Source: a phage. From it: a stretch of 64,000 nt of DNA. Both the position numbers and the translations under genes were made by a program. Positions 1-64,000 of the stretch are shown piece by piece. The stretch is from the sequence record PZ583739.1. One strand, 5' to 3'. How positions within the stretch are numbered: the stretch's first letter is position 1; each line of letters starts with the position of its first letter. Under the pieces are notes generated by a model. That model saw only the letters and a list, made by a program, of their open reading frames with translations, was not told the DNA's origin and did not search any database.

Positions 1-1325
1 GTAGGGCCTTGTTTAGGAGCCGAATCATCATCAACCTCATACCAGCGCTGATTACCTTTCTTAACACCCATCTTGAATTTATTATAGTAGTTCTTATCAC
101 CATAACGAGACTTAAGCTGTTTGATTAACTGCAGCCCCATTTGAGCGAATTCTTCGGTCTCAACAACACCCAACATAAAGTCAGCTGTATGAGCAATACC
201 AAAGGATTCTGCGATGTCAGCCATATCAATCTCAGCTGCAACGTTCGCGCCCCTGGTTGTCTGCGCTGCAGTCCACAGGACCACATTTTTCTCGACTGCC
301 AGACCACGAAGTTCTTCTGCAACCATCTTAATCAGACCGTAACTATTTTCGGTAAACGTTTTCAGTCTTGAGCTTGCACAGATTGCCAGGTAGTCAACAA
401 TAATCACATCTGGTACAAACCCTTGCTTCAGCTTGTACTCGTTCAGTAATGCACGGAAGGTGTCCGCATGAGCACCGCCAGTTGGATATTGTTTTATCTT
501 CAGAGTCCCAAGAGTCCCGGAAGCACGCCATTTTTCCATCTTAGCTTTATATTCCGCCCATGACACATGACCTTCATCAATATCATCCAGAGATACATCC
601 AGCAAGTTGGCATCAATACGTTTGGCACATACTTCTTCAGCCATTTCCATGCTTATATAAAGCACATTATGACCAGTCTGAAGATAGTCAGCGGCTAACG
701 AACAAAGTCCAAGGGATTTGCCGACGTTCGTCCCGGCCAGTAAAACGTTCTCTGTACCGTACTCAACCCCACCCTTTGTGATTTTATTCAGGATGTTAAT
801 ACGGAACGGAACCTTCTTCGATTTGTTCAGATAAGTCTGGAATCGAGCTTCGTAATCGTTTAACCAGTCATGGCCCAGAGCGGAGTCAAAACAGATAGAC
901 AATGCATCGCGCATGATGTCGGGGATAGCACCAATATCCGGGATTCGTTTATCACGTTTATCTTTAGGAAGTTCGGCATTACTCTGGATTTCGATAATCC
1001 TGGATGTGGCATTGAACATCGCAGACTTCTGTACATACTTCTCGGTTTCTTTAACCAACCAGTCCTGGTCTTCTGGAGTATCGGCCAGGACTCCTAAGAG
1101 TTTCTTTGTGCCTTCATATTCGACTTCAGAAAGGTCAGAACTGTCGAGCGCGATATCAAGTGCAGTCTTAGTTGGTACCGCTTGATATTCTTTTACGTGT
1201 TCGTTAATCGTATTAAAAAGGGTCTTTGCAGGACCCTTTTCAAAATATGTGTTATTCAGATATGGCCAGACTTTAACAAAATATTCCTTGTTAAAGAGTA
1301 GCTGGGATAAAATAGTTTCTACCAC
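1..1325 (-). CDS. 41: Replicative DNA helicase gp41 (DnaB-like), N-terminal ~441 codons; 3' end lies beyond the window
   Basis: Hand translation of minus strand from GTG at 1325: MVETILSQLLFNKEYFVKVWPYLNNTYFEKGPAK...MFNATSRIIEIQSNAELP...IPDIGAIPDIMRDALSI, collinear with T4 gp41 N-terminus. Absent from ORF track because it runs off the edge and starts with GTG. Start overlaps stop of gene 40. Confidence 0.85.
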   Translation of the reverse strand, partial: MVETILSQLLFNKEYFVKVWPYLNNTYFEKGPAKTLFNTINEHVKEYQAVPTKTALDIALDSSDLSEVEYEGTKKLLGVLADTPEDQDWLVKETEKYVQKSAMFNATSRIIEIQSNAELPKDKRDKRIPDIGAIPDIMRDALSICFDSALGHDWLNDYEARFQTYLNKSKKVPFRINILNKITKGGVEYGTENVLLAGTNVGKSLGLCSLAADYLQTGHNVLYISMEMAEEVCAKRIDANLLDVSLDDIDEGHVSWAEYKAKMEKWRASGTLGTLKIKQYPTGGAHADTFRALLNEYKLKQGFVPDVIIVDYLAICASSRLKTFTENSYGLIKMVAEELRGLAVEKNVVLWTAAQTTRGANVAAEIDMADIAESFGIAHTADFMLGVVETEEFAQMGLQLIKQLKSRYGDKNYYNKFKMGVKKGNQRWYEVDDDSAPKQGP

Positions 1326-1663
1326 TTCCACCACCTCTTTTTCATTTTAATCTTATCAATTTCATCTTGTATTTGCATTGTAACACACTTTTCTACATGC
1401 ACAGCAAGCTCCGCTTTGCGGTCTTCGGAAGGGGTGCCGAAATCAACTGAAACTTTTCCAGATGGTTCAATTTTAATTCCGGTTACGTACACAATGTGAC
1501 TGGACCCATCAGGGAGTGATAACAGAATTTCCTGTCGTACAGTTCCCATGGATTGCCGGATAATCTCCAAACTTTTTTCGTAGTAAGGTACAGAAGGAGC
1601 CTTAGCTCCCTCCGCATCTTTCTCGAAATTATCTAAATCAGATAAATCGATATCATTCATCAA
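1319..1663 (-). CDS. 40: gp40-like small protein (head vertex assembly factor in T4), 114 aa
   Basis: Position between uvsX and 41 as in T4; size matches; sequence identity not verified. Confidence 0.5.
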   Translation of the reverse strand: MMNDIDLSDLDNFEKDAEGAKAPSVPYYEKSLEIIRQSMGTVRQEILLSLPDGSSHIVYVTGIKIEPSGKVSVDFGTPSEDRKAELAVHVEKCVTMQIQDEIDKIKMKKRWWKW

Positions 1664-2831
1664 GGTCTTCCATCATATCTAAATCGTTTTCGATATCTGC
1701 AGCGGACGGTTTTGTCTTACCTTCAGGAGCAGAGTATTTTTCAACCTTGGAGGCAATAAGCGCATCAACTTCGGCATCAACAACAGCATTGCTATCGATT
1801 GCACCCAGTTGGTAATGGCGTTTGATTGCATCACGGAAAGGTTCGTGTTTAAACAGCGGCCCCCAGAATTCGGTGCAGTTAGTATCTTTTGCGCGCCATG
1901 ATTTTTCTTCGCGGACCATTTCCCCGGTCTCAACATCAAGATATTCACGGTTATACCAACCAACTTTTGGTTTAACCACAAATCCGATTTCTATTGCCAT
2001 ATCAAGCAGGCCAGAATACGGGTCAATACCGCCATCGAATTTTACATCAATGAAGAATTTACTTTTCTCTTTGACCATACGAGATTTTTCGGCGTTCAGA
2101 ACAAATTGGAAGCCTTCAAGTTCTTTACCAGTTTCTTTAATCTGACGTTTACCGATAATGAATACAGTGTCCGCGGAATACATAACACCTGTGCCACCGG
2201 TCATAACGGTTTTACTGTACATCTCAATCGTCTCGATTGTATGGTTAACCGCGACACAAGGAATATCCTTGATACTAAAATAAGGGGTAACAATACGGAA
2301 CAGAGATTTCAGGGATTTAGCACGAGTCATATCGCCAACGACTTTTTCGTTCATCGCATCTTCTGTTTCTTTTTTCGACGCCATGTTACCGATTGAGTCA
2401 ATAAAGATAATGACTTTTTCACCACGCTCAATTGCTTCAAGCTGGTTAACCATATCAACTTTCAATTGTTCAACCGACTGGATTGGTGTATGGATAACAC
2501 GCTCCGGGTCTACTTTCATTGCACGAAGATATGCTTCTGTGATACCAAATTCTGAATCATAGAACAAACAGATTGCGTCGGGGTATTTGTTCATATATGC
2601 AGAGACCATCGTTAAACCCATATTGGATTTAAAGTGTTTTGACGGACCAGCAAAAATAGTCAAACCTGACTGCATACCACCATCTAGTGCACCGCTGATT
2701 GCAATGTTCAGCATCGGGATTTTTGTACGAACTACATCTTTATCATTAAAGAACTTGGACTTGGTAAGAGTCGCAGTCATTTTGGATGTAGAAGCTTTAA
2801 TCAAACGGGATTTCAAATCTGCAATAGACAT
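1653..2831 (-). CDS. uvsX: UvsX recombinase (RecA/Rad51-like)
   Basis: 392 aa; MSIADLKSRLIKASTSKMTA...GLTIFAGPSKHFKSN (Walker A)...near-collinear with T4 UvsX over full length. Confidence 0.96.
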   Translation of the reverse strand: MSIADLKSRLIKASTSKMTATLTKSKFFNDKDVVRTKIPMLNIAISGALDGGMQSGLTIFAGPSKHFKSNMGLTMVSAYMNKYPDAICLFYDSEFGITEAYLRAMKVDPERVIHTPIQSVEQLKVDMVNQLEAIERGEKVIIFIDSIGNMASKKETEDAMNEKVVGDMTRAKSLKSLFRIVTPYFSIKDIPCVAVNHTIETIEMYSKTVMTGGTGVMYSADTVFIIGKRQIKETGKELEGFQFVLNAEKSRMVKEKSKFFIDVKFDGGIDPYSGLLDMAIEIGFVVKPKVGWYNREYLDVETGEMVREEKSWRAKDTNCTEFWGPLFKHEPFRDAIKRHYQLGAIDSNAVVDAEVDALIASKVEKYSAPEGKTKPSAADIENDLDMMEDLDE

Positions 2832-2884
2832 TCATTTTTTCCATAGGCACCATTATATTTTTCTCACAGGTTTAAGATAGGATA

Positions 2885-2911
2885 ATTATATCACTGTATT
2901 TTCAGAGCAAT
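2885..2911 (-). promoter_or_regulatory. Candidate MotA-dependent middle promoter upstream of uvsX
   Basis: Minus strand reads TTGCTCTGA (MotA-box-like) then 11 nt then TATAAT. Confidence 0.3.
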
Positions 2912-3173
2912 TAACGATTGAATCCACGATTAATTGCACGTTCAACAATCTTCCGGGTCTGACGTTTGTCCCACCAGTACATAAAACCAATACCAAATGC
3001 AGACAACAGCCATAGGCTAATCAATAACATACCAATCATAATATTCTTCTCGCAGTTCAGAGCAATTTAGTAAACGTTACCACGTTTCCAGTTTTCTTCA
3101 TTCAAATGCTTATTACGCTTTTCTAATAGCAACAAACCAATTACTGTTACAACAATCAGAAGTAATAATAACA

Positions 3174-3677
3174 TCAGTTAATACCTTGGCGTGCTTTCTC
3201 TTTAGCCACACATTTATTAATATAGCTCAGACGGTTTTGAGCAGAACGCTGATACATATCGCGGTACTCATTAGCTTTTGGAGAACCCGTCTCCGCTGCC
3301 TGATAAGCTTCTGCGCGCATGATGTTTATCTGCATATTGATATATGACATGCAGACCTGTGAAATCTGGTTAACAGTATCCAGGTCATTTTGTCGCTTAG
3401 TTTCTGCTTCCAGCTTGGCAATGATTTCGTCATGCTTCGCAGCTTGCTCGCGTTTGTACTCAATTTCTTGTTGAGCATATTTCGCGCAGTTGTTTCCACA
3501 TTGATTGTTGTCGCGTTTGTAGATAAGTCCAGTACCGCCTTTGAAATCAAAGGAACCATTATGCACCTGACGGTCTGCAGCAATTCGCGCTTTACCAATC
3601 TCGTTGGCATTAACAACATCACCCTGGTAAGCACAACCAGATAGCAGCATAACAGCTGCGATAGCTAACTTTTTCAT
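3174..3677 (-). CDS. Predicted lipoprotein, 167 aa
   Basis: N-terminus MKKLAIAAVMLLSGC (signal peptide + lipobox); RBS GAGGAAA upstream of ATG at 3677; ORF-track start at 3704 is a longer extension. Confidence 0.55.
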   Translation of the reverse strand: MKKLAIAAVMLLSGCAYQGDVVNANEIGKARIAADRQVHNGSFDFKGGTGLIYKRDNNQCGNNCAKYAQQEIEYKREQAAKHDEIIAKLEAETKRQNDLDTVNQISQVCMSYINMQINIMRAEAYQAAETGSPKANEYRDMYQRSAQNRLSYINKCVAKEKARQGIN

Positions 3678-3827
3678 TGTATTTTCCTCAATTAAAACAT
3701 TCATAGCGGGCTTGGAGCCCCAAAAATACCCAACCCAAAATTAAAGTTGGAATCATATGCGGAGTCATTATTGCCCAATAGATTGACATACTAAAAAATG
3801 CAATCAGTACAATAATTGTAATTATCT

Positions 3828-4070
3828 TCATTTTGCTTCCTTGATGATAATTACTTGTGCGTTTGATTTACGTTCAGCAACGAGTGCCCAGATAAATGCA
3901 ATAAACCATCCGACCATTGTCCAACCTAACAGGAGGTTAACAAAGAAGATTCCACAATTACTTTTGGTACCACGCAGCAGCGCGATAATCCACGGCAGAA
4001 AATATGCCAGTGCAGCCAGGAAGAAAGAACCCGCACCAAGAACAACAGTACCCGCAATTAATGTTTCCAT
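3828..4070 (-). CDS. imm: Small two-TM membrane protein, Imm-like by position (superinfection immunity)
   Basis: 80 aa, two hydrophobic helices, lies immediately upstream of gene 43 where T4 imm lies; homology not verified. Confidence 0.45.
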   Translation of the reverse strand: METLIAGTVVLGAGSFFLAALAYFLPWIIALLRGTKSNCGIFFVNLLLGWTMVGWFIAFIWALVAERKSNAQVIIIKEAK

Positions 4071-4139
4071 TTTAATATCCTTAAGTTATTCATCAGTTGA
4101 TGAGGTAATCATACGGCAATCCATTGCCGTTGTAAACAC

Positions 4140-6854
4140 TTAAAAGTCAAACATATCAAAAAGAGTTGCTTTCTTTTCGTAATCAACCTTTGCAGCTTCA
4201 GAGAAACCTGTTAATGGCTTAACAAAAGTCTTCTGGAACAGTATGTTGTAGTCCATCCACTGCAGAACCTGGTCACGGATTTCAATCGGGAGTTCAATCC
4301 CAGATGGCCATGCAATCACGGTTTCACCAAACGGGTTACCGACTTTAAGAGGAAGTACATACACCTTTTCCCCTTCCATGATTTGTGGAACAGTCTTCAG
4401 ACCTTTAGTTGCACGCATATATGCAAGCACACCTTTGATATGAGCCGGGCACTTAAATCCAGGGAAACCGCCTTCATTATATTTCTGGATGTTGTTAACC
4501 GATGATACACCTGCGATGGTCATGTAGTTAAGCTCATTAAATTCCTTATTGAATTCCTTGAAGTATGTCTGCAGAGATTCTTCACCTTCTTGCAGCATAC
4601 GGCGGATACATTCTTTCAGAGCTTTCTGACATGCCTTTGGAGTACTCGACTTTTGAGTTTCCAGACCCATGATTTTCAATTTCGGAACAGCATATCGTGT
4701 GCCTTCCATATCGTACACGTTCAGTGCATAACGCTTCTTCGCCGTCCAGAATCCACCCACACCCTTAGAACCCAGCGGAGGACATGCAATCGCTTCACGG
4801 TCCATAAACATAAGGTGCTGTTTGTTGTTCATGTATTCAGCCAGCTCACGGAAAGCTTTATCGATTGCCGGTTCCAGACGGTCTTTCGCAAACTTGTCCA
4901 TGAAGTCAACCAGGTGGTTTGTATCACGGAATTTAGATTCGCCACCAACCTTTTTAATCAGGTTATCGCACTGGATATAAATGGAGTCAGTATCGCCATA
5001 GAACACATAAGTTTCGCCGCTTGTCCCACAGACACTATCGAAGTATTCGTTAACTTTACGCTCAATCCACTGCAATGCAAGTTGTCCGAAAGATGTAATC
5101 GCGGTTGCATTTCGCAGGTCAAAGTAACGGAACCAGATATTGCCCAGAGCGCCATAACAACTGTTGATAAGCAGTTTACGGTTAATCTGTGCGGTCATGC
5201 CTGCAACTTCTTCCATCTGCGCTTTGTACAACATACCATTCAGGACTGTTTGATTCAGACCATGCAGGGCCGTTTTCATATTGTCATCAAAGTCATGACG
5301 ATAATCAACTTCTGGTTCGGTTGTGCCAGTTCCTGGATTACGCAGAGCTTCCTTAATCAGTTCACCATTACGTTGAGCCGCAAGCATATAGCCTTTGTGC
5401 TCTTTACGCTGATTAAACACCTTGGTGACTTCTGTCGGAATAATACCCGCAACATCTTTAAAATACATCATACCATTTGGAGCACAACTAAATGTATCAG
5501 ATGGACGGTCAGCAGTTCCTGCGATGTATTCATACATCGGCGCTGGGGCAAATGAACCGGCAATCGTTTCTGGACTGATATTAATCTGTCGGATGATGCT
5601 TGGATACAGAGATGTTAAGTCACAGCTCATCACATATTTGTACGCGTTCGGAATAGGTTCCTTAACAAATGCACCAGGGAACGATTGACGAACATGCGAT
5701 TTGGTTTCCGGAATGACTTTGTTTTGAGTCTTCAGGCTGTTAAAGATAATCGCATCCCAAGTTTTGATTGGGCTGAATACAGACTGAATCTGCATTTTTG
5801 CGTAATAACCCATTGACTGACTCAGGTTAATAAACTGCCGCTTACGGTCAATCTGCACAACACGATAAACGTCGATGATGTTATAAGAAATATACCGCTG
5901 GTGATTTGATTCACGCAGTTTAGAAATCGGACCATCATACGGGAGTTTACCAACACCCAGTTCAGATTCCGCAACATAATCCAACGAATAAGACGGTTGG
6001 TTTGTGAAGCTGAACTTTTTATACAGGTCCAGATAATCCAGAACAGAGATACCCAGAATCTGAATGATTTCTTGTTCTTCACCAAAGCCGTTGTTAATGA
6101 CCTTAACTTTTGTACGACGATGTGGGCTCAGACGTTTTGCCGTAGCTTCACCAAATACATTTTTAAGACGGTTGTAGATATATGGAATATCAAACTTCTC
6201 GATGTTCCAACCGGTTAACATAACCGGAGTTTTCTCGTTCCAGAATACCAAATACTGCTGGAGCATTTCTTCTTCTGAATCGAAAGCCATATAAACAATT
6301 TTTTCCAGGATTTCTTCAGGGACTTCATCACCACCGTCTTCCTGCAGCTTAGCAGCAATATCAATAGACCATTGCTCCACAGTGGCGTATGGTGAGCCCA
6401 AAAGGTCAAAGACATAGAATTTATCGTCTACCGAATCATAGTGCGTCAGGGCATCAATAGGGTGACGTGCTTCAGACGGTTCAGGGAACCCATCAGGAGA
6501 TGTCACCTCGATATCGAAGTTAGCAACACGGATTTTACTTGAATCATATTTGATTTCGTGTGGGTAACGGTCGGACAAGTATGCGAGTTTAAAGTCATCC
6601 ATACCCATAACTTCGAGGCCCATGTCATTCATTCGCTTCATCCACTGGGATGCATCACGCATGGAATCGAATTCTTTTTTCACACAACCTTTATTATAGA
6701 TGTCTGTATACTTTGCAGCCTGGCCTTCCCGGGCGTGCATAAACAAGCATGGGGCATAAGGGATTTCACGAACACGTTCATGACCATTCTTGTCAATATA
6801 TCGTTCGAGTAGGTTGTCACCGATTTGTTCGATAGTTAAATAAAATTCTTGCAT
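4140..6854 (-). CDS. 43: DNA polymerase gp43 (family B, with 3'-5' exonuclease)
   Basis: 904 aa; exo motifs FDIEV, Pol motifs DLTSLYPSII, KLLINSCYG, YGDTDS; C-terminal ...KKATLFDMFDF as in RB69/T4 gp43. Confidence 0.98.
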   Translation of the reverse strand: MQEFYLTIEQIGDNLLERYIDKNGHERVREIPYAPCLFMHAREGQAAKYTDIYNKGCVKKEFDSMRDASQWMKRMNDMGLEVMGMDDFKLAYLSDRYPHEIKYDSSKIRVANFDIEVTSPDGFPEPSEARHPIDALTHYDSVDDKFYVFDLLGSPYATVEQWSIDIAAKLQEDGGDEVPEEILEKIVYMAFDSEEEMLQQYLVFWNEKTPVMLTGWNIEKFDIPYIYNRLKNVFGEATAKRLSPHRRTKVKVINNGFGEEQEIIQILGISVLDYLDLYKKFSFTNQPSYSLDYVAESELGVGKLPYDGPISKLRESNHQRYISYNIIDVYRVVQIDRKRQFINLSQSMGYYAKMQIQSVFSPIKTWDAIIFNSLKTQNKVIPETKSHVRQSFPGAFVKEPIPNAYKYVMSCDLTSLYPSIIRQINISPETIAGSFAPAPMYEYIAGTADRPSDTFSCAPNGMMYFKDVAGIIPTEVTKVFNQRKEHKGYMLAAQRNGELIKEALRNPGTGTTEPEVDYRHDFDDNMKTALHGLNQTVLNGMLYKAQMEEVAGMTAQINRKLLINSCYGALGNIWFRYFDLRNATAITSFGQLALQWIERKVNEYFDSVCGTSGETYVFYGDTDSIYIQCDNLIKKVGGESKFRDTNHLVDFMDKFAKDRLEPAIDKAFRELAEYMNNKQHLMFMDREAIACPPLGSKGVGGFWTAKKRYALNVYDMEGTRYAVPKLKIMGLETQKSSTPKACQKALKECIRRMLQEGEESLQTYFKEFNKEFNELNYMTIAGVSSVNNIQKYNEGGFPGFKCPAHIKGVLAYMRATKGLKTVPQIMEGEKVYVLPLKVGNPFGETVIAWPSGIELPIEIRDQVLQWMDYNILFQKTFVKPLTGFSEAAKVDYEKKATLFDMFDF

Positions 6855-6939
6855 TTGATTTCCTTTATAGTCGAGTGATTGACTTTTGTTTTATGACTTG
6901 ACGCTATTATACTACAAAAGGGACCGAAGTCCCTTTGCT

Positions 6940-7167
6940 TTAAATTTCTATTGTACGACGTTCGATAGTCGGATTACCATTTTCATCTTTAGTTCTAACC
7001 ATAGCCTGGAAGACTCTCTGACCAGGATGCAATAATTTATTGAGTTCCTTTTGAAATTCTATTTGAAGTTCTTCGGAAAGGTCAAAAATAGTTTGAGTTG
7101 GGGAAAGTCCGTATACTTCTTTAAGGCGTTCACATGTTTCAATTTCATGCTTCATATCAATTACCAA
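6940..7167 (-). CDS. Hypothetical protein, 75 aa
   Basis: ORF between gene 43 and regA, co-directional; no recognisable motif. Confidence 0.4.
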   Translation of the reverse strand: MVIDMKHEIETCERLKEVYGLSPTQTIFDLSEELQIEFQKELNKLLHPGQRVFQAMVRTKDENGNPTIERRTIEI

Positions 7168-7525
7168 TTGTATATTTGGCTACGAGCTTCCAGTCGTCTT
7201 TTTGTTTGAATGAGATAACACGGAAGTTGTTTGTTACTGCGAACAATTCATTATGCTCTTCTTCTTTGATAGCAATTAAGCCCCAGTCTTCGAGCAGTTG
7301 AGCAATGGAATCACGGCGCTGATAGTCTTCGCCGTCAATATCCACCTGACGACCATCCATGCGCAGCATTTCTTTGAAGTGAACAATATAGTAACGACCT
7401 TGCTTTTGGAGGATGTGGCAGCTCTGGTACAGTACACGGTCTTTATTATTTGCGATGCCCATACGGGTCAGAGTTTCTTTAACTTTCAGGAAGTCTTCAG
7501 GTTGCTTTAATGTAATTTCAATCAT
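7157..7525 (-). CDS. regA: RegA translational repressor
   Basis: 122 aa; MIEITLKQPEDFLKVKETLTRMGIANNKD...NNFRVISFKQK, near-identical to T4 RegA. Confidence 0.96.
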   Translation of the reverse strand: MIEITLKQPEDFLKVKETLTRMGIANNKDRVLYQSCHILQKQGRYYIVHFKEMLRMDGRQVDIDGEDYQRRDSIAQLLEDWGLIAIKEEEHNELFAVTNNFRVISFKQKDDWKLVAKYTIGN

Positions 7526-7526
7526 T

Positions 7527-8105
7527 TTACCATTCCAATATTTGTTTTTTAATTTCTTTTTGTTCTTTCACATTACTGGTAACGGTCTTTAAGAATTCAT
7601 CCGTTACCAGACCTTTTGTCTTTTTCAAAACATCTTTAAGACTACCTTTGACTTTCAATGTTTCCATATACATCAAAGCATCATCTGCATTAATTGTATA
7701 ATATTTCATCAAAAGCTTTAACACAAGCTGGACGTTGACTACATCCGGTTCAGCCTTGGCCCATTTGCCATAACGCTTGCCTTGTGGAACTGCATGCAAC
7801 AAATAATTATAATGCTGCTGGTCTGTTAACCCGGAACCGATTAAGTTCATCACGTTCACCTGCATGATGCAATCAACATGTTGACTCAATGCGTTATCCA
7901 GCCAGAATTTATTGTAGTTTTCTGATTGAATAAGGTTCCGTGGTTTTTTGCTAACGGTTATGTCGTTAAGAATCGCGAACAATTCATTTTCTGCTTTCTC
8001 TTTGTATGAATCGGACAATTCCTGAATTTTGTTAAAGTCGCGTGATTTCCACGCAACCTCATGTTCGTTTAATTGAACGTCATCATCAAAGAGACTTACA
8101 GCCAT
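7527..8105 (-). CDS. 62: Clamp-loader small subunit gp62
   Basis: 192 aa; MAVSLFDDDVQLNEHEVAW...GKRYGKWAK...; collinear with T4 gp62; ATGA-type overlap with gene 44 stop. Confidence 0.93.
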   Translation of the reverse strand: MAVSLFDDDVQLNEHEVAWKSRDFNKIQELSDSYKEKAENELFAILNDITVSKKPRNLIQSENYNKFWLDNALSQHVDCIMQVNVMNLIGSGLTDQQHYNYLLHAVPQGKRYGKWAKAEPDVVNVQLVLKLLMKYYTINADDALMYMETLKVKGSLKDVLKKTKGLVTDEFLKTVTSNVKEQKEIKKQILEW

Positions 8106-9073
8106 TTCATTTCCCCAGCCAGTTGAGCAAACAGATAAGTCAAGTGTACTTCGGTATTGGCCGCAATGCCATGATACTGATTATTCTCACCTACAATCTC
8201 ATACATGCGGATGATACTTGCACCAGTCAGTTTGCCATACATTTCATCAGCCAGCTTTGCAATGAAGCTTGAATAATCATTTGCATGCTTAGGAGCCAAG
8301 CCACGGAGAACTTTAAAGTTACGGTCCTTAAGGGCATCAATCACATCATCAATTGGTGTGCGATTGTTTGTCACGATACTCAGAATACCAGAATCGATAA
8401 CACCCTTTGCAGAGTAACGGTCAAGCTCGTTAATTGTCTTACGCAGGTCCGGGAAGTTATGCTTAACCAGAGCAGCAACAACTTTCAGGTCTTCGATTTC
8501 AACGCCTTCGTTTTTACATACCGCGACTGCACGATGAATCATCTCTTTCATCATGGTAGTCTGGTCAGCCGGAGTTGCTTCACCGAATTTAATGACGCGA
8601 CAACGAGACTGCAACGGAGTGATGATACCATCGATATTGTTCGCGGTCATAATGATTGAACAGTTACTCGAATAAGCTTCCATAAAGCTACGGAGGTGCC
8701 GTTGTGATTCAGCCAGACCTGCACGGTCGAACTCATCGATAACGATTACCTTGCGGCGACCTTCGATTGATTTGGATGATGCAAAGCGAGTCAATTCATT
8801 ACGCACAAAGTCAATTCGGCAATCGGAGCCGTTAACAAACAGCATATCAGAATTCGTATCTGCACACATAGCTTTTGCAACTGTTGTCTTACCAGTACCA
8901 GGGGAACTACTGACCAGAATCAAGTTAGGAATCAAACCTTTTTTAACAATCGCCTCTAATGTTTCTTTATCATGGGCCGGGAGAATACACTCTGATAATG
9001 TACCTGGGCGATATTTTTGTTCCCACATGAAGTCGGATTCATTGACTGTCAAACCGTTAATTACTGTTGCCAT
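8096..9073 (-). CDS. 44: Clamp-loader ATPase gp44 (AAA+)
   Basis: Start trimmed to ATG at 9073 (MATVINGLTV...) with RBS GAGGA; Walker A SPGTGKTT, IVIDEFD, SRC motif; collinear with T4 gp44. Confidence 0.93.
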   Translation of the reverse strand: MATVINGLTVNESDFMWEQKYRPGTLSECILPAHDKETLEAIVKKGLIPNLILVSSSPGTGKTTVAKAMCADTNSDMLFVNGSDCRIDFVRNELTRFASSKSIEGRRKVIVIDEFDRAGLAESQRHLRSFMEAYSSNCSIIMTANNIDGIITPLQSRCRVIKFGEATPADQTTMMKEMIHRAVAVCKNEGVEIEDLKVVAALVKHNFPDLRKTINELDRYSAKGVIDSGILSIVTNNRTPIDDVIDALKDRNFKVLRGLAPKHANDYSSFIAKLADEMYGKLTGASIIRMYEIVGENNQYHGIAANTEVHLTYLFAQLAGEMKWL

Positions 9074-9110
9074 TATTATTTTCCTCATATTAGTTTCTAC
9101 TTTGTACTCC

Positions 9111-9128
9111 ATGGGGCCGAAGCCCCAT
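9111..9128 (-). promoter_or_regulatory. Intercistronic C(UUCG)G tetraloop hairpin between genes 45 and 44
   Basis: Minus-strand RNA AUGGGGC-UUCG-GCCCCAU; 7-bp stem, UUCG loop. Confidence 0.5.
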
Positions 9129-9131
9129 TTA

Positions 9132-9827
9132 TTAATCTTGGAATTCGTGGCTAGAGCCTTGTTCCATTGCAATCACATAGCTTGCTTGTGTGCCTTCAAA
9201 CTTCGTAGCAAATTTATCATCTTTCGCCCAAAGCATAACACGGTAATCAGCCGGAATCATTTTCATATTCAGTTTGTTAATGATAAATTTAAACGCTGCA
9301 TCGCCTTCGTAATCGCCACACACCAGGGAATACAATGGACGCGCTAATTCTTTATCTTCGAGCTGGTTATAACCATGGATAACAATCTTACCGTCTTTGT
9401 TGGTGATTGCAAAAGTGTCCAGAGACAAACCACCAGCCACACGCAGAAGCTGCTGCAGGTCACTGCCTTTCAGGTCGAAGATAACCTTAGCTACCGGGAA
9501 AGGAATCTTCTTAGCAGGGAACACGATAGTGCTCGGGTCAGCTGCAGGCCAGTGAATCGTTGAACGTTGGTCTTTGATAATGATATTCGATGCATCTTCA
9601 GACAGAGATACTTCAGCTTGGTCAGTTACCAGGCCCAGGATACTTAAGAAGCCGTTCAGGTCATAAATTGCCGCTTCAAAGTCGATTGTATCATTGATTT
9701 CAGATTCACCATATGACGCTCCAGTTACAGAACGAGTTAGGATGGTATTGCCTGGTTTAAGCATAATGCCAGAGTAGATGGAGGTGAAGTTTTTCAAAAC
9801 TGCGATGGTGTCACGACTAAATTTCAT
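9132..9827 (-). CDS. 45: Sliding clamp gp45
   Basis: 231 aa; MKFSRDTIAVLKNFTSIYSGIMLKPG...FWPAADPST...LQQLLRV; collinear with T4 gp45. Confidence 0.95.
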   Translation of the reverse strand: MKFSRDTIAVLKNFTSIYSGIMLKPGNTILTRSVTGASYGESEINDTIDFEAAIYDLNGFLSILGLVTDQAEVSLSEDASNIIIKDQRSTIHWPAADPSTIVFPAKKIPFPVAKVIFDLKGSDLQQLLRVAGGLSLDTFAITNKDGKIVIHGYNQLEDKELARPLYSLVCGDYEGDAAFKFIINKLNMKMIPADYRVMLWAKDDKFATKFEGTQASYVIAMEQGSSHEFQD

Positions 9828-10711
9828 TTCATTTTCCTATTAACATAATAATTTGACCAGGACCGGATTGCACCCTGATAGTTTTCATCATTAAACCCAT
9901 GTTCAATGGCGTGTTTTCTAAACTTAATATACCCTGGTTGGCCTAAAGCATTCCACAATGCTTTAAGTTCATCTTCATACTGTAACCAGGTTCCTCTTGC
10001 TTTAGATTTCCTAAATTTTTCTTTAAATTCAGGGTTGGCATTTCGTTCGGTTGCTCGTTTTGAAGCCTTTATTCTATTATCTGAATTATTCCAATATTCA
10101 GTAATTGATTTTAAATATTTTTCATATACTTCAGATGTATTCATTATAGCTTTGAATTTTAAAGCATACTCAACATCTTTATAACGATTTTTGACTTCAA
10201 CAGACCTTGCTTGTCGAGCTTCGTCAGTCCAATATTCTTTTTGGAAGTCTTTAATTGCTTGAATGTGCTTATCTGAAATTGAACAATCTTTACGAACACC
10301 AACATAATCAGATGTAAGTTCAGATGGATGTAATTTAACAACTTTACCCGTTTTCAAGTTTCGGTATGGAGCATATCCAGGAGCATCATAGCGGCTTTTG
10401 TCGTGTGCATACGTTTTATTAAAGTATTTCTCATTGGTTACAGCTTTAACTGACATTTGAAAAATATTTTCTATTTTCCTTGGGTCCTGTTTTGTTTCCC
10501 CAATGATAGTAACAATATAGTCACCGCTATCAATTAATTCATTATACAGCGTAGTATATTTTGAATTCGGAGAACCTGTATAAATTTTATTATTTTTATC
10601 GAGAATATTTTGGCCATTAAATGTCGTATCAACCTTTGAACCAATATAATAACAAGGGAATTCATTATTTTGTTCCCTTGTTATAAAGGTTATTTTATAA
10701 ATCAAATTCAC
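9824..10711 (-). CDS. GIY-YIG family homing endonuclease (Seg-like), free-standing
   Basis: N-terminus LIYKITFITREQNNEFPCYYIGSK fits the GIY-(10-11 aa)-YIG motif; inserted between 45 and rpbA; basic C-terminal half. Confidence 0.7.
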   Translation of the reverse strand: MNLIYKITFITREQNNEFPCYYIGSKVDTTFNGQNILDKNNKIYTGSPNSKYTTLYNELIDSGDYIVTIIGETKQDPRKIENIFQMSVKAVTNEKYFNKTYAHDKSRYDAPGYAPYRNLKTGKVVKLHPSELTSDYVGVRKDCSISDKHIQAIKDFQKEYWTDEARQARSVEVKNRYKDVEYALKFKAIMNTSEVYEKYLKSITEYWNNSDNRIKASKRATERNANPEFKEKFRKSKARGTWLQYEDELKALWNALGQPGYIKFRKHAIEHGFNDENYQGAIRSWSNYYVNRKMK

Positions 10712-11139
10712 GCAACAACTGCCATTTGTTTGCGGATAGCTTCCGGAAGAGATTCAATATACTCTGGAAGTTGCGCAGCAATAATAGAACCAGCTTGGAC
10801 CAGGTGGTCGTCGAAGTCAACACAGTAATCATCTTCGAGACGTTCGGAACCGTCACGGTCGATAACCAGTTTAGCACCAGCAGCCAGTGAATCGTTGTAG
10901 TGATTACGCATCAGTTCAATCCACTTATCAGATACATCAGTATCAATCACACCGTACAGCATGAATTTAATTTCTTGCGGCAGAGACTGCAGACGGGCAG
11001 CAGATGCTTCATCACATGCCAGGACCCAGGATTTGCGGATGCGGTTTTGGTTGTGTGGGTTAGCGTCGGTGCGGATGGTTTTAACTTGGATATCTTTAGC
11101 AGTTACGTTGTTCATAATATTCTCTCTATTCATTATCAA
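10708..11139 (-). CDS. rpbA: RpbA-like RNA polymerase-binding protein
   Basis: Position between 45 and 46; segment TIRTDANPHNQNRIRKSWVLACD...LQSLPQEIKFMLYGVIDTDVSDKWIELMRNHYNDS recalled from T4 RpbA; true start uncertain. Confidence 0.65.
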   Translation of the reverse strand: MIMNRENIMNNVTAKDIQVKTIRTDANPHNQNRIRKSWVLACDEASAARLQSLPQEIKFMLYGVIDTDVSDKWIELMRNHYNDSLAAGAKLVIDRDGSERLEDDYCVDFDDHLVQAGSIIAAQLPEYIESLPEAIRKQMAVVA

Positions 11140-11331
11140 TTAATCAAAGTATTCATATGCAAACCAGGCATTGTGTCTGTTCGCGATTATTTTAACATAT
11201 TCTTCACCGAAAGCGTTTTGTAAGTCACGTTCAGTAACAAGGTGTTCATCTTTCGAAAAGGTATTAACTAACACATACCGTTTAATTTCAGGGACAGCCA
11301 GTAAATGCTGCCCGGTTAAGAAGTCAGCCAT
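11140..11331 (-). CDS. Hypothetical protein, 63 aa
   Basis: Trimmed to ATG at 11331 with RBS AGAGG; the ORF-track extension overlaps gene 46. Confidence 0.4.
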   Translation of the reverse strand: MADFLTGQHLLAVPEIKRYVLVNTFSKDEHLVTERDLQNAFGEEYVKIIANRHNAWFAYEYFD

Positions 11332-11365
11332 AATAGCCTCTATTATAACATCCTTGTTTAAAGCA

Positions 11366-13048
11366 TTATTCCATAACAGTGAATCGACCAACTTTTTTCA
11401 TCTGGAGATGTTGCCCGTATGCTTCCGGGTCATGGTCTCGGTGACTGATAATAAAGATGTTGGTGTCTTCCAATTTGTTCAGGATGGTAGCAATTGCTTT
11501 AACACCCTCTACATCAGTGGCCGAGTCAAAAACTTCATCCAGAATTAAGGTGTTAATATTAACACCAGATACTTTCGCAGCAATATCACGCCATGTAAAC
11601 AGCAATGCAATATCGATACGAGCTTTTTCACCCTGGCTAAATGATGCATAGCTGAAGTCTTCACGTCCACGAGATTTAATCGTTTCGTTGAACTCTTCGT
11701 CTAACGTAAAACTATAATCAGCTTCCATAACTTTAAGGTAAGCGTTTATCTGCTTATTAAAGATAGGAATATATTTCTTAATAATCGCACCTTTGATACC
11801 GGAATCTTTCAACATATCCGTTAGGATACCACGTTGATATTTTTCCATCACAAGGTCAGATTTCTGTTTGACTATTTTATCAAGCTGGTCTTGAAGCATT
11901 TTAATGTCTGCTGCATGGTCGATGAATTCTGACTTAGCTTGCTCGATTAATGCTTTAACCTTTTTAGCTTTTTCGACAGTCTGGACTAAGGTTTGTTTCT
12001 TAGTTTGAATGTCTTGAGCTATTGTACGTTGTTTTTGTCTTGCAGCAGAATACACATCAAATTGCTCCTGAACAGCATTCTGACGAGCTTTATGCTTATC
12101 AGCTGATGCATTACATTCTTCAATCTTTGACTCAATCCTGGCGACAATAGGGTCTCCTGGATGCAACTGACTGGCACAAGTCTGACAACAACCACCTTTC
12201 TCGTACAGACCAACAACCTTTCGGTAATCGTCTATCTTCGACTTAATCAGAAATGATTCCTGCTTTAACTTCGTGAGTTCATGCTCAGGGTCTTCTCCCA
12301 AGATTATCTCGGTCAGTCTTGTTGTTGCTTCTTCGATAGTTGTCTTGATTCCACGTGCTTCTGTGGCAAGTTCATCATACATCGTTTGCAGCCGCAACAG
12401 ATTATCACCTGATAATTTTCTTTGACGGTCTTCGTTGTCCTGATAGATTTTAATCTGTTGAACAATCCCGTCATGCTGCACATCCATCACCTGGATTTGA
12501 CTATTGACTTCGCGGATAAGAGATTTGTTCAGCTTATCCATATCGGCCAGTACAGAAACCTCTAAAAGGTCTTCGACAAGTTTTCTTCTTGCAGGAGTGG
12601 ATAGGCCCATAAAAGGGGTATATCCAGCTGTGCCGAGTACGACAATCTGTTTGAAGCTTGCATAGGACATTCCGATGAGCTGTTCAAATTCCGCTTGGAA
12701 GTCTTTACTGCTGGCAGATTCATCAAGACGTTTACCGCCACAAGAGATTTCAAAAACATTGGGTTTTTGCCCGCGTTTGATATAGTATTCTTTTCCATCA
12801 TATTCCATCCACAATTCAACGAGCATATCTTTTTTGTTGCTCGAGTTAATCAACTGGCCTTTCTTTACATCACGGAAAGGCTTACCGAACATAGCAAAGG
12901 TAACCGCTTCAAGGAACGTAGATTTACCCGCACCATTCTTGCCGGTGACCAGAGTTTTTTGGACTTTATCCAGTTCAACAGTAATCGGTTGAGCACCAAC
13001 CGACATAATATTTTTATAGATAACTTTCTTAAGCTTAAAAGTCTTCAC
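11366..13048 (-). CDS. 46: Recombination endonuclease subunit gp46 (Rad50/SbcC-like ATPase)
   Basis: 560 aa; Walker A GKNGAGKST, central coiled coil with CxxC zinc hook, signature/Walker B near C-terminus. Confidence 0.95.
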   Translation of the reverse strand: MKTFKLKKVIYKNIMSVGAQPITVELDKVQKTLVTGKNGAGKSTFLEAVTFAMFGKPFRDVKKGQLINSSNKKDMLVELWMEYDGKEYYIKRGQKPNVFEISCGGKRLDESASSKDFQAEFEQLIGMSYASFKQIVVLGTAGYTPFMGLSTPARRKLVEDLLEVSVLADMDKLNKSLIREVNSQIQVMDVQHDGIVQQIKIYQDNEDRQRKLSGDNLLRLQTMYDELATEARGIKTTIEEATTRLTEIILGEDPEHELTKLKQESFLIKSKIDDYRKVVGLYEKGGCCQTCASQLHPGDPIVARIESKIEECNASADKHKARQNAVQEQFDVYSAARQKQRTIAQDIQTKKQTLVQTVEKAKKVKALIEQAKSEFIDHAADIKMLQDQLDKIVKQKSDLVMEKYQRGILTDMLKDSGIKGAIIKKYIPIFNKQINAYLKVMEADYSFTLDEEFNETIKSRGREDFSYASFSQGEKARIDIALLFTWRDIAAKVSGVNINTLILDEVFDSATDVEGVKAIATILNKLEDTNIFIISHRDHDPEAYGQHLQMKKVGRFTVME

Positions 13049-13254
13049 AAAAGATTCCTTTTAATGTATCTTTTAGACCATTCTATCATATCATCATAAT
13101 CTAAAAAGCATTCATCAAATTCAGCCATGCAAACCACTCCCTGCGCCGTTTTTGATGTGATATAAATTATTCCGACATATCTAGAATCTTCTTCGGTATA
13201 ATCAATATTTGCTACAAATTCATCATCAAGATTAAATTCAAAAGTCTTCATCAT
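13045..13254 (-). CDS. Hypothetical protein, ~69 aa
   Basis: Small ORF between 47 and 46, overlapping stops/starts typical of T4 operons. Confidence 0.4.
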   Translation of the reverse strand: MMKTFEFNLDDEFVANIDYTEEDSRYVGIIYITSKTAQGVVCMAEFDECFLDYDDMIEWSKRYIKRNLL

Positions 13255-13501
13255 AATAAGCATCCTTGATGCATGATTCAGCCATATGAATTAATGTCTC
13301 TGGAGTATCATCTTCCATTACATTAAAGCTAAATTCCACGGCCCAATCGGTGACTACATAGACTTTGATAAGTTGACCAGTTTCCCGGTCAGTGATAGCT
13401 TCAAACCAATACTTAATAGTATTCGGTTGATTATCGTCGTCAACCACAGCACATTCGCGGATATGTTCAAGACCCGCTTCATTAAAATCATAAAGTCTCA
13501 C
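13238..13501 (-). CDS. Hypothetical protein, 87 aa
   Basis: Small acidic ORF between 47 and 46. Confidence 0.4.
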   Translation of the reverse strand: MRLYDFNEAGLEHIRECAVVDDDNQPNTIKYWFEAITDRETGQLIKVYVVTDWAVEFSFNVMEDDTPETLIHMAESCIKDAYYDEDF

Positions 13502-14517
13502 GGTTGCACCTCAAGGTATAATTTGTTGGCCAATGCTTTGAGAGCTTTTGATTCTTTCTCATTGGCGTCAGGTAATGCATCGATATATTCTGCCATCATA
13601 TCTGTTAAGCGTTTTATGTCTAACTCTTCATCAGAGTCTGATGTGTCAACACTGTTATCAACCTTATTGACAACACGCAATTCATGCACACGCTTTTCTA
13701 ATTCAGATTCGAACTTGGTCAGGTCTTTATCGACTTTTTCTACAATAACACGGACTGATAAGTCTTTGAAGTCGTCGTAGTTAATAGTTTCGTTTGGATA
13801 GAAAATCTTCCGATGCCAGGTGGTTTCATTCGGAATAAATTTCATCTCTTTGGTTTCGGTATCAAATTCCCAGAACCCGCGTGGGTCGTTCTCGTCACCT
13901 GCTGTTAATGTCCATGGTGTCCCGATGTACTTAACGTTTGCAGCTTCTGAAATTGTGTGGAAGTGACCAGACCAAACTTGCTTGTACTTCTTAAGGAAAT
14001 CAGGCTCAAGTCCGTGGGATTTCAATCCTTTATAGAAATAAAACCCGGTTAATTCCCAGTGACCGATGCAATATTCAGCCCCAGAAGTTTTGATATGTTG
14101 GTGAATGTCAGTTGCGTTCTCGTCACACATCCATGGAATCATATCAATCTGACAACCGTCAAAATCAACAGTCGTTGGCTTATCGTAGATTTTAACATGG
14201 TCATACTTATTCAGGAGTTCAGTGATAGCATTAGGATGAATCTTATTCTTCAGATTCATGTCATGGTTCCCGACTATCGTGTGCATAGTAATTCCTGCTT
14301 CACGAAGGAGTTCCATAATCTCACGGCTGAATTCCATCGTCTTATGCGTTACGGCCTTACGGACGTCAAAAATATCCCCATATTGAATCCAGACTTTAAT
14401 CCCATTCGCTTTGGAATATGCAATCGCCTGTAAAATACCATCGCGTTGAATGTTTTGAGCCCATGGGTCGTCAGCTTTGACACCTAAGTGCCAATCACCT
14501 AAATTTAAAATTTTCAT
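13498..14517 (-). CDS. 47: Recombination nuclease gp47 (Mre11/SbcD-like phosphoesterase)
   Basis: Start trimmed to MKILNLGDWHLG; motifs GDWH, GDIFD, GNHD, GHFH; collinear with T4 gp47. Confidence 0.94.
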   Translation of the reverse strand: MKILNLGDWHLGVKADDPWAQNIQRDGILQAIAYSKANGIKVWIQYGDIFDVRKAVTHKTMEFSREIMELLREAGITMHTIVGNHDMNLKNKIHPNAITELLNKYDHVKIYDKPTTVDFDGCQIDMIPWMCDENATDIHQHIKTSGAEYCIGHWELTGFYFYKGLKSHGLEPDFLKKYKQVWSGHFHTISEAANVKYIGTPWTLTAGDENDPRGFWEFDTETKEMKFIPNETTWHRKIFYPNETINYDDFKDLSVRVIVEKVDKDLTKFESELEKRVHELRVVNKVDNSVDTSDSDEELDIKRLTDMMAEYIDALPDANEKESKALKALANKLYLEVQP

Positions 14518-14657
14518 AAGCCAAGCACCGTTATCGCAATGCAAAATAAAATTACTGAAATGAACCCGTCAGGAGTAGAAAAGAATCCTATCCAACAAGC
14601 TCTTGTGAATGTGTAGAATGCCATGAATAACACGACATATCCTAAAAATAATTCCAT
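14514..14657 (-). CDS. Small hydrophobic protein, 47 aa
   Basis: Hand translation MELFLGYVVLFMAFYTFTRACWIGFFSTPDGFISVILFCIAITVLGL; RBS GGAGAG; stop overlaps gene 47 start; below ORF-track size cutoff. Confidence 0.3.
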   Translation of the reverse strand: MELFLGYVVLFMAFYTFTRACWIGFFSTPDGFISVILFCIAITVLGL

Positions 14658-14700
14658 ATACTCTCCTCAGTTGGTTCATTTTATCATCCCGAATATAAAG

Positions 14701-14724
14701 CAAAAAAGGAAGCGCTAGGCTTCC
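14701..14724 (-). terminator. Rho-independent terminator
   Basis: Minus-strand hairpin GGAAGCcuagcGCUUCC followed by UUUUUU. Confidence 0.55.
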
Positions 14725-14946
14725 TTTCCAATTAATACACCATACAGAGGTTCATGAGAAGACCTGAACTTGATAGGCTTATAGGTAATAGTACCTTCAT
14801 TTTCTGCTTTAATGCGAGCGGCTTCAAATTGAAGTATCATCTCATTTTTGTCAGATTTAATCTTATCAAAATCCGTCGAATTCGTCATTCATATAGCCTC
14901 TTAAAAATCCGGGTGTTCGTCTTTCATTAGCCACCTGTCCATGTTA

Positions 14947-15147
14947 TCATCGTTGCCACCATTTCTTAAGTTGATGAGAATCGACCCAAACCTTGGCTAC
15001 AGGCTCAATCTTAAAAATACCATCAGAATATTGGCCCATCATTTTGTATTCGGTTTCGGTCTGCTTGATACAGATATTACCATATGAGCGAAGTCTGAAA
15101 GCGGCTCCAACAAGAAGCCGTTTAAAAGGTTTATTTACTAATGCCAT
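14947..15147 (-). CDS. Hypothetical protein, 66 aa
   Basis: ORF in 47-55 interval (where T4 carries alpha-gt). Confidence 0.35.
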   Translation of the reverse strand: MALVNKPFKRLLVGAAFRLRSYGNICIKQTETEYKMMGQYSDGIFKIEPVAKVWVDSHQLKKWWQR

Positions 15148-15442
15148 TTACGATTTCCCAAATTTGTTTGCGAGTAGAATCCCACATCAACTTAATCAGG
15201 TCTTCCGTAACGGGTTGGCGGTAAATCCCACGCAGTTTAACTAAAGCGTATTTGTATGCTTCAAAATTGTTTTCCAGCACTGCGCCTTGAGCATGCTTAT
15301 TCAGTCGTGCAATTTCACGAGCATTCTTTTTCAGAATCTTTGCCGCTTGACTCTGTGCTTCGAGTGCGTTCGCTTCTTCGAGACGTTCCTGTGCTTCTTC
15401 AATCTGCTTATCGGTCAGTTGAGAAATATCTGGAGCTTGCAT
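15131..15442 (-). CDS. Hypothetical protein, 103 aa
   Basis: ORF in 47-55 interval; helical, no motif recognised. Confidence 0.4.
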   Translation of the reverse strand: MQAPDISQLTDKQIEEAQERLEEANALEAQSQAAKILKKNAREIARLNKHAQGAVLENNFEAYKYALVKLRGIYRQPVTEDLIKLMWDSTRKQIWEIVNGISK

Positions 15443-15443
15443 A

Positions 15444-15677
15444 TTAATCCTTGGGAGTTAACTCAATTGTAAAATATAGATTAGCATTATCCACATGATA
15501 ACGGTAATCAACGTTATTATCCGGCGAAGTAAATTCCAGATTCCGGACGTTTAAAGGGTCGATATCAATTGGAAGACCTTTTATGTCTCGCAGATAAAGT
15601 TTAATGAAATATGGGAGCGCAGTAAAGTCTTCCTCGATTTTATCTAAAAAATCGGTAATATCAAATTGATGTTCCAT
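15444..15677 (-). CDS. Hypothetical protein, ~77 aa
   Basis: ORF immediately upstream of gene 55; start trimmed to first ATG. Confidence 0.35.
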
Positions 15678-16218
15678 ATAAAAAATCCAAATCACCTTCT
15701 TTATCTTTGGCGCTCTTATCAGACCCTGGCGCTTTAACTAAAGAGGATTCGTACTGTGTCATTTTGTCATAGATGTCCTGGATAAATGTTTCATCAGCCA
15801 GAGCCACCATATCGTCGTCACGTGAATCATACACGTTATGAACGAAGTAGCTATATTTCTTTGCCATTTCTTTACGTTCTTTTTTGATACGCTGAACGAA
15901 AGCATTGAAGCAAGCCATTGTTATGTAAGCATGTGGATTATCGTATTTTGTTTCGTCGAAGTTATGAAGACCTTTTATTGCGGCCTCAATTCCGTCTGCA
16001 ATCATTTCTTGCTTCCAGGATTGGGTATATCCGGAGAAGTTGAAACGTTTGCTAAGACCTTCGGCTATAAGCATAATTGCCAGACCAATAACATCGTTCT
16101 GGCGAATAATTTTATTCGGGTCGGTGTTCGCATTCAGCTTCTGTTTCCACTCCGAAATAGCTTTCAGAAGCTCTTTATTATTTACATAGTTATTCTTGGT
16201 TAATTTAATTTCGTTCAT
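15661..16218 (-). CDS. 55: Late-transcription sigma factor gp55
   Basis: 185 aa; [16 protein letters not shown]...[35 protein letters not shown]..., near-identical to T4 gp55. Confidence 0.96.
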
Positions 16219-16241
16219 ATCGCCTCGCTTAGTATATGAAT

Positions 16242-16270
16242 ATTATATCATCCTTAATACAAAGCATTAG
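16242..16270 (-). promoter_or_regulatory. Candidate middle promoter upstream of gene 55
   Basis: Minus strand: TGCTTTGTA (MotA-box-like), 13 nt, TGaTATAAT. Confidence 0.3.
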
Positions 16271-16533
16271 CGAAGTAAACAGTAAGCCTGAAAGACCTTC
16301 TCCATAATTGCCTTAAATTCATGAATGTCAATATAAGGGATAACCTCGGCATCACTAATGAATTCCATCAGACGGTCATGCTCGTTGCGGTATTGTCCTT
16401 CATTCAACATGCCGATATGGGACTCCCAAGAGCCATACCCTTCTGCGTGTGGGAAGAATGTTATTTTCATGAATTCATCCACCCAAAACGTTCCCAGGTC
16501 CTGGATGGATATCATTGTATGATTGATGTGCAT
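16267..16533 (-). CDS. Hypothetical protein, 88 aa
   Basis: ORF in 55-nrdG interval. Confidence 0.35.
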   Translation of the reverse strand: MHINHTMISIQDLGTFWVDEFMKITFFPHAEGYGSWESHIGMLNEGQYRNEHDRLMEFISDAEVIPYIDIHEFKAIMEKVFQAYCLLR

Positions 16534-16799
16534 CAGTACACCAATTGAGCAGCTTCTAAAACATCATCAAGCTTATCAAACTGGTCAATATAATCAATCC
16601 CACCAACTTCATCTTTAGCATACAACCAATATTGGTGAAATTCGTATTCAATAATAAAGTGGTCACCCTCAATCTGGAGAACCCCATCACCATTAAATTG
16701 AACTGCATAACCCGTAAAGCGAACATCATTCAGGAGTTCTTCTTTCATAGTAATCATTTCCAAGTTTTTATCGTAATTAGAGAGTTTTATTTTAATCAT
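16533..16799 (-). CDS. Hypothetical protein, 88 aa
   Basis: ORF in 55-nrdG interval. Confidence 0.35.
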   Translation of the reverse strand: MIKIKLSNYDKNLEMITMKEELLNDVRFTGYAVQFNGDGVLQIEGDHFIIEYEFHQYWLYAKDEVGGIDYIDQFDKLDDVLEAAQLVY

Positions 16800-17055
16800 T
16801 TAAGTAGTCCAGGAATTCGTCTAATGTCATGCCTTCCGCCCAAGCTTCCCAAGCATCGATTTTAGTGTACTTGGTTTTAGTACACATAGGATAGATTCTG
16901 AATTCATATCCCATTGAAATGAAATAATTTAAAGTCCTTTGTAAATAGTAACCTTGACTAATTTTATGAGCGCGGCGAATTCCATTAGCATACGTATGTT
17001 TGTATGATACTATTACCGCAACACCTTCAGGTAATTCAATAGCAGGACACATCAT
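16792..17055 (-). CDS. Hypothetical protein, 87 aa
   Basis: ORF in 55-nrdG interval. Confidence 0.35.
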   Translation of the reverse strand: MMCPAIELPEGVAVIVSYKHTYANGIRRAHKISQGYYLQRTLNYFISMGYEFRIYPMCTKTKYTKIDAWEAWAEGMTLDEFLDYLND

Positions 17056-17402
17056 TTCGCGCCCTTAATAATTTTCAGGTCAACAAAACCTTTCTTACGT
17101 TGGGAGTTCATGCGCTTGATGGCTTTGTCAGAAACTTCTTTGTTTTCGCGTGGAAGCGGCAGACCAAACGCTACTACATCAAATTCATTCAGGATATACT
17201 GAACAAGGCTTTCACGAATACGCGCTTTACCCATTGTCTGACCTTCTGCAATAATCAACTTCTGTACATCGCCTTCCCACTGGTCCAGAATCTCAGGGGT
17301 AACGAAACCAGATTTCATCAGAGTGTTAACTTTAGCAAATGCGAAATTAGCGATGGTGTTAGTGATAGATGCAGTCATGATATATTCCTCAGTCTCATTC
17401 AA
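17052..17402 (-). CDS. Hypothetical protein, 116 aa
   Basis: ORF in 55-nrdG interval. Confidence 0.4.
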   Translation of the reverse strand: MNETEEYIMTASITNTIANFAFAKVNTLMKSGFVTPEILDQWEGDVQKLIIAEGQTMGKARIRESLVQYILNEFDVVAFGLPLPRENKEVSDKAIKRMNSQRKKGFVDLKIIKGAK

Positions 17403-17450
17403 TTAAAATTTTATTATCCTGGGGTCATTATACCATGACCCCGCTGGTTT

Positions 17451-17648
17451 TTACTGCGCTTTTGCGCCTTTCCAACCTTCATACATCATCGCGGCGGAAA
17501 TTAATATTGCTCCTGCACATTTTGAATAATAGAGATTCCAAAACCAGTTCAGAAAAACTTCATCATCAATACCTTGAGCTATCATATTTTCAAAGAACTG
17601 ACGACGAGATTCAGCAATTCGCTGTGATAATTTAGATTCAGGATTCAT
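17451..17648 (-). CDS. Hypothetical protein, 65 aa
   Basis: ORF in 55-nrdG interval. Confidence 0.3.
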   Translation of the reverse strand: MNPESKLSQRIAESRRQFFENMIAQGIDDEVFLNWFWNLYYSKCAGAILISAAMMYEGWKGAKAQ

Positions 17649-17780
17649 TTAAATTTTCCAGTTACCGTTTTCATCAATAAATTCAATCCAGTCATTTACT
17701 GACCACTTAGTTGTATCGCCTTTTGGAGCAGAATTTAAAGTGTATAATCCTTGTTTAAAAAGCATTCGTTTGATATTCAT
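17649..17780 (-). CDS. Hypothetical protein, 43 aa
   Basis: ATG at 17780 preceded by RBS GAGGAAAAC; the longer ORF-track version overlaps the upstream gene. Confidence 0.3.
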   Translation of the reverse strand: MNIKRMLFKQGLYTLNSAPKGDTTKWSVNDWIEFIDENGNWKI

Positions 17781-17787
17781 GTTTTCC

Positions 17788-18081
17788 TCAGCTGTAACGA
17801 TAACACTCGTTTGATTTACGTTTTGCAACACGATGAGAAGTATTATAATCCAAATCATCCTCAACGTATACATCTTTTTTCAACTGACGAACTTCTTTAC
17901 GCAGTTGACGATTCATCTCATTCTTGACTTCTGAATCAACGCCACGCATACGCTTCCATTTGTCTGAACGGAAGATATTTTCTTCAACTTGTTCCTGACT
18001 TACACCATCAGGCGCCTGACGACGCCCTGAATAATAAAAATCTTTTACAGACAATTCTTTGCGACGAATAGTTTTACCCAT
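17788..18081 (-). CDS. Hypothetical basic protein, 97 aa
   Basis: Lys/Arg-rich ORF in 55-nrdG interval. Confidence 0.4.
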   Translation of the reverse strand: MGKTIRRKELSVKDFYYSGRRQAPDGVSQEQVEENIFRSDKWKRMRGVDSEVKNEMNRQLRKEVRQLKKDVYVEDDLDYNTSHRVAKRKSNECYRYS

Positions 18082-18083
18082 AG

Positions 18084-18338
18084 TTACCTCAGCAGTTTGT
18101 ATCCAATAAGATTTTTAATGTACTGGATATCTTTGACATCCAAATCCAACTTAAGGTCTTTCAGACGGTCACCCAGGGTCAAAAAGGTTACATGTTTCCA
18201 ATTCTTCACTGGGCAACAATAAGTCTTAGGACCATTTGCAATTTCAATATTCTTATCAGTGACGGTGAGAAAAATCAGGCGCTCATCATCCAGATTAAGG
18301 GTAATGATATTTTTCATTGAGTGTAATTTCAGGCTCAT
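18084..18338 (-). CDS. Hypothetical protein, 84 aa
   Basis: ORF in 55-nrdG interval. Confidence 0.35.
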   Translation of the reverse strand: MSLKLHSMKNIITLNLDDERLIFLTVTDKNIEIANGPKTYCCPVKNWKHVTFLTLGDRLKDLKLDLDVKDIQYIKNLIGYKLLR

Positions 18339-18517
18339 TTTTTACCTTCCTTTGCCACTGCACAAAATACACCACGGTCACATACCATCAAGGGTGCATC
18401 AGGCCAACCCAAAATGCGATACCATACATCCAGACTTGATAATTGAGTTACTTGGACCACATGGCCATTTACCGAATAATACTGGTTAACTTTAATTTCT
18501 TTACCGTTAATAGTCAT
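18335..18517 (-). CDS. Hypothetical protein, 60 aa
   Basis: ORF directly downstream of early promoter at 18549-18577. Confidence 0.35.
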   Translation of the reverse strand: MTINGKEIKVNQYYSVNGHVVQVTQLSSLDVWYRILGWPDAPLMVCDRGVFCAVAKEGKK

Positions 18518-18548
18518 TATGTTTTCCTCATCAGTGGTTGATGGGATA

Positions 18549-18577
18549 ATGATACATCATTCAAAGGAGCTTGTACA
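18549..18577 (-). promoter_or_regulatory. T4-type early promoter
   Basis: Minus strand: GTGTACA, 17 nt, TATCAT, followed by TATCCC; A-tract upstream of -35. Confidence 0.45.
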
Positions 18578-18585
18578 CCCCTTTT

Positions 18586-18903
18586 TTAATCTTCAATTAA
18601 GTCCTGGTCATACCCCAGGGATATCAGTTTTGTTTTAAAGGCAGGAATATTGGTCATTTTTTCATCATTGACAAAAATCACCGGGTAACGAATGTTAAGG
18701 GTAGGATATCCAGCACGCTTAGCAAGAGACACGATTAAAGGCCTGTCATAAGCGATTTCAGAGCCTTGTTTGTTAAGGACTGAATAGAATGTATAAGGAA
18801 GGTTTAAGGAGCCCAGAAGGCTCCTGACGTGCATACAACCGGGGCATCGACCGACTTCTTCGGGGATACCATAGATTTCAATCTTAGTCGAGTTTTGGCC
18901 CAC
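18586..18903 (-). CDS. Glutaredoxin/thioredoxin-like protein (NrdH-like)
   Basis: 105 aa; CPGC redox motif near N-terminus; position upstream of nrdG/nrdD. Confidence 0.5.
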   Translation of the reverse strand: MGQNSTKIEIYGIPEEVGRCPGCMHVRSLLGSLNLPYTFYSVLNKQGSEIAYDRPLIVSLAKRAGYPTLNIRYPVIFVNDEKMTNIPAFKTKLISLGYDQDLIED

Positions 18904-19183
18904 AGGAAATCACTCCTTGGTAGTTCCAGGTTTTAATAACTTCTTCATCGCTGGCAGTTGCGTACGGGACATAAACCTGTACCAGGAAACCCGTGTCATC
19001 GAAAGAGAAATAAACCGTCGGTTTGATTCCATGAATCTCTGATAGAGCATAGATGTCTTTAAGGTCTTCTTCCTTACCGACAAAGAATTCCGGGTTCAGG
19101 TCGCAGTCATGGAAGTACCATTCATCACCGAACTTGTCCCATGCGGTCCAATTAGTAGTTACATATTCTTCAAAACGTTTCAT
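18884..19183 (-). CDS. Hypothetical protein, 99 aa
   Basis: ORF upstream of nrdG. Confidence 0.4.
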   Translation of the reverse strand: MKRFEEYVTTNWTAWDKFGDEWYFHDCDLNPEFFVGKEEDLKDIYALSEIHGIKPTVYFSFDDTGFLVQVYVPYATASDEEVIKTWNYQGVISCGPKLD

Positions 19184-19419
19184 TCTTTCACCTTCATCAT
19201 TTTTGCAATGGTACTATGGATAGCCTGGATTCGTTTGTTGAATTCAGAGCTTTCGAGGCCAGGATTGGTGCTTAACCAACCGATGATAACAAACAGCAAA
19301 CCAAACGGGATAGCCAGAATAAGCAGACAAACGATGAACAACACAAGCGTTATGTTTGCCAGAATATCTGCTGCAGCATTTCTAAATTTATCCATATTTA
19401 CCCTTAATTGATTAACCAA
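19180..19419 (-). CDS. Small membrane protein, 79 aa
   Basis: One long hydrophobic helix (LVLFIVCLLILAIPFGLLFVIIGWL). Confidence 0.4.
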   Translation of the reverse strand: MVNQLRVNMDKFRNAAADILANITLVLFIVCLLILAIPFGLLFVIIGWLSTNPGLESSEFNKRIQAIHSTIAKMMKVKE

Positions 19420-19509
19420 GCATTGATAAGCACTAAACTATACTGCGAATAAAATTCTGGACCAAAATGAAAAATCATATCATTTATAGTACCCATAATG
19501 TAATTCAAT

Positions 19510-19980
19510 TTAATCATGTTTCCACACCCCATCGGTATTTGACCAAAGTCGCTGATTATCTGACCCTCGCCACAGTTTTTTGGTCGGAAGATTTTTCTCA
19601 TACTTCCCATCAATAATAACATCAACATATTTAAGCATTTCTAGTTGTTTAATATCTTCAAACTTATATCCTGTCCACATCCAAATGCTTTTATTGGGAT
19701 AAAGATTTTTAATAGTTTGAACCACAGAGTGAATAACATCTCGGTTATCAGGATAGAGAGGGTCTCCTCCAGTTATAGTTAATCCTTCTATATAATCATT
19801 ATTCAAACATTCAATTAATTGTTCTAGTGTTTCACCAGTGAATGGAACGCCATTTCTAGCATTCCATGTTGATTTATTATAACACCCTTCGCATTTATGC
19901 AAACAACCTGTAACGAAAAGAACGACCCTACAACCAGGGCCATTCACAAAATCGCAAGGATAAATTCTATCATAATTCAT
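19510..19980 (-). CDS. nrdG: Anaerobic ribonucleotide reductase activating protein NrdG (radical SAM)
   Basis: 156 aa; CDFVNGPGCRVVLFVTGCLHKCEGCYN radical-SAM cluster motif. Confidence 0.92.
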   Translation of the reverse strand: MNYDRIYPCDFVNGPGCRVVLFVTGCLHKCEGCYNKSTWNARNGVPFTGETLEQLIECLNNDYIEGLTITGGDPLYPDNRDVIHSVVQTIKNLYPNKSIWMWTGYKFEDIKQLEMLKYVDVIIDGKYEKNLPTKKLWRGSDNQRLWSNTDGVWKHD

Positions 19981-21794
19981 TGATGTTTAACCCTATGCAT
20001 GATTTCTTTATTTTTGCCAAGATTAAACCCGCGTTCGTTCGGATTTCCCAAATAGCCACATGTTCTTCTTATTGTGTTCATCTTTTTAGGGTCAGTTTCT
20101 CCACAAATGGAACAAACAAATCCGTTTTCAGTAGGAGTCATTTCATGAGTACTTCCACACGTAAAACATTTATCTACTGGCATATTAACACCAAAATAAT
20201 CTAAATGTTGTGCAGCATAATCCCATGCAGCCTCAAGACCTTTTAGGTTATTTTTCATATCAGGAAGTTCAACATAAGAAATGTGACCACCTGTCGCAAT
20301 GAAATGATATGGGGCTTCACGAGAAATCTTTTCAAACGGGGTAATATTTTCTTCTACTGAAACGTGGAAACTGTTAGTGTACCAGCCTTTATCGGTAACA
20401 TCTTTTACACTTCCATATTTTTCGGCATCGAGTTTACAGAAGCGATAACACAGGTTTTCAGCAGGAGTAGAATACAAGCTAAAAGCAAATCCGGTTCTTT
20501 CGGTCCACTGCTTAAGACGAGCATTCATTTTAGTCAAAATTTCCTGTCCAATATCACGACCGACAAGAATATTCAATTCGTGAATACCGATGTATCCTAA
20601 AGACACTGAACTTCTGCCATTTTTAAATAACTCAATTATATCGTCATCAGGTTTAAGACGAACCCCAAATGCACCTTCTTGGTAAAGAATAGGAGCAACA
20701 GTCGCTTTAACTCCTTTTAAGGAACTAATTCTACACATCAAAGCTTCAAAACATAAATCCATTCGCTCATTGAATAATTCATCAAATTTCTGTTCATTGA
20801 ATTGTGTTCCAATATAAGAATCTAATGCAATGCGAGGAAGATTCAGTGTTACAACACCAAGATTATTACGTCCATCAAGAATTTCATTACCAGTCGAATC
20901 TTTCCATACGCTCAAGAAACTACGGCAACCCATTGGAGAAACAGGAATAGATGAACCGGTGATAGCTTTATTGTTCTTAGCCGAAATGATGTCAGGATAC
21001 ATTCTTTTGCTTGCACACTCTAAAGCAAGCTGCTTAATATCATAGTTCGGGTCGTCTTTATAAAGATTAACACCTTCTTCAACAAACATAACAAGTTTAG
21101 GGAAAATAGGAGTTATCCCATCGCGACCAAGACCTTTGATACGATTTTTCAGAATTGCTTTCTGAATCATTCGTTCAGTCCAGTCAGTTCCCGTGCCAAA
21201 CGTAATTGTCACAAAAGGCGTTTGCCCATTTGAACTAAAGAGCGTATTTACTTCATATTCATAAGCTTGGAATGCATCATATACGTCTTTTTCTGTTTTA
21301 GATTGAGCATAATTCAATGCATCAGTGATTTGCCATTTTTCTGCATCTTCAATATGTTTTGCGTATGTACGTTTAACATAAGGAGAAAATACTTTGTCTA
21401 CATTAGCAAAAGTCGTTCCACCATATTGGTGAGAAGCAACCTGTGCAGTAATTTGTGCCATAATTGCAGTAGCAACACCAATTGATTTAGGAGTTTCAAT
21501 CTGCGCATTACCGAGCTTAAACCCGTTCTCAAGCATTCCTTTTAAATCTACTAAACAGCAATTAGTAAATGGAAGAGCGGGGGAATAATCAATATCATGG
21601 AAATGAATAATTCCACTTTCATGTGCTTTCATAATAAAAGACGCGACCATATTTTTGGCAATGTGTTTAGATACAATACCAGCCATAAGGTCCCGTTGAG
21701 TTGGAAAAACACGAGAATCTTTATTAGCATTCTCGTTTAAAAGGTCTTTATTAGTTTTATGAATCAATCCTTCAATTTCGTTTTCAATTGTCAT
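19977..21794 (-). CDS. nrdD: Anaerobic ribonucleoside-triphosphate reductase NrdD
   Basis: 605 aa; C-terminal glycyl-radical motif RRTCGYLG and Zn-ribbon CxxC...CxxC. Confidence 0.95.
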   Translation of the reverse strand: MTIENEIEGLIHKTNKDLLNENANKDSRVFPTQRDLMAGIVSKHIAKNMVASFIMKAHESGIIHFHDIDYSPALPFTNCCLVDLKGMLENGFKLGNAQIETPKSIGVATAIMAQITAQVASHQYGGTTFANVDKVFSPYVKRTYAKHIEDAEKWQITDALNYAQSKTEKDVYDAFQAYEYEVNTLFSSNGQTPFVTITFGTGTDWTERMIQKAILKNRIKGLGRDGITPIFPKLVMFVEEGVNLYKDDPNYDIKQLALECASKRMYPDIISAKNNKAITGSSIPVSPMGCRSFLSVWKDSTGNEILDGRNNLGVVTLNLPRIALDSYIGTQFNEQKFDELFNERMDLCFEALMCRISSLKGVKATVAPILYQEGAFGVRLKPDDDIIELFKNGRSSVSLGYIGIHELNILVGRDIGQEILTKMNARLKQWTERTGFAFSLYSTPAENLCYRFCKLDAEKYGSVKDVTDKGWYTNSFHVSVEENITPFEKISREAPYHFIATGGHISYVELPDMKNNLKGLEAAWDYAAQHLDYFGVNMPVDKCFTCGSTHEMTPTENGFVCSICGETDPKKMNTIRRTCGYLGNPNERGFNLGKNKEIMHRVKHQ

Positions 21795-22264
21795 TTTAAA
21801 CTCTTTCTAAGCTGCTTCTTAAATGAAGCCATTAATTGTGTTTTGGTGTCAGATTCATTATAAGTCATACCATTCAAAAGCATTTCCCGAATCATTTCTT
21901 CTTTCCCCAGACGACCGAACTCTTTGGCTTTGTCTGCCACAAAATTAGGGTGAATATTGTTTTCGGTATAATCAGATTTCAGATAGACAAGCAAACTCTC
22001 TAACCATTCCAGGTAGTCAACATCGCGACTTTTCAGACCCGAACGGCTGAACTTATGCTTCATTTGTCCTTCTGTCCCATTGCACAGATTGCATAGTAAC
22101 CCGCGAACCTTACCAGCTTTTGGCCCGTTCAATTCGTGGTCATGGTCAAGATGGTTGGCCTGAACATCGGAGTCCAAATCACGGTGGCAAATTGGACACT
22201 TACCAGCTTGTGCATCATAAAGTTTTTGTTTTTCTTCTTTGTATAATTTGCCAGTCAACAACAT
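21791..22264 (-). CDS. 49: Endonuclease VII (Holliday junction resolvase) gp49
   Basis: 157 aa; MLLTGKLYKEEKQK...HLDHDHELNGPKAGKVRGLLCNLCN...; near-identical to T4 endo VII. Confidence 0.95.
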   Translation of the reverse strand: MLLTGKLYKEEKQKLYDAQAGKCPICHRDLDSDVQANHLDHDHELNGPKAGKVRGLLCNLCNGTEGQMKHKFSRSGLKSRDVDYLEWLESLLVYLKSDYTENNIHPNFVADKAKEFGRLGKEEMIREMLLNGMTYNESDTKTQLMASFKKQLRKSLK

Positions 22265-22393
22265 AATAAACCCTTACCATTATTAGATAAGGGTATTTAT
22301 TAATATCCTAATAGTTTAGCAGTGCAACTTAGCACTAACAACAATCCGAATAAAACAACTCCGACCCAAAATACCGTAATAAGAGCATCCATA

Positions 22394-22570
22394 TCAGACC
22401 CCGTAGAACGAGCGATGTAACCGTTTAAATTGACGAATCATCTTTTTGGTAGGACGAGTATACAATCCCACACAGGTGGCCATAAACTGGTCAGTAGGAC
22501 TTCCTTTGATAAGGAGTTTCCAGACCTTGCCACCGTTTAACTTTTCGGTATAGACTAATGCAGTTTTCAT
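22394..22570 (-). CDS. Hypothetical protein, 58 aa
   Basis: Hand translation MKTALVYTEKLNGGKVWKLLIKG...; start ATG overlaps upstream stop (TAATG); below ORF-track cutoff. Confidence 0.3.
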   Translation of the reverse strand: MKTALVYTEKLNGGKVWKLLIKGSPTDQFMATCVGLYTRPTKKMIRQFKRLHRSFYGV

Positions 22571-22842
22571 TAAACAATCCTAAAACAAGGATAATGGCAG
22601 TCAACGTTACCATTATCAATTATCATATACTCAGTGATACAGGCCCATGACCCTTCAATTTCTATGGTATCAAAAAGGTATTCATCTGTTTCAACAACGT
22701 CCCAAACATTACATTCAACATCAGGGTCAAAACGTTGTCTTAACGCCTGGATAACATCGCCATTTTTAAATCCTGCGTCTTGAAGCTCTTTCATAAAACC
22801 TGATTGAGCAGCAGCATGAATATTAACAATTTCTAAAAACAT
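22570..22842 (-). CDS. Hypothetical protein, 90 aa
   Basis: ORF downstream of gene 49. Confidence 0.4.
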   Translation of the reverse strand: MFLEIVNIHAAAQSGFMKELQDAGFKNGDVIQALRQRFDPDVECNVWDVVETDEYLFDTIEIEGSWACITEYMIIDNGNVDCHYPCFRIV

Positions 22843-23015
22843 TAAAAGGCCTCATCAGAAAAGCGGAGTTGAGCTTCAAGCCAATGAATGTAGTCAGCTG
22901 CAGCAAAAATTAAAGCAGATTCTTCATCGGGTAACTTACGAGAATCCGACAATTCGTAAAGCGAATGCTCAATCAGACGGCCTTTATGACGGCCAACTTC
23001 AATTTTGGTACTCAT
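22842..23015 (-). CDS. Hypothetical protein, 57 aa
   Basis: Hand translation MSTKIEVGRHKGRLIEHSLYELSDS...; stop overlaps next start (TAATG). Confidence 0.3.
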   Translation of the reverse strand: MSTKIEVGRHKGRLIEHSLYELSDSRKLPDEESALIFAAADYIHWLEAQLRFSDEAF

Positions 23016-23131
23016 ATCCAAACTCCATATCGATTAAATCATTGTTTGAAGGTTCATTATACTCTATTTCGGAATCGTTGTAAACAGGTTCCTCTGGCTC
23101 GACAGTTTCAAATCTACATACAAACCAAGGT

Positions 23132-23812
23132 TTATTCATTATTCTTTTTCCTAGCATCAGAAGCAGCTTTTCTTCTAGCTCTGGTCCTTTCTAAATCAGC
23201 GGCAATCAAATTAGCTATATTAGTAACCGGATTACCAAATTCATCATAAGTAATATATTTCCAAGCATATCCAAATGTATGATTTCTCTCATTAAGAAGG
23301 CATCTTTTAATAGCACTGCCTGCTTTATAAATTGAAAGAAATTTAGCTGCATCTGGTAAATAATCAAAGGTTTCTACCAATTCACCTGAACTTAAATCAA
23401 ATGCGCCAAAAAGCTCAATGGTGTATTTACTCCTATCAAGACTGGCTTTAGCTTCATGCTTTAAGTGGTTTATTTCTTTTAGAATTTTAAGGTCTAATTG
23501 TCCTGGTATTTTATCTATCTGTACACCCATTCTAGATAAAGCATATCCCATTTTATAGTTTCCTGATTTGGCCAACCAATAGTGGGCCATAATATGGCTT
23601 TCTATACTTAGATTTACAAGATTCCATTTAGACGTTTTAAATTCAGGAAATAACGATTTAGGTAATATATGGTGAGACTCGGTTTTACCTTTTATTAAAG
23701 GTCCGGAAGACTCTATTAAAGAGAAATAGTTTTCAGCAAATTGCCTTATTGGCAATTTGCTTTTAAGAAGTTCTTTAATTTCGTCTAAGGTTTTAGTAGG
23801 CTTAACGGTCAC
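23132..23812 (-). CDS. HNH homing endonuclease (Mob-like), free-standing
   Basis: 226 aa; ESHHILPKSLFPEFKTSKWNLVNLSIESHIMAHYW matches the HNH motif of T4 Mob endonucleases. Confidence 0.65.
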   Translation of the reverse strand: MTVKPTKTLDEIKELLKSKLPIRQFAENYFSLIESSGPLIKGKTESHHILPKSLFPEFKTSKWNLVNLSIESHIMAHYWLAKSGNYKMGYALSRMGVQIDKIPGQLDLKILKEINHLKHEAKASLDRSKYTIELFGAFDLSSGELVETFDYLPDAAKFLSIYKAGSAIKRCLLNERNHTFGYAWKYITYDEFGNPVTNIANLIAADLERTRARRKAASDARKKNNE

Positions 23813-24110
23813 ACCAATAACAACTTACTTCAAAATCAGGCTCGCCGTCGTCCCAGTACCAAGGACCAACCGGATGCCAATCGCCATGCTTATCTTCTTC
23901 ATATACTTCAGATTCAAGGCCAACGTATTGCCATTGGACTTCATAAGCAGTGCCACCAATTACAACAGTGTTCTCACCATACGGGTTAGCCACAGCAAAG
24001 TCAATACCTTCTTCTTTCGCCAGGGCTACCATGTATTCATAGAGTTTATGTTCCAGGTCGTCTTCTTTACCGTCACCCAGATAAATTGTTTGTCCGTCTA
24101 ATTCACTCAT
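23802..24110 (-). CDS. Hypothetical acidic protein, 102 aa
   Basis: ORF upstream of HNH gene; C-terminal CYWC. Confidence 0.4.
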   Translation of the reverse strand: MSELDGQTIYLGDGKEDDLEHKLYEYMVALAKEEGIDFAVANPYGENTVVIGGTAYEVQWQYVGLESEVYEEDKHGDWHPVGPWYWDDGEPDFEVSCYWCDR

Positions 24111-24296
24111 AATTCCACCATAAATTCGTCAATCATTTAAAGTTCCAGAATGAAGCACCGACCAGAAATAAAGGCCAACAAATCATAGACGTCAGCCACC
24201 AACAAAAATCACCTGCACCGAAATCATCTAATTTAGCTAGGGTCTTAGCATAGCCAATACCGATGATAAGATACAAAACACCCAACATTAATTCAA

Positions 24297-24560
24297 TCAT
24301 TTGAAATATGCTCGCAGTTGGTCAAAGCCACCAATATGACTTCCATCAGGGGCAAATACTTGCGGCATGGTCAAACCAATTTGAGATTCGCGACCAAGCG
24401 CAACCAGGAGTTGAGCAATCTTCTCATCATCAAACACACCTTTTTCCGGCATAACATTGATGAACTCGTAAGGTTGTTTTTTAACGTCAAGTAGACGTTT
24501 TGCATTATCGCAGAAAACGCAACGATGGATGTTTGAATCATAGCCATATACTTTAAACAT
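24297..24560 (-). CDS. nrdC: Thioredoxin/glutaredoxin NrdC
   Basis: 87 aa; [24 protein letters not shown]...[26 protein letters not shown], near-identical to T4 NrdC. Confidence 0.93.
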
Positions 24561-24798
24561 CTTGAATTCCTAATACTTGTTTGAATACTTCAGAGCGGTC
24601 GAGCTCTGTTCCAGTTTCTTTAAGGTGTGCATTTCTGATATCATGCACTTCAGTAAGGATATTATTATACGAACGAGTTAAAGCAGATTTCAATACTGAA
24701 TAACTATCCGGAAATTTACCGTGTTCTTTATAATAGGCCAGAGTTAATTCACGGACCACTCTTTCGGCGGTCTCAACATATTCTTTACGCTTTGCCAT
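24553..24798 (-). CDS. Hypothetical protein, 81 aa
   Basis: ORF upstream of nrdC. Confidence 0.4.
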
Positions 24799-24964
24799 TT
24801 TCTTCTCGCGGACTGATTACAAGTGATTTACCATCAAGTGCTTCCAGGATGTCTGACACTAAATTATCTGGCATGGGCTGGACTTCACAAATTTGTTTTG
24901 CAAAGTCATCGATACCAAGAGCACACTTTTCTTTAAGCCTTTTTAATTCATCTAAATTAATCAT
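24785..24964 (-). CDS. Hypothetical protein, ~59 aa
   Basis: Trimmed to ATG at 24964 ([13 protein letters not shown]...), overlapping upstream stop ATGATTAA. Confidence 0.3.
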
Positions 24965-25295
24965 TTTCTTCTCGCTCAAATTTATGTTTACAATGTCTGC
25001 ATTTATAACGAAGATTACTAGTCTGCCAATGGACCAACTGGACCTGTTCAGTTCCACATTCTGGACAGTTAGGAACACGTTTAGAAGCACGTTCACGGCG
25101 ACGAACTATAGCCATTACCATATCCCAATCGGGAACCTGACTATAATCGTCACAACCATGAATCTTTCCTAACTGCACAAGGTCAACACCCTCAGCGTTT
25201 TCAATAAATTTTAAAAGACCTTTATTAACCCCCGCGGCGGGGGTCCATTCTGGAAATGCAGTTTCTGCAATATCTTCAGCTAAACGTTGTTTCAT
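24957..25295 (-). CDS. Hypothetical Cys-rich protein, 112 aa
   Basis: C-terminal CPECG...CRHCKHKF (zinc-ribbon-like). Confidence 0.4.
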   Translation of the reverse strand: MKQRLAEDIAETAFPEWTPAAGVNKGLLKFIENAEGVDLVQLGKIHGCDDYSQVPDWDMVMAIVRRRERASKRVPNCPECGTEQVQLVHWQTSNLRYKCRHCKHKFEREEND

Positions 25296-26281
25296 TTCAG
25301 CAGCTCCAGAGCCTGTTCCAGTTTATCCAGACGATTGGTTGATTCTTCCCAAAGTCGCTTGGCTTTAGTATAGTCTTCAGTTGCCTTTTTATTAACAGCA
25401 AGAGCTTTATTATACGCCGTTTCCAGAGCAACAATTTCAGGCGCTTTTTGTTCCACTGGCTCATTATTCAGATTATCAATCAGGTCTTCAAGGGTGGTTT
25501 CTTGCGGTGCATTCATAATTTCCTCACTTTTCTTTTTATAAATTTCTGCAACAGTTGGTTGTTTTGCGCATTTAACTTCACGCAATGTCACCACAATTTT
25601 CCAACCTTTCCAACCATGAGTACTGGTGATAGGGTCTACTTTAATTTTTTCAACAGTGCGCATATAGTTAAGGGCACACTGCATCTGTGAAGTAAGCGTG
25701 CTCGCAGCATCAAAATACTTTTTGACATTTTCTGGAGTAGCCGCTGGCGTAAAGAACGCATACTTAACTGTAATAATTACCTGATTTTCACCAGACTCTT
25801 TAACATTTATCATGTGCTCAGCCAAATGGGAGATAGTGCGATAATCGCTACCCATCAATTTTGTCGCTGATTTGATGATAGACATTTTGTTATCTCTGAA
25901 TTCACGAGCCCAGCAATTTGCGAATTCAGAAACAGTATAGCCTTGTTTATCAAGGTAGTATTTTTCAACATCACCAAACCAATGATATCCAATTGTACCT
26001 TTACCATGTCTGGATTCAACGCCAAACTTATTAAGAAGGTCTTTATTAACCAGGTATGCCAGGACTCGGGAACCTTTAAAAGTTTTCTTGATATCATCGT
26101 TACCAGCACGACTCGCAATAGTTGCAATGTCTTTCTTGAAGCGACCAGATGCAACAATCGTCGAGTCAATCTGATTTAACCAGAAATTGATAATTAAAAG
26201 GATAGCCGATTCACCTATTAATGGTTTTACTTTTGTGTCGATAGTGGTGTTAAAGGCCCGGATATATTCGTTACGTGTCAT
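25292..26281 (-). CDS. Hypothetical protein, 329 aa
   Basis: Large ORF; C-terminal coiled coil ...LDKLEQALELLK. Confidence 0.5.
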   Translation of the reverse strand: MTRNEYIRAFNTTIDTKVKPLIGESAILLIINFWLNQIDSTIVASGRFKKDIATIASRAGNDDIKKTFKGSRVLAYLVNKDLLNKFGVESRHGKGTIGYHWFGDVEKYYLDKQGYTVSEFANCWAREFRDNKMSIIKSATKLMGSDYRTISHLAEHMINVKESGENQVIITVKYAFFTPAATPENVKKYFDAASTLTSQMQCALNYMRTVEKIKVDPITSTHGWKGWKIVVTLREVKCAKQPTVAEIYKKKSEEIMNAPQETTLEDLIDNLNNEPVEQKAPEIVALETAYNKALAVNKKATEDYTKAKRLWEESTNRLDKLEQALELLK

Positions 26282-26339
26282 AGTGTTCTCCTCATAAAGT
26301 AGGAATTCATTATACTCCCTCCATCCCTGGAAGTAAACA

Positions 26340-27275
26340 TTATTTTAATGCTTTGATTGCCGCTTGCAATTTATTGCGTTGTTTTTCCATATTCTTGATG
26401 CGATTCAGAACATCCTGGATACCCTTTTTCTCATCTTCAATCAGACCATTTAAGCGGTTAACTGATTCCCGGATAGCATCAGCATGATAGCTCTCAATAG
26501 GCTTCATTGGTGGGTTAAAGATTTCAAGAGAGCTGTTTGGCTGGATTTTCCATTGATACATATTTTTAACTTCCAGTGGTGAAATTTTAGTCTGGTCGTA
26601 AGATTTAAACTGACCTGCAAATGCTGGGCCATATGATGCGGTAGGGATACGTTCCATTTCTGGTTCCTTTTTATCTTCTGGTTCATTTTTCTCTTGATAA
26701 GGAGCATAAGATAAAAGATATTCTTTAGTCAATTTAATATCAATGGCTATAGTTTTGAGGAATTTTTCCGTTTGGTGGATATAATTTGTATCTTCATCAA
26801 ACGTGTACGATTCAACAGCATGGCGCATATAAAACAGCGCAATACCCATAACCTCTTTAAAGTTATGACAAAGAGCAACATCGCCCTTGGTAGTTGGTTT
26901 GAACTTAATCTGTACACCATCATTCTTAATATTGATAATCAAGTTGTCAGAGTTAAAATTATAGTTCTTGATGTTAACCGGAGCTTTGCGAATACGAAAT
27001 CCGCCGGCCAGAATTTCCTTGATACTCTTACGAACCGTGGCACCAAACAAAAACGCTGGGCGACGGCAGTAATCATTCAGAGAGTTAATTCTTACAATAC
27101 GTTGACCATACCCCTGGGTAGCAGAACCTGATTTGATTTTGCCAAAGTTAACCAAAGAATTCATTGCGATAAGACGAGTCACACGACCGTCATGTGGTTC
27201 ATAACTACTAGCGTATTCTTTACGTGTTTTAATTTTCATATCATAGTCCAAATAATTTTTCATAGAATTTAGCAA
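26340..27275 (-). CDS. Hypothetical protein, 311 aa
   Basis: Large ORF; C-terminal coiled coil ...QRNKLQAAIKALK. Confidence 0.5.
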   Translation of the reverse strand: MLNSMKNYLDYDMKIKTRKEYASSYEPHDGRVTRLIAMNSLVNFGKIKSGSATQGYGQRIVRINSLNDYCRRPAFLFGATVRKSIKEILAGGFRIRKAPVNIKNYNFNSDNLIINIKNDGVQIKFKPTTKGDVALCHNFKEVMGIALFYMRHAVESYTFDEDTNYIHQTEKFLKTIAIDIKLTKEYLLSYAPYQEKNEPEDKKEPEMERIPTASYGPAFAGQFKSYDQTKISPLEVKNMYQWKIQPNSSLEIFNPPMKPIESYHADAIRESVNRLNGLIEDEKKGIQDVLNRIKNMEKQRNKLQAAIKALK

Positions 27276-27456
27276 TAGGCCAACACACCATCATAATTGC
27301 CAAAACAAACCAAAGCAGAGGCCATACTAGTGTAATGAATACTGCATCATAGCTTGATTCAATTTCGATTGGATTCCAATCACCCGATTTATGAATGATA
27401 ATGGTCGTCATGAATCCTAGCACAAAGTAAAGGAGAATAAAACCTACAATTTCCAT
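27241..27456 (-). CDS. Small membrane protein, 71 aa
   Basis: Two hydrophobic helices. Confidence 0.35.
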   Translation of the reverse strand: MEIVGFILLYFVLGFMTTIIIHKSGDWNPIEIESSYDAVFITLVWPLLWFVLAIMMVCWPIAKFYEKLFGL

Positions 27457-27540
27457 ATTAACCTACAATATTTGAGAATATCAGCCACAGAATACCTGTG
27501 GCAACGATTGCATAACCAAGAACAGCAAGCCATTCCATAA

Positions 27541-28389
27541 TTAATCCTTAAGCAATTCAATAACGTTCATCAGTTTCTGACGTTCGGCTTTCGCTGCGCT
27601 ATTCAGTCCTGACAGACGGAAAATTTCATCATCTTGCTGCTGGATGGTGATGTTAAGCTCTTCAATCTGTTTAGTGAAAAGCTCAATTTGCTCTGAATAT
27701 TTTTCATTGCTTCGCACTGGAACAGGTTCCATTTTAGGAGCTTGTTCAATGGGGCTCTCGACTTCAACTTGGTCTTTAATTTGACATAGTTTAATACGCT
27801 GGACGCCTCCAGTTTTAACATCATAAAAGGTAAGAATGCCGTGACATTCCAGTACAGACAATGCCAAACGAAGATGGAATTTCCAATTATCATATTGACA
27901 TCCACTAAAAGAAGAAATACTGTATTCACCTTCTTTTTGACCTTTAATAACATTAAATAGTTTATAATCTAAAGAATTATTGGTTTTAAAGGTCATTTGT
28001 TTATCTTGACCGCTTGCTAAACGAGCGCCTAATGCCAATAAACGGCGCTGGTTTTTCCAAAGGTCTTTAACCACTTCATCAAACGTCATGGTGCTAATCG
28101 CACGACCATAAAGGTCATAGCCTTTATTATAATTTTTAAGTAGAATTTTGGCATTAGCACGAGACAACATACCTGAACGATGAAGAGATTTCATGACTCG
28201 GTCTTCTAATGTAAGAAGACCAGTGGTCTTTTCAAAGATTTTAGTGAATTCAGCGGAATTAGTACAAACATTGAACTTATTCCACATCATATATAAAACA
28301 TTTAAAACCACATCTTTAGTGCTTGGAATACTGTTAAATTTAACAACTTTTTTAACTTCAGAACGAATTTCATTAATTGCTTGTGACAT
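27541..28389 (-). CDS. Hypothetical protein, 282 aa
   Basis: Large ORF; C-terminal coiled coil ...RQKLMNVIELLKD. Confidence 0.5.
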   Translation of the reverse strand: MSQAINEIRSEVKKVVKFNSIPSTKDVVLNVLYMMWNKFNVCTNSAEFTKIFEKTTGLLTLEDRVMKSLHRSGMLSRANAKILLKNYNKGYDLYGRAISTMTFDEVVKDLWKNQRRLLALGARLASGQDKQMTFKTNNSLDYKLFNVIKGQKEGEYSISSFSGCQYDNWKFHLRLALSVLECHGILTFYDVKTGGVQRIKLCQIKDQVEVESPIEQAPKMEPVPVRSNEKYSEQIELFTKQIEELNITIQQQDDEIFRLSGLNSAAKAERQKLMNVIELLKD

Positions 28390-28452
28390 AATAATTTCCT
28401 CAATAGATTAATCAAAGGTCAGAACCATTATACCATCCTTGGTATAAAGCGT

Positions 28453-28977
28453 TTATGCGAGAACCGTCTTTAAACGCTCTTCAAACTTCTGAAGGAGTAC
28501 CTGGCGCTCTGCTCTTTGTTTGGTATAGGTTTCAATACGCTCTGAAGTGAGATTGTATTGTTCATTAACTGATTCCCGCATGAATTCAGGAATCTCTTTA
28601 CATGCTTTGATTTCATTGAACTTATCAAGCACCGCTTGTTGTTCAGCAATCAGACCATCATAATATTGGATATCTGATTTGATGTTTTGTACATCAGATT
28701 CAGTAGGCATATTTTTCTTTGCTCTTGTCGCCTGATACTCAGCATTAGTCTCTCTTGACCAGAACAAAGAGCGGTTTTTGTTGGTGTTTTTATACACATC
28801 AACAATACCAACTGAATCAACAGTCACAATCCAGTTCCAGGCGTTTTTATAAGTCTGACCACCTGATACTGTAATCTCACCTGCACGAGCAACATCATTA
28901 AAGAACTTACTTTGTGCTTCTGATTTAAAATTACCATTATTGTAATTAATCAGATTAAAGATTGATTTGGCTTCCAT
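28453..28977 (-). CDS. Hypothetical protein, 174 aa
   Basis: ORF directly downstream of early promoter at 29014-29042. Confidence 0.45.
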   Translation of the reverse strand: MEAKSIFNLINYNNGNFKSEAQSKFFNDVARAGEITVSGGQTYKNAWNWIVTVDSVGIVDVYKNTNKNRSLFWSRETNAEYQATRAKKNMPTESDVQNIKSDIQYYDGLIAEQQAVLDKFNEIKACKEIPEFMRESVNEQYNLTSERIETYTKQRAERQVLLQKFEERLKTVLA

Positions 28978-29013
28978 TTTATTCTCCAGTATTTGGTAAC
29001 TCAGTATGGGAAC

Positions 29014-29042
29014 ATTATACGTCTATCCCCATACTATGTACA
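29014..29042 (-). promoter_or_regulatory. T4-type early promoter cassette (PeSL-like)
   Basis: Minus strand: GTGTACA, 17 nt, TATAAT, then conserved leader GTTCCCATACTGAGTTACCAAATA. Confidence 0.5.
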
Positions 29043-29045
29043 CAT

Positions 29046-29348
29046 TTAATTAAAAGTTCTTTCAGTATTTTCACCGCTGAACCAGACGCTCTTAACGGCT
29101 TGCTGGGCGCGATGGAGCTGCTCTGCCATATAAACATCAAGGGCCTCAGCTTTACGTGTCCTGTGAGCTTCTGCGGCGACCATTTGCAGCTTATCCATCA
29201 TGATAAGAGCTTTACATTTCTCCTTCAGAGCATATCGCTTCTTCTCTTCTGGAGTTTTGACCATTCCTCTTAACTTGTGCATTTTCAACTTAAAATGGTC
29301 AGCAGATTTCAGACATGCCTCAATCATGTCAAGTTCATACTTTTTCAT
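29046..29348 (-). CDS. Hypothetical protein, 100 aa
   Basis: Helical basic ORF. Confidence 0.4.
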   Translation of the reverse strand: MKKYELDMIEACLKSADHFKLKMHKLRGMVKTPEEKKRYALKEKCKALIMMDKLQMVAAEAHRTRKAEALDVYMAEQLHRAQQAVKSVWFSGENTERTFN

Positions 29349-29354
29349 AATTCC

Positions 29355-29561
29355 TCACTTGCGACGACGTTTTGGTAATGGTTTAGGGAAGAACATTGCT
29401 TTACCTGCAGGGGTCAAAGTCACACGCAAAGCATTACCAATACCAAGGGATGCTTTAACCAGACCTTTGGCTTTTAACTCACCAAATGCTTGACGTTGTT
29501 CAGGGTCACGAGTGTTAACCATCAGACCTTTTTCACCAGCAGCTTTGATTAATTCTAACAT
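29355..29561 (-). CDS. Hypothetical protein, 68 aa
   Basis: ORF directly downstream of early promoter at 29603-29631. Confidence 0.4.
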   Translation of the reverse strand: MLELIKAAGEKGLMVNTRDPEQRQAFGELKAKGLVKASLGIGNALRVTLTPAGKAMFFPKPLPKRRRK

Positions 29562-29602
29562 TTTATTCTCCGTTTGTTTATTTGGTAACTCAGTATGGAA
29601 TC

Positions 29603-29631
29603 ATTATGTCCTAAGACAAGAGGCTTGTACA
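29603..29631 (-). promoter_or_regulatory. T4-type early promoter cassette (PeSL-like)
   Basis: Minus strand: GTGTACA, 17 nt, CATAAT, then GATTCCATACTGAGTTACCAAATAAAC. Confidence 0.5.
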
Positions 29632-29679
29632 CAATATACTAAATAAAAATACTTAATAAAACCATAAAGGAGAAAGTTT

Positions 29680-30426
29680 ATGATTTTGTCCGGAAGAACT
29701 ATTGATGAACTCAATGAAAAAGTCCAGGCCGCCTTGGCTGATAATTGGTATTTGTTTGGTTCTACTGTGGTGTTGCCAAATACACCTACGGATAGCAAAG
29801 AACGTTTTTTCCAAACTATGTCCAACTCGGAAACTCAGATACCGGGCCCGCCTGGACCAAAAGGAGAACCGGGTGTGTCCGGGCCCAAAGGAGACCCAGG
29901 CGGGGCTGGAAAATCTTCTTATCAGATATGGCTTGACTTGGGGAATACAGGAACTGTTGATGATTTTTTAACTGATACAGCGGGAAAGAGGGAAAAATCC
30001 GAGGTGTTTTGGAGTGGTATAAACGTTCTATTAACTAATGGTGCGACTTCAAACATAATTAGTATTTTAAAGGGGATTCCGCCGACAGCAGGGACTCTAT
30101 CTCCGTTTTTTAGAACCGCTGATGATAAGTTGTGGCCATATAACCAAGACAGAAGCCTAATGTTTAAACTCAACCTTATTGGTAATTTTACAGGAGCCTC
30201 GCAAGCTCGAAGTATAACATTAAATTTCGTTGGAACCAACGGAAACACTTATATACAGAATCGTCCGGAAAATGCTACAGATATTTTGTCTTTTACGACG
30301 TTCTTTAGCATTGATAAAGATGGGGCAATGGCAACCAATGGTACAGCTATAACTGTTACGCCAAATGGCGGCAACTTTACAATAACCTCTGCATTGTTAG
30401 TAGCCGAACAAACAGTGACTTCGTAA
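29680..30426 (+). CDS. Collagen-repeat fibre-like protein, 248 aa, on the opposite strand to its neighbours
   Basis: Strong RBS AAAGGAGAAAG 7 nt before ATG; seven Gly-X-Y triplets (GPPGPKGEPGVSGPKGDPGGAG) followed by KSSYQIWLDLGNTGTVDDFL, a motif I associate with phage tail-fibre proteins; Asn/Thr/Gly-rich C-terminus. Confidence 0.6.
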   Translation: MILSGRTIDELNEKVQAALADNWYLFGSTVVLPNTPTDSKERFFQTMSNSETQIPGPPGPKGEPGVSGPKGDPGGAGKSSYQIWLDLGNTGTVDDFLTDTAGKREKSEVFWSGINVLLTNGATSNIISILKGIPPTAGTLSPFFRTADDKLWPYNQDRSLMFKLNLIGNFTGASQARSITLNFVGTNGNTYIQNRPENATDILSFTTFFSIDKDGAMATNGTAITVTPNGGNFTITSALLVAEQTVTS

Positions 30427-30448
30427 ACAAAAAAGGGCCAGATGGCCC
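30427..30448 (-). terminator. Rho-independent terminator (hairpin may also stop the plus-strand gene)
   Basis: GGGCCagauGGCCC hairpin with U6 on minus strand; lies between converging genes 29680-30426 (+) and 30449-30688 (-). Confidence 0.5.
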
Positions 30449-30688
30449 TTAGATTGCACTCCAAAAATTATGGAATCTTATAGTATTGATAGCCCAGTTA
30501 GCAAACCTGCGAGTTTGCTTGGAAGTTGGTTTGCATGTGTACTTGATATTGACCCGACGACCAGTTTCACGACAGACTGCTTCGAGATACCAGCGGCGAC
30601 CTTTATGAGGTCTTCCATATGATAAGAAGACCTTGATTTCCTGGTTATCGATAATAAGAGTTGTGGTTGTCAAGATATACCTCTTCAA
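30449..30688 (-). CDS. Hypothetical basic protein, 79 aa
   Basis: ORF downstream of nucleotidyltransferase gene. Confidence 0.35.
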   Translation of the reverse strand: MKRYILTTTTLIIDNQEIKVFLSYGRPHKGRRWYLEAVCRETGRRVNIKYTCKPTSKQTRRFANWAINTIRFHNFWSAI

Positions 30689-31655
30689 CGAACTTGTTCC
30701 AGAACTTCATGTCCACCTTCTCAGGCATACCGTTCTTATGAGCCTGGATGGCCAGGACTTCGACTTCATCGACAGTATTTTCCAACAGGCCTTGGACGAC
30801 TTTGAAAGGCATATCGCCAGCTTTGATTGCTTTAATAATAGAAGCGTTTTTGAGCGGATAAACCAGGTCACCAGTTTGATAGATTTCCTTCAACTGGTAT
30901 CCAGCACGATAAGCATGGCTCAGAGCTTTCCAGTCAATACCTTCATTGGCTTCAGCCTTACGAGCACGTTCACCATATTCTGCATCGAGCTTATTCAGAG
31001 ATTGCTTAAGCTCAATTAAAGACAGGGTGGTTTGGTACTTACGTCCAAGAACAGTATAGAACGTTTGAGGGCCTGTTTTCTCATGATTATGGAATACCCA
31101 TTCACAGAACTCATTTTCAGGGAGTCTGTGTTTGATATCTTCTACCTTAGTTCGACGTTGCTTAGTTGAACCGTCTTCTTGATAATCAACCCACTGTTCA
31201 GGAATCTGGTTAACGATTGCCAGTACACCACGTAGAGCGGCCAATCGAGAACCTTTAACACCATATTTGGAAGCTTGCTTACGGACATAACCCAAATAGG
31301 CTTTCATGTTAGTTGTATAGAACCGTGAACGGTTATCCTGGATAAACTTCCATACATCTGGTAAATCGGATTTGACAACCAGGTCAGCCGGGGTGTGAAT
31401 CATATCCAGAGCAACGGTTTCGCCTTCGGCCGCCAGTTTAAAGAAATATTTCAGACTATAAAGTTCATGGTCAACATCATCTTTTGTATTTTTGGTGGCC
31501 GTGTTATTCGTGTTCAGGTTGGTATGGTTCATCGCCGTCCCAAGTAGAATATCACGAGGATGTGGAACAAAGATTTCTTTAAAATCGACATCAGATTCTG
31601 AGGTACTTGTTCCATAAAGGTGGCTACCGAAGTAGCCTTTCATAACTGTTCTCAT
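30645..31655 (-). CDS. Predicted Pol-beta-superfamily nucleotidyltransferase, 336 aa
   Basis: Start trimmed to ATG at 31655 with RBS GAGGA; N-terminal GSHLYGTSTSESDVDF fits the GS-x(9-13)-DxD NTase signature. Confidence 0.55.
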   Translation of the reverse strand: MRTVMKGYFGSHLYGTSTSESDVDFKEIFVPHPRDILLGTAMNHTNLNTNNTATKNTKDDVDHELYSLKYFFKLAAEGETVALDMIHTPADLVVKSDLPDVWKFIQDNRSRFYTTNMKAYLGYVRKQASKYGVKGSRLAALRGVLAIVNQIPEQWVDYQEDGSTKQRRTKVEDIKHRLPENEFCEWVFHNHEKTGPQTFYTVLGRKYQTTLSLIELKQSLNKLDAEYGERARKAEANEGIDWKALSHAYRAGYQLKEIYQTGDLVYPLKNASIIKAIKAGDMPFKVVQGLLENTVDEVEVLAIQAHKNGMPEKVDMKFWNKFVEEVYLDNHNSYYR

Positions 31656-32104
31656 TTTTTGTCCTCGAAGTGGATTACAGGACACATCTTAGATTTACGA
31701 GCTTTAATGTATTGAATAACGATGTTTTCTTTAGTTTCCTTTCCTTCACGTTTGGCTAGAATACGTTGCCATTCCTTTTCTTCTTTATGTAAATCATACC
31801 AGGACCATAAATTCATTAGACCATACATTAAACCAAATGCTACCGCCAGAATAAGAGCCAGTGTAGCTAGTCCTAAAATAAACCCTAAGCCTAAACCGAC
31901 CGGGGTGCTTAATACAAAGAAATGCTCTAATACACCAGCCCCAGCGACAGTTAATCCAAAACCCATACTACCTGCAGCAACAGCACAAACAAAACAGGCC
32001 CAAACCATTTTCCAGAAATAAGCACACAATGAGTGTGGGCGAGAATTGCGGTCATAAAATTTATCGTGGAAACGAGCATGCCAAGAGTTTGTATTGATAA
32101 TCAT
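31652..32104 (-). CDS. Multi-pass membrane protein, 150 aa
   Basis: Three or four hydrophobic helices (Gly/Ala/Leu-rich), charged C-terminal tail; stop overlaps NTase start. Confidence 0.45.
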   Translation of the reverse strand: MIINTNSWHARFHDKFYDRNSRPHSLCAYFWKMVWACFVCAVAAGSMGFGLTVAGAGVLEHFFVLSTPVGLGLGFILGLATLALILAVAFGLMYGLMNLWSWYDLHKEEKEWQRILAKREGKETKENIVIQYIKARKSKMCPVIHFEDKK

Positions 32105-32114
32105 AATATTTTCC

Positions 32115-32675
32115 TTAAGAGTTCATAGTTGGGATAACAGAGTTCAGATAAGAGACTAAAACTTTTAGCTCGTCTTTAGTAAATACCACTTCATTAAAAC
32201 CGTCGTGGGTCTGGGTCAGGGATAGCAAATCACGACCCTCGTGTTGATACACGGTTAATTCAGTATCATAATTCAGTTCTTCTTCATCACCTTCAAATGT
32301 TTCACTAGAACGAATCACCGCATCTTGACCAGGGACTTTCCATTCAACTTCTGGCTTGCATTCTTCCTGGAACAGTTTAAAAATACATTTAAAGAATTTA
32401 TCAGAATCGCTAATGCTCAGACATTTTTCATCTGTTTCAATATTAAACCCGCCATCGTGCTTATAAATGCGAGCGCATACATCATCGTTAATATCAAATA
32501 CACCACTAAAACTACCGTTAAGATATTCATCTTTATCCAAAACCTTTAAATCATAAAGCGGCTTGATATCTTGGATAGTCAGTACGATTTTATCGTCTTC
32601 TTGACAAAGCTCAATTGCGTTATTAACTACTTCAGCGGTCAGTTCGCCAAACAATTCAGTTGTTTCAATAATCAT
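32115..32675 (-). CDS. Hypothetical acidic protein, 186 aa
   Basis: ORF upstream of the membrane protein/NTase pair. Confidence 0.45.
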   Translation of the reverse strand: MIIETTELFGELTAEVVNNAIELCQEDDKIVLTIQDIKPLYDLKVLDKDEYLNGSFSGVFDINDDVCARIYKHDGGFNIETDEKCLSISDSDKFFKCIFKLFQEECKPEVEWKVPGQDAVIRSSETFEGDEEELNYDTELTVYQHEGRDLLSLTQTHDGFNEVVFTKDELKVLVSYLNSVIPTMNS

Positions 32676-32685
32676 TTTCTGTTCC

Positions 32686-32922
32686 TCAACGGTTATGTTT
32701 TAAAATACTATAAAGCGCTTCTACTTGGCTTGCATCCAGGTAAATAACATCATCATCTTGCTCAATGGAAATCCCACCAGTATTACCTTTAACAAAATTA
32801 CATTCGCACACTTCAACTGGGCGGTATACGTCACCAACTGGATGCTCAGGCTCCAGAACAATCACACCATTTTCAGAATTACCACTTGGGTCATATAAAC
32901 TCATCTCATGCTCCTGTGCCAA
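32686..32922 (-). CDS. Hypothetical protein, 78 aa
   Basis: Small ORF. Confidence 0.35.
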   Translation of the reverse strand: MAQEHEMSLYDPSGNSENGVIVLEPEHPVGDVYRPVEVCECNFVKGNTGGISIEQDDDVIYLDASQVEALYSILKHNR

Positions 32923-33158
32923 CAGTTTCGTGGCTCACGTTTAAAAATTTCATCATGCATTGATTGACAACCAACACAATATATCACACCTTTAATCGCT
33001 TGTCTCCGCGCTTCAGGAATTTTTTCGTCGCAGTCAAAACAGAATTCAGCAGACTCCCTTTCAACTGCAACTTGTGCTCTCGCATGGGTGATAGCGGCTT
33101 GGACAACCGCTTCCATCTCTAACTGTTCAGCACCATCTTTTGCAAATCCAACAGCCAT
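32901..33158 (-). CDS. Hypothetical zinc-ribbon protein, 85 aa
   Basis: CFDCD...CVGC motif pair. Confidence 0.4.
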   Translation of the reverse strand: MAVGFAKDGAEQLEMEAVVQAAITHARAQVAVERESAEFCFDCDEKIPEARRQAIKGVIYCVGCQSMHDEIFKREPRNCWHRSMR

Positions 33159-33340
33159 TATGCTTTCAACCCATTCAGATACTCAACCAATGCTGCTTTA
33201 GAATTCGCTAAATCTCGTTTACACTGCTCTATTCCGGAATATGAATAGCCTTCACAATGTTCTACTGCACTATCATAAGAATCGCGTTCAATAGTAGTAG
33301 CGAGTTTAAGGATTTGTTCAATCTGTTCAGTAGTTAACAT
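33158..33340 (-). CDS. Hypothetical protein, 60 aa
   Basis: Small ORF. Confidence 0.3.
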   Translation of the reverse strand: MLTTEQIEQILKLATTIERDSYDSAVEHCEGYSYSGIEQCKRDLANSKAALVEYLNGLKA

Positions 33341-33344
33341 AATA

Positions 33345-33581
33345 TCACCAGTATTTTTTGATGGTAGAAATTAATTCTTGGACTTGAGTAGTTTTCAGTT
33401 TACACCCGCAACCCTTTAGGGTGTCTTTAAGGAGCCATGGTTCCTTGAGCTCATCCTTTTCCAGGCGGATTCTATATCCGCGGTAATCAGCAAATATGCT
33501 TCTGTCATCAAATATCTTAATTTCAAGAATATGATTATTGGTTTCATATTCCAATGAAACCATGGTATTTGTAAGTTTCAT
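33345..33581 (-). CDS. Hypothetical protein, 78 aa
   Basis: Small ORF. Confidence 0.35.
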   Translation of the reverse strand: MKLTNTMVSLEYETNNHILEIKIFDDRSIFADYRGYRIRLEKDELKEPWLLKDTLKGCGCKLKTTQVQELISTIKKYW

Positions 33582-33784
33582 TATTCCACCACATATGATA
33601 ATGAGAAAATTGCTGATGAAAGATGGGTAGCATCTTCTTCACACAGTTCAAATGGAGCTTTCTGTAAGAGTTCAACCACTTCTTCATCAGTGGCACTGTC
33701 CATAAAGATTGCATAATCATTAAGATAGATAACAACCTCATCACCAGTATTAACTGCATCAATCTTGATATTTTTAATTCTCAT
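33581..33784 (-). CDS. Hypothetical protein, 67 aa
   Basis: ORF directly downstream of early promoter at 33813-33842. Confidence 0.35.
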   Translation of the reverse strand: MRIKNIKIDAVNTGDEVVIYLNDYAIFMDSATDEEVVELLQKAPFELCEEDATHLSSAIFSLSYVVE

Positions 33785-33812
33785 TGTGTTCTCCTCAGTA
33801 GTTGATGGGATA

Positions 33813-33842
33813 ATAGTACACCCTTTTTATGAGGATGTAAAC
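33813..33842 (-). promoter_or_regulatory. T4-type early promoter
   Basis: Minus strand: GTTTACA, ~17-18 nt, TACTAT, then TATCCC. Confidence 0.4.
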
Positions 33843-33851
33843 ACCCTAAAT

Positions 33852-33885
33852 GAAAAAAAAAGGTCCACCCGAAGGCAGACCTTTT
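33852..33885 (-). terminator. Rho-independent terminator with UUCG tetraloop
   Basis: Minus-strand RNA GGUCUGCC-UUCG-GGUGGACC followed by U9. Confidence 0.65.
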
Positions 33886-33888
33886 GAA

Positions 33889-34272
33889 TTACTCTAGTGT
33901 TAACAGATACTTAGTCTGAAAGAAAACTCCAACGATATCGTCCAGAGTCGATTGAATAGCCTTGGGTACAACTTTATAGACTCTTTCCGAGCTTTTAATC
34001 ATTTCATCTAAAAACAAAATTGTATCTTTCGGCAAGTCCGAGGCGGACGGTAATGCAGCTTTGTATTGTTTCCCGCTGTAACCTAACCATTGCTCACTGA
34101 ACTGGTCGAGTGGACCTTGGATTTCTGTGAAGTAGAAATCATAAGCTTTATGGCGGGCGTAACTTTTGGTTTCAAGATGGGCGGACTTAAAATAAGCCAA
34201 AGAGACTAACAACCACCCAATATATGAATCCACCTCAGACCCACGACCCGTTACGAAATCATCAAATTTCAT
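33889..34272 (-). CDS. Hypothetical protein, 127 aa
   Basis: ORF downstream of rI. Confidence 0.4.
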   Translation of the reverse strand: MKFDDFVTGRGSEVDSYIGWLLVSLAYFKSAHLETKSYARHKAYDFYFTEIQGPLDQFSEQWLGYSGKQYKAALPSASDLPKDTILFLDEMIKSSERVYKVVPKAIQSTLDDIVGVFFQTKYLLTLE

Positions 34273-34555
34273 CTTCCAATTTTACCTTCATTAATTTAGC
34301 GTACTCTCTCGCCGCAGCTTTACCATCGCTTTTGCAGGTAATTTCAGTTTCGCATTGGCTTTTGTTGTTCCATTCAGTCTTGATAAACGCCCAGAACTGT
34401 TCGGATTGGTGCACGCTTGGTTCTTTGAATTGCGAATAAATCTTCATCGCACTATCTGCATATTGGGTAAACTTCCCATCTGTTGCAGAGGACAGATTTG
34501 GACCTAAACAGCCCAGGATTATTAGACTTAATGAAAGTCCTCGAATAAGGTCCAT
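34262..34555 (-). CDS. rI: RI lysis-inhibition antiholin-like periplasmic protein
   Basis: 97 aa; N-terminal signal/anchor, then SEQFWAFIKTEW...C...C...YAKLMKVKLEDEI resembling T4 RI; adjacent to tk as in T4. Confidence 0.6.
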   Translation of the reverse strand: MDLIRGLSLSLIILGCLGPNLSSATDGKFTQYADSAMKIYSQFKEPSVHQSEQFWAFIKTEWNNKSQCETEITCKSDGKAAAREYAKLMKVKLEDEI

Positions 34556-34627
34556 AAGGACTCCTATTGTTGGTCATGATTACGCTTTGCAGCCTTAACA
34601 TAGCGGAATACTAGTTAGTAACTGTAT

Positions 34628-34903
34628 TTATAGACGTTTAAAATTAAAGCAGTACTCTGAAAATAAACCTGCAAAATTACGTTCAACCCAGACCCGTTGT
34701 TTTGGACTGGTAATCGTTGACAAATAGTATGCTTGTTGCAGGCTTATTCCGTTTTTATTAGGGCACTCTTTGTTGAACGAGTGATAGGTACTTGCAACGA
34801 TTTCGACTTCGCGCTCATACCTTTCCTGGTCCTGTTGCATAGGAACAAAAACCAAAACCAGGAATATCAAAATAGAGATATACGTCCAAACCTTGTATAC
34901 CAT
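34628..34903 (-). CDS. Hypothetical membrane-anchored protein, 91 aa
   Basis: N-terminal hydrophobic helix; between tk and rI. Confidence 0.4.
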   Translation of the reverse strand: MVYKVWTYISILIFLVLVFVPMQQDQERYEREVEIVASTYHSFNKECPNKNGISLQQAYYLSTITSPKQRVWVERNFAGLFSEYCFNFKRL

Positions 34904-34910
34904 GTGAACC

Positions 34911-35483
34911 TCAGCTTGTTAATTCGAGCCAATGTTTTCTGCACAAAGATACGTACGATTCATTCCCACCGACCAATACTTGCTCGCCGTCCTTTACAGC
35001 AGCACCGTCGATTACTCGAGCGGTCATGGTTGCTTTCCGGCCGCAATGACAGACGCCCTTTAATTCAACCAGTTTATCCGAAATAGCCAGAAGTCTGGCC
35101 GAACCGGGAAATAATTGACCCCGAAAATCTGTTCTTAGCCCGTAACACATAACGGGGATATTGTAATTATCAACCACTTGAGCTAACTGGTCAATTTGCT
35201 CTGGTAACAAAAATTGAGCTTCATCGACCAGGACACAATGGATATCCTTTTGAGACTCGGCCCATTTATAGAATTCAAACAGGTTCATGTCGGCCGTTAC
35301 CAGGTTTGCTTCCTGGCTAATACCGATGCGTGATTTAATTTCGCCTTCCGAGTCCCGATTATCAATAACAGGTTTTAGCAAAAGCACACTCATTCCACGC
35401 TCTTTATAGGAATAAGCTGCAGTCAGCAATGAAGCTGTTTTGCCTGCATTCATTGCTGCGTAATGATAAATTAAACTCGCCAT
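34911..35483 (-). CDS. tk: Thymidine kinase
   Basis: 190 aa; P-loop MNAGKT, ...VDEAQF..., C-terminal zinc-binding CHCGRKA...C. Confidence 0.95.
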   Translation of the reverse strand: MASLIYHYAAMNAGKTASLLTAAYSYKERGMSVLLLKPVIDNRDSEGEIKSRIGISQEANLVTADMNLFEFYKWAESQKDIHCVLVDEAQFLLPEQIDQLAQVVDNYNIPVMCYGLRTDFRGQLFPGSARLLAISDKLVELKGVCHCGRKATMTARVIDGAAVKDGEQVLVGGNESYVSLCRKHWLELTS

Positions 35484-35492
35484 ATCACCTTC

Positions 35493-35678
35493 TTAAAGCG
35501 TATTCACATAAGCTATTAATTCGTTTTCTTTCGCATCAAATCGATTGGCAAATTCTTCCTGATGGTCGGCATCTATCGGGCCATATTCATCATAAAAAGC
35601 ATTTGCTTCCGTATGCTCATCCAAAAGCTCATGGATAAGCTCAAATAATCTACTTTTCTGACTAATGCTTAAACTCAT
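35493..35678 (-). CDS. Hypothetical acidic protein, 61 aa
   Basis: Small ORF upstream of tk. Confidence 0.35.
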   Translation of the reverse strand: MSLSISQKSRLFELIHELLDEHTEANAFYDEYGPIDADHQEEFANRFDAKENELIAYVNTL

Positions 35679-35881
35679 TTCGGTTCCCCATATCGCACAA
35701 ATTTAGGATGTTCGCAATAACCAGAATGAAAACCTTCACCCTTATGATTAGAACATCCTTTATTAGAACAGTACCACCAGTAATCATATTCGCAATTCAT
35801 TTCATCATTGCATAAAGCTGCGATTACTGGCCATTCACATTTTTCACATTTGGCCGTTTTAAGAATTCGGGCTTGGCTCAT
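35675..35881 (-). CDS. Hypothetical Cys-rich protein, 68 aa
   Basis: CEKCEW...CNDEMNCEYDYWWYCSNKGC (zinc-binding-like). Confidence 0.4.
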   Translation of the reverse strand: MSQARILKTAKCEKCEWPVIAALCNDEMNCEYDYWWYCSNKGCSNHKGEGFHSGYCEHPKFVRYGEPK

Positions 35882-36332
35882 AATCCACCACTATTAAATC
35901 AATATCAGGAGTAAACATGTCGATTAATTTAGAAACCTTATCCCAATCGCCGCCAGCAATACCACAACCAATACGAGGAATATAAATTACCGGTTTAAAC
36001 AAAAGGGTTTCTGCCTGTAGATTTAATTCTATCATACAATTTACTAAAGCGCCATAATCAAGATTAGGGCCCGGTTCATATTGGGTGTACAAATTATAGC
36101 ACATACCAAACCCAGTAGGTTTATGTTTAAAAACAATAGACATATCACCGAGTTTTCCTCTGTAACCATAGTCGGTTGAGGTTTTATCTATTTCTAAAAC
36201 TTTTGGATAAGCCTTCGCCAACTGTCCAGCTACGCCAGAACCCATTGTGTGAAAGCAGTTGCAACCATGTGCAATAATATTGCCTTGAAGAAAGAGGGCG
36301 ACGATATCGCCCTTAATATACTGGGTAATCAT
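35859..36332 (-). CDS. Macro-domain protein (predicted ADP-ribose binding/hydrolase)
   Basis: 157 aa; GDIVALFLQGNIIAHGCNCFHTMGSGVAGQL resembles the macro-domain N-terminal core; Gly-rich loop GCGIAGGDW later. Confidence 0.6.
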   Translation of the reverse strand: MITQYIKGDIVALFLQGNIIAHGCNCFHTMGSGVAGQLAKAYPKVLEIDKTSTDYGYRGKLGDMSIVFKHKPTGFGMCYNLYTQYEPGPNLDYGALVNCMIELNLQAETLLFKPVIYIPRIGCGIAGGDWDKVSKLIDMFTPDIDLIVVDYEPSPNS

Positions 36333-36688
36333 TTAGAGTTCAATCCTCTATTATATGAATCCACTAACCTGTCAACCATACTGGTGCAGGCCGCCTTATA
36401 TTTTGCACTTGACAGAATGCAATCCATTTCAAATAGTTTCTTTTCATATTTGTTGGATAATACATTCTTTTTCAAAAGCGTATGTTCAACATCATTTTGG
36501 CCATCTTTATAGGCTGCGGTGAGCTTGGCACTGAACCGGATTACACAATCCACATTGCTTGATGCGCAATAATCTTTAGCCGTCCTCGTTGCATATTCTA
36601 CGATGCTGTTGTTGTCGTCGCTCTGTACTGAAGCTATTCCTCCCATGCTGAATACTAACCCTATGGCTAAAGTGATAACTCTTACCAT
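36329..36688 (-). CDS. Secreted hypothetical protein, 119 aa
   Basis: N-terminal signal peptide MVRVITLAIGLVFSMGGIASVQS. Confidence 0.45.
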   Translation of the reverse strand: MVRVITLAIGLVFSMGGIASVQSDDNNSIVEYATRTAKDYCASSNVDCVIRFSAKLTAAYKDGQNDVEHTLLKKNVLSNKYEKKLFEMDCILSSAKYKAACTSMVDRLVDSYNRGLNSK

Positions 36689-36690
36689 TT

Positions 36691-37233
36691 TTAATCCACC
36701 GTTTTTAATAGGCCTCGTGATTTTAAGTAGTTAGCTTTTTCTAGGACCTGTGAAGCATACGTATTACCAGCTTTCACATTCCATCCTGCGTTATATGATG
36801 ATAGTGTTTTTCTTATATCCCCCTTATGAATATTCAACCAGTATGAAAGCTCAATATAAGCCCAGCGCGCACTGTTCTCTCTCTTGCTTATCATCTTGAT
36901 TATTTCTTTATCTGTCATTGTCCACCCAACCTGTTTCACGCGTTCGCGCACGGTTGGAAGATAATTTTGGAATATACCATATGCATGATGCTTATCTTTA
37001 TTTAATCCAGTATTAACCCCAGCAGAACTTTCCTGCCAGGTTAAACCAGCCATGATATATCCCAAACCATTACGTTGGTGTGGATTTTCTTTGTACTTGC
37101 CATTTTTCTGGAACTGCTCTCCAAACGCATAAGCATATTGGAGGTTCCCCATTTGTTCATTACTGAAAGTAGGCTCTACGCTATGGGCAGACATACTAAC
37201 TGTCAATAGTAAGGTGGCGATTACTTTTTTCAT
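36691..37233 (-). CDS. Secreted lytic-transglycosylase-like protein (SLT fold), 180 aa
   Basis: Signal peptide MKKVIATLLLTVSMSAHS; GLTWQESS...AYGIFQ matches the family-1 SLT E-S...G-hydrophobic-x-Q pattern. Confidence 0.5.
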   Translation of the reverse strand: MKKVIATLLLTVSMSAHSVEPTFSNEQMGNLQYAYAFGEQFQKNGKYKENPHQRNGLGYIMAGLTWQESSAGVNTGLNKDKHHAYGIFQNYLPTVRERVKQVGWTMTDKEIIKMISKRENSARWAYIELSYWLNIHKGDIRKTLSSYNAGWNVKAGNTYASQVLEKANYLKSRGLLKTVD

Positions 37234-37243
37234 GAATTCCCCA

Positions 37244-37702
37244 TTAGATATAAATCACTTTTGTGCTAATTTTTCCTTCCAGACGATTAGAGTTAACAAA
37301 CGCCATACGACAACACATGGTCGGAGACTTCCCAGGAAGAGCTGGGTTAACTGTCATTCCTAACCATAGGTTCTTGTCTGTGATTTCCAGACGAAGTGGA
37401 CGGTAGTTCACATTCGGGTCAATTTGTGCTTCAACTTCCGGGAGCGGTTTCATCTCCAGGAATTCAACGATTTCTTTTACATGTGGTGTGATTTTTCCAA
37501 ACAAGTCAAAAACATATTGTTCATCAATTTCACGTTGGATTGCACGGTCCAACAGGTGCGGACTGTACTTAATGAAGAATGCCTCAAGGCCTGCTTCTTT
37601 ACAAGCCTTGTTGATAGCATTATTAATTTTGAGGAACTCCGTTTCAAAAATGCGACGAAGTTTATTGCGGCGAATGTAAACACTTGAATCGATAGTAGTC
37701 AT
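37244..37702 (-). CDS. regB: RegB endoribonuclease
   Basis: Trimmed to ATG at 37702 with RBS GGAG; MTTIDSSVYIRRNKLRRIFETEF...YSPHLLDRAIQREIDEQYVFDLF...CRMAFVNSNRL, collinear with T4 RegB (152 aa). Confidence 0.9.
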   Translation of the reverse strand: MTTIDSSVYIRRNKLRRIFETEFLKINNAINKACKEAGLEAFFIKYSPHLLDRAIQREIDEQYVFDLFGKITPHVKEIVEFLEMKPLPEVEAQIDPNVNYRPLRLEITDKNLWLGMTVNPALPGKSPTMCCRMAFVNSNRLEGKISTKVIYI

Positions 37703-37729
37703 GATTATCTCCTTTTGTTTGATGGGATA

Positions 37730-37758
37730 ATCATAACTCATTTCAACCTGCTTGTACA
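37730..37758 (-). promoter_or_regulatory. T4-type early promoter driving regB
   Basis: Minus strand: GTGTACA, 17 nt, TATGAT, then TATCCC. Confidence 0.5.
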
Positions 37759-38338
<580 letters not shown>

Positions 38339-38342
<4 letters not shown>

Positions 38343-38572
38343 TTCACTTCCTCGCCAGTTGCGATATCATATTCTACCAAACGAAGGCCTTCAGTCCAAC
38401 CTTGCACGGAGATATAGGTAGTCGGGTAAATCATTTCTTTACCATTCCACCGACCGCCATCCCAGACTTCCAGAAAGTCTTGTTCACCTGGCCCATTAAA
38501 CCATTCAACAAATCTTTTCAGAGCTTCATCAGAGCCTTCAATTGTCAATTTAGACATATTTTTTCCAGTCAC
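38339..38572 (-). CDS. Hypothetical protein, 77 aa
   Basis: Small ORF. Confidence 0.35.
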
Positions 38573-38849
38573 TAATTAATCGCACATCCTGGTCATAGGT
38601 CAGGAGGCTACGAGTGATAATACCCTTACACGGTCCAGAAATAAATTCCAGAGTAAAGTAAGGAACCAACTTCATCAAGCGAATACTCGGAGCAGTGCAA
38701 CGAAATCTGGACCCAATAAAAGGCCCAGACAAAAACACATACTCAAAGAAATTTGCTTTATTAAAGATTTCAAAATTCTTTACGAAATCTTCTGACCTAA
38801 CCTTTGGAATAAAATAGATTTGGTCAAAAAGCTCTTCATGGGTCATCAT
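38550..38849 (-). CDS. Hypothetical protein, 99 aa
   Basis: Small ORF. Confidence 0.35.
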   Translation of the reverse strand: MMTHEELFDQIYFIPKVRSEDFVKNFEIFNKANFFEYVFLSGPFIGSRFRCTAPSIRLMKLVPYFTLEFISGPCKGIITRSLLTYDQDVRLISDWKKYV

Positions 38850-39442
38850 TGCATTCCTATCACAAAGAACAGAGGACGTGTGGTTTGATTGGTTTCTTCA
38901 CATGATGCACGACAGCAATAATGCACAACCTTTATGTGGGCATCGTAAATCTTATCCATATCAGGTGTTTTAACAGGCTCATCAATTATATACAGAACCC
39001 GTGAAAGTGATAATCCACGGAATTTGCATGCAGTGTTACCAATAAAACTACGAACAGAATCAGTGTACAAACGGTGCTTAATACTTTCTGTATGGTTATT
39101 AAAATATTCCTTTCGGATTGCAGTAGCCGAAACATTAGCATATGCCGTGTTATTAGACAAAATAACAATAGAGCCGCCATCAGCTAACCATTCCGTAGCA
39201 AAAATGGATACTGCTTTAGTTTTACCAGATTGACGCCCACCATCAAGTTTTAAGGTGCAGCATTCTTTAAACAAGGTTTGTGAATCGGGTACATAAAACC
39301 CACTATTACAAATGTGTTCTACTCTAGCATCAGAATGGTTTGCAAAAGCATTCATCAGGGATAGATAACTACCGGTTAAAAACGTTTTCATAATTGTCTC
39401 TTTTAAGTGGTGGGGCCATTCCTTGGCACATAATTCGTCCAT
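38846..39442 (-). CDS. Predicted P-loop NTPase, ~198 aa
   Basis: Walker A GGRQSGKT and Walker-B-like LYIIDEP; start uncertain. Confidence 0.45.
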   Translation of the reverse strand: MDELCAKEWPHHLKETIMKTFLTGSYLSLMNAFANHSDARVEHICNSGFYVPDSQTLFKECCTLKLDGGRQSGKTKAVSIFATEWLADGGSIVILSNNTAYANVSATAIRKEYFNNHTESIKHRLYTDSVRSFIGNTACKFRGLSLSRVLYIIDEPVKTPDMDKIYDAHIKVVHYCCRASCEETNQTTRPLFFVIGMQ

Positions 39443-39554
39443 GTATCCGTATGTAAACCCTTTACCGCACTTGGGCTCGACCTTATTACAGGTAGGGAAA
39501 GGTCCATCACTCAGAGGACGCGACGTTCATGAGGAGAGGGTCGGCTTGCCTTTA

Positions 39555-39854
39555 TTAGAAAGAACCAGAACCTTTAATTGTGTTCTGGCGACCTTTATTT
39601 TCTAATTCAGAATGGTCAATTTCATATGCTTGTGCTACGCCAAAGGCCTTTTTAACTTTAGCTAAAGAACCTTTAGATGTAACAATATTAAAAGTATTGC
39701 CTTTAGTAAAATCAACCGAATCCACTTGCACGCCCTGTTTACCGAGGCTTGCTACAATAGCATCAACATATTGTTGGTCTAAATTACCTTGGACTCCGAT
39801 TTGAAATGCTTTAGGAGCTTTAGCTTCTGTGATAAATTCTTTATAAGTTAACAT
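39555..39854 (-). CDS. Internal-protein-like small protein with CTS-like N-terminus
   Basis: First ATG gives MLTYKEFITEAKAPK..., resembling the T4 internal-protein capsid targeting sequence MKTYQEFIAEA. Confidence 0.45.
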   Translation of the reverse strand: MLTYKEFITEAKAPKAFQIGVQGNLDQQYVDAIVASLGKQGVQVDSVDFTKGNTFNIVTSKGSLAKVKKAFGVAQAYEIDHSELENKGRQNTIKGSGSF

Positions 39855-39902
39855 TTTATATTCTATTGTTTGGTTGATAAAATCAGTATACAACCTTTTT
39901 AG

Positions 39903-40319
39903 TTAAGCGTACACTGCTTTCCCATAGTATTTGTACCAGGTAGGCTTTTGAGAAATTTTCTCATTCAGTCTGGCTTGACTGATTTCAATTGACCAGATTG
40001 ATGGTTGATAATCATTCTTCCATTCATCAGGAATATCATTTAAATCTTGGGTAGAAATATCTTTTATGTTAAACCCTCGCTTTAAACATTCCGCAATAAG
40101 TTCTTGATGGCGGTTTTTAAGGAACAAAAGTTTATCATAAAAGAAGGTGACATGACCAGTCCCTAAAAGAAAAGATGATGGGATTTTAAAGTCAGAAACC
40201 TTTTTACCATTTTGTACATGTTTGCGAACCGCACCAAACACGCGAGGAAGCTCACGATATTCAGCCATAAGGTGTTGGTCAGCAAGTTCAGATACCAGGG
40301 TTAAGTTAATACGTGTCAT
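39903..40319 (-). CDS. denV: Endonuclease V (pyrimidine-dimer DNA glycosylase) DenV
   Basis: 138 aa; [35 protein letters not shown]...[13 protein letters not shown], near-identical to T4 DenV. Confidence 0.96.
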
Positions 40320-40345
40320 GTTTGTTCTCCGTAGTTGATAGGGTC

Positions 40346-40374
40346 ATTATAACCCTATCATTTGGAGATGTACA
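40346..40374 (-). promoter_or_regulatory. T4-type early promoter upstream of denV
   Basis: Minus strand: TGTACA, 17 nt, TATAAT, then GACCCT. Confidence 0.45.
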
Positions 40375-40644
40375 TCATTTCTTAGAGTATTGACCCATAA
40401 GTTTAGCGATATCACCCAATTTCTGATTAAACAAATAATCCACTTCTTTACCAGATTTATCTACAATTTGCCACTGGCCACTTCCTTTGTTACCAAAGGT
40501 CCAATCACCAACTTTAAATGAAGTTCCATTAACTTTTTTAATAGAAGTAAACTCAAAGCCTTCTTTCTTAGCTAAAAATGCCATGCGGCTTTCATCTGAT
40601 TCATTTAATACAGATTCAGCCAAAAATTCTTGATACGTTTTCAT
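40375..40644 (-). CDS. Capsid internal protein (IPII/IPIII-like) with capsid targeting sequence
   Basis: 89 aa; N-terminus MKTYQEFLAES matches T4 CTS; located between denV and e as ipII/ipIII are in T4. Confidence 0.7.
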   Translation of the reverse strand: MKTYQEFLAESVLNESDESRMAFLAKKEGFEFTSIKKVNGTSFKVGDWTFGNKGSGQWQIVDKSGKEVDYLFNQKLGDIAKLMGQYSKK

Positions 40645-40647
40645 ATT

Positions 40648-41142
40648 TTACCTTTTGTATGCGTCAAAAGTTCCAGTACGGAAAGTTTCGATAACTCGTT
40701 TTGCCCTATTCGGAGTCTGGACTTTATACCATCTTGAGTCAGCTAGTTCCTTAGCAGCAGCTTCCCATGATTTAGCCTTCAGAAGTCGCATACCCTTAGG
40801 AAAACCAGCTACCCCAGCAACACCCATCTGGAATACCATATTAATGAGTGCACAGCGACGAACTTCATCCAGTACATCATAAACAGGTTTTAAGACAGGA
40901 TGTCTCAAGATTCCAGCTTTAGCTTTTTCGACCGAACGATTAAACAATGTTTCAGCTTCGTGTTGGGTTATGCGACCATTGCAGACGCGACCCATGAGCT
41001 TGTCGAGCTCAGCACGAGCAACATCTTTTGATGGGTTCTTAGTTATCAGTTGCCCGATACCAATGGTCCAATAGCCTTCAGTATCTTTATACAAATCCAA
41101 CTTACAACCTTCATCTATACGTAACATTTCGAATATATTCAT
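40648..41142 (-). CDS. e: Lysozyme (endolysin, T4 gene e)
   Basis: 164 aa; [32 protein letters not shown]...[12 protein letters not shown]...[16 protein letters not shown], near-identical to T4 lysozyme. Confidence 0.98.
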
Positions 41143-41168
41143 AATACCCCCTTATATAGGAGTATTTA

Positions 41169-41630
41169 TTATCCGAAAATTTGAGTCATTACCTTGTACA
41201 TCGATTTGCCCATCACGTACTGCCATTGGCTCGGTTTAATCAGAGCAAATGCATCAAACTCTGGGACCGAACTGCCATCCGGGAAGGTATGATAGGCAGA
41301 GCATTTACTGTGTCTGAATTGCTCATGCTCGACAGGAACCGTATACAAAAACAGGTGAAGGTTTTTGTTATCTGAATAACGGAACTCACCGAGGTCTTTT
41401 AAGAATGCCGGGTCGTATTGGGTAAACCCAGTTTCTTCTTCGGTTTCACGAATAGCCGCTTCAATCGGGGATTCACCAGCTTCCACATGACCCTTAGGGA
41501 TGTCCCATTTGTGTGCTGGCATACCTGGTTTACGAGAACCGGTCACACGACCCATGAATAACTCTTTATCTTCAGTCATGAAAATAATGCCAGCAGATAA
41601 TTCTTTCACCTTGTTTTTCTTACTCATCAT
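41169..41630 (-). CDS. nudE: Nudix hydrolase NudE
   Basis: Nudix box GHVEAGESPIEAAIRETEEETG; start trimmed to ATG at 41630. Confidence 0.9.
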   Translation of the reverse strand: MMSKKNKVKELSAGIIFMTEDKELFMGRVTGSRKPGMPAHKWDIPKGHVEAGESPIEAAIRETEEETGFTQYDPAFLKDLGEFRYSDNKNLHLFLYTVPVEHEQFRHSKCSAYHTFPDGSSVPEFDAFALIKPSQWQYVMGKSMYKVMTQIFG

Positions 41631-41856
41631 CACGTTCCCAAGATTTTTTAAAGATTTCGCCCATAATAATTTCAATACGTGTTTCTGTTGAAGGCGATTC
41701 ACTATCAGAAGTTTGAACTTTATATTCAGAAATAGGGCGGAACATATCTAAGTCAGTTTCTAAATCATCTTTGATTTTCTCTTCTGATGTACCTGTGTCA
41801 TAGGAATACAGATAAGAATCACATGACTCAGATTTAATATAAATCGCAATACTCAT
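41620..41856 (-). CDS. Hypothetical acidic protein, 78 aa
   Basis: Start overlaps upstream stop (AAATGA). Confidence 0.4.
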   Translation of the reverse strand: MSIAIYIKSESCDSYLYSYDTGTSEEKIKDDLETDLDMFRPISEYKVQTSDSESPSTETRIEIIMGEIFKKSWERDDE

Positions 41857-42440
41857 TTACGGCATTCCTCAATAAAAGAGTTCAATGTATTTTTCTTATT
41901 GATATCGTCATATAGCTTTTTAACTTTAGAAATACGAAAAGGTACTTCAATAGCCATAGTCCATAAAAATGATGCAATAAGTCCAACAGCAGCAGAAGAA
42001 AGGCACGCGCCCATTACAGCTACAGGTGCTTCATTTTTACCTGTCAAGAAAAACAACAGGATTGGTAAAAATAAGATTCCAGTCCACGCATAAAACCTGG
42101 AACAAATTAACTTATCAAATTCATCTTTCCAGGTACGAAATCCATATTTCTTGCTATAAGAAATTAATGGGTCGGGTGTCTGTTCTTTGAGTGGTTCTGG
42201 TTGATACCCATTAATGATGTATCCCATTTTATATTCCTTAATTAAAAGCTCTTTAACATGACGATTGCATCGCGACCAATCAACATTTTCCACCTTGATT
42301 CCTTCATCACCATCATCAAGGTTCGCCCAATATTTTTTGGTAATCATAAATTCATCTCTTGATACAATTATACCTGTATTTTCTGCCCGGCGGATGAAGT
42401 TTACATCAACACCCATACAACCGGGTTCATAAAGGGCCAT
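41853..42440 (-). CDS. Membrane protein with soluble N-domain, two TM helices and C-terminal ...FIEECRK tail
   Basis: 195 aa; hydrophobic helices ILFLPILLFFL and VAVMGACLSSAAVGLIASFLW; tail motif shared with 45448-46676 proteins. Confidence 0.45.
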   Translation of the reverse strand: MALYEPGCMGVDVNFIRRAENTGIIVSRDEFMITKKYWANLDDGDEGIKVENVDWSRCNRHVKELLIKEYKMGYIINGYQPEPLKEQTPDPLISYSKKYGFRTWKDEFDKLICSRFYAWTGILFLPILLFFLTGKNEAPVAVMGACLSSAAVGLIASFLWTMAIEVPFRISKVKKLYDDINKKNTLNSFIEECRK

Positions 42441-43126
42441 TACCAGCCCTCCATAGGGAATTCCAGATATACTTGAGCATTAACGCGGATTTCATTTGTA
42501 ATCTTTTTAACACGGTCGGTATTACGAGACACACGACCAAACCAGCGCCAACCGTTACTTACTGCACGAGAACCTGTATGCCATGTCTGCCAATCAAACT
42601 GGAGCAACGTGCGGTCAGGAGCATCCCACTTGGTTAATTCATTGGACTCAATTTTTTCCAGAACTTCTTTATGCCACTGGCGATAGATAAGTTCGCCTTC
42701 AGGAATCTGACTAAATTGGGCAGTTCCGGTCGCAAAATAAGTAGGACACACATCAGCGTTAACAAGACCAAGAATATGTTCAGAATGGTAACGAGGATTA
42801 TCATAATCAGGTTGCCCTGCAGTAATAAAGTGTTGACCAACCGGAATATCCTGGCGCGGTACATCATCATGGTGATAACCTGGGATAGCAGGATACCAAC
42901 CAGGCATTAACATATGTACACGAGAATCGAATACGACATTTTCATTAGTCCAATCAATCGGAAGATTGGCAATAAAACTACGAGTGATTGGGCCGCCTTT
43001 ATCCCAAGCAAAACTCAAATCGCAGTTAAAGAACATTGGTTCATTTTTGATTTGATCGTTTTGAACATCGTGAGCAAAACCACTTACGGCACGAGCTCGG
43101 CTATTAAACACTTTAGAACTATTCAT
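42440..43126 (-). CDS. Hypothetical protein, 228 aa
   Basis: Trp/His-rich ORF; TIR AATGAGGAAAATATT-ATG. Confidence 0.5.
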   Translation of the reverse strand: MNSSKVFNSRARAVSGFAHDVQNDQIKNEPMFFNCDLSFAWDKGGPITRSFIANLPIDWTNENVVFDSRVHMLMPGWYPAIPGYHHDDVPRQDIPVGQHFITAGQPDYDNPRYHSEHILGLVNADVCPTYFATGTAQFSQIPEGELIYRQWHKEVLEKIESNELTKWDAPDRTLLQFDWQTWHTGSRAVSNGWRWFGRVSRNTDRVKKITNEIRVNAQVYLEFPMEGW

Positions 43127-43153
43127 AATATTTTCCTCATTGATTGTGGGACC

Positions 43154-43182
43154 ATTGTGTCATAGTCCCACTTGGATGTACA
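43154..43182 (-). promoter_or_regulatory. T4-type early promoter
   Basis: Minus strand: GTGTACA, 17 nt, CACAAT, then GGTCCC. Confidence 0.4.
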
Positions 43183-43185
43183 CAC

Positions 43186-44145
43186 TTATTTTGCGAAAGG
43201 ACGAATTAAATGTTGGTTAGCTTTAAAACGTTTAACATAGTCTTCGTGCCCCAGGGTGTTGTACATATTAACCACTTCCTGGTAATGTTCCCAGGCATAC
43301 TCACGGAACCATCCAGAAGTAATGGAGGTGCAGACTTTTTCCAGCGCAATATGGAAGCTCACGGATGGAGAGATATTGAACTCATTAGGAACCTGCGAAC
43401 GCTCCAGAGCGAGCACACATGCTTCTTCATAAACCCCTGCCAGTTTAATAACATCAGGGAGTGCTTCAAATTTTTCACGCGAGGTCATGACTTCTGAATC
43501 ATCCTTCATATAGAACTTATATGCAGGCTTATCAGCAAGCGCCACGGCCTCGTGGATGGAGTCATGGTCAAGGGTATAGATTGTATCATTAAAGAAAGTT
43601 TTCTTGCCCACGTCTAGTTTAGGGTGACTGTATGACAGTGTCTCTGCCTGACGCTGCAGCATGATTTTCTGCAGTTCATCATTAAGAACAATACCCTTAT
43701 TGCGAAGGTAATTAATATGACTCATGGTCTTCAGGAAGAATGGATTGTTCTTCAGGTAACGATGAGATAATTTAATTGCCAGACAAATATCAGGAGTTGC
43801 CCAGTAAAAACCTGTAAGACGATCTTTTTTAATATGATTTTCAGCATATTTCAGGAGACGATAACTTGAGGTGAAATCTTCGTCTTGAAGCTCACCAGTA
43901 ATTTCTCGTACGTTGGTCAGGGCACGGACAATATAAGCTTCAAAATAGGTTTCTTTGCCATTGTACATACATTTAAAAGCTTGGACGTTAGGGTTATCCA
44001 CAGGAACATGAGCACCGAACATACGTGCTTTAAAGTGGTTCCAGGAGCCTTGGTCAGCGATAAAGTCCCAATCAGAGTTTTCAATTTTCTGACTTTCAAT
44101 CAGACCAGCGTTATGTAATGCACGAGAACCAATAACTAACATCAT
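43186..44145 (-). CDS. Hypothetical protein, 319 aa, possible nucleotidyltransferase fold
   Basis: N-terminal IGSRALHNAGLIESQKIENSDWDF loosely fits GS...DxD; TIR AATGAGGAAAATATT-ATG. Confidence 0.45.
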   Translation of the reverse strand: MMLVIGSRALHNAGLIESQKIENSDWDFIADQGSWNHFKARMFGAHVPVDNPNVQAFKCMYNGKETYFEAYIVRALTNVREITGELQDEDFTSSYRLLKYAENHIKKDRLTGFYWATPDICLAIKLSHRYLKNNPFFLKTMSHINYLRNKGIVLNDELQKIMLQRQAETLSYSHPKLDVGKKTFFNDTIYTLDHDSIHEAVALADKPAYKFYMKDDSEVMTSREKFEALPDVIKLAGVYEEACVLALERSQVPNEFNISPSVSFHIALEKVCTSITSGWFREYAWEHYQEVVNMYNTLGHEDYVKRFKANQHLIRPFAK

Positions 44146-44159
44146 AATATTTTCCTCAT

Positions 44160-44326
44160 TAGTAAAGACGAGTTACTTCATATTTTCCAAGTGCCGATTT
44201 TTTCGCTTCAATTCGTGAGGCAGCAAGATTGGCGGCCTCTAGTGAAGAAAATTGAACCACTTGAGAAGTATTCTGTCTTACTCCACCTTGCGGGTGAGTG
44301 ACAAAAACAATAAGAACATTATACAT
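44160..44326 (-). CDS. Hypothetical protein, 55 aa
   Basis: Hand translation MYNVLIVFVTHPQGGVRQNTSQVV...; same TIR AATGAGGAAAATATT-ATG; directly downstream of promoter 44355-44383. Confidence 0.3.
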
Positions 44327-44354
44327 AATATTTTCCTCATTAGTTGACGAGATA

Positions 44355-44383
44355 ATGATACTACGTTTCTTTAGGCTTGTACA
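44355..44383 (-). promoter_or_regulatory. T4-type early promoter
   Basis: Minus strand: GTGTACA, 17 nt, TATCAT, then TATCTC. Confidence 0.45.
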
Positions 44384-44429
44384 CTAAATTTCTGCACATA
44401 AGTCCTCCTATCACATCCTTGTGATAATT

Positions 44430-44654
44430 TTAGCAGCTACTCGGGTGCCAGATTTTACCGTCAGGTTGAGCAACAAAGGTGCGACCAGCGTCTTCGCCAT
44501 AGCAAGAGCTGTACAACCAGTCTTCGAGACGAACCTCACCATCATATTCGTCAAGCTCAATACCGAAATCTTGAGCGTTAGCCATATCTTTTACTTTCTT
44601 ATACAATGCAGCCAGTTCAAGTGCTGCTTTTTCTAATTCATTAATATCAGACAT
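44430..44654 (-). CDS. Small protein, 74 aa, C-terminal ...KIWHPSSC (divergent member of the WVSSSxxC family)
   Basis: N-terminal helix plus C-terminal W-x-x-S-S-C tail; first of four tandem paralogues. Confidence 0.45.
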   Translation of the reverse strand: MSDINELEKAALELAALYKKVKDMANAQDFGIELDEYDGEVRLEDWLYSSCYGEDAGRTFVAQPDGKIWHPSSC

Positions 44655-44663
44655 TTTTATTCC

Positions 44664-44861
44664 TTAGCATTCGTAAGAGGAGGACACCCAAGAGGTACCA
44701 CTAATTGTAATACAACCATTATAAAGCGTGATATGTCGTTCTAGGTCACGAACACCATCGATATAGATATCAGCTTCTTCGCGTTCTTCTTTGCAAATCT
44801 GGATAACGTTTTCAATAGCTGCCGCAGCAGTACGGATTGCACAATCTAATTCACGAGACAT
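44664..44861 (-). CDS. Small protein, ~65 aa, C-terminal ...SWVSSSYEC
   Basis: Trimmed to ATG at 44861 with RBS AAGGAA; tandem paralogue. Confidence 0.45.
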   Translation of the reverse strand: MSRELDCAIRTAAAAIENVIQICKEEREEADIYIDGVRDLERHITLYNGCITISGTSWVSSSYEC

Positions 44862-44869
44862 AACATTCC

Positions 44870-45151
44870 TTAACATTCAGAAGAGGAGGACACCCAACCG
44901 CCTTTTTCCAGGTCAGTTGTATAGTCATGAGTATTAACAATAGCCCATTCAGGATGGCCATGTTCTTCCCAATGAGCAAGGTCGGCTTTCAGGGCGCCAG
45001 GAGAATAATAGTCACCGCCCATACCGCGAGCAGGGTATATATTAAAATGAGTCTCATATTTGTTTGCAATTTCCTCGGCACGACGAATAGCTTTATGGAT
45101 GTCATTTACTGCGTTAGCCAGTTCTTTATTTTTACGGTAATCATTCATCAT
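44870..45151 (-). CDS. Small protein, 93 aa, C-terminal ...GGWVSSSSEC
   Basis: Tandem paralogue; helical N-terminus. Confidence 0.45.
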   Translation of the reverse strand: MMNDYRKNKELANAVNDIHKAIRRAEEIANKYETHFNIYPARGMGGDYYSPGALKADLAHWEEHGHPEWAIVNTHDYTTDLEKGGWVSSSSEC

Positions 45152-45160
45152 AGAGTTTCC

Positions 45161-45451
45161 TTAGCACATTGCCGAAGAGGAGACCCAAGCACCAACTGTA
45201 ACGACACCGTTTTCAACTTCGCCGCCGTTGTTTTCAATTTCATCTTTAAACCACTTGGAGCATTCATAACCGACAGGATAATATGTACGGCCTGAACCAT
45301 AATCACCGGTACCGAATTGGATACCGTATTCATCTGCGATTTCTTCGCAGTGTTTTTCAATTTCAGAGGTCTTATTTAGAAGAGAATAGATAGCTTTTTC
45401 TGCAGATTTTTCATCATAATACTTGGGGATAGCAATTTCAATTTTATTCAT
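45161..45451 (-). CDS. Small protein, 96 aa, C-terminal ...GAWVSSSAMC
   Basis: Tandem paralogue. Confidence 0.45.
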   Translation of the reverse strand: MNKIEIAIPKYYDEKSAEKAIYSLLNKTSEIEKHCEEIADEYGIQFGTGDYGSGRTYYPVGYECSKWFKDEIENNGGEVENGVVTVGAWVSSSAMC

Positions 45452-45801
45452 GATTTACATTCCTTAATAAAGGTTTCAAGGTCATTACGTTTTGTTTTGT
45501 CTAGGAACTTATTATACTCAGCCATTGCTGAAGCATATCTCTTCCGACTAGGAGCATTCAAGGCGTTTGTGTGACAGATATCATACACAACAGGGATAAA
45601 ATAAGCCACAACAGCCGGAGCAATTATCATAAAGAAGCCCATATCAATAGGCATGACTCCCTCGATTGCAGCCATAACCGTGGTCATTACCAGACCAACC
45701 AAACCGCCAAGCATGGCGGTGACAATCCCTAATAATAAACTGGCACCAATATCATATTCAGCCAATTGATAAACATGTGATGCAAGACTAGGCCGTTCCA
45801 T
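45448..45801 (-). CDS. Two-TM membrane protein with C-terminal ...FIKECKS tail, 117 aa
   Basis: ATG at 45801 with strong RBS AAGGAGG; hydrophobic helices; tail motif shared with neighbours. Confidence 0.45.
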   Translation of the reverse strand: MERPSLASHVYQLAEYDIGASLLLGIVTAMLGGLVGLVMTTVMAAIEGVMPIDMGFFMIIAPAVVAYFIPVVYDICHTNALNAPSRKRYASAMAEYNKFLDKTKRNDLETFIKECKS

Positions 45802-46147
45802 TACGAACCTCCTTAATAAATTCTTCGGCACATTTAATTTTGTGCTCTTCTTGCAGGGAAACACATTTTTGTTCCCACTCTTTAACTCGCCCACGATATC
45901 CTTTATTCATATGATTTTGATGCCACACGTTTATCAATATCATGCTCAGGACTGTAATAAAAGGTGCTGCAATTATTAGTGACCAGGCGACTCCAACACT
46001 AATGATATTCATATCCCCACAAAGCACCATCATTATAACCCCAACGATGCACATGGACAAAGCTCCAAATGGAGGCATAAGGTCTTTATCAATCTTGTCT
46101 GCGTACACAAATTTTTCTGGTTTACTTGGCAGATATAGCGTTCGCAT
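45788..46147 (-). CDS. Two-TM membrane protein with C-terminal ...EEFIKEVRN tail, 119 aa
   Basis: ATG at 46147 with RBS AAAGGGG; two hydrophobic helices. Confidence 0.45.
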   Translation of the reverse strand: MRTLYLPSKPEKFVYADKIDKDLMPPFGALSMCIVGVIMMVLCGDMNIISVGVAWSLIIAAPFITVLSMILINVWHQNHMNKGYRGRVKEWEQKCVSLQEEHKIKCAEEFIKEVRNGTA

Positions 46148-46676
46148 TTTGAACCCCTTTAGCATATTCACGACATTCAGCAATAAAACGATTAAGCTTA
46201 CGTTTCCGTTTACGACTCTCTAATGTGTACTCAGCCGCCAAATCAAGAAGCTCATCTTTATCATAATTTTTAATATCAGTATAAGTTGGTCGGCGGTCAA
46301 CCATTCCAAAGTGGTCACCATTTTCCAACATCAAATAACACACCAAATGGTCACCATCGTCCGCATTAATAAGTTGCCTATAATCATCTGGGTCATTTAA
46401 CGCATATACTGAATAACGTAGTCCACCGAATTCCACTCGTTGAATACCCAGATTTACATCAATAATTTCCAAGGCATCTGCGAAAGAAAGGTCTTCAGCT
46501 AAAGCAAAAATAAAAGGCAATTTGGTAGTATCGCCGCGACTTGTCGTTCTTCTTAAGAAATCATTGGAATAACCCAGGTCTTGGCGAATTCTGTAAAGAA
46601 CCGTGTTAGTTTCAGTGGCAAGACCACTACCACTAAACCAGTCTACATTTGATATAAGGTCAGTATATAAGCTCAT
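46122..46676 (-). CDS. Hypothetical soluble protein, 184 aa, C-terminal region ...NRFIAECREY...
   Basis: ATG at 46676 with RBS GGGAGAGGAG; preceded by hairpin 46697-46713. Confidence 0.45.
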   Translation of the reverse strand: MSLYTDLISNVDWFSGSGLATETNTVLYRIRQDLGYSNDFLRRTTSRGDTTKLPFIFALAEDLSFADALEIIDVNLGIQRVEFGGLRYSVYALNDPDDYRQLINADDGDHLVCYLMLENGDHFGMVDRRPTYTDIKNYDKDELLDLAAEYTLESRKRKRKLNRFIAECREYAKGVQNANAISAK

Positions 46677-46719
46677 AATATTCTCCTCTCCCAATTAGGG
46701 GGCAAAGCCCCCTTTTATC

Positions 46720-47313
46720 TTACTTAAGTGAATTGATGTATTCTTCAATGTCAGCGGACGTGGTATCCACACCAACCTGTGGGCCTTTGAAGGTTTCAAC
46801 ACGCATCAGGGTGTCTTCAATATCAATCTTAGTCAATGCAGCGATTTCAACAACATCATCTGCGGTTGCAATACCCAGTGCAGACACCTTACGGGTTTCG
46901 CGGATGTATTCCAGTTTAACAGCTAGTTCCTGACGAGAGTCATCCAGCTCTTTAACTTTCAATTTAATTTCATTACGCATTTCAACATAATCATCTGCCT
47001 TCTTACGAAGTTGTTTAGCAGTGCGACGATACAGGAGACCCAGTTTAGCATGGACCTGGACATCAGCACCATCAGCAATCAGTTTACGAATTTCACGCTC
47101 TTTTGAAGCGGCGAGCTGGTCTTTTTCATTCGCTAACTCGCGGATGCGTTTTTCTTCATTAACAGACTTAACGTGGGCAGTCTGGAGCTCAGTAATCTTA
47201 TCAATCAGGGTAGAAGCAGCTTTAGTATACTGGTCTTCAATAGACAGGTTTTGCGCCATTGCAGTACCCAGTTTGGAGCGGATGAATTCAACAATTTTCT
47301 TTAAAGTATTCAT
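46720..47313 (-). CDS. Hypothetical coiled-coil protein, 197 aa
   Basis: Long charged heptad-like helical sequence; no motif recognised. Confidence 0.45.
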
Positions 47314-47385
47314 GGTATTTCCTTCAGATGGTTAAAGTTTTATTATCCAGGGAACATACTATCATGTTCCCATTAAAGCACTAAT

Positions 47386-47691
47386 TTAGATTTTGTTTTC
47401 CTGCACACCATAATAAAGTTCATCAGACACGATATCCAGGATGCGGCGAACATATTCATCATGGTATTGGCAGTCAAAATCAAATGCAACAGTAGTTTCC
47501 GCTTCACGAGTGAATTTAACTTGCACATTCAGGTGATTAACAACGTTAGTTAATTTATCAGTAAAGAACTCTTTTGCTACCGCCTGTTGGACTTGCACTT
47601 TGAACTTGGTGTTACGAATCATATTTTCAGCAGATGCGAAATTACCAGTTTTATCAAAGTCAACAAGCGCCAGGTTGATGATGAATTTCAT
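47386..47691 (-). CDS. Hypothetical protein, 101 aa
   Basis: RBS GGAG; directly downstream of promoter 47733-47761. Confidence 0.45.
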   Translation of the reverse strand: MKFIINLALVDFDKTGNFASAENMIRNTKFKVQVQQAVAKEFFTDKLTNVVNHLNVQVKFTREAETTVAFDFDCQYHDEYVRRILDIVSDELYYGVQENKI

Positions 47692-47732
47692 TTTATTCTC
47701 CAGTGTTTTATTTGGTAACTCAGTATGGAATC

Positions 47733-47761
47733 ATTATGCCTTAAAGCAGGGGGCTTGTATA
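47733..47761 (-). promoter_or_regulatory. T4-type early promoter cassette (PeSL-like)
   Basis: Minus strand: GTATACA, 17 nt, CATAAT, then GATTCCATACTGAGTTACCAAATAAA; -35 sits inside the GGGGGcuuguauaCCCCC hairpin. Confidence 0.5.
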
Positions 47762-47773
47762 CCCCCTTTTTAA

Positions 47774-48205
47774 TTAAATTTCAAATTCTTTTCGGAAGTT
47801 GGAAGCATAAGACTGAACTGATGCTTTGTTGAATCCAAACTCACGCACAATCATATCAATAACAGCTCTGCGAGCAGCACCATTAGACATATTAACAGTT
47901 TTGAACATATCATAGCATAAATCTTTGTTGCTCATACCGGAGCGTTTAGGTGCTTTTGGTTCAGCTTTAGGAGTAGGTTTAACTTCTGGTTTAACCTGTC
48001 CATCATTCAGACCTTTAAAAATTTTACCTGCCAGAGTTGCCAGTTTAGCAGCTTCGCCACGAGTGATACCAAATACTGCCGGGTTAAATGAAATACCTTC
48101 AGCTGTCAGACGTTTGAAGAACATACGTGCTGCGGATTGTGCTTCAGCTTCAGAAGAGTTGTTTAATGCCAGTTTAACATACTTAACCAGTTTTGAAGTT
48201 TTCAT
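47774..48205 (-). CDS. Hypothetical protein, 143 aa, paralogue of 48289-48714
   Basis: Trimmed to ATG at 48205 (MKTSKLVKY...); C-terminal ...AARRAVIDMIV...VQSYASNFRKEFEI. Confidence 0.45.
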   Translation of the reverse strand: MKTSKLVKYVKLALNNSSEAEAQSAARMFFKRLTAEGISFNPAVFGITRGEAAKLATLAGKIFKGLNDGQVKPEVKPTPKAEPKAPKRSGMSNKDLCYDMFKTVNMSNGAARRAVIDMIVREFGFNKASVQSYASNFRKEFEI

Positions 48206-48247
48206 TTTATTATCCCGTTTGTTTATTTGGTAACTCAGTATGGGATA

Positions 48248-48276
48248 ATTATACACTATCCCACCTGGAAGTAAAA
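48248..48276 (-). promoter_or_regulatory. T4-type early promoter cassette (PeSL-like)
   Basis: Minus strand: GTTTTAC, 17 nt, TATAAT, then TATCCCATACTGAGTTACCAAATAAA. Confidence 0.5.
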
Positions 48277-48288
48277 CACTTTTCTCAA

Positions 48289-48714
48289 TTATTTTTGAGC
48301 TTTGCGGAAGTTGGAAGCATATGACTGAACAACAGTCTTTTTGATATCATGGGTGGTAACCAGAACATCAATCAGAGCACGACGAGCTGCATTATCATTC
48401 ATATCAATTTCTGCAAATGCCTGGAAGCAAATGTCACGAGCGTTACCAGATTTGGACTGGATTTTTTCTTCTTTAACTTCTTCAATTGGGAATTCAATCA
48501 TTTCAGCTTGGATTAATTCAATAATAGATTCTTTTGACTGTTTGGTGTTTACCTTCAGTTCAGAATTAAGGGACTTGGCGATGGCAACAATCTGGGTTGA
48601 AGTCAGATGGATAAGTGCATCTTCACGAATGCAGATTTCACATACTTCGTCGGCAACCATTTTGTTAGTGATGCGGGTAACAGAGAATGCAGAGGTCAGG
48701 GTCAGAAAGTTCAT
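48289..48714 (-). CDS. Hypothetical protein, 141 aa, paralogue of 47774-48205
   Basis: Trimmed to ATG at 48714 (MNFLTLTSAF...); C-terminal ...AARRALIDVLV...VQSYASNFRKAQK. Confidence 0.45.
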   Translation of the reverse strand: MNFLTLTSAFSVTRITNKMVADEVCEICIREDALIHLTSTQIVAIAKSLNSELKVNTKQSKESIIELIQAEMIEFPIEEVKEEKIQSKSGNARDICFQAFAEIDMNDNAARRALIDVLVTTHDIKKTVVQSYASNFRKAQK

Positions 48715-48765
48715 TTTATTTCTCCAAAGTTTTGTTTGATTCAGTGTGTAACTCAATATGGAATC

Positions 48766-48794
48766 ATTATGCACCCGGTCAATTCGGATGTACA
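48766..48794 (-). promoter_or_regulatory. T4-type early promoter cassette (PeSL-like)
   Basis: Minus strand: GTGTACA, 17 nt, CATAAT, then GATTCCATATTGAGTTACACACTG. Confidence 0.5.
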
Positions 48795-48830
48795 CTACTT
48801 TTTGAAGAAAATTTCAAATTTATTCAGGGT

Positions 48831-48854
48831 ATAAAAAAGCCCGCATTGCGGGCT
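48831..48854 (-). terminator. Rho-independent terminator
   Basis: Minus-strand hairpin AGCCCGCaaugGCGGGCU followed by U6. Confidence 0.6.
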
Positions 48855-48855
48855 G

Positions 48856-49410
48856 TTAGTTCTTATAAAAACGGAACGGATTTATATGAAAGGCGAGCAT
48901 AGCCTTAGGGATGGGTCGGGACAGAAGGCTCTTGAGCTTCCAGCCACAATAAACACGCAGATAAAAGGTGATTCCACCGACCTTAAGATAAGGAACAGAA
49001 GCAAAAACACCCCAGGCATTGTCCGTCCACATAAAGAGCCATCCATGATGAGCTTTATCCGGGGAACCAGATTCGACATCAGGATTACCTTTATAATGGA
49101 ATTCTGAATTGCAATCACGACCGAGCTTGTGGTAAGCAAAATTGTATGCTTTGTTTCGCCAGAGCCAGGCTACTCGTTGAAAGTAAACACCTAATGGCCA
49201 TTTTCGGATTTTTGACCAACGTTTGACATGACCTCGGTCACCATCAATCGGATTATCATAAGTCATCATCCAATCAAATCCGAACGGAAGTTTACCAGTC
49301 TTTTTATTATGGAACGGAACTACAAATGGAGCCAGGATAACGGCCAGAATCATGGAGATAAAATCCAGCGGAACTAACAGAATCCAACTCAAATATTTTA
49401 ACAGTTTCAT
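48856..49410 (-). CDS. Membrane protein, ~184 aa
   Basis: Trimmed to MKLLKYLSWILLVPLDFISMILAVILAPFVVPF (N-terminal TM); Trp/His-rich; TATAAATC (late-promoter-like, 7/8) lies 20 nt upstream. Confidence 0.45.
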   Translation of the reverse strand: MKLLKYLSWILLVPLDFISMILAVILAPFVVPFHNKKTGKLPFGFDWMMTYDNPIDGDRGHVKRWSKIRKWPLGVYFQRVAWLWRNKAYNFAYHKLGRDCNSEFHYKGNPDVESGSPDKAHHGWLFMWTDNAWGVFASVPYLKVGGITFYLRVYCGWKLKSLLSRPIPKAMLAFHINPFRFYKN

Positions 49411-49432
49411 ACGTTTCTCTTTAGTTGATTTA

Positions 49433-49461
49433 TAAAAAAGCCCCAACCTTTCGGAAGGGGC
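49433..49461 (-). terminator. Rho-independent terminator
   Basis: Minus-strand hairpin AGCCCCuuccgaaagguuGGGGCU followed by U6. Confidence 0.55.
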
Positions 49462-49499
49462 TATACCTTGTCGGGGTTCCACCTGCAAGGCAAGTGTTC

Positions 49500-49883
49500 T
49501 TATCCGCGAGCGAATGCCATTGCAGCGCGTTCGTTGGCACGGTCGGTGATGTTCAAGAATTTATCACGAGCGATTTCGATTGGAGCGCCAACCCAGTCAG
49601 CGGCACCATTACCTGGAGACTGTTTAGGACGAACCATATAAGTTGAAACTTTGGAACCGGCTAGTTTAGCACCTGGTGCTGCTGCGTTTTTAACGTCTTT
49701 GGCTTTGATACCAAACCCAGTTACGATACCCCAAGAAACACCATTAACTGGTTTCTTGAACATAACACGGTCACCAATTGAAACACCGGCTTTTTCTGGA
49801 GCCACTAAAGAAAATTTGCCAGCTTCAGTCAGTACGGATTCGGTGATGGTATTGCGATTTAAAAATTCTGCATATGTAAGCAT
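49500..49883 (-). CDS. Small protein with CTS-like N-terminus (internal-protein candidate), 127 aa
   Basis: MLTYAEFLNRNTITESVLTEA...; late promoter TATAAATA 32 nt upstream. Confidence 0.5.
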   Translation of the reverse strand: MLTYAEFLNRNTITESVLTEAGKFSLVAPEKAGVSIGDRVMFKKPVNGVSWGIVTGFGIKAKDVKNAAAPGAKLAGSKVSTYMVRPKQSPGNGAADWVGAPIEIARDKFLNITDRANERAAMAFARG

Positions 49884-49914
49884 TTTGTTTTTCCATTATT
49901 AGGGTTGTTGTTAA

Positions 49915-49922
49915 TATTTATA
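49915..49922 (-). promoter_or_regulatory. T4 late promoter TATAAATA
   Basis: Exact TATAAATA on minus strand 32 nt upstream of ATG at 49883. Confidence 0.55.
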
Positions 49923-50120
49923 TTCCATAGTACCGGATGCACCATCCGCTCGGATTTCTCATACTACCGGGCGCACCGCCCGCTCTGGAAAAACTCCGTA
50001 AAAGGGTGCGCCGTTTCTGCTGTGATATAAGGGGACATCAACAAATCGTAAAGATTTATTAATGTCAGTCCTTAAACAGGGAACATCAGTCCGACGACTT
50101 ACCGGTAGCGACCCGGTTTC

Positions 50121-50360
50121 TCATTCAATTGTAATAGCTAATTTGACTTTAACAACCTTATAATTGGAATCAAGGTCATTGAATTCCATAAAATTTGTTG
50201 CTAATCTGCGAGTCGGGAAACTTAGATATTTATTATGAGCCGGAGGAGCGGTTAATGCAAACCATGGGACTTGTTTATCATTTGCATCAAACTCGTCAAA
50301 GCTATAAACCAGCTCGTTGTTGGTTATATCCATAACCGCGTAGGATTCGTTAATAACCAT
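50121..50360 (-). CDS. Hypothetical protein, 79 aa
   Basis: Trimmed to ATG at 50360 with RBS GAGGA; the ORF-track N-terminal extension runs into tRNA-Arg. Confidence 0.4.
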   Translation of the reverse strand: MVINESYAVMDITNNELVYSFDEFDANDKQVPWFALTAPPAHNKYLSFPTRRLATNFMEFNDLDSNYKVVKVKLAITIE

Positions 50361-50375
50361 AATATCCTCAGTAAT

Positions 50376-50452
50376 TGGTCGGGGTGGTGGGATTCTAACC
50401 CACAACCTACGGTTTAGAAGACCGTTGCTCTATACAATTGAGCTACACCCCG
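50376..50452 (-). tRNA. tRNA-Arg (anticodon UCU), CCA encoded
   Basis: Hand-folded cloverleaf: acceptor CGGGGTG/CACCCCG, anticodon stem ACGGT/ACCGT, loop CTTCTAA, T-arm GTGGG-TTAGAAT-CCCAC, discriminator A + CCA. Confidence 0.8.
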
Positions 50453-50454
50453 GG

Positions 50455-50528
50455 TGGCCCCATCCGGACTTGAACCGGAAACCTGCCAGTTATGAGCCGG
50501 ATGCTCTAACCAATTGAGCTACAGGGCC
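50455..50528 (-). tRNA. tRNA with CAU anticodon (Met, or Ile if lysidine-modified)
   Basis: Hand-folded: acceptor GGCCCTG/TGGGGCC, D-arm GCTC-AATTGGTTA-GAGC, anticodon loop CTCATAA, T-arm TCCGG-TTCAAGT-CCGGA. Confidence 0.8.
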
Positions 50529-50533
50529 TAAAA

Positions 50534-50800
50534 TTAAATTACAAATCCAGCGGGAGCATTATCATCTTTTGCCATGTGCTGAATTGTATGATAAGTCATT
50601 TCTTCCGGAGCAACCAGATAAGCCGCAACGTTAACTAGTGGAATTATTTTTGGTTTAGCGAATGTGCTATCGGCAATTGCCATAAAGGACTCGCCGTCGG
50701 TCTCAACTTCGCCAAATTGACATTCATATGAAATAGAACAACGTTTGGTAGTTGTTGTCTTGGTTTCCGGGTCATAAAAAGCTAATTTTAATACTAACAT
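50534..50800 (-). CDS. Hypothetical protein, 88 aa
   Basis: ATG at 50800 with RBS GAGGTG; immediately upstream of the tRNA pair. Confidence 0.4.
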   Translation of the reverse strand: MLVLKLAFYDPETKTTTTKRCSISYECQFGEVETDGESFMAIADSTFAKPKIIPLVNVAAYLVAPEEMTYHTIQHMAKDDNAPAGFVI

Positions 50801-50921
50801 AAGCACCTCAAGTAAAATTAAGTAAAGTAAGTTTGATTAATAGCACATGCTATTATGAAAGGTTCTTTGAGGGAAGAACCTTTGGTAATAGAGGGTACTT
50901 ATTAATAATAACGCGTTTTTG

Positions 50922-51398
50922 TTAAAGCATATCAAGCCCTTTAACAGATGGGATTCGGATTTCTTCTTCGATTATATATAGCTTAACATAAGAAATTACA
51001 CGCATGAAATCGCCATCATATTCGCAAGCCATACCAAGGAGCTCAGTAAGGGCTTCATTCAAATAGTATGCTTCTTCATCATCATTCAACAAGGCTTCTA
51101 AGTCTTGGATACCAAGAACTTTATCCAAAAATTCATAAGTCAACTGGCCAGATTTTACGCCAGATGCAATGTGGGCGATAACCAAGTGCTTAACCACATC
51201 CCATTCTGAATTACCACATTTGTTGCGGTTGTTACAATGCGAACCATGGAAAAGTTCCAGGATATATTTGTACTGCTGGATTTCTTGTTCTTCTACGCCA
51301 AATACCGTTTGGGTTTTATAGTTGTCACCATCATTTTCCCAGGTTTCAATTTCAATCACATAACCTTTAGGGATGGTCTGACCAAATTTGATATTCAT
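50922..51398 (-). CDS. Hypothetical protein, 158 aa
   Basis: ATG at 51398 overlaps upstream stop (ATGA). Confidence 0.45.
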   Translation of the reverse strand: MNIKFGQTIPKGYVIEIETWENDGDNYKTQTVFGVEEQEIQQYKYILELFHGSHCNNRNKCGNSEWDVVKHLVIAHIASGVKSGQLTYEFLDKVLGIQDLEALLNDDEEAYYLNEALTELLGMACEYDGDFMRVISYVKLYIIEEEIRIPSVKGLDML

Positions 51399-51784
51399 TC
51401 GCATGTTCCTTCATCAACAATAGTATGCGTATTGGCATTAACAATCTGCCACCAGTCAAAACGGTTGGAACCATAACAAGGCTTCTTCTCGTTTTCTTTA
51501 ATGATATCACGCAGTTCATCTTCAGTCGCAGCCTTTGCGATTAAGTCAGCATAACCGCCACGAGGATAATAGCTATCACCAGCAAAGAGCAAAAAGTTTG
51601 TTTTGATATTCTTGAATTCTTCAAGAGTAATAACTGTTCCATTTGGTTGAACAATATCTACATAACTATACCCTAATTTTTGAGCTTCATCTACTGCTTC
51701 AAGCAGGGTGTCATGCGCCCACCCAATTTGGCAATCTGGTTTTTCAGATGGATTTGCCTGATAATCCGCGTACACTTTATACAT
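51395..51784 (-). CDS. Hypothetical protein, 129 aa
   Basis: ATG at 51784 with RBS AAGGTG. Confidence 0.45.
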   Translation of the reverse strand: MYKVYADYQANPSEKPDCQIGWAHDTLLEAVDEAQKLGYSYVDIVQPNGTVITLEEFKNIKTNFLLFAGDSYYPRGGYADLIAKAATEDELRDIIKENEKKPCYGSNRFDWWQIVNANTHTIVDEGTCE

Positions 51785-51785
51785 T

Positions 51786-51971
51786 TTACTCACCTTTGGA
51801 GATTTTATCCATAACGAAAGAGATTGAACCAATTAAAAATGCAACTACTAAAGAGATTATATTCTCAGAAGTTGAAAGCATATTCAACATAAAGCCAGCA
51901 AACATGCTAAAACCAAAAGCGGTAACAGCAACAAGGGCAGTAACATTTCTAATTAATTCGCAACGTTTCAT
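51786..51971 (-). CDS. Small membrane protein, 61 aa
   Basis: Two hydrophobic helices. Confidence 0.4.
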   Translation of the reverse strand: MKRCELIRNVTALVAVTAFGFSMFAGFMLNMLSTSENIISLVVAFLIGSISFVMDKISKGE

Positions 51972-52032
51972 TTTATTCTCCTCATATTTTGATAGGGTTA
52001 TAGTATCTCAACTAGAACCCGTTGTAAACAAT

Positions 52033-52257
52033 TTATTCCACACCAGCAGCTTTCAAAAGTTTTTTAAGATTGGCAGTACCTTGAGCGGAAAATGTGACTT
52101 TGCCACCTTTTTCACCGATGCTACCGGTCAATTTAGCAAGTTTATCACTTGGAATTTTTTTAAAATCAGCCAGTGTACCATCAAAGGTTTTTGTAACAAC
52201 TGGCAGTTCATCTTCGTGTCTTTTAGCTTCGGTAATAAATTCTTGATAAGTTTTCAT
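52033..52257 (-). CDS. CTS-tagged capsid internal protein candidate, 74 aa
   Basis: N-terminus MKTYQEFITEA; own early promoter. Confidence 0.65.
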   Translation of the reverse strand: MKTYQEFITEAKRHEDELPVVTKTFDGTLADFKKIPSDKLAKLTGSIGEKGGKVTFSAQGTANLKKLLKAAGVE

Positions 52258-52287
52258 TTTGATTCCTATTGTTTATTTGATGAGATA

Positions 52288-52316
52288 ATTATACAATATC
52301 CCATTCAAAAGTACAC
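52288..52316 (-). promoter_or_regulatory. T4-type early promoter
   Basis: Minus strand: GTGTAC, 17 nt, TATAAT, then TATCTC. Confidence 0.45.
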
Positions 52317-52571
52317 TTATTTTTTAGGGATACGGTAGTAACGCATCTCAACATCTTTCTGCTTGTACCACTTTTTGATAAGGTCTTCAGAACCTTTAAT
52401 AGTAACGATGTCATAGCGACCATCATGCGATACTTCAGCACTTAACTGCATGAAGTTGTCTAGTGAACGACGCAATTCCTCATTAGAAAAACTACCACGC
52501 GGGGAACCAACATAAGCAAACTCAACTTTTGCATCTGCGGCTTCGTTAATAAATTCTTGATAAGTTTTCAT
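52317..52571 (-). CDS. CTS-tagged capsid internal protein candidate, 84 aa
   Basis: N-terminus MKTYQEFINEA; own early promoter. Confidence 0.65.
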   Translation of the reverse strand: MKTYQEFINEAADAKVEFAYVGSPRGSFSNEELRRSLDNFMQLSAEVSHDGRYDIVTIKGSEDLIKKWYKQKDVEMRYYRIPKK

Positions 52572-52596
52572 GTTGTCTCCAGTAGTTGATGAGATA

Positions 52597-52626
52597 ATTA
52601 TACTGCAGTTATCCCATCGCGTATAC
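52597..52626 (-). promoter_or_regulatory. T4-type early promoter
   Basis: Minus strand: GTATAC, 18 nt, TATAAT, then TATCTC. Confidence 0.4.
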
Positions 52627-52627
52627 T

Positions 52628-52870
52628 TTATTTTAAGTCTTCCAGACGTTTTTTCATCTTGGTGCCGTTCTTAGCAATCTCGCCTGCATCAGAACAAAGA
52701 GCAAGGAGAGCTTTAACTTTACCCTGGTCGCCTTTAAAAGATGATGCATCTACTGAATCAGCAAGTTCTTTGATACGTGCAAACAGGCGCTCTGCTTCAG
52801 CAAGGGCTTGACCAAGTTTAACTTCCATACCATGGGAAGATTCTGTTATAAATGTTTGATAAGTTTTCAT
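52628..52870 (-). CDS. CTS-tagged capsid internal protein candidate, 80 aa
   Basis: N-terminus MKTYQTFITES. Confidence 0.65.
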   Translation of the reverse strand: MKTYQTFITESSHGMEVKLGQALAEAERLFARIKELADSVDASSFKGDQGKVKALLALCSDAGEIAKNGTKMKKRLEDLK

Positions 52871-52878
52871 TTGAAATC

Positions 52879-53151
52879 CTATTTTAGATAAATTGCATAT
52901 TTTTTATAACCAGCCGTCTCATGGCGAAGACCCTTGTCATTGGCAAAACGCTCAATGTTATTAATTTGGTTCTGGTCAAGTTCTGAAATGTCAAACGCGA
53001 AAAAGTTGCGTTTGTTGCCAATTGTTATATGGTCAGTTAAGTCAATGCTATACAGGTGATTGATATTGTCAATCATAGCTTTGACCGCTTTACTAATTTT
53101 TACTTCTTCATTCAGTTGTGACTCGTTGAAAAATTCATTGAAAGTTTTCAT
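52879..53151 (-). CDS. CTS-tagged capsid internal protein candidate, 90 aa
   Basis: N-terminus MKTFNEFFNES; late promoter TATAAATA 10 nt upstream of the ATG. Confidence 0.6.
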   Translation of the reverse strand: MKTFNEFFNESQLNEEVKISKAVKAMIDNINHLYSIDLTDHITIGNKRNFFAFDISELDQNQINNIERFANDKGLRHETAGYKKYAIYLK

Positions 53152-53159
53152 AAGAAACC

Positions 53160-53492
53160 TTATTTATAAAGTTTTGCCAGTTCTTTACGTCCGCGAGCAG
53201 ACATAATAAATTGTTCATCGCCAATTTTAAAATAAGCCATACCACCGTCAACAGCGATACCAATTTCTTTAGTACCTTCTTTGCCTTTCCACTTGCCACC
53301 AGATTTCAGGACAGCTTCAACTGCAGCTTTGGAATATTTGGACGTTTGAAAACGTTCATTACCAATCTGAAAGAAAACACCATCTGCATTTTTGGATAAA
53401 CCAAATTTCAGAGAGCCTTCACTATCATCAATTGATTTGGTCTCATTGATGGCGGATTCGGCTAAAAACTCGTTGTAAGTCTTTATGTTCAT
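53160..53492 (-). CDS. CTS-tagged capsid internal protein candidate, 110 aa
   Basis: N-terminus MNIKTYNEFLAES; own early promoter. Confidence 0.6.
   Translation of the reverse strand: MNIKTYNEFLAESAINETKSIDDSEGSLKFGLSKNADGVFFQIGNERFQTSKYSKAAVEAVLKSGGKWKGKEGTKEIGIAVDGGMAYFKIGDEQFIMSARGRKELAKLYK
53161..53168 (-). promoter_or_regulatory. T4 late promoter TATAAATA
   Basis: Exact TATAAATA on minus strand overlapping the stop of the upstream gene. Confidence 0.5.
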
Positions 53493-53523
53493 TTTAACTC
53501 CGTTTGTTCATTGGTGTAGGAAC

Positions 53524-53552
53524 ATAATACTGCACCTACACTCATTTGTACA
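53524..53552 (-). promoter_or_regulatory. T4-type early promoter
   Basis: Minus strand: GTGTACA, 17 nt, TATTAT, then GTTCCT. Confidence 0.45.
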
Positions 53553-54243
<691 letters not shown>

Positions 54244-54244
<1 letters not shown>

Positions 54245-54921
54245 TATATTACCTTATTAATTTTATCAAAAAGTTCTTCGAGTGTGCCATCGTTTTTAAT
54301 AACAATGTCACTAGCTAGTGGTGGAAGTCCAGCTTCCGTAATGTGTGTATCAGTAGAATGATTTGCTTCATCGCGTTCTACAAAGATTATTGTAGCACCC
54401 ATCGCCCGAAGCGAATCAAGTTCGTTCTTTTGGCGAACATCTGGGACAACGTAATATTTATATCCAGAATAGAGGTTGTCAAGATAGTCGCAGGCAAAAG
54501 TTTTAATCCAAAACATGCTGTCGAACTCTGTACAAACAATATCAGTTCCAAGGGTCTGCATGAAACGTCTAACTGTCCAGGGCTCAACATTATTTAGTGT
54601 GTGAAATTCAATAATTTTACGAACCATATCCGGATTCGGAAGGTCAAGATTGTATTGTTGTTTCAACCATTCAAGAGCATCAACCAGAAGAATATAAGCT
54701 TCGGTGTTGTTCATTATCAAGGTTTTTTCACGGTCATAACCTTGCCCATCAAAATTTTCCAGGGTCAAATTGTGTGGCAGGTCTTGACGAATCCACGCTT
54801 TATAAAGCGCTTCTTTAATCGGACCAGCAAGCTGCCACTTTGTTCCGTTTTGACTAATAACATAATCAGCAGTCGTATCTTTACCACTGCGTTTTTTACC
54901 CACAATCGCAATTAATTTCAT
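54244..54921 (-). CDS. 1: Deoxynucleoside monophosphate kinase gp1
   Basis: 225 aa; P-loop GKKRSGKDTTADYV; ...RAMGATIIFVERDEANHSTDTHITEAGLP as in T4 gp1. Confidence 0.92.
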
Positions 54922-55517
54922 ACGTTTCTCATAGATGGATGCATTGACTTAGACCTGATTTCCTGTTGCATTGCTGCATTACTATCAATCTGTGGTCTAC
55001 CTTCTATTATTATACCATCAATTTCTACAGCAAAAGACTTAAAGTTAAAAGTTGCTGTTGCATTGATAGCCGGGTCAGAATCTTCTTTATATGAGTACTG
55101 AATCTCTGACAGGTCGGACGGCCATGCTCCATAGTAATGGATTGACATGACAATTTTGTCCTTGTTGTTATCTAAGATATGAAGCGTGACCGCTTCGGGA
55201 CGACCCTTCGGATGCCATGCTTTTGATTCGTGTGTGATGTAGTTATTGAGCGAGAGCATCCATTTATAAATGTCAAGCCATGCTCTTAGGTCTTTGTCAC
55301 ACAGAAAGTTAACAATCAGCGGGTCGAATTCTATTGTACTACCAGGAAGACTGGAGCGATTTATACCTTGTGTTCCGCCCGGAACATCCGTCACAGGAAT
55401 GTGAACTCCAGGGAGGGTAACATCTTGAACATTGAGTTTAAAGGTCTGTGTGAGGTTTGAATCGCTTACCTCTAATATAAAGTTAGTCGTGTTAGTTTGA
55501 TTATATAAACCTGACAT
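54918..55517 (-). CDS. 3: gp3-like tail completion / sheath stabiliser protein
   Basis: Assigned by position between genes 1 and 2 (T4 order 1-3-2-4); start trimmed to first ATG (MSGLYNQ...); homology not verified. Confidence 0.5.
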   Translation of the reverse strand: MSGLYNQTNTTNFILEVSDSNLTQTFKLNVQDVTLPGVHIPVTDVPGGTQGINRSSLPGSTIEFDPLIVNFLCDKDLRAWLDIYKWMLSLNNYITHESKAWHPKGRPEAVTLHILDNNKDKIVMSIHYYGAWPSDLSEIQYSYKEDSDPAINATATFNFKSFAVEIDGIIIEGRPQIDSNAAMQQEIRSKSMHPSMRNV

Positions 55518-55602
55518 AGTGCACCTTGTTTGCTTTAAAACAATCAGTGTTATAATGGTTCTAGACCTTTTGTCCTTACCAATAACACTGACCGACAATA
55601 GA

Positions 55603-56277
55603 TTATTTTATTAATGTGTTAAGTCTTAGCTTAGTCATAAACGGATAACGTTCCAACATTGGCTTTACCCAGTATCGAGGATGCAATTCCTTTTTATATG
55701 CTAGGACCAACTCTCGAGCTTGCTCGATGGTATCAACTCCGAAGTTTTTGCACATTTCTTGCCTATCTTTTTCCCACCGGCGCTTTCTCAATTCATCCTG
55801 AATCTCTTTATTTTTAAAATGTCCATTATTGCGAGAATGTTTTGTACCCTTGGTTGGACTGTAATGTCTTCCTTTGACAAACCCATCCGGAACATCTTCC
55901 CATGGAAATAGTTTTATCGATTTTACACCATTATTAAAGTAAACTTTACCGGTTTGGCTTTTAGAAATATTGTCAGCGTGTCTGCGTCTTAACCAGCCAA
56001 ATAATTTATTATTGCGTTTCAAATACTTGCTTGACTGGCTCATAGATGTGGCAGCAAAACTTAAACCTGGATTTGTAGGATATATTTTAACCAATAGTTG
56101 ATGGGCTACATAATGTTCTTCGGGAGTCAAATCGACTAAGTTATCCGGAGCATTTGAACCACCCATACATTTCGGAATGATGTGATGAGATTCTTTATAT
56201 GAAATCAGGACCCTGTTACGGGCCCTTTCAATTAACGATGAATATATAAACTGATAATTCAAAGTGAATTTCTCCAT
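55603..56277 (-). CDS. HNH homing endonuclease, free-standing, inserted between genes 3 and 2
   Basis: 224 aa; [31 protein letters not shown] is a canonical HNH motif; basic C-terminal DNA-binding-like region. Confidence 0.75.
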
Positions 56278-57086
56278 ACTTTCTGTGAAGAAAATCTTTT
56301 GCCTTTTGAAAAAAACTGCTGAAGGGGGAGTAATACCACATTTGCCCAGTCGCTGGGCTTGATTTCAGTAATAGTACCTTTTATATTGCCAGGTATATAT
56401 GCTTTAATCATCTGGTCAGCCCCTTTAAATCCCTTCACTTTTGACCAATCAATCTTCAGATGAGTCTTGTTCGTAATCGTAGGAGTATTAGCATATTGCT
56501 TAAGAAGTTCCTCAAGGAACTCTTGACGTGCCTTCGGTGGAATATAGTGCAAGTTCAAACCATACATCAAATTGTGCTTACCTAGCCCAAGATAAATGAT
56601 TAACGGATATTTGTCCCAGTACGGAAGAGTATCCTTATGCTTTGCATCATAGATATAAGCATAAATCTTACCCGGTTGAGGTTTAGCCGTTACGTGGCCC
56701 CGAACTGATTTCTTAATTGTCTCTGCGAACCATCTGGCAGATTTGGTGTTGCTTGCGGCGCCTTCGTTAGCAATCTTATCTCTTATGCTCTTTCTAAAGC
56801 TATTCACCATTATCAGCTGACGTTCAGCCTTCGTAAGTTTACCGGCAGGTTTCTTTTTGAGCTTGGATACTTTATAAGCAGTCTGAATTCTCGAATGATA
56901 TCTTGACATGCTTTTGGTAAAGGTCGAATAGTTGATTCCTTTCTCTTCAGCAAACTTCTTCGAGGTCATTCCCTTTTCTTTTGCTGTATAAAATTCAACC
57001 CCTATCTCAACCCATTGTTGTTCGGATTTACTGGGTTTCGGACCTGGTTTATCTGCAGATTCATTGATAAATGTAAAAATACTCAT
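56259..57086 (-). CDS. 2: DNA end-protector protein gp2
   Basis: 275 aa from ATG at 57086 (ATGA overlap with upstream stop); size and position match T4 gp2. Confidence 0.75.
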
Positions 57087-57811
57087 CCTTTCCATCCTTC
57101 TATAAAATTAATCAAATCATTTTTTAAATAGTATGGTAAGGTTTCTGTATAGCCATCGACCATAATATCTTTATTCAAATAACCTCTGTCTTTTATATAT
57201 AATACAGATATTGCGGATTCTAACATTTTGGCTTGTGCACCCAGTTCAAATTCTCGATAATATAATTTGGAACTAATGCATTTGGAAAAATGATTTTGCT
57301 GCCACAATCTAAAATCATGATTGGAAGTTATACCATACTTTAAAGCAGTTCCGCCTGGATATTCTATTTTATTAACATAAACAATAGCAGGTTTCTTTGC
57401 GTTAAATCCTTTGTGACAACAGTTTGGACATCCTTTGTTTTTTGTTGTAAAGTTGTTTAGATTTGTAATCCAACTGGTTGAACACGTAGAACACTTTATA
57501 TAGGCTTTTGATTTTGTAAAAGTTGAATATGTGGTATCCCATTTATCAAAACTATACAATGGATTCACGGAATTTATTCTTGTGATTGCATCTAATTCAG
57601 ATATTAATTTGCTTTCACCATAAGAACGTTTTAAATTACAATTAGAACACCAACTTTTTGTTTTTAACTTATGCTTTAAAACAGTTGCTTTGTATTTGCA
57701 TGTTTCTTCACATATAAAGCACTTTACAAATATCAAAGTTTTTGATTTATTAAAATCGCCTTGTCCCACTATCTCGCCATTTGTGATGTTAAAATCTGAA
57801 CAATCGTACAT
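57083..57811 (-). CDS. Cys-rich putative endonuclease, inserted between genes 2 and 4
   Basis: 242 aa; N-terminal CxxC pairs ([13 protein letters not shown]) and second cluster CSTCS...CPNCCH; C-terminal [21 protein letters not shown] is GIY-YIG-like; genes 2 and 4 are adjacent in T4. Confidence 0.4.
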
Positions 57812-58263
57812 TATAAACCCTTATATCCCATTTTTCTAAGTGCATCTTCAGTAATCAATCTAAACTGGATGCCCATTTTATCGGCTACGGCCTGCGCTGC
57901 TTTCCACTTATCCTTGTTAACGGCCCAAGTGTACATTTCGTTCATAAACCTCTTCTTACTTGCAGCGGTCGTATTGACTGGTTTTGCCGGCGGCCTTGTT
58001 TCCTTTTTGGGTTTGACCTCAAAGAAAAACTGTTGTCCATTTGAGAATTTCACCCACATATCCATGTAATATCTGCGTTTTTTACCATCCGCATTACTGA
58101 AATATGGAATAATTACGGTCTCAGAGCCCCATTGTATCACATCTGGATGATTATCTAACCAATTAAATACAAATTTTTCCCAATTTGACCTGTATGTGAT
58201 TTTCTTCCAGTCTCCTTTGTACTTGGCAACGTTTTTTGGCTGCCACTTCCCGGAGTATGCCAT
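57811..58263 (-). CDS. 4: Head completion protein gp4
   Basis: 150 aa; position and size as T4 gp4; late promoter TATAAATA 29 nt upstream. Confidence 0.8.
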   Translation of the reverse strand: MAYSGKWQPKNVAKYKGDWKKITYRSNWEKFVFNWLDNHPDVIQWGSETVIIPYFSNADGKKRRYYMDMWVKFSNGQQFFFEVKPKKETRPPAKPVNTTAASKKRFMNEMYTWAVNKDKWKAAQAVADKMGIQFRLITEDALRKMGYKGL

Positions 58264-58291
58264 ATAGCCTCCTAATAAATATTGATATACT

Positions 58292-58299
58292 TATTTATA
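58292..58299 (-). promoter_or_regulatory. T4 late promoter TATAAATA for gene 4
   Basis: Exact TATAAATA on minus strand. Confidence 0.55.
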
Positions 58300-58303
58300 A
58301 ATG
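58296..58303 (+). promoter_or_regulatory. Late-promoter-like TATAAATG for gene 53 (divergent from gene 4 promoter)
   Basis: 7/8 match to TATAAATA on plus strand, overlapping the minus-strand promoter in a near-palindrome; 8 nt before the ATG. Confidence 0.35.
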
Positions 58304-58311
58304 GAGGCTTT

Positions 58312-58914
58312 ATGCTTTTTTCATTTTTTAACCCAATTGATTATGATGCTAAAACAATCAGAAAAAACTCGGCATCATTAACGAAAGAAGACGTCTTAAG
58401 CATCCCGATGACTGACATCTTCAGAAACTATCGTGCCTATTTTGATAAGGTTGCGGTTAATTATACACCGAAAACATATTACATCGCTGGAGCTCCAAGA
58501 CCTGAAGAACTTGCATATCAGCTCTATGGTAATACTCAACTCTATTGGGTTCTCCTTATGCTTAATGATATCTATGACCCGTATTATGGTTGGATATGTT
58601 CACAAGAATCATCGTATCAGGCATCAGTTCAACGCTATTCGAATATAGGTGGTAATCAGGTTCTTTATCATGTAAATGAAGATGGTGAAAAATTCTGGAA
58701 TCTTGTTTCTTATCCTGATAATCCGTACACCTGGTATGATAAAGGTGATAAGAATAAATTGTACCCACAATATGAAGGTCCATTAGCTGCAGTAGATATC
58801 TATGAAGATGCTATTCGTAAAAATGAATATAAACGAGAAATAAAGATAATCGACCCTAATGATATCGAATCATTTATTTCGGCATTAATCCGTGAGATGG
58901 AGAAGTCATTATGA
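58312..58914 (+). CDS. 53: Baseplate wedge protein gp53
   Basis: ATG at 58312 with RBS GGAGG; MLFSFFNPIDYDAKTIRKN...PMTDIFRNYRAYF...YHVNEDGEKFWNLVSYPDNPYTWYDKGDK, collinear with T4 gp53. Confidence 0.9.
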   Translation: MLFSFFNPIDYDAKTIRKNSASLTKEDVLSIPMTDIFRNYRAYFDKVAVNYTPKTYYIAGAPRPEELAYQLYGNTQLYWVLLMLNDIYDPYYGWICSQESSYQASVQRYSNIGGNQVLYHVNEDGEKFWNLVSYPDNPYTWYDKGDKNKLYPQYEGPLAAVDIYEDAIRKNEYKREIKIIDPNDIESFISALIREMEKSL

Positions 58915-60653
58915 TTAATATGTCAGATAATGTAAGTTGGTTCGTCGGTGTTGTCGAAGACCGAATGGACCCACTTCAACAAGGCCGAGTCCGTGTCCGT
59001 GTATGGGGTATGCATCCATATGAGAAATCACAAGGGCCTGTAAAAGGTATCAGAACTGAAGACCTGCCATGGATGTCTGTACTGATGCCAACATCATCTG
59101 CATCAGTTTCTGGTATTCAAACTGCAATGACCGGTATGGTGCCAGGGACTCAGGTATATGGTCACTTTTTAGACAAGTGGAAACTCAACGGGCTTGTTAT
59201 TGGTACGTATGGTTCAGCCTCAAGACAAAAAGCAAATCCCAACGAAGGCTTCTCTGACCCCACAGGACAATATCCACTTTATGTAGGTAATGATGCTGCT
59301 GCGCTCAACCGTGGCGGTGAGGTTGGTTATGATGCAACTTCGAACGTAATTCAGGATGCAAACACCGATGTAGGTATTAACCCTGATGGCCTTGATTTGA
59401 GTCAAGTTAAGCCAGATGATAATCCTAATTTCACAATTGAAAATATGCTTCACCGTGATGAAGGTCTTCGTTTGAAAGTATATTGGGACACCGAAGGTTA
59501 TCCTACTATAGGTATAGGACACTTAATTGCACCACAACCTATTAGAGATATGAATCAGATAAACAAAATATTATCTAATCAAATAGGCCGTGAAGTTAAA
59601 GGTAACCCTGGTGCAATATCAATGGACGAGGCTTCTAAGTTATTCCAGGAAGACCTTAAAAAAGTTCAAAACGATATAGGCCGGCATAGTGTTGTAGGCC
59701 CGGTTTACAATAAAGAAAACCGTTCGAGACAAATGGCTCTTGAAAACATGGCTTTCCAAATGGGATTGGGTGGGCTTGCTAAATTTAAAACGATGCTCGC
59801 TGCAATGTTAGCCGGAGATTATAAGAAAGCATTTGATGCCGCCCGTGATTCTGTATGGTTTAACCAAACTAAAGGCCGTGCATCAAGGGTATCAATGATT
59901 ATCCTCACAGGTAATATGGAATCATATGGTATTATGGCCCCTAAAGAAAGGTCATTTAAAGGGCGTTCATATAGGATGATTCAAACCTTTGCAGCCCCTG
60001 CAAATTCTGACCCAGCCGACCCGTGGACTCCAGAAGATACGAGGATTTTGTTTAAAGAGCCAGAATCCAGTTACAAGGGCGAATATCCTTACGTGCAGAC
60101 AATGCAAACTGAAGGCGGTCATATTCAGGAATTCGATAACACCCCTGGACAAGAACGTTATCGACTGATTCACCCGACCGGTTCCTATGAGGAAGTTGCA
60201 CCAGATGGTCGTAAGACTTCGAAGACAGTGGCTGATGGATATTATATGACCCAGGGCGATTCGAGTACTTACGTTGGCGGTAATAATAAAGTCAACGTTG
60301 GTGGTGATGAAACCTATTATAATATGGCTAACGTTCGTCGTCAGACCGATGGAAACGAAAGCATTCATATTCGTGGGAATGAAACCAAAACCATTGAAGG
60401 TGACGGTACAATTATCGTCAAAGGTAATGTAAGTATTCTGGTCGAAGGTAATGCTGAAATAACTGTTAAAGGTGACGCAAAAACTCTTGTCGAAGGTAAC
60501 CATGATTATACGGTAAATGGTAATGTCAAATGGTCCGTTAATGGAAACGTTGATATGACCGTGGCTGGCAATTGGTCCGAAACAATGTCAACAATGAGTT
60601 CTATTGCATCTGGTCAATATACTATTGATGGTTCGAGGATTGACATTGGCTAA
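58911..60653 (+). CDS. 5: Baseplate hub / tail lysozyme gp5
   Basis: 580 aa; OB-fold N-domain, central lysozyme domain (LRLKVYWDTEGYPTIGIGHL) and C-terminal beta-helix VxGxxxxx repeats. Confidence 0.96.
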   Translation: MINMSDNVSWFVGVVEDRMDPLQQGRVRVRVWGMHPYEKSQGPVKGIRTEDLPWMSVLMPTSSASVSGIQTAMTGMVPGTQVYGHFLDKWKLNGLVIGTYGSASRQKANPNEGFSDPTGQYPLYVGNDAAALNRGGEVGYDATSNVIQDANTDVGINPDGLDLSQVKPDDNPNFTIENMLHRDEGLRLKVYWDTEGYPTIGIGHLIAPQPIRDMNQINKILSNQIGREVKGNPGAISMDEASKLFQEDLKKVQNDIGRHSVVGPVYNKENRSRQMALENMAFQMGLGGLAKFKTMLAAMLAGDYKKAFDAARDSVWFNQTKGRASRVSMIILTGNMESYGIMAPKERSFKGRSYRMIQTFAAPANSDPADPWTPEDTRILFKEPESSYKGEYPYVQTMQTEGGHIQEFDNTPGQERYRLIHPTGSYEEVAPDGRKTSKTVADGYYMTQGDSSTYVGGNNKVNVGGDETYYNMANVRRQTDGNESIHIRGNETKTIEGDGTIIVKGNVSILVEGNAEITVKGDAKTLVEGNHDYTVNGNVKWSVNGNVDMTVAGNWSETMSTMSSIASGQYTIDGSRIDIG

Positions 60654-60663
60654 TATACTTCCA

Positions 60664-61185
60664 ATGAGCACTGACCTAGGAGACTCCATGGAAGGAGCCT
60701 CAATCGATGTTACGTTTACAGCTCAATTAGAAACAAACGAAACATTAGTCGAAATAAATATAACTGAATATGAGGCCACCCCTGGCGTTAATGTTGAGGG
60801 TAATCATCTTTATGGTGTTTATGAATCCGTGTTCGGATTTGCAGATGATGCGCTTAAATACCGACTTAACGATGAATTCAAAACTGCCGGTTCATGGGAA
60901 GACCTTCCTACCGATAAGAGTACTCAATTGTATCTCTGGAGGGCCCCAGCGAGCCTCCAGAAGGTCTTTTCATACACGGTAACCCTAACCTATGACTTTC
61001 AAGAAGAGAGCTCTGGTGGAGACACAGGGAGCTCTGGTGGCAGTAATAGCCGTGCAGGTAATGAGACCGACCCACCTCCTGCTCCAGTAAGAAAAACAAT
61101 GACAAAAGTTTACACAAAAACTATCGTTGGCAACTGGTCAAGATGGGCAGATAAACTGCGTTCATACGTATACGCGAGGGATTAA
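60664..61185 (+). CDS. 5.1: gp5.1-like hypothetical protein
   Basis: ORF between 5 and 5.4; start trimmed to ATG at 60664; Gly/Ser-rich segment. Confidence 0.45.
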
Positions 61186-61478
61186 TGGCTGGATTAAGTT
61201 TCAATCAATGTGTTACAGCAGGCCACGAAGCATGGCCACCGACTGTAATTAATGCAACTCAAGGTAAAGTATTCACCGGGGGAATTCCGGTGTTAGTTGC
61301 CGGAGACCCTATTACCGAGCATACCGAAATTAAAAAACCATATGAAACTCACGGTGGAGTAACACAACCGCGCACATCAAAAGTATTTGTTACCGGTAAG
61401 AAAGCTGTTCAAATGGCAGACCCGATTTCATGTGGTGATACTGTCGCACAAGCTTCAGGGAAGGTGTTCATAAAATGA
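61185..61478 (+). CDS. 5.4: PAAR-repeat spike-tip protein gp5.4
   Basis: 97 aa; PAAR-like motifs ([20 protein letters not shown]); position after gene 5. Confidence 0.85.
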
Positions 61479-62152
61479 ACAAAGAATTTAATTTTGTATA
61501 TGTAACTACAAACCTAGAAAATGGTAAAAAGTATATAGGCAAACATTCTACTGACGATATGTTTGATGGATATTACGGCACAGGGGAGCTTATCAAAAAG
61601 GCTTATAAAAAATATGGAAAGGATTCGTTTGAGACAAAAATAATAAAATTTTTTGATACTGAAGATGAAGCTTACGACTACGAAGAATTTTTAGTAGACG
61701 AATCTATAATTTATGATGATAGATATTATAATATAGATTTGGGTGGCAAAGGAAGTATGCGAGGAAGAAAGCATAAGGAATCTTCAAAAAAGCAAACATC
61801 AGACAAAATGAAGGGTAGGCCAAAGCCACCTAGAAGTAAAGAACATATTGAAAATTTTGAAAAAGCTATGGCCAAAAGGAGAAAACCTAAGCTACCTCCA
61901 AAACCGAGGGTTTTTGTTAGAGGAGAAGAGCATCCTTTATATAAAAGACCAAGACCTCAATCTGTTATTGACCTATGCAAACTTAATAATAGAAAACACC
62001 CCATTTGGCAATCATATGATATTTTATTCAAATTATGGAAAGAAAATGATAAGCCAGGTTGGAGAAAAATGACACGATTGGCCATTGAAAACGGATTTCC
62101 AAATACGGCTTATGACAAAATGATAAAACAATTTAAACAGGATTCAGAATAA
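61475..62152 (+). CDS. GIY-YIG homing endonuclease (Seg-like), inserted between 5.4 and 6
   Basis: 225 aa; [19 protein letters not shown] fits GIY-x10-YIG; basic Lys/Arg/Pro-rich C-terminal half; AT-rich relative to neighbours. Confidence 0.8.
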
Positions 62153-64000
62153 TGGCTACTCCTACGAATTACCAATTAACAAGAACCGTTAACGCTATCC
62201 CAAAAGTATTTGTGGGAGCTACGTTTGAAGAAATTAAAAAGAACATCATCGACTGGTTATCAAGCCAGGATGAATTTAAGGATTATGATTTCGTCGGTTC
62301 GCGAATGAATATCCTGATTGATATGCTTGCATACAATACATTGTATATGCAACAGTTTGCTAACACGGCAGTTTACGAATCATTTATCGGAACTGCAAAC
62401 TTAAGGTCTTCGGTTGTTCAGGCGGCACAGGATAATGGATATCTTCCATCTTCACGTTCGGCCGCAAAGACTTCGGTTATGCTGACATGTTCTCATGCTC
62501 TGCAACCATCGAATATCGAAATCCCACGAGGAACTAAATTCCTGGCCTATGCTCGTGATACATCAGCTGACCCTTATGTTTTTGTTACCACGGAAAACGT
62601 TATTGCGGTTAAAGATATTAACAACCAATACCTTCCGATTGTATCTCTAGCCCAGGGTCGTATTATTCGTACAGAACTTTTATATGACCCGAAACAACCT
62701 ATTCTTATTCGCGACCCGGATATCGACCGCAAAGAAGTTAAGTTATATGTGAACGGTGTTGAGTGGGTTGACTGGACGAACAAATCAATGGTCCATGCTG
62801 GTTCGACTTCCACCATATTTTATATGCGTGAAACAATCGATGGCTATACTGAATTTTTCTTCGGTGAAGGTGAATCCACCAAATCCGTAGCCGGCGGCGT
62901 TATGGAAGCCAACTATATTGGCGGTCTCAAACCTGTGCAAGATTCGACAATTGTTATTGAATATCTTCGCACCTCAGGGGCAGATGCAAACGGTGCTGTT
63001 GATTTCAGTTATGCCGATACTTTGTCTTATATCACAGTGGATAAAATTACTGAAAACTACAATGACGACCCTGATTATGTCGGTGCTGATGGTGGTGGTG
63101 ACCCAGAAGATATCGAACGTATCCGTGAACTGGCTGTTGTTAAACGTGAAGCGCAGATGCGTGCTGTCACCGGAACAGATTATGATACCTTCGTATCTGA
63201 AAGATTTGGTTCAATCGTGCAAGCCGTACAGACGTTTACAGACGCAAATAAGCCTGGGTATGCGTTTATATCAGTTAAGCCTAAATCGGGCTTGTATCTC
63301 ACTGCAGTGCAGCGTGAGGACATCCAGAACTACCTTAGTGAGTTCAACGTATCAACAATTACACCATCGGTAATTTCTCCGGATTATTTGTTCCTTAAAC
63401 ATAATATCAAAGTATCTTATGCGCTGAACAAATTACAAGAATCTGAACAATGGTTGCAAGCACAAATCATTAATCAGATTGACCGTTATTATATCGATGA
63501 AGTTGAAATCTTTAACAGAAGTTTTGCTAAGTCAAAAATGCTTACGTATGTGGATAATACTGACCATAGTATTCTTGGTTCGTCTGCAACCATTTCGATG
63601 GTGCGTGAAGTCCTGAACTTCTTTAAGACTCCAGAATCCGGCATTAAATACTATAACCAGTATGGCAACCGTTCAGTCGAATCAAGTGAATTTGAATTTG
63701 TTCCGACCACGGGTGAAGCCTATAACGTTCGCATTGTTGCAACTGATAAAGATTCTCGTGGTGATGGTAAAATGGTAATTGGTCCATTCCGCCCGGGTGA
63801 TGTTATTGAAAACGTAAACATCCACCCTTACCTACAAGATGACTTTAATAAAATGGAAGCTCCGGCTGACCAAACAGTTTATTACGCAATTGGCGAAATT
63901 GACTATTACTCTGATTATATTTTTTGGGATATCGCCGCGATTGGATTGACCTCCGAACGCTTTGAAGTTCAATCAATCGAACTTTATGCAAGTCCTAACC
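62152..64000 (+). CDS. 6: Baseplate wedge protein gp6, N-terminal ~616 codons; 3' end beyond window
   Basis: Hand translation from ATG at 62152: [36 protein letters not shown]...ANLRSSVVQAAQDNGYLPSS...GADGGGDPEDIERIRELAVVKRE..., collinear with T4 gp6; absent from ORF track because there is no stop in the window. Confidence 0.9.
   Translation, partial: MATPTNYQLTRTVNAIPKVFVGATFEEIKKNIIDWLSSQDEFKDYDFVGSRMNILIDMLAYNTLYMQQFANTAVYESFIGTANLRSSVVQAAQDNGYLPSSRSAAKTSVMLTCSHALQPSNIEIPRGTKFLAYARDTSADPYVFVTTENVIAVKDINNQYLPIVSLAQGRIIRTELLYDPKQPILIRDPDIDRKEVKLYVNGVEWVDWTNKSMVHAGSTSTIFYMRETIDGYTEFFFGEGESTKSVAGGVMEANYIGGLKPVQDSTIVIEYLRTSGADANGAVDFSYADTLSYITVDKITENYNDDPDYVGADGGGDPEDIERIRELAVVKREAQMRAVTGTDYDTFVSERFGSIVQAVQTFTDANKPGYAFISVKPKSGLYLTAVQREDIQNYLSEFNVSTITPSVISPDYLFLKHNIKVSYALNKLQESEQWLQAQIINQIDRYYIDEVEIFNRSFAKSKMLTYVDNTDHSILGSSATISMVREVLNFFKTPESGIKYYNQYGNRSVESSEFEFVPTTGEAYNVRIVATDKDSRGDGKMVIGPFRPGDVIENVNIHPYLQDDFNKMEAPADQTVYYAIGEIDYYSDYIFWDIAAIGLTSERFEVQSIELYASPN

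Follow-up and report, generated by a model that had tools for sequence, protein, structure and literature searches.

Promoter early stem-loops (PeSLs) of the phages RB49 and phi1 combine an AT-rich flank, a sigma-70 promoter, a stem-loop and a Shine-Dalgarno sequence (SD) with ATG. The stem-loop is often built of a G-run and a C-run and often encloses or overlaps the -10, the elements precede ORFans of hyperplastic regions, and indels that distinguish close relatives terminate within them (PMC2839356). The published crossovers in RB49 and phi1 fall in the stretch from the -10 to the ATG or SD (PMC2839356). Comeau 2014 reported that the PeSL type recurs across T4-like phages with a lineage-specific consensus, which is TTTACW-N17-TAYWAT in T4 and PST; Gaprivervirus was outside that PeSL analysis (PMC4122927). 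The consensus of the T4 early promoters extends beyond the -35 and the -10, and in middle promoters the -35 is replaced by the MotA box (a/t)(a/t)TGCTT(t/c)a, centred at -30 and 11-13 bp 5' of the -10 (PMC2988021).

The DNA analysed here is a stretch of 64,000 nucleotides, referred to as the window. Its identity with Gaprivervirus TH41 and UPEC01 is 97.8%, and it is collinear with SP18 from nrdC to gp5; by sequence, the source phage is a Gaprivervirus, a VR7/SP18-type T4-like coliphage. Eighteen early-promoter cassettes of sigma-70 type were found in the window, all 18 on the minus strand, co-directional with the genes and each shortly 5' of a gene start. These repeats are quite probably predicted immediate-early promoters set in composite PeSL-type cassettes, which provide homology patches for the exchange of single-gene modules. 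The PeSL reading is supported, as the traits of the RB49 and phi1 elements that can be tested in silico were all present. The likeness proposed in the preliminary description was thus borne out for the promoter, the A/T-rich flank, the stem-loop, the SD with ATG, the ORFan location and the breakpoints in relatives. Judged on these traits, the window cassettes extend the already-described type to another T4-like genus; as the class is known, cassettes acting as recombination seams have already been described in other T4-type phages.

The differences from the described systems lie in the details of the signals. The -35 is the consensus TTGACA in RB49 and phi1 and G(T/G)TACA in the window, and the leader CATACTGAGTTA, which marks a subclass of the window cassettes, was absent from the RB49 elements compared. 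In RB49 and phi1, experiments demonstrated promoter and terminator activity and also mini-circles (PMC2839356); for the window cassettes such activities would be predictions. The stem-loops of PST stand just 5' of the promoter, whereas those of the window mostly span the -10 or the -35, and the degraded 'half' PeSLs found beside indels in Comeau 2014 resemble a remnant at 47337-47372 of the window (PMC4122927). With the T4 early promoters the cassettes have in common strong UP, -35 and -10 elements, extra conserved positions and the predicted use by unmodified host polymerase right after infection (PMC2988021), and also the genome position in the nrdC-tk-vs-regB-ip-e-tRNA region. The predominant -35 is GTTTAC in T4 and TGTACA in the window; unlike in T4 early promoters, the extended -10 TG is mostly absent and the conserved initially transcribed sequence is lineage-specific. 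As single-gene, self-expressed units that are gained or lost, the cassettes are also comparable to morons and integron cassettes; the flanking signals of morons are not thought to mediate mobility, and integrons need an integrase and attC sites, whereas no recombinase is implicated for the window cassettes.

The order of elements in a cassette is proposed to be an A/T-rich flank, a -35 G(T/G)TACA, a spacer of 16-17 bp, a YATAAT-like -10 and a C-rich discriminator of 6 nt, followed by a start near the A of ATACTG/ATCAAC, an unstructured leader of 20-45 nt, the SD and the ATG that opens a small accessory gene. Host sigma-70 RNA polymerase would read such cassettes as immediate-early promoters; the promoter activity, timing and start sites of the 18 cassettes are predictions from the consensus and from T4. 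An SD and ATG were present within 20-45 nt downstream at 18/18 sites, with GGAG in 11 of them, and these GGAG sequences may be cleaved by RegB. The 20 nt ending 7 nt 5' of the -35 heptamer contain 70% A+T against 60.5% for the window, a modest excess, and the 7 nt adjoining the -35 are mostly A-rich (AAAAGTA and AATAAAG, for example). A generic sigma-70 scan found the five cassettes carrying the leader CATACTGAGTTA at 9-10 of 12 consensus positions, and the number of matches that it returned in the window was not above shuffles (12 vs 9.0 +/- 3.2); it is therefore the extended, phage-specific consensus that carries the evidence. One form of it, TGTACA-N17-YATNAT, matched 8 times where 0.11 matches were expected, each time on the minus strand.

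Other classes of element were considered and rejected. The sites carry G(T/G)TACA at the -35 and no MotA box at -30, which argues against middle (MotA-dependent) promoters; the sole TGCTTTA, in the cassette at 47762, is only 3 nt from the -10. A structured RNA in the leader was discarded, since no Rfam family was matched and the leaders fold less well than shuffles; a search of the window with the Rfam 15 covariance models at the gathering threshold returned only two tRNAs (50379-50452 and 50455-50528). Host mimicry was likewise dismissed, the 50-nt cassette being without a match in 5,426 E. coli genomes.

The leader CATACTGAGTTA marks five of the 18 cassettes, and all five were recovered on the minus strand at the positions given in the preliminary description. 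The term near-identical applied to them there was overstated, identity to the reference copy being 62-85% over 74 nt and 74-94% over 31 nt (repeat families D3 and D4). The motif GTGTACA-N17-YATAAT, described as common to all, was exact in three copies (29014-29043, 29603-29632 and 48766-48795; 0.00 expected from 100 shuffles), and the other two deviate in the -35, which is GTATACA at 47762 and GTTTTAC/TTTACT with a 16-nt spacer at 48276. The discriminator GATTCC/TATCCC held except in the cassette at 29014, where GTTCCC stands instead. The shared leader is full in four of the five copies: ATACTGAGTTACCAAATAAA is exact at 29577-29596, 47707-47726 and 48222-48241 (0 expected), occurs with 2 mismatches at 28988-29007 and has diverged to ATATTGAGTTACACACTGAA in the fifth copy (48795). 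Downstream of each lies a small ORF of 68-174 aa of unknown function, as had been noted, and Pfam and PHROGs returned unknown-function families only for the genes behind the cassettes.

The first of these cassettes (28975..29043) consists of the -35 GTGTACA (29043-29037), the -10 TATAAT (29019-29014), GTTCCC, the leader ATACTGAGTTACCAAATACT, GGAG and the ATG at 28977 of an nrdC.8-like gene of 174 aa; its -10 is enclosed by a 12-bp hairpin TAGTATGGGGAT/GTTCCCATACTG, G.U pairs included, with a fold z of -4.5. The second (29559..29632) has GTGTACA, 17 nt, CATAAT, GATTCC, the exact leader, GGAG and the ATG at 29561 of a basic ORF of 68 aa. Its homology with VR20, P896 and SP18 stops at 29607-29631, within the promoter, and its spacer core matches that of a cassette about 28 kb away, adjoining gene 41, in RZ and P896. 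The third (47689..47762) has GTATACA, CATAAT, GATTCC, the exact leader, GGAG and the ATG at 47691. Its -35 is in the loop of a GGGGG..CCCCC hairpin, which on the plus strand reads as an intrinsic terminator (47748-47767), and RZ and DK-13 have a deletion junction at 47690. The ORF that follows (47386-47691, 101 aa) is RB49p198-like, and a PeSL also precedes the homologue RB49p198 in RB49, with the same layout as in the window, TTGACA..GGGGATAT-AGCATAAT-ATCCCC. In that RB49 element a hairpin GGGGATAT..ATATCCCC surrounds CATAAT, and the start region ATCCCCATC is close to the TATCCCATC of the window.

The fourth cassette (48203..48276) has TTTACT, 16 nt, TATAAT, TATCCC, the exact leader and the ATG at 48205 of a 143-aa ORF, and the hairpin TGGGATA/TATCCCA encloses its -10. 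The fifth (48712..48795) has GTGTACA, 17 nt, CATAAT, GATTCC, the diverged leader ATATTGAGTTACACAC, GGAG and the ATG at 48714 of a 141-aa ORF, the C-terminal 58 aa of which are common with the next gene. A bidirectional intrinsic terminator, AGCCCGCAATGCGGGCT with a T-run, lies 43 nt 5' of the -35 of the fifth cassette (48838..48854). It shares GGGCTTTTTTATA with the intrinsic terminator AGCCCCTTCCGAAAGGTTGGGGCTTTTTT on the minus strand upstream of a 555-nt gene (49434..49462). SP18, TH54, 212 and P896 have that gene deleted, the two terminators being the partners of the deletion and the 3' half GGGCTTTTTTATA its junction. On the minus strand 5' of e.6, the degenerate cassette remnant (47337..47372) retains a hairpin GGGAACAT..ATGTTCCC, then TAGTAT-GTTCCC and then CTGGATAATAAAAC; it is the junction of a 306-nt gene deletion in RZ and DK-13 and of a 399-nt gene insertion in TH54, 212, VR20 and P896.

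The remaining 13 promoters, all on the minus strand, use the other start region, ATCAAC. The nine reported earlier were all real, the positions given being the last base of the -10 hexamer; the TATCCC-type discriminator ascribed to them was found at three, the others having TATCTC (three sites), GACCCT, GGTCCC and GTTCCT. Four further promoters of the same type were added, with the -35 at 4137, 26338, 39914 and 52029. The promoter at 4108..4137 (GTTTACA-17-TATGAT) is 5' of an imm-like gene and has a spacer hairpin CGGCAA/TTGCCG. GTGTACA-17-TATCAT with TATCCCATCAAC at 18549..18578 has a hairpin overlapping the -35. GTTTACT-17-TATAAT was found at 26309..26338, GTTTACA-17-TACTAT with TATCCCATCAAC at 33813..33842, and GTGTACA-17-TATGAT with TATCCCATCAAAC at 37730..37759, with regB directly downstream. 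The promoter at 39885..39914 (GTGTACG-17-TATACT) is 5' of an internal-protein gene, and an indel junction (39813-39859) lies in its leader and the capsid-targeting codons. At 40346..40375 (ATGTACA-17-TATAAT; breakpoints 40330, 40351 and 40374) the -10 is in the loop of a 9-bp hairpin TGATAGGGT/ACCCTATCA with a z of -5.0, and at 43154..43183 (GTGTACA-17-CACAAT; breakpoints 43139, 43175 and 43192) the weak -10 is enclosed by the 7-bp hairpin GTGGGAC/GTCCCAC. Breakpoints also accompany GTGTACA-17-TATCAT at 44355..44384 (44339 and 44383) and GTTTACA-17-TACTAT at 52000..52029 (51984 and 51996). Two promoters stand 5' of internal-protein genes, GTGTACT-16-TATAAT at 52288..52316 with the hairpin ATGGGATA/TATCTCAT and GTATACG-17-TATAAT at 52597..52626 with the hairpin GATGGGATA/TATCTCATC and a breakpoint at 52634. 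In GTGTACA-17-TATTAT at 53524..53553, the 7-bp hairpin GTGTAGG/CCTACAC encloses the -10. Over the 18 sites, the downstream genes are of unknown function or code for internal proteins.

Folding of the region from -42 to +14 at the 18 sites gave a mean z of -2.04 (t-test p=7e-5), with z below -2 at 10/18, whereas the leaders from +1 to +45 were less structured than shuffles (mean z +0.64, p=5e-4). Within a cassette, the spacer pairs better with the discriminator and leader than it does with those from another cassette (permutation p=0.015). Watson-Crick stems of at least 7 bp were present in 5/18 and differ in sequence (GTGGGAC/GTCCCAC, GTGTAGG/CCTACAC and TGATAGGGT/ACCCTATCA, for example); stems of 7-9 bp surround the -10 at 29043, 40375, 43183, 48276 and 53553. 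About 8 of the 18 promoters have weak stems only and are without a convincing hairpin. In general, the -10 or the -35 would be spanned by a hairpin, or else a terminator would stand just upstream. A T-run is absent from most of the hairpins, which makes a terminator role doubtful for those. Structures of this kind require a read-through or antisense transcript, or DNA in single-stranded form, and so they probably serve to insulate the individual one-gene units.

The comparison with related phages for cassette-bounded gene swaps, which the preliminary description had suggested, drew on 10 genomes, all of them over 38-58 kb but no more than 4-5 over 1-38 kb, and revealed breakpoints inside cassettes. 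Of the 46 indel or replacement events, 14 have an end inside a cassette. The breakpoint coordinates fall in cassette spans in 22/100 cases, the spans being 3.4% of the sequence; the binomial p=2e-12 is a base-level value that is inflated, as the coordinates are not independent. By indel density the variable regions extend over about 22.3-30.6 kb and 38.8-53 kb under this uneven sampling, so that the two hyperplastic regions proposed earlier were retained with boundaries other than 25-30 and 41-53 kb. Counted by junction over the whole window, promoter junctions were broken in 10/18 cases and other junctions in 40/113, which is not significant (OR 2.3, p=0.086). The earlier wording of cassettes as the recombination sites was therefore weakened to one favoured class of several, and the cassettes are seen as one of several short-homology substrates with a modest per-junction enrichment. 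Further substrates are SD/ATG sequences, the 3' halves of terminators and, in internal-protein genes, the capsid-targeting sequence.

This weak window-wide enrichment is in accordance with a rival explanation, that the cassettes are ordinary strong early promoters, alike through selection for an optimal RNA-polymerase recognition sequence and linked to indels incidentally. Whole-gene indels must then end in intergenic DNA, and short SD/ATG homology suffices for T4-type recombination. The explanation agrees with the 32 of 46 events in which neither end is in a cassette, several of them relying on just 9-25 nt of SD/ATG or N-terminal homology, and with clean indels away from cassettes, some flanked by short SD/ATG repeats (GCGAGAAGAAAATG and TGCTAAGGAAATAAAATGACT, for example) and others by capsid-targeting codons or the 3' half GGGCTTTTTTATA of a terminator. 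We nevertheless consider it rather unlikely. In the 38-54 kb region, which holds 11/18 sites and 25/46 events, breakpoints occur at 9/11 promoter junctions vs 10/28 other junctions (OR 8.1, p=0.012). An inserted 297-nt gene in six relatives (P8, CJ20, TH54, DK-13, VR20 and P896) is bordered on both sides by 50-nt imperfect repeats that run from the -10 to the ATG (window copy 48203-48252); no longer junction homology turned up in the non-coding DNA of cassettes. Promoter cores also move from one locus to another, bounded by the leader and the -35; for the genes starting MKTSKLVKY and MLELIKAAGE the cores differ between phages and the leader is the junction. In UPEC01, the closest annotated relative, 3/4 differences over 43.6-56.5 kb are at cassettes.

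Exchange at PeSL-type cassettes would proceed through the blocks that recur at many loci, namely the -35, the -10 with discriminator and leader, and the SD-ATG, which can thus act as short homology patches for the phage recombination system. Crossovers or short conversion tracts in these blocks would insert, delete or swap single-gene modules, and the same exchanges would re-pair promoter cores with genes. The internal-protein genes (39555-39854, 40375-40644, 52033-52257, 52317-52571 and 52628-52870) form a special case of the same shuffling, in which the junction homology includes coding sequence. They share N-terminal capsid-targeting codons (MKTYQEF) and upstream sequences, and were gained, lost or replaced among relatives exactly at these repeats; the exchange at repeats is like the polymorphism of the T-even IP locus, as far as that is related in a later account (Repoila et al. 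1994, cited in PMC4122927).

The invariance of the leader could have a different origin. Its core of 13-17 nt, (C)CATACTGAGTTAMC, might be mainly a specific cis-regulatory site and not merely recombination homology, a reading that we hold to be doubtful. Possible roles are an operator at +1 to +12 bound by a phage repressor (ACTGAGT is a near-palindrome), a -10-like CATACT followed by GAG that directs sigma-70-dependent promoter-proximal pausing, or a 5'-end RNA site recognised by a phage protein; with any of these, about ten immediate-early accessory genes would be regulated together. The core stands at a fixed distance from the -10 and a variable distance from the SD/ATG, precedes unrelated genes, and is present in 8-13 leader copies per Gaprivervirus genome. 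In Morganella phage MP1 (genus Gualtarvirus) the core recurs without change in each of the five annotated copies compared. For the two orthologous proteins encoded downstream, identity is 53% and 45%; it reaches 94% and 76% at leader positions 1-17, compared with 63-68% in the coding DNA and 58-71% over the -35 and spacer. Such identity of the core across genera, with downstream proteins about 50% identical, suggests a sequence-specific function, and a regulatory core would amount to an early-gene control layer not described in T4-type phages. However, the leader has no covariation, predicted RNA structure, Rfam family or host counterpart, a candidate binding factor was not found, and the 13 promoters with ATCAAC are otherwise seemingly equivalent; concerted evolution by recombination, together with promoter-escape selection on the initially transcribed sequence, could explain the conservation. 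An exact-match scan of IMG/VR for the leader gave 25 stretches, the multi-copy ones on four contigs of roughly 163-172 kb; the remaining matches were scattered, single and chance-like, and a wide distribution was rejected.

A local tandem duplication of gene and promoter at 47.7-48.8 kb is highly improbable and was ruled out as the full explanation, since unrelated genes at 28977, 29561 and 47691, the 29 kb copies among them, have the leader in front as well, and so does the 297-nt gene of the relatives; the genes behind 48276 and 48795 are indeed paralogous (C-terminal 58 aa, 47% identity; cross-matches of both to phrog_9997 and phrog_18416; repeat family D10 at 47788-47818 and 48300-48330 in both 3' ends), but their promoter cores differ and the pair, each gene with its own cassette, is already in MP1, so that the duplication is old.

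As PeSL-type elements, the cassettes of promoter, hairpin and leader would be both the expression signals of single accessory genes and the seams of their exchange, and direct comparative evidence carries this picture into another T4-like genus. For annotators they mark early transcription units, and they may predict differences in gene content between otherwise near-identical therapeutic phages. Three insertions were specific to the window; Pfam was uninformative for these, and PHROGs identified two of the three as endonuclease genes.

A sequence search with the segment 46500-50000 of the window gave matches to 164 phage records, mainly Escherichia and Shigella T4-like phages, with 97.8% identity to TH41 and UPEC01, both from Escherichia. 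UPEC01, SP18, VR20, RZ and other close relatives are classified as Tevenvirinae, genus Gaprivervirus. The gene order was collinear with SP18 (nrdC - tk - vs - regB - internal proteins - denV - e - e.6 - tRNAs - 57B/57A - 1 - 3 - 2 - 4 - 53 - 5), the left part corresponds to the relatives' stretch from gene 41 to nrdC, and the minus strand carries the genes as far as about 58.3 kb. Two tRNA genes were detected with Rfam at 50379-50452 and 50455-50528 (minus strand); at the matching place two are annotated in VR20 and P896 (Arg, Met) and three in SP18 (Arg, Asn, Met), and the indel boundaries 50431 and 50932 fall inside this cluster.

The early-promoter cassettes were re-read in the window and are named here by the start of the -35 element. 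The five leader-type cassettes (29043, 29632, 47762, 48276 and 48795, all minus strand) were located where the preliminary description had placed them. The pattern GTGTACA-N17-YATAAT ascribed to them was present in three of the five (0.00 expected in shuffles) and not in 47762, which has the -35 variant GTATACA, or in 48276, which reads GTTTTAC/TTTACT with a 16-nt spacer. The shared 20-nt leader was exact in three copies and carried two mismatches in one more (0 expected), the copy at 48795 having diverged. The repeat finder grouped the cassettes independently into the families D3 (4 copies, 74 nt, 62-85% identity) and D4 (5 copies, 31 nt, 74-94% identity), and the term near-identical was therefore too strong. 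The nine further predicted promoters, listed earlier by the final base of each -10 hexamer, are real sites, and four sites with the -35 at 4137, 26338, 39914 and 52029 were added. All the resulting 18 sites lie on the minus strand with an SD and ATG 20-45 nt downstream. TGTACA-N17-YATNAT gave eight matches, on the minus strand only, against 0.11 expected. Two start-region classes were distinguished, the CCCATCAAC-type (13 sites) and the (C)CATACTGAGTTA-type (5 sites). MotA middle promoters were rejected, the TGCTT box at -30 being absent from the sites.

In the 20 nt sampled before the -35, A+T made up 70%, compared to 60.5% window-wide. The region -42 to +14 of the 18 sites folded more stably than shuffles (mean z -2.04, p=7e-5), while the leaders (+1 to +45) had less structure than shuffled sequence (mean z +0.64, p=5e-4). 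In many sites the 3' part of the spacer pairs with the discriminator and start region, which places the -10 in the loop. Such -10-enclosing stems were found in cassettes 40375 (TGATAGGGT/ACCCTATCA), 43183 (GTGGGAC/GTCCCAC), 53553 (GTGTAGG/CCTACAC), 48276 (TGGGATA/TATCCCA) and 29043 (TAGTATGGGGAT/GTTCCCATACTG). The arms vary in sequence from site to site and retain complementarity; pairing within a site exceeded cross-site pairing (permutation p=0.015), and Watson-Crick stems of at least 7 bp occurred in 5 of the 18 sites. Some spacers in the relatives and in Morganella phage MP1 hold a long complement of the leader, such as the 13-bp inverted repeat GGTAACTCAGTAT..ATACTGAGTTACC. Cassette 47762 has its -35 in the loop of a G5/C5 stem, which reads on the plus strand as an intrinsic terminator (47748-47767). 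Cassette 48795 is preceded by a bidirectional terminator (48838-48854), at a distance of 43 nt from its -35. Plus-strand intrinsic terminators at 46697-46713 and 47748-47767 stand amid minus-strand-only genes and would halt antisense transcription. The stretch 46.5-50.2 kb has an excess of terminator-like hairpins, 11 compared to 3.1 +/- 1.9 in shuffled sequence. An unusually long non-coding gap of 237 nt (49884-50120), which separates the tRNA-adjacent 79-aa gene from a 384-nt gene, contains GC-rich hairpins (GGGCGGTGCGCCC; CCGAGCGGATGGTGCATCCGG) and the -10-like TAGTAT and TACTAT; it had no match in Rfam, and the indel of the 384-nt gene (49498|50005) has one of its ends there.

Promoter early stem-loops (PeSLs) are defined by an AT-rich flank, a sigma-70 early promoter, a stem-loop and an SD with ATG, the stem-loop taking any of five positions, most commonly between -35 and -10 or overlapping the -10 (PMC2839356). 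Such elements occur in hyperplastic regions in front of ORFans, and at the edges of indels, and the crossovers observed fell between the -10 and either the SD or the ATG; PeSL-like sequences were noted in JS98 as well (PMC2839356). Lineage-specific versions exist in T4/PST and KVP40/nt-1, and are expected in probably all T4-likes (PMC4122927). Every feature by which a PeSL is recognised in silico was found in the window cassettes, with promoter activity predicted from sequence, and the PeSL-type interpretation of the preliminary description was correct in substance. The 101-aa ORFan at 47386-47691 (minus strand) showed 46% identity to RB49p198 and its phi1 homologue (Krischvirus). The RB49 element upstream of RB49p198 reads TTGACA, CCGGATCGGGGATATAG, CATAAT, ATCCCCATCGAAAC, GGAG, ATG, with the -10 surrounded by a GGGGATAT/ATATCCCC hairpin, a design identical to that of cassettes 48276 and 40375. 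RB49p198 belongs to the PeSL-rich stretch ORF190-211 that Arbiol et al. studied, and the cassette type in front of this gene differs by genus. The cassettes matched no Rfam family. They add one more example to a class of element already known, and carry a leader specific to the lineage.

The window was aligned with 10 Gaprivervirus genomes (coverage of 4-5 genomes for 1-38 kb and 10 for 38-58 kb). The 46 distinct indel or replacement events found include 25 within 38.8-53 kb and 9 within 22.3-30.6 kb; cassette-bounded gene differences, as anticipated earlier, were among them, 14 of the 46 events having an end in a cassette. The strongest point of the comparison is the same gene behind different promoter cores: for the genes MKTSKLVKY... 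and MLELIKAAGE... the core differs by phage and the invariant leader is the seam, as a survey of the leader copies at all loci showed. Between e.6 and the tRNAs, the genomes differ in which combination of single genes (399, 306, 297, 555 and 384 nt) they carry. P8, CJ20, TH54, DK-13, VR20 and P896 have the 297-nt gene between two imperfect direct repeats of 50 nt that correspond to window 48203-48252, the segment spanning the -10 and leader up to the ATG. The 306-nt RB49p198-like gene is absent from RZ and DK-13; the junction is in CTGGA(G/T)AATAAAA, with the SD of cassette 47762 on one side and, on the other, a degenerate cassette remnant that precedes e.6. The 555-nt gene is absent from SP18, TH54, 212 and P896, with the junction GGGCTTTTTTATA common to both flanking terminators. 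Internal-protein genes were gained or lost at the common leader plus capsid-targeting codons (homology 36-47 nt). The repeat family D2 comprises their starts (MKTYQEF..., capsid-targeting) with the upstream SD at 39823-39878, 40613-40668, 52226-52281, 52540-52595 and 52839-52894; whole genes differ among relatives exactly at these repeats, the classical IP-locus polymorphism.

The spacer core AAGCCTCTTGTCTTAGGA of cassette 29632 (29603-29632) matched a cassette that RZ and P896 carry beside gene 41, some 28 kb distant, in front of a different gene (MFNQTDMNRY...; near 2573 in sequence L012 and near 1490 in L013). The orthologous local cassettes in RZ, TH54, VR20 and P896 have AACCAGATGGTCATGA(T/G)G in the spacer instead, and the flank upstream of the -35 of 29632 is the local version. 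The distant match beside a local flank indicates a putative conversion tract of short length, with the -35 at one limit and the -10 plus leader at the other, and looks like ectopic exchange between cassettes.

Cassette spans make up 3.4% of the sequence and contained 22 of 100 breakpoint coordinates (binomial p=2e-12, inflated because the coordinates are non-independent). Breakpoints occurred at 10 of 18 promoter-bearing gene junctions against 40 of 113 others (OR 2.3, p=0.086), and in 38-54 kb at 9 of 11 against 10 of 28 (OR 8.1, p=0.012). Several clean indels elsewhere were flanked by mere 9-25 nt SD/ATG or N-terminal repeats. The cassettes are therefore one favoured class of crossover site among several, in accordance with Comeau et al., who state the same for PeSLs (PMC4122927). 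At 44640-44897 and 45156-45188, indels of about 210-265 nt (SP18, P896, TH54, VR20, 212 and CJ20) are flanked by the repeat family D6 and by the motif TGCTAAGGAAATAAAATGACT, which lies at the edges of very small genes; no promoter takes part, which shows that SD/ATG homology by itself suffices for module gain or loss.

By analogy with T4, the cassettes would be transcribed immediate-early by the unmodified host polymerase (PMC2988021). The regB gene lies directly behind promoter 37759. RegB would then, as in T4, inactivate the GGAG-containing SDs. Judging from the sequence, hairpins and terminators probably shield each single-gene unit against read-through and antisense transcription, and phage recombination, as known, would act on patches below 50 bp (PMC2839356).

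The invariance of the leader across genera is the sole unexplained feature. Its core CATACTGAGTTA occurs in 8-13 copies per Gaprivervirus genome, in Morganella phages MP1 and Rgz1 and two Providencia phages at lower overall identity, and singly in a few other coliphages; the 50-nt cassette had no match in 5,426 E. coli genomes. Five annotated promoters of MP1, a member of the genus Gualtarvirus, read GTGTACA / 17 nt / (C/T)ATAAT / GATCCC-like / ATACTGAGTTA(A/C)CAAA(C/T)AAAC...GGAG...ATG, and two of them precede orthologues of window genes 47774-48205 (53% protein identity) and 48289-48714 (45%). Here leader positions 1-17 showed 94% and 76% identity, compared to 63-68% for coding DNA and 58-71% for -35 plus spacer. 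The core lies at a fixed distance from the -10 and a variable one from the SD, so the constraint seems tied to initiation or the 5' end and not to the ribosome-binding site. The invariance may reflect selection on the initially transcribed sequence, concerted evolution or a specific factor; a factor site is an unlikely explanation, and could be an operator (the near-palindrome ACTGAGT), a pause signal (-10-like CATACT+GAG) or an RNA site.

Other variable segments were also observed. A segment of 859 nt (9833-10693) beside the gene 45 (sliding clamp) region is absent from VR20, RZ, P896 and TH54, and its 210-aa ORF (9824-10456) matched no Pfam or PHROG family. The segment 29632-30645 of about 1 kb, starting exactly at the -35 of cassette 29632, is absent in VR20 and P896 and replaced in SP18. 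Within this early region it holds, on the opposite strand, a 248-aa ORF (29680-30426, plus strand) that combines a collagen-like run of G-x-y with a tail-needle-knob domain of the Sf6 type (PF16532, E=8.5e-33; phrog_1030); RZ has a plus-strand gene at this place. Two endonuclease-type ORFs on the minus strand adjoin gene 2, one on the gene 3 side and one on the gene 4 side. The ORF at 55603-56277 (phrog_655 homing endonuclease, E=2e-56) lies within a 658-nt insertion missing from 10 of 10 relatives compared, and that at 57083-57811 (phrog_681 endonuclease, E=2.5e-29) is missing from five relatives and replaced in others.

Follow-up and report, generated by a model that had tools for sequence, protein, structure and literature searches.

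A paralogous gene pair with a common C-terminal domain in the cassette-bearing variable region of a Gaprivervirus genome

[quoted passage not shown] 2010, PMC2839356; Comeau et al. 2014, PMC4122927). According to text searches of these two papers, Gaprivervirus apparently lies outside the set of phages they analysed. The window examined here, i.e. the whole stretch of 64 kb of phage DNA to which all positions refer, was assigned to this T4-type genus by megablast, with 94-98% identity to the group of SP18, VR7, VR20, VR25 and VR26. It contains two adjacent genes, ORF A and ORF B, which are preceded by PeSL-like cassettes and whose products share a C-terminal domain of ~50 residues. Concerning these proteins, the closest existing classification is that of PHROGs, in which phrog_18416, phrog_9997 and phrog_17275 are kept as three separate families, all of 'unknown function'; neither their common domain nor its recurrence at the same locus is recorded there.

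Genes and promoter cassettes of the e.6-tRNA-ip region

ORF A (47774..48205, minus strand; ATG at 48205, stop at 47774, stop codon included) encodes 143 aa and ORF B (48289..48714, minus strand; ATG at 48714, stop at 48289, stop codon included) encodes 141 aa. Longer versions of 160 and 168 aa with a GTG start, which reach into the promoter cassette, are also present in the ORF list. The ATG starts are preferred, since they are preceded by GGAG or GGGA and are annotated as such in related phages. The region is flanked by an e.6 homologue on one side and by tRNA and internal-protein (ip) genes on the other, with the two tRNA genes of the window located at 50376-50528. ORF A and ORF B are described here as two real genes in the variable e.6-tRNA-ip region of a Gaprivervirus genome. 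Upstream of ORF B lies a DUF7338-like gene (window ORF 48856..49488), of which the translation is close to its counterpart in a homologous T4-type contig (L011), where the gene upstream of B matches Pfam DUF7338. This upstream gene is ended by a terminator-like hairpin, AGCCCGCAATGCGGGCT (48838..48854, minus strand; 7 bp, followed by TTTTTT), situated upstream of the ORF B cassette. Downstream of ORF A, the next cassette gene (47386..47691, minus strand; 101 aa) belongs to the function-less phrog_7474 and is not a paralogue of ORF A or ORF B.

The core motif of the cassettes, ATAATNATYCCATAYTGAGTTAC, occurs five times in the window, always on the minus strand, while 0.01 copies would be expected. 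Three copies precede ORF B, ORF A and the 101-aa ORF and the remaining two precede small ORFs near 29 kb; all five are thus found upstream of small ORFs without an assigned function. The spacers of ORF B, ORF A and the 101-aa ORF align across ~85 nt, each consisting of an AT-rich stretch, a -35-like hexamer, a spacer of 16-17 nt, a -10 hexamer and a leader with the conserved pattern GATTCCATACTGAGTTACCAAATAAA..GGAG.AATAAAATG. In the ORF A cassette, which fills the B-A spacer (48206..48288, minus strand), a -35 TTTACT (48275-48270) is followed after 16 nt by a -10 TATAAT (48253-48248) and by the leader ...CCCATACTGAGTTACCAAATAAAC..GGGATAATAAAATG. The ORF B cassette (48715..48810, minus strand) has a -35 TGTACA (48794-48789), a 17-nt spacer and a -10 CATAAT (48771-48766), and its conserved leader carries a 9-nt insertion, with GGAG ahead of the ATG. 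The third cassette, between ORF A and the 101-aa ORF (47692..47773, minus strand), combines a -35 TATACA (47761-47756), a 17-nt spacer, a -10 CATAAT (47738-47733) and the conserved leader with a stem-loop, AGGGGG-N8-CCCCCT (47748-47767), that overlaps the -35 hexamer.

The likeness to PeSLs extends over several features. The cassettes are intergenic, repeated and ~80-100 nt long, have sigma-70-like -35 and -10 hexamers with an AT-rich upstream stretch, end in a Shine-Dalgarno sequence and start codon, and front small genes without an assigned function in a hyperplastic region. In addition, close relatives differ by an insertion/deletion that is bounded by cassette copies: the single cassette separating B from A in the window is replaced in phage CJ20 by a 98-aa ORF with a cassette copy on each side. 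On the other hand, the -35 hexamers are TGTACA, TATACA and TTTACT instead of TTGACA, the best-conserved part of the window cassettes is the transcribed leader (CCATACTGAGTTACCAAATAAA), and no convincing stem-loop was found in the B-A spacer (48206..48288). The original prediction had assigned each of the two genes its own PeSL-like early promoter; as far as the repeated cassette is concerned this was borne out, while the stem-loop part, which in PeSLs acts as a terminator or attenuator, is clear upstream of B and downstream of A but was not found in the spacer between B and A. Overall, the locus adds to the known examples of ORFan cassettes of the PeSL type in hyperplastic regions of T4-type phages.

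Given the matches to the consensus, the cassettes are probably early promoters, which would give ORF A and ORF B each an early transcription of its own. They may also serve as recombination points for the gain and loss of gene cassettes, and the insertion/deletion between CJ20 and the window provides direct evidence for such cassette-mediated shuffling at the B-A junction. As such, the locus is a compact and clear illustration of the way accessory genes are assembled and reshuffled in T4-type phages, with promoter-bearing cassettes as putative recombination points and one orphan domain being reused with different partner domains.

The shared C-terminal domain and the two N-terminal halves

A BLASTP comparison of ORF A and ORF B gives 27 identities over 58 aa (47%, E=7e-17), limited to residues 82-139 and 82-138, respectively. 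When the alignments of the orthologues of each protein were compared using hhalign, only 46 C-terminal columns were matched (probability 98.6%, E=8e-16). No similarity was found between the N-terminal halves (best E=0.76). The common C-terminal block and divergent N-terminal halves that had been noticed in the two proteins are hence both confirmed, and the similarity is not restricted to a few residues: it comprises ~50 residues and is confined to the C-terminal third. At the sequence level, ORF A and ORF B are true paralogues over these C-terminal ~50 residues.

AF2 models, made with the alignments of the orthologues, predict two domains with a disordered linker in between for both proteins (mean pLDDT of 76.7 for ORF A and 84.5 for ORF B). 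The same three-helix C-domain is predicted in both (pLDDT 82-91), unlike the N-domains, which differ in fold. In ORF A, the shared domain spans residues 92-143 (47777..47932, minus strand; helices 93-101, 109-123 and 127-141; pLDDT 86-91) and in ORF B residues 91-141 (48292..48444, minus strand; helices 92-100, 108-122 and 126-140). The sequence VQSYASNFRK is located on the last helix of the domain in both proteins.

The N-terminal domain of ORF A (residues 1-66; 48008..48205, minus strand) is predicted to be an all-helical hairpin with a third helix (helices 3-15, 19-36 and 49-58; pLDDT 74-85). It is conserved among the orthologues and includes the motif KYVKLALNNSSEAEAQSAARMFF. The linker that follows (residues 67-91; 47933..48007, minus strand) is rich in Lys and Pro (KPEVKPTPKAEPKAPK), has a net charge of +3, differs in length between orthologues and is predicted to be disordered, with a pLDDT below 50 at residues 70-88. 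As a whole, ORF A is strongly basic (pI 10.0, net charge +12). The N-terminal domain of ORF B (residues 1-75; 48490..48714, minus strand; pLDDT 84-94) is instead predicted to consist of strands 3-6, 12-16 and 27-30 and helices 31-36, 39-49 and 61-74, in which an 11-residue loop connects the last two helices; this helix-loop-helix carries the pattern LTSTQIVAIAKSLNSELKVNTKQSKESIIELIQ. Its linker (residues 76-90; 48445..48489, minus strand) is acidic and partly disordered (pLDDT <50 at 84-89), and ORF B is acidic overall (pI 5.7). It had been proposed that the pair is a duplicated module of which the N-terminal domain has diverged. The paralogy of the C-termini agrees with this, but the N-halves retain no residual similarity and an all-helical fold in A stands against strands and a helix-loop-helix in B. 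Since the predicted folds of the N-domains differ as well, the pair is better explained by a common C-domain having been joined to different domains than by divergence.

The C-domain is highly conserved. Among 23 family members, the Cys and Phe of helix 1 and the V-Q-x-Y of helix 3 are invariant, and both Ser of the VQSYAS motif are kept in at least 90%. The consensus of helix 3, VVQSYASN[YF]RK, is nearly invariant, and V, Q, S, Y and S of this helix are among the positions that all types have in common. If normal helix periodicity holds, Q, S, S, N, R and K of this helix would face outward, which resembles the residue mix of a recognition helix. The domain is mildly basic, with a net charge of 0 to +5 (13 members).

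Scans against existing collections place the two proteins in families without functional annotation. ORF A matches phrog_18416 over its full length (1-143, E=1.7e-88), ORF B matches phrog_9997 over its full length (1-141, E=1.5e-71), and phrog_17275, a profile of 71 positions, is additionally matched by both C-domains; none of the three families recognised in the PHROGs scan has a functional annotation. In Pfam and NCBIfam, no match near threshold was obtained for the families of ORF A and ORF B, the hits to PBP_like, HrpF, Crl and CT847 being far under the cut-offs and rejected. Searching the PDB by sequence returned nothing significant for the ORF A/B family, a Foldseek search of both AF2 models against the PDB gave nothing below E=1, and against BFVD it gave family members only. 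For the N-domain of ORF A, DUF2786 (PF10979) did not reach the gathering score (best E=0.16, in one of six A-type members), and T7 Gp2 was rejected as a relative, its PDB sequence match having an E-value of ~1.

Distribution and age of the pair

A tblastn search of 50,697 phage records for the conserved block retrieved the C-domain in 46. The carriers are Gapriverviruses, Morganella and Providencia Gualtarviruses, the Acinetobacter phages ZZ1, W16, Henu6 and 133, and Erwinia phage RF1. When 1.84 billion cluster representatives were searched exhaustively with HMMER, ~16 genuine C-domain clusters were obtained. The same search also revealed an additional N-terminal variant (P0029 and P0034) and an A-type protein with an insert (P0035), while a group of long repetitive proteins (P0032, P0038-P0042) was discarded as spurious low-complexity matches of 5-15 short stretches each. 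No C-domain was found when 185,579 genomes of bacteria and archaea were scanned for the pattern. The C-domain is a small, so far undescribed and phage-restricted family.

Within the 64-kb window, tblastn identified no C-domain copy besides ORF A and ORF B; a single weak match at 4539-4634, inside a 904-aa DNA polymerase ORF, was dismissed as chance. Outside the window, the Gapriverviruses have a third paralogue, a stand-alone C-domain of 71 aa which ends 3 nt before motA. A single stand-alone C-domain, of 74 aa, is also carried by a Providencia phage.

A-type and B-type genes occur together at the same locus in the T4-type contig L011, in Morganella phage MP1 and in non-T4 phages of ~45 kb. 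In L011, the gene order is a DUF7338 gene, B, A, a Y16K gene and the e.6 homologue. The ~45-kb phages (L008-L010) have a terminase and portal which differ from the T4-type proteins; here B, a 44-aa ORF and A are the sole plus-strand genes amid minus-strand neighbours. In Erwinia phage RF1, B and A are instead separated by an annotated CDS of 167 aa. In MP1 the order is reversed, with one gene between A and B. Together with the 98-aa ORF and extra cassette found between the two genes in CJ20, these arrangements indicate that tandem adjacency is not a fixed trait of the pair. In the Acinetobacter phages ZZ1 and 133, there is one matching place each, occupied by a B-type gene.

From the adjacency of the genes, their like lengths and like cassettes, and a 31-nt DNA block with 94% identity between the two ORFs, one might suspect that the duplication took place recently and in tandem in this phage, and that the N-terminal half then diverged rapidly. 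However, the same codons are used for this block in other genomes, so amino-acid conservation and codon bias suffice to explain it, and neither a recent duplication nor gene conversion between ORF A and ORF B is required. Moreover, each paralogue has orthologues of its own in distant phages (L011, MP1 and the ~45-kb phages), and a neighbour-joining tree of the C-domains groups them by type and not by genome, from which it follows that the duplication is older than the spread among these phages. With the predicted folds of the N-terminal domains differing in addition, a recent duplication is very improbable. Local tandem duplication, as first envisaged from the two genes of this window, is thereby contradicted: judging from these sequence comparisons, the A/B paralogue pair is ancient.

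Possible roles of the two proteins

The preferred reading, held with low confidence (a probability of roughly 40%), is that the C-domain is a helix-turn-helix-like targeting module, most likely nucleic-acid-binding, and that the effector domains to which it is fused differ from protein to protein. ORF A and ORF B would then be early-expressed, non-essential accessory proteins. The near-invariant helix 3 would contact one common conserved ligand, most likely a nucleic acid, and the N-domains would supply differing activities at this target: a SAP-like one in the acidic B, and a basic helical domain with a Lys/Pro-rich tail in A. They might act early in infection, in host take-over or in modulation of the nucleoid or transcription. 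A single common and conserved ligand is suggested by the near-invariance of helix 3 across differing N-domains and across phages of Escherichia, Morganella, Acinetobacter and Erwinia. Nucleic-acid binding is the first choice because of the residue types of helix 3, the mildly basic domain, the H1-like KP-rich tail of A and the SAP-like element of B. Against it stand the modest charge of the C-domain, the acidity of B as a whole, and the finding that no DNA- or RNA-binding family was matched significantly.

The best PDB lead for the C-domain profile is the ATBF1 homeodomain (2da3), with an E-value of 0.025, or 0.0092 when a broader profile is used. The HMMER alignment covers helix 2-turn-helix 3 (GLKKRVVQVWFQNTR vs GFkKRVVQSYASNYR), and this is a single homeodomain among the many in the PDB. 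The C-domain resembles a homeodomain in that its ~50 residues are predicted to form a bundle of three helices, the last of which carries V-Q-x-aromatic-x-x-N-x-R-K. It differs in the absence of a basic N-terminal arm and in its longer helix 2, which has 15 residues in the AF2 models, whereas helix 2 of homeodomains has roughly 10. A comparison of the C-domain with a hand-typed homeodomain alignment resulted in a hhalign probability of 4.7%. With this value, the marginal E of 0.0092 and Foldseek matches at E>1, homeodomain membership was rejected as unproven, and the relation to homeodomain-like HTH domains is best described as a marginal resemblance.

For the N-domain of ORF B, a SAP/Rho_N-like helix-extended loop-helix is plausible, based on the predicted model. 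Its secondary structure can be likened to the helix-extended loop-helix of SAP, HeH and Rho_N domains, and one public record (EAWsc9) names the ORF B orthologue 'rho-N domain-containing protein'. The three-stranded element ahead of the motif is untypical of SAP domains, and neither Pfam Rho_N nor SAP was matched by any of 19 members, even at E<=10. Foldseek matches of the ORF B model to the C-terminal domain of L11, DEK and SAP-domain proteins were weak (all E>=1). The recurrent matches to L11 are presumably due to the helix-loop-helix of the N-domain, an assumption based on a comparison by eye with the E. coli L11 sequence.

Apart from binding at a common target, ORF A and ORF B might be accessory counter-defence or host-range genes that function independently of nucleic-acid binding, with the C-domain as a module for stability or localisation. 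The setting would suit such genes. They belong to a hyperplastic region whose ORFans are non-essential and in which cassettes are gained and lost among close relatives; they are patchily distributed and confined to phages; and in L011, NUDIX and Acb2/Tad1-hairpin genes lie at a distance of a few kb. Location alone is a weak argument, though, and no similarity of ORF A or ORF B to known anti-defence proteins was found in the Pfam or PHROGs scans, making this explanation rather improbable. The neighbourhood of the ip genes also raised the identity of an internal head protein, which was rejected. The T4 internal proteins IPI-III have an N-terminal capsid-targeting sequence of the type MKTYQEFIAE; A starts with MKTSKLVKYV and B with MNFLTLTSAF, and neither has a capsid-targeting sequence.

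An exposed and invariant helix 3 would suit protein-protein recognition equally well. In that case, A, B and the stand-alone copy might pair with each other, or all dock on one protein of the host or phage, e.g. RNA polymerase, with the N-domains as effectors. Several observations are consistent with this: both types recur at the same locus in unrelated phages, the pair combines one basic and one acidic protein, and the third paralogue adjoins motA, in the asiA-motA neighbourhood. The near-invariance of helix 3 also argues for a universal ligand over a phage-specific DNA site. By contrast, ZZ1 and 133 have only the B-type and the Providencia phage only a stand-alone C-domain, implying that the A/B pair is not obligatory. 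A protein-protein module is the main alternative to nucleic-acid binding, though on balance less likely than not.

Returning to the targeting module, its wider form is that the C-domain is a new phage-only binding domain, used alone or with at least three N-domains, that during take-over A and B work jointly at a single conserved target of the host, be it DNA, RNA or RNA polymerase, and that the domain is a modular adaptor moved between T4-type and unrelated 45-kb phages. Such a scenario is tentative and, taken as a whole, unlikely rather than likely. Neither Pfam nor NCBIfam contains the C-domain, and no structural relative of it was detected, yet its helix 3 is near-invariant in phages of four host genera, which suggests that it has a specific, conserved target whose identification would be worthwhile. 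If this target is host DNA, RNA or RNA polymerase, the pair joins the early take-over factors; if it is something else, ORF A and ORF B stay two more hypothetical early proteins. A further observation, which would fit a protein-protein module, is that the Phe/Tyr position of the motif agrees between A and B within each genome examined, being F in both proteins in the window and L011 and Y in both in RF1, L008 and MP1.

Family members and neighbouring genes in T4-type phages

A third paralogue, VR7ORF277c/VR26_274 (71 aa), is found outside the window in phage VR26 (positions 3001-3216 of comparison locus L012) and is made up of the C-terminal domain shared by ORFs A and B alone. It is flanked by homologues of gene 52 and motA, ending 3 nt ahead of the motA start codon. 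In the window, tRNA-Arg(tct) and tRNA-Met(cat) lie side by side on the minus strand (50376-50528). The members of the family of proteins with the shared C-terminal domain are encoded within about 0.2-2 kb of the tRNA cluster in all T4-type phages examined. This proximity probably reflects a synteny common to this variable region. Upstream of ORF B, a minus-strand gene (48856-49488) encodes a putative membrane protein and ends at a strong terminator hairpin (48838-48854). Its translation closely matches that of its counterpart in the T4-type contig L011, a gene whose product contains the Pfam domain DUF7338.

Promoter/leader cassette copies and the insertion in CJ20

The same promoter/leader cassette as at ORFs A and B occurs in two additional copies in the window, both on the minus strand: one (28996-29018) upstream of a 174-aa ORF (28453..28977) and one (29585-29607) upstream of a 68-aa basic ORF (29355..29561). 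In Escherichia phage CJ20 (L024, 1221-1680), the B and A genes are separated by an inserted 98-aa ORF with a cassette copy on either side. Compared to the window, this insertion is a cassette-type indel.

B-type and A-type genes in phages of about 45 kb

Orthologues of both ORFs are also carried by ~45-kb phages, namely three metagenomic contigs of about 45.6 kb (L008-L010) and Erwinia phage RF1 (L003), the terminase and portal of which are different. In the contigs, B and A and the 44-aa ORF between them lie on the plus strand, and all of the genes around them lie on the minus strand. In RF1, B and A are separated by an annotated 167-aa CDS which, judging the sequence by eye, seems to resemble an HNH nuclease.

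Small ORFs with a common C-terminal peptide

Three successive small minus-strand ORFs (window 44664-45451), of 70 aa (44664..44876), 93 aa (44870..45151) and 96 aa (45161..45451), carry the near-identical C-terminal peptides WVSSSYEC, WVSSSSEC and WVSSSAMC. These look like a further set of tandem paralogues, with only a C-terminal tag in common. On the nucleotide level, the three ORFs share a block of ~33 nt, which corresponds to repeat family D2 of the window DNA.

Follow-up and report, generated by a model that had tools for sequence, protein, structure and literature searches.

The two short hairpins that lie between the rnaD homolog and the gene for a 127-aa protein in this phage DNA are real, conserved and structure-constrained. 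Based on folding predictions and on comparison with related phages we consider it possible, at a probability of roughly 40%, that the pair belongs to a cis-acting leader fold that would silence a late gene on read-through RNA. The window, i.e. the whole stretch of 64,000 nt that was analysed (sequence record PZ583739.1), has its relatives among the Gaprivervirus-type T-even phages, with DK-13, MN01 and VR20 as best matches. The features of the locus, listed 5′ to 3′ on the minus strand, are the following:

50005–50124, minus strand: homolog of rnaD (T4 species 2 RNA), 88% identical to T4 rnaD over 121 nt
49499–50004, minus strand: cassette of 506 nt (leader plus gene), delimited by junction alignment with CJ20, TH57, SP18 and T4
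49884–50004, minus strand: cassette leader of 121 nt, with two hairpins and TATAAATA
49986–49994, minus strand: 5′ arm of the predicted closing helix, GUUUUUCCA, from MFE and consensus folds
49960–49985, minus strand: repeat R1, with hairpin 1 (CGGGCG-GUG-CGCCCG) at 49982–49968
49926–49951, minus strand: repeat R2, with hairpin 2 (CGGAUG-GUG-CAUCCG) at 49948–49934
49915–49922, minus strand: late promoter TATAAATA, an exact T4-type sequence between both arms of the predicted closing helix, invariant in relatives
49887–49895, minus strand: 3′ arm of the predicted closing helix, UGGAAAAAC, which includes the Shine-Dalgarno (SD) GGA of the 127-aa gene
49500–49883, minus strand: 127-aa gene, putative internal head protein with an N-terminus like a capsid-targeting sequence (CTS) (MLTYAEFL...ITE/S)
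49434–49498, minus strand: ACACUUGCCUUGCAGGUGGAACCCCGACAAGG and intrinsic terminator, which end the tRNA/rnaD unit in T4 and in the window

In minus-strand text the two direct repeats read GAGCGGGCGGTGCGCCCGGTAGTATG and GAGCGGATGGTGCATCCGGTACTATG. A repeat search delimits them to 26 nt each (49926–49951 and 49960–49985), with a start-to-start distance of 34 nt and an identity of 81%; an earlier reading made from the sequence alone (hereafter the sequence-only reading) had the spacing right but put their length at ~28 nt. Its description of 6-bp stems with 3-nt loops on the minus-strand RNA holds, since both stems are perfect 6-bp helices with GUG loops (GTG in DNA). The shared module thus consists of GAG, a 6-bp stem whose sequence is free, the GUG loop and GGUAsUAUG, and is present in two copies 34 nt apart. 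Upstream, the 3′ end of rnaD (...GGCGCACC) is directly followed by CUUUUACGGAGUUUUUCCAGAGCGGGCGGUGCGCCCGGUAGUAUGAGAAAUCCGAGCGGAUGGUGCAUCCGGUACUAUGGAAUAUAAAUAUUAACAACAACCCUAAUAAUGGAAAAACAAAAUG. On the other side R2 ends 3 nt upstream of TATAAATA without overlapping it, and the sequences downstream of the hairpins are GUAGUAUGAG and GUACUAUGGA, with no U-tract on either strand.

R1 and R2 differ at five positions, four of which make up two stem pairs, and each of these pairs is exchanged in a compensatory manner (G-C/C-G versus A-T/T-A). An arithmetic estimate puts the chance of such compensatory differences at ~4e-4. The pattern CGGNNGGTGCNNCCG occurs twice where 0.12 occurrences are expected, and the full repeat pattern was found in none of 100 shuffles. 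Complementarity is not inherent in the CGGNNGGTGCNNCCG motif, because among 244 unrelated matches in public collections the NN/NN positions were complementary in only 15 (1/16).

As the sequence-only reading had stated, the hairpins are not intrinsic terminators: a terminator scan of the minus strand of the interval returned no site, and the U-tract is missing. A search with Rfam 15 covariance models (E up to 10) gave no match in 49884–50004, no sigma-70 promoter was predicted at the repeats and no MotA-box arrangement was seen there by eye. Two coding readings were rejected: the antisense 41-aa ORFs, which relatives interrupt by indels of 1 nt, and a 14-codon uORF, which loses its AUG in TH44. 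In the records of YenP8 and M719 antisense ‘hypothetical proteins’ are annotated over the intergenic leader, and the one of M719 extends into rnaD.

Alignment of 12 cassette sequences showed how the stems vary. Hairpin 1 reads CGGGCG/CGCCCG in four of them and CGGACG/CGUCCG in the other eight, a G-C to A-U exchange with perfect co-occurrence of both changes (G49979/C49971 to A/T, 8/12 sequences). In hairpin 2 the variant A49945G turns the pair into G·U in TH44, TH40 and L142. Every stem substitution keeps pairing, one of them as a double change; on the structure scored 229 of 229 cells pair (100%) compared to 32–55% in slid controls, and the observed score was reached by one of 500 shuffles. 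The covariation is real but thin, as it consists of one covarying pair and possibly of one event. The sequence-only reading had taken the compensatory differences between the copies as an argument for selection on structure and had proposed a check for covariation across related phages; the relatives now add the double change in hairpin 1, the G·U pair in hairpin 2 and complete pairing of the 229 cells. Judged from these alignments, selection for pairing is supported, and the G·U variants would favour RNA of the minus strand as the paired molecule.

Constraint is not limited to the stems. The 121-nt leader contains 8 substitution sites, whereas 43 of the 127 third codon positions vary in the adjacent gene (Fisher p = 9e-8), together with one first and no second position; pi is 0.019 in the leader and 0.167 at the fourfold-degenerate sites of the gene, which is a ~ninefold difference (12 cassette sequences). 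The low number of sites and the low pi compared to third positions argue that the whole leader, and not the stems alone, is under strong purifying selection. The flanks and loop of the repeats, a GGAG and TATAAATA are invariant among relatives.

The motif was found nowhere else. Both a regular expression with a tolerance of 2 mismatches and a covariance model derived from six repeat variants (E up to 10) returned only these two copies in a search space of ~190 kb, comprising the window, DK-13 1–111 kb, cassette-free relatives and the loci of remote homologs of the 127-aa gene. With blastn the 105-nt segment matched only in 16 cassette phages, and pattern scans of IMG/VR and metagenomes yielded chance matches only (the 15/244 with complementary NN/NN given above) in addition to VR20 itself. 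The element is locus-specific and is neither a dispersed repeat nor a regulon operator; a motif at a single locus is what one would expect of a gene-specific cis element.

The sequence-only reading regarded 49884–50120 as an ORF-free interval. About half of it is the rnaD homolog (50124–50005), so it is not empty: matches to 50005–50124 are annotated as rnaD or species 2 RNA in RB10, RB55, T2L and X03016. The rnaD homology ends at 50005, directly upstream of the leader. In T4, RB10 and T2L as well as in three Gapriverviruses (CJ20, TH57 and SP18), rnaC (species 1) begins ~6 nt after rnaD, and the element ACACUUGCCUUGCAGGUGGAACCCCGACAAGG and a terminator come next. The distance from the 3′ end of rnaD to ACACUUGCCUUGCAGGUGGAACCCCGACAAGG is 534 nt in the window compared to 175–176 nt in the rnaC-bearing phages, and there is no rnaC in the window or in DK-13 1–111 kb, which together represent about the whole genome. 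The aligned junctions show the cassette to be a precise replacement of rnaC, with a distribution of 16 Gaprivervirus records and two metagenomic contigs. Since rnaC has been swapped out and rnaD kept, rnaC is dispensable in the cassette phages, which constitute a natural rnaC knockout through gene replacement with rnaD retained. ACACUUGCCUUGCAGGUGGAACCCCGACAAGG and its terminator (49434–49498, minus strand) are kept from T4 to the window, after rnaC or cassette alike, and the annotation of X03016 describes the homologous T4 stem-loop after species 1 RNA as a potential terminator.

Further observations concern rnaD itself. Its 5′ bases overlap the stop codon of a 79-aa ORF, and it is unannotated in related Gaprivervirus records. 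The centre of rnaD (50030–50085, minus strand) exists in at least three very different versions among relatives (L125, L127, L142, L143) while both ends are conserved; this diversity could be used for deriving the secondary structure of rnaD by covariation.

The gene downstream of the leader was described as CTS-like by the sequence-only reading. We confirmed the 127-aa ORF at 49500–49883, the N-terminus of which is MLTYAEFLNRNTITE/S. The CTS reading is reasonable because four other ORFs in the window start with M(K/L)TY.EF (39555–39854, 40375–40644, 52033–52257 and 52317–52571, all minus strand); the regions upstream of these four are unrelated to the cassette leader. Among phage records the gene and the hairpin segment have exactly the same distribution, 16 records, and the gene was also found in two metagenomic contigs. 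Fifteen of these records encode a product with 100% amino-acid identity and the sixteenth one with 99.2%, and this identity despite a fourfold-site pi of 0.167 implies that purifying selection on the orphan protein is extreme. It could be assigned to no Pfam or PHROG family. It forms one near-identical cluster among 5.8 billion proteins, and only two remote homologs, both with CTS-like N-termini, were detected among 1.8 billion representative proteins. At the loci of these homologs there are no such hairpins and no sequestration of the SD; in one of them (L140) a terminator separates the tRNAs from the gene, and a leader of this kind is missing. An AlphaFold model of the 127-aa protein reached a pLDDT of 58, and a Foldseek search against the PDB gave non-significant, generic SH3/KOW-like small beta-barrels. 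On a metagenomic contig (L141:1-240) a diverged copy of the CTS gene breaks off after codon 53 and a NUDIX gene comes next, apparently because of a recombination junction within the CTS gene.

The exact late promoter that the sequence-only reading had placed at 49915–49922 beside the hairpins was confirmed as a sequence match. The TATAAATA octamer is not enriched in the window, with 5 occurrences found and 5.7 expected. Late transcripts presumably start near 49909, ~6 nt downstream of TATAAATA, as we assume from general knowledge of T4. Elsewhere in the window, at 48797–48864, there is a sub-threshold Rfam match to the enterobacterial sRNA STnc370 (37.7 bits compared to a gathering score of 54, E = 0.006); the site is intergenic and lies downstream of a DUF7338 gene.

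In order to characterize the leader at the RNA level we folded 140–155-nt RNAs reaching from the 3′ end of rnaD to past the start codon. Both MFE and centroid structures contain a predicted 9-bp helix between GUUUUUCCA and UGGAAAAAC, which closes a multi-branch loop holding both hairpins and TATAAATA. The RNAalifold consensus of 12 sequences displays the same closing helix, and the invariant GGAG (49997–49994) shares the first base of the 5′ arm. In the read-through RNA the mean probability of being unpaired is 0.08 for the SD arm; 400 dinucleotide shuffles of the upstream leader gave 0.59 ± 0.10 and in no case (0/400) a value as low. For a bimolecular duplex between the SD region and the leader upstream of it we calculated −11.3 kcal/mol, which is reached by 0.2% of shuffles (p ~0.002). 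For the UGGA the unpaired probability is 0.47 in a late transcript starting 6 nt after TATAAATA and 0.09 in the read-through RNA. As a positive control the phage's own gene e homolog was treated by the same method and gave an SD unpaired at 0.26 in read-through and at 0.60 in late RNA. This gene e (lysozyme) homolog, which starts at 41142, carries an SD-sequestering hairpin at ~41143–41190 (minus strand) beside a late-promoter-like AUAAAUA.

These predictions suggest the following course of events. Early and middle transcripts of the tRNA/rnaD unit would read into the cassette; from the tRNAs/rnaD to the 127-aa gene no terminator is predicted on the minus strand, and the terminator of the unit sits downstream of the gene. 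In such read-through RNA GUUUUUCCA (49994–49986) is predicted to pair with UGGAAAAAC (49895–49887) and to cover the SD, so that the 127-aa protein would not be made early. Late transcripts would begin inside the fold, without the 5′ arm and both hairpins, and could hence be translated; for this last step T4 e, soc, 49, I-TevI and segB and Aeh1 mobE serve as analogues. The combination of RBS-sequestering structures with internal late promoters is known from late genes that are also present on polycistronic RNAs of the early or middle period, for example T4 e, soc, 49, I-TevI, I-TevII, I-TevIII and segB, the last of which is situated in the T4 tRNA region, and Aeh1 mobE (PMC3014915, PMC2988022). 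The hairpins themselves may act as stable inner modules that compact and organise the 90-nt loop, a role that we infer and that is the weakest step of the model.

Breaking the hairpins in silico changed the unpaired probability of the UGGA from 0.09 (intact) to 0.00 (hairpin 1), 0.22 (hairpin 2) and 0.01 (both). Since the SD stays covered, we rejected the idea that the hairpins are thermodynamically required for the closing helix. The fold model thus accounts for the leader but not for the conservation of the hairpins. The closing helix is predicted in 10 of 14 natural variants and changed, and thereby weakened, in the other four, by A5 to A4 (MN01, TH55), U5 to U6 (TH54) or a C to U exchange giving G·U (YenP8). 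In these four the MFE moves to an alternative fold with a local helix of GGAGUUUUUC and GAGAAAUCC around hairpin 1 and with the SD 0.26–0.55 unpaired; by MFE values the two folds are ~2 kcal/mol apart. When unprocessed rnaD is attached, a different structure is preferred, with an SD unpaired at 0.46: the 3′ end of rnaD is predicted to form a long composite stem with repeat 2 that has hairpin 1 at its tip. Among the relatives the closing helix displays no double compensatory change, and the folding z-score of the whole leader is −1.6.

What the hairpins contribute can be explained in other ways. We consider it rather unlikely that they serve as a processing or stability element of the stable-RNA unit. 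According to this explanation RNase P cannot free the 3′ end of rnaD once rnaC is gone, and a cut in the single-stranded GGAG/U-rich segment (by RegB at GG/AG or by RNase E at AG/UUUUU) would separate rnaD from the mRNA, with the hairpins as recognition context and/or exonuclease barriers. It agrees with a leader that begins exactly at the rnaD 3′ end, with a GGAG that is invariant in all variants and followed by a conserved U-run, and with the cleavage of GGAG by RegB within intergenic regions of early RNAs (PMC3014915). Furthermore, the loop and 3′ arm of hairpin 1, GGUGCGCC (49969–49977, minus strand), are exactly complementary to the 8 nt with which rnaD ends, GGCGCACC (50005–50012, minus strand), and the composite stem described above is predicted for the unprocessed precursor. 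However, 5.8% of shuffled leaders formed an equal duplex (p ~0.06), and pairing of the hairpins with the rnaD 3′ end was rejected as not significant. The composite stem would also dissolve hairpin 2, the perfect pairing of which needs explaining, and the conserved SD complementarity is left unaccounted for. The sequence-only reading had pointed to a structured RNA like the small stable RNAs of T4. That RNA is the adjacent rnaD, and the hairpins form the 5′ part of the cassette leader. A free-standing small RNA of ~80–100 nt, left by rnaD processing, replacing rnaC and acting in trans, would fit the slot that rnaC occupies in relatives, the strong conservation and the stable hairpins. However, the hairpin segment resembles neither rnaC nor rnaD nor any Rfam family, lacks a 3′ end signal of its own (terminator or tRNA-like end) and always accompanies the gene (16/16 records). 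Because rnaD is the stable RNA, such similarity is missing and the hairpins belong to the cassette leader, a free-standing RNA is less likely than a cis-acting leader, and we regard it as very unlikely.

Recognition by a protein can be envisaged at the level of DNA or RNA. Two palindromic sites 34 bp apart could be an operator whose binder, a dimer and possibly the product of the cassette itself, adjusts how the cassette is transcribed late. Both units are inverted repeats right upstream of TATAAATA whose flanks (GAG...GGTAsTATG) are conserved, flanks and loop are invariant, and the autorepression of I-TevI at its late promoter is a precedent (PMC2988022). We nevertheless give this explanation little credence: half-sites are not expected to accept G-C to A-T swaps that preserve complementarity alone, the G·T variant suits RNA better than DNA, the motif is unique in the genome, and the 127-aa protein has a low-confidence model and belongs to no recognisable DNA-binding family. 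To our knowledge, T4 late promoters have no upstream activator sites. A protein or RNase recognition site, which the sequence-only reading had mentioned, is possible. The more specific proposal that the modules go beyond a passive scaffold, either as a recognition platform for a protein or nuclease, possibly for the packaged 127-aa protein, or as a new stable RNA in place of rnaC, seems unlikely to us. The pair could also be a functionless duplicated quasi-palindrome that is kept perfect by templated (strand-switch) mutation in replication, its changes being mutational and not selected. Templated mutation was reportedly first described in T4, by Ripley and co-workers. Template switching changes both arms together and the covariation comprises one pair and possibly one event; the double change in hairpin 1 may have arisen by such templating. 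As an explanation of the whole element it is improbable: a leader ~ninefold less diverse than neighbouring fourfold sites is hard to obtain without selection, and the G·U variant would be an uncorrected intermediate that persists in three sequences.

If the silencing leader fold is true, a classic T4 trick, a late promoter within the fold that silences read-through RNA, would be extended to a capsid-targeted gene. This gene would have been inserted into an operon of stable RNAs, and the architecture of its fold, long-range and multi-branch, would be unusual. The locus is also a natural case in which a protein-coding cassette has precisely taken the place of the enigmatic rnaC. In practical terms the finding has limited value, as the element is confined to ~16 closely related phages.

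Several known elements resemble parts of the locus. A short G+C-rich stem-loop is shared with intrinsic terminators, which differ by the U-tract that is missing here on either strand. PeSL cassettes of T4-type phages and REP-like palindromes likewise have a repeated stem-loop where a variable gene cassette of a hyperplastic region begins or ends; in contrast to these, the motif studied here resides at one locus and without an associated sigma-70-type promoter. For an operator of the I-TevI type one would expect a protein-bound site that overlaps the late promoter; the proximal repeat stops 3 bp upstream of TATAAATA. With rnaC the hairpin segment shares the slot directly 3′ of rnaD, as in T4, RB10, T2L, CJ20, TH57 and SP18. 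It differs from rnaC and rnaD in that it has no rnaC similarity and no tRNA-like 3′ domain and is tied to a protein gene. The gene seg43(25) of Aeromonas phage 25 has, shortly before its RBS, a predicted hairpin of very high stability, which does not sequester the RBS and has no known role (PMC2988022). The likeness lies in a stable predicted hairpin upstream of an RBS, but seg43(25) has a single hairpin of other sequence and context while here two repeated units lie upstream of a promoter. The nearest comparison is with the RBS-sequestering leaders of T4, and the cassette leader may, tentatively, be a variant of this familiar fold. T4 leaders are compact local hairpins, as in the phage's own gene e, whereas the arms here are 99 nt apart and the loop encloses a promoter and two conserved, covarying hairpins; the predicted helix has just 9 bp and lies ~2 kcal/mol from an alternative fold. 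In common with the T4 leaders, a late gene would be carried on early or middle read-through RNA, and a helix predicted for the window and for 10 of 14 variants would cover the SD. TATAAATA lies between the arms, so late transcripts would be without the 5′ arm, and the gene is an inserted, dispensable cassette, as is segB, which likewise lies in the tRNA region.
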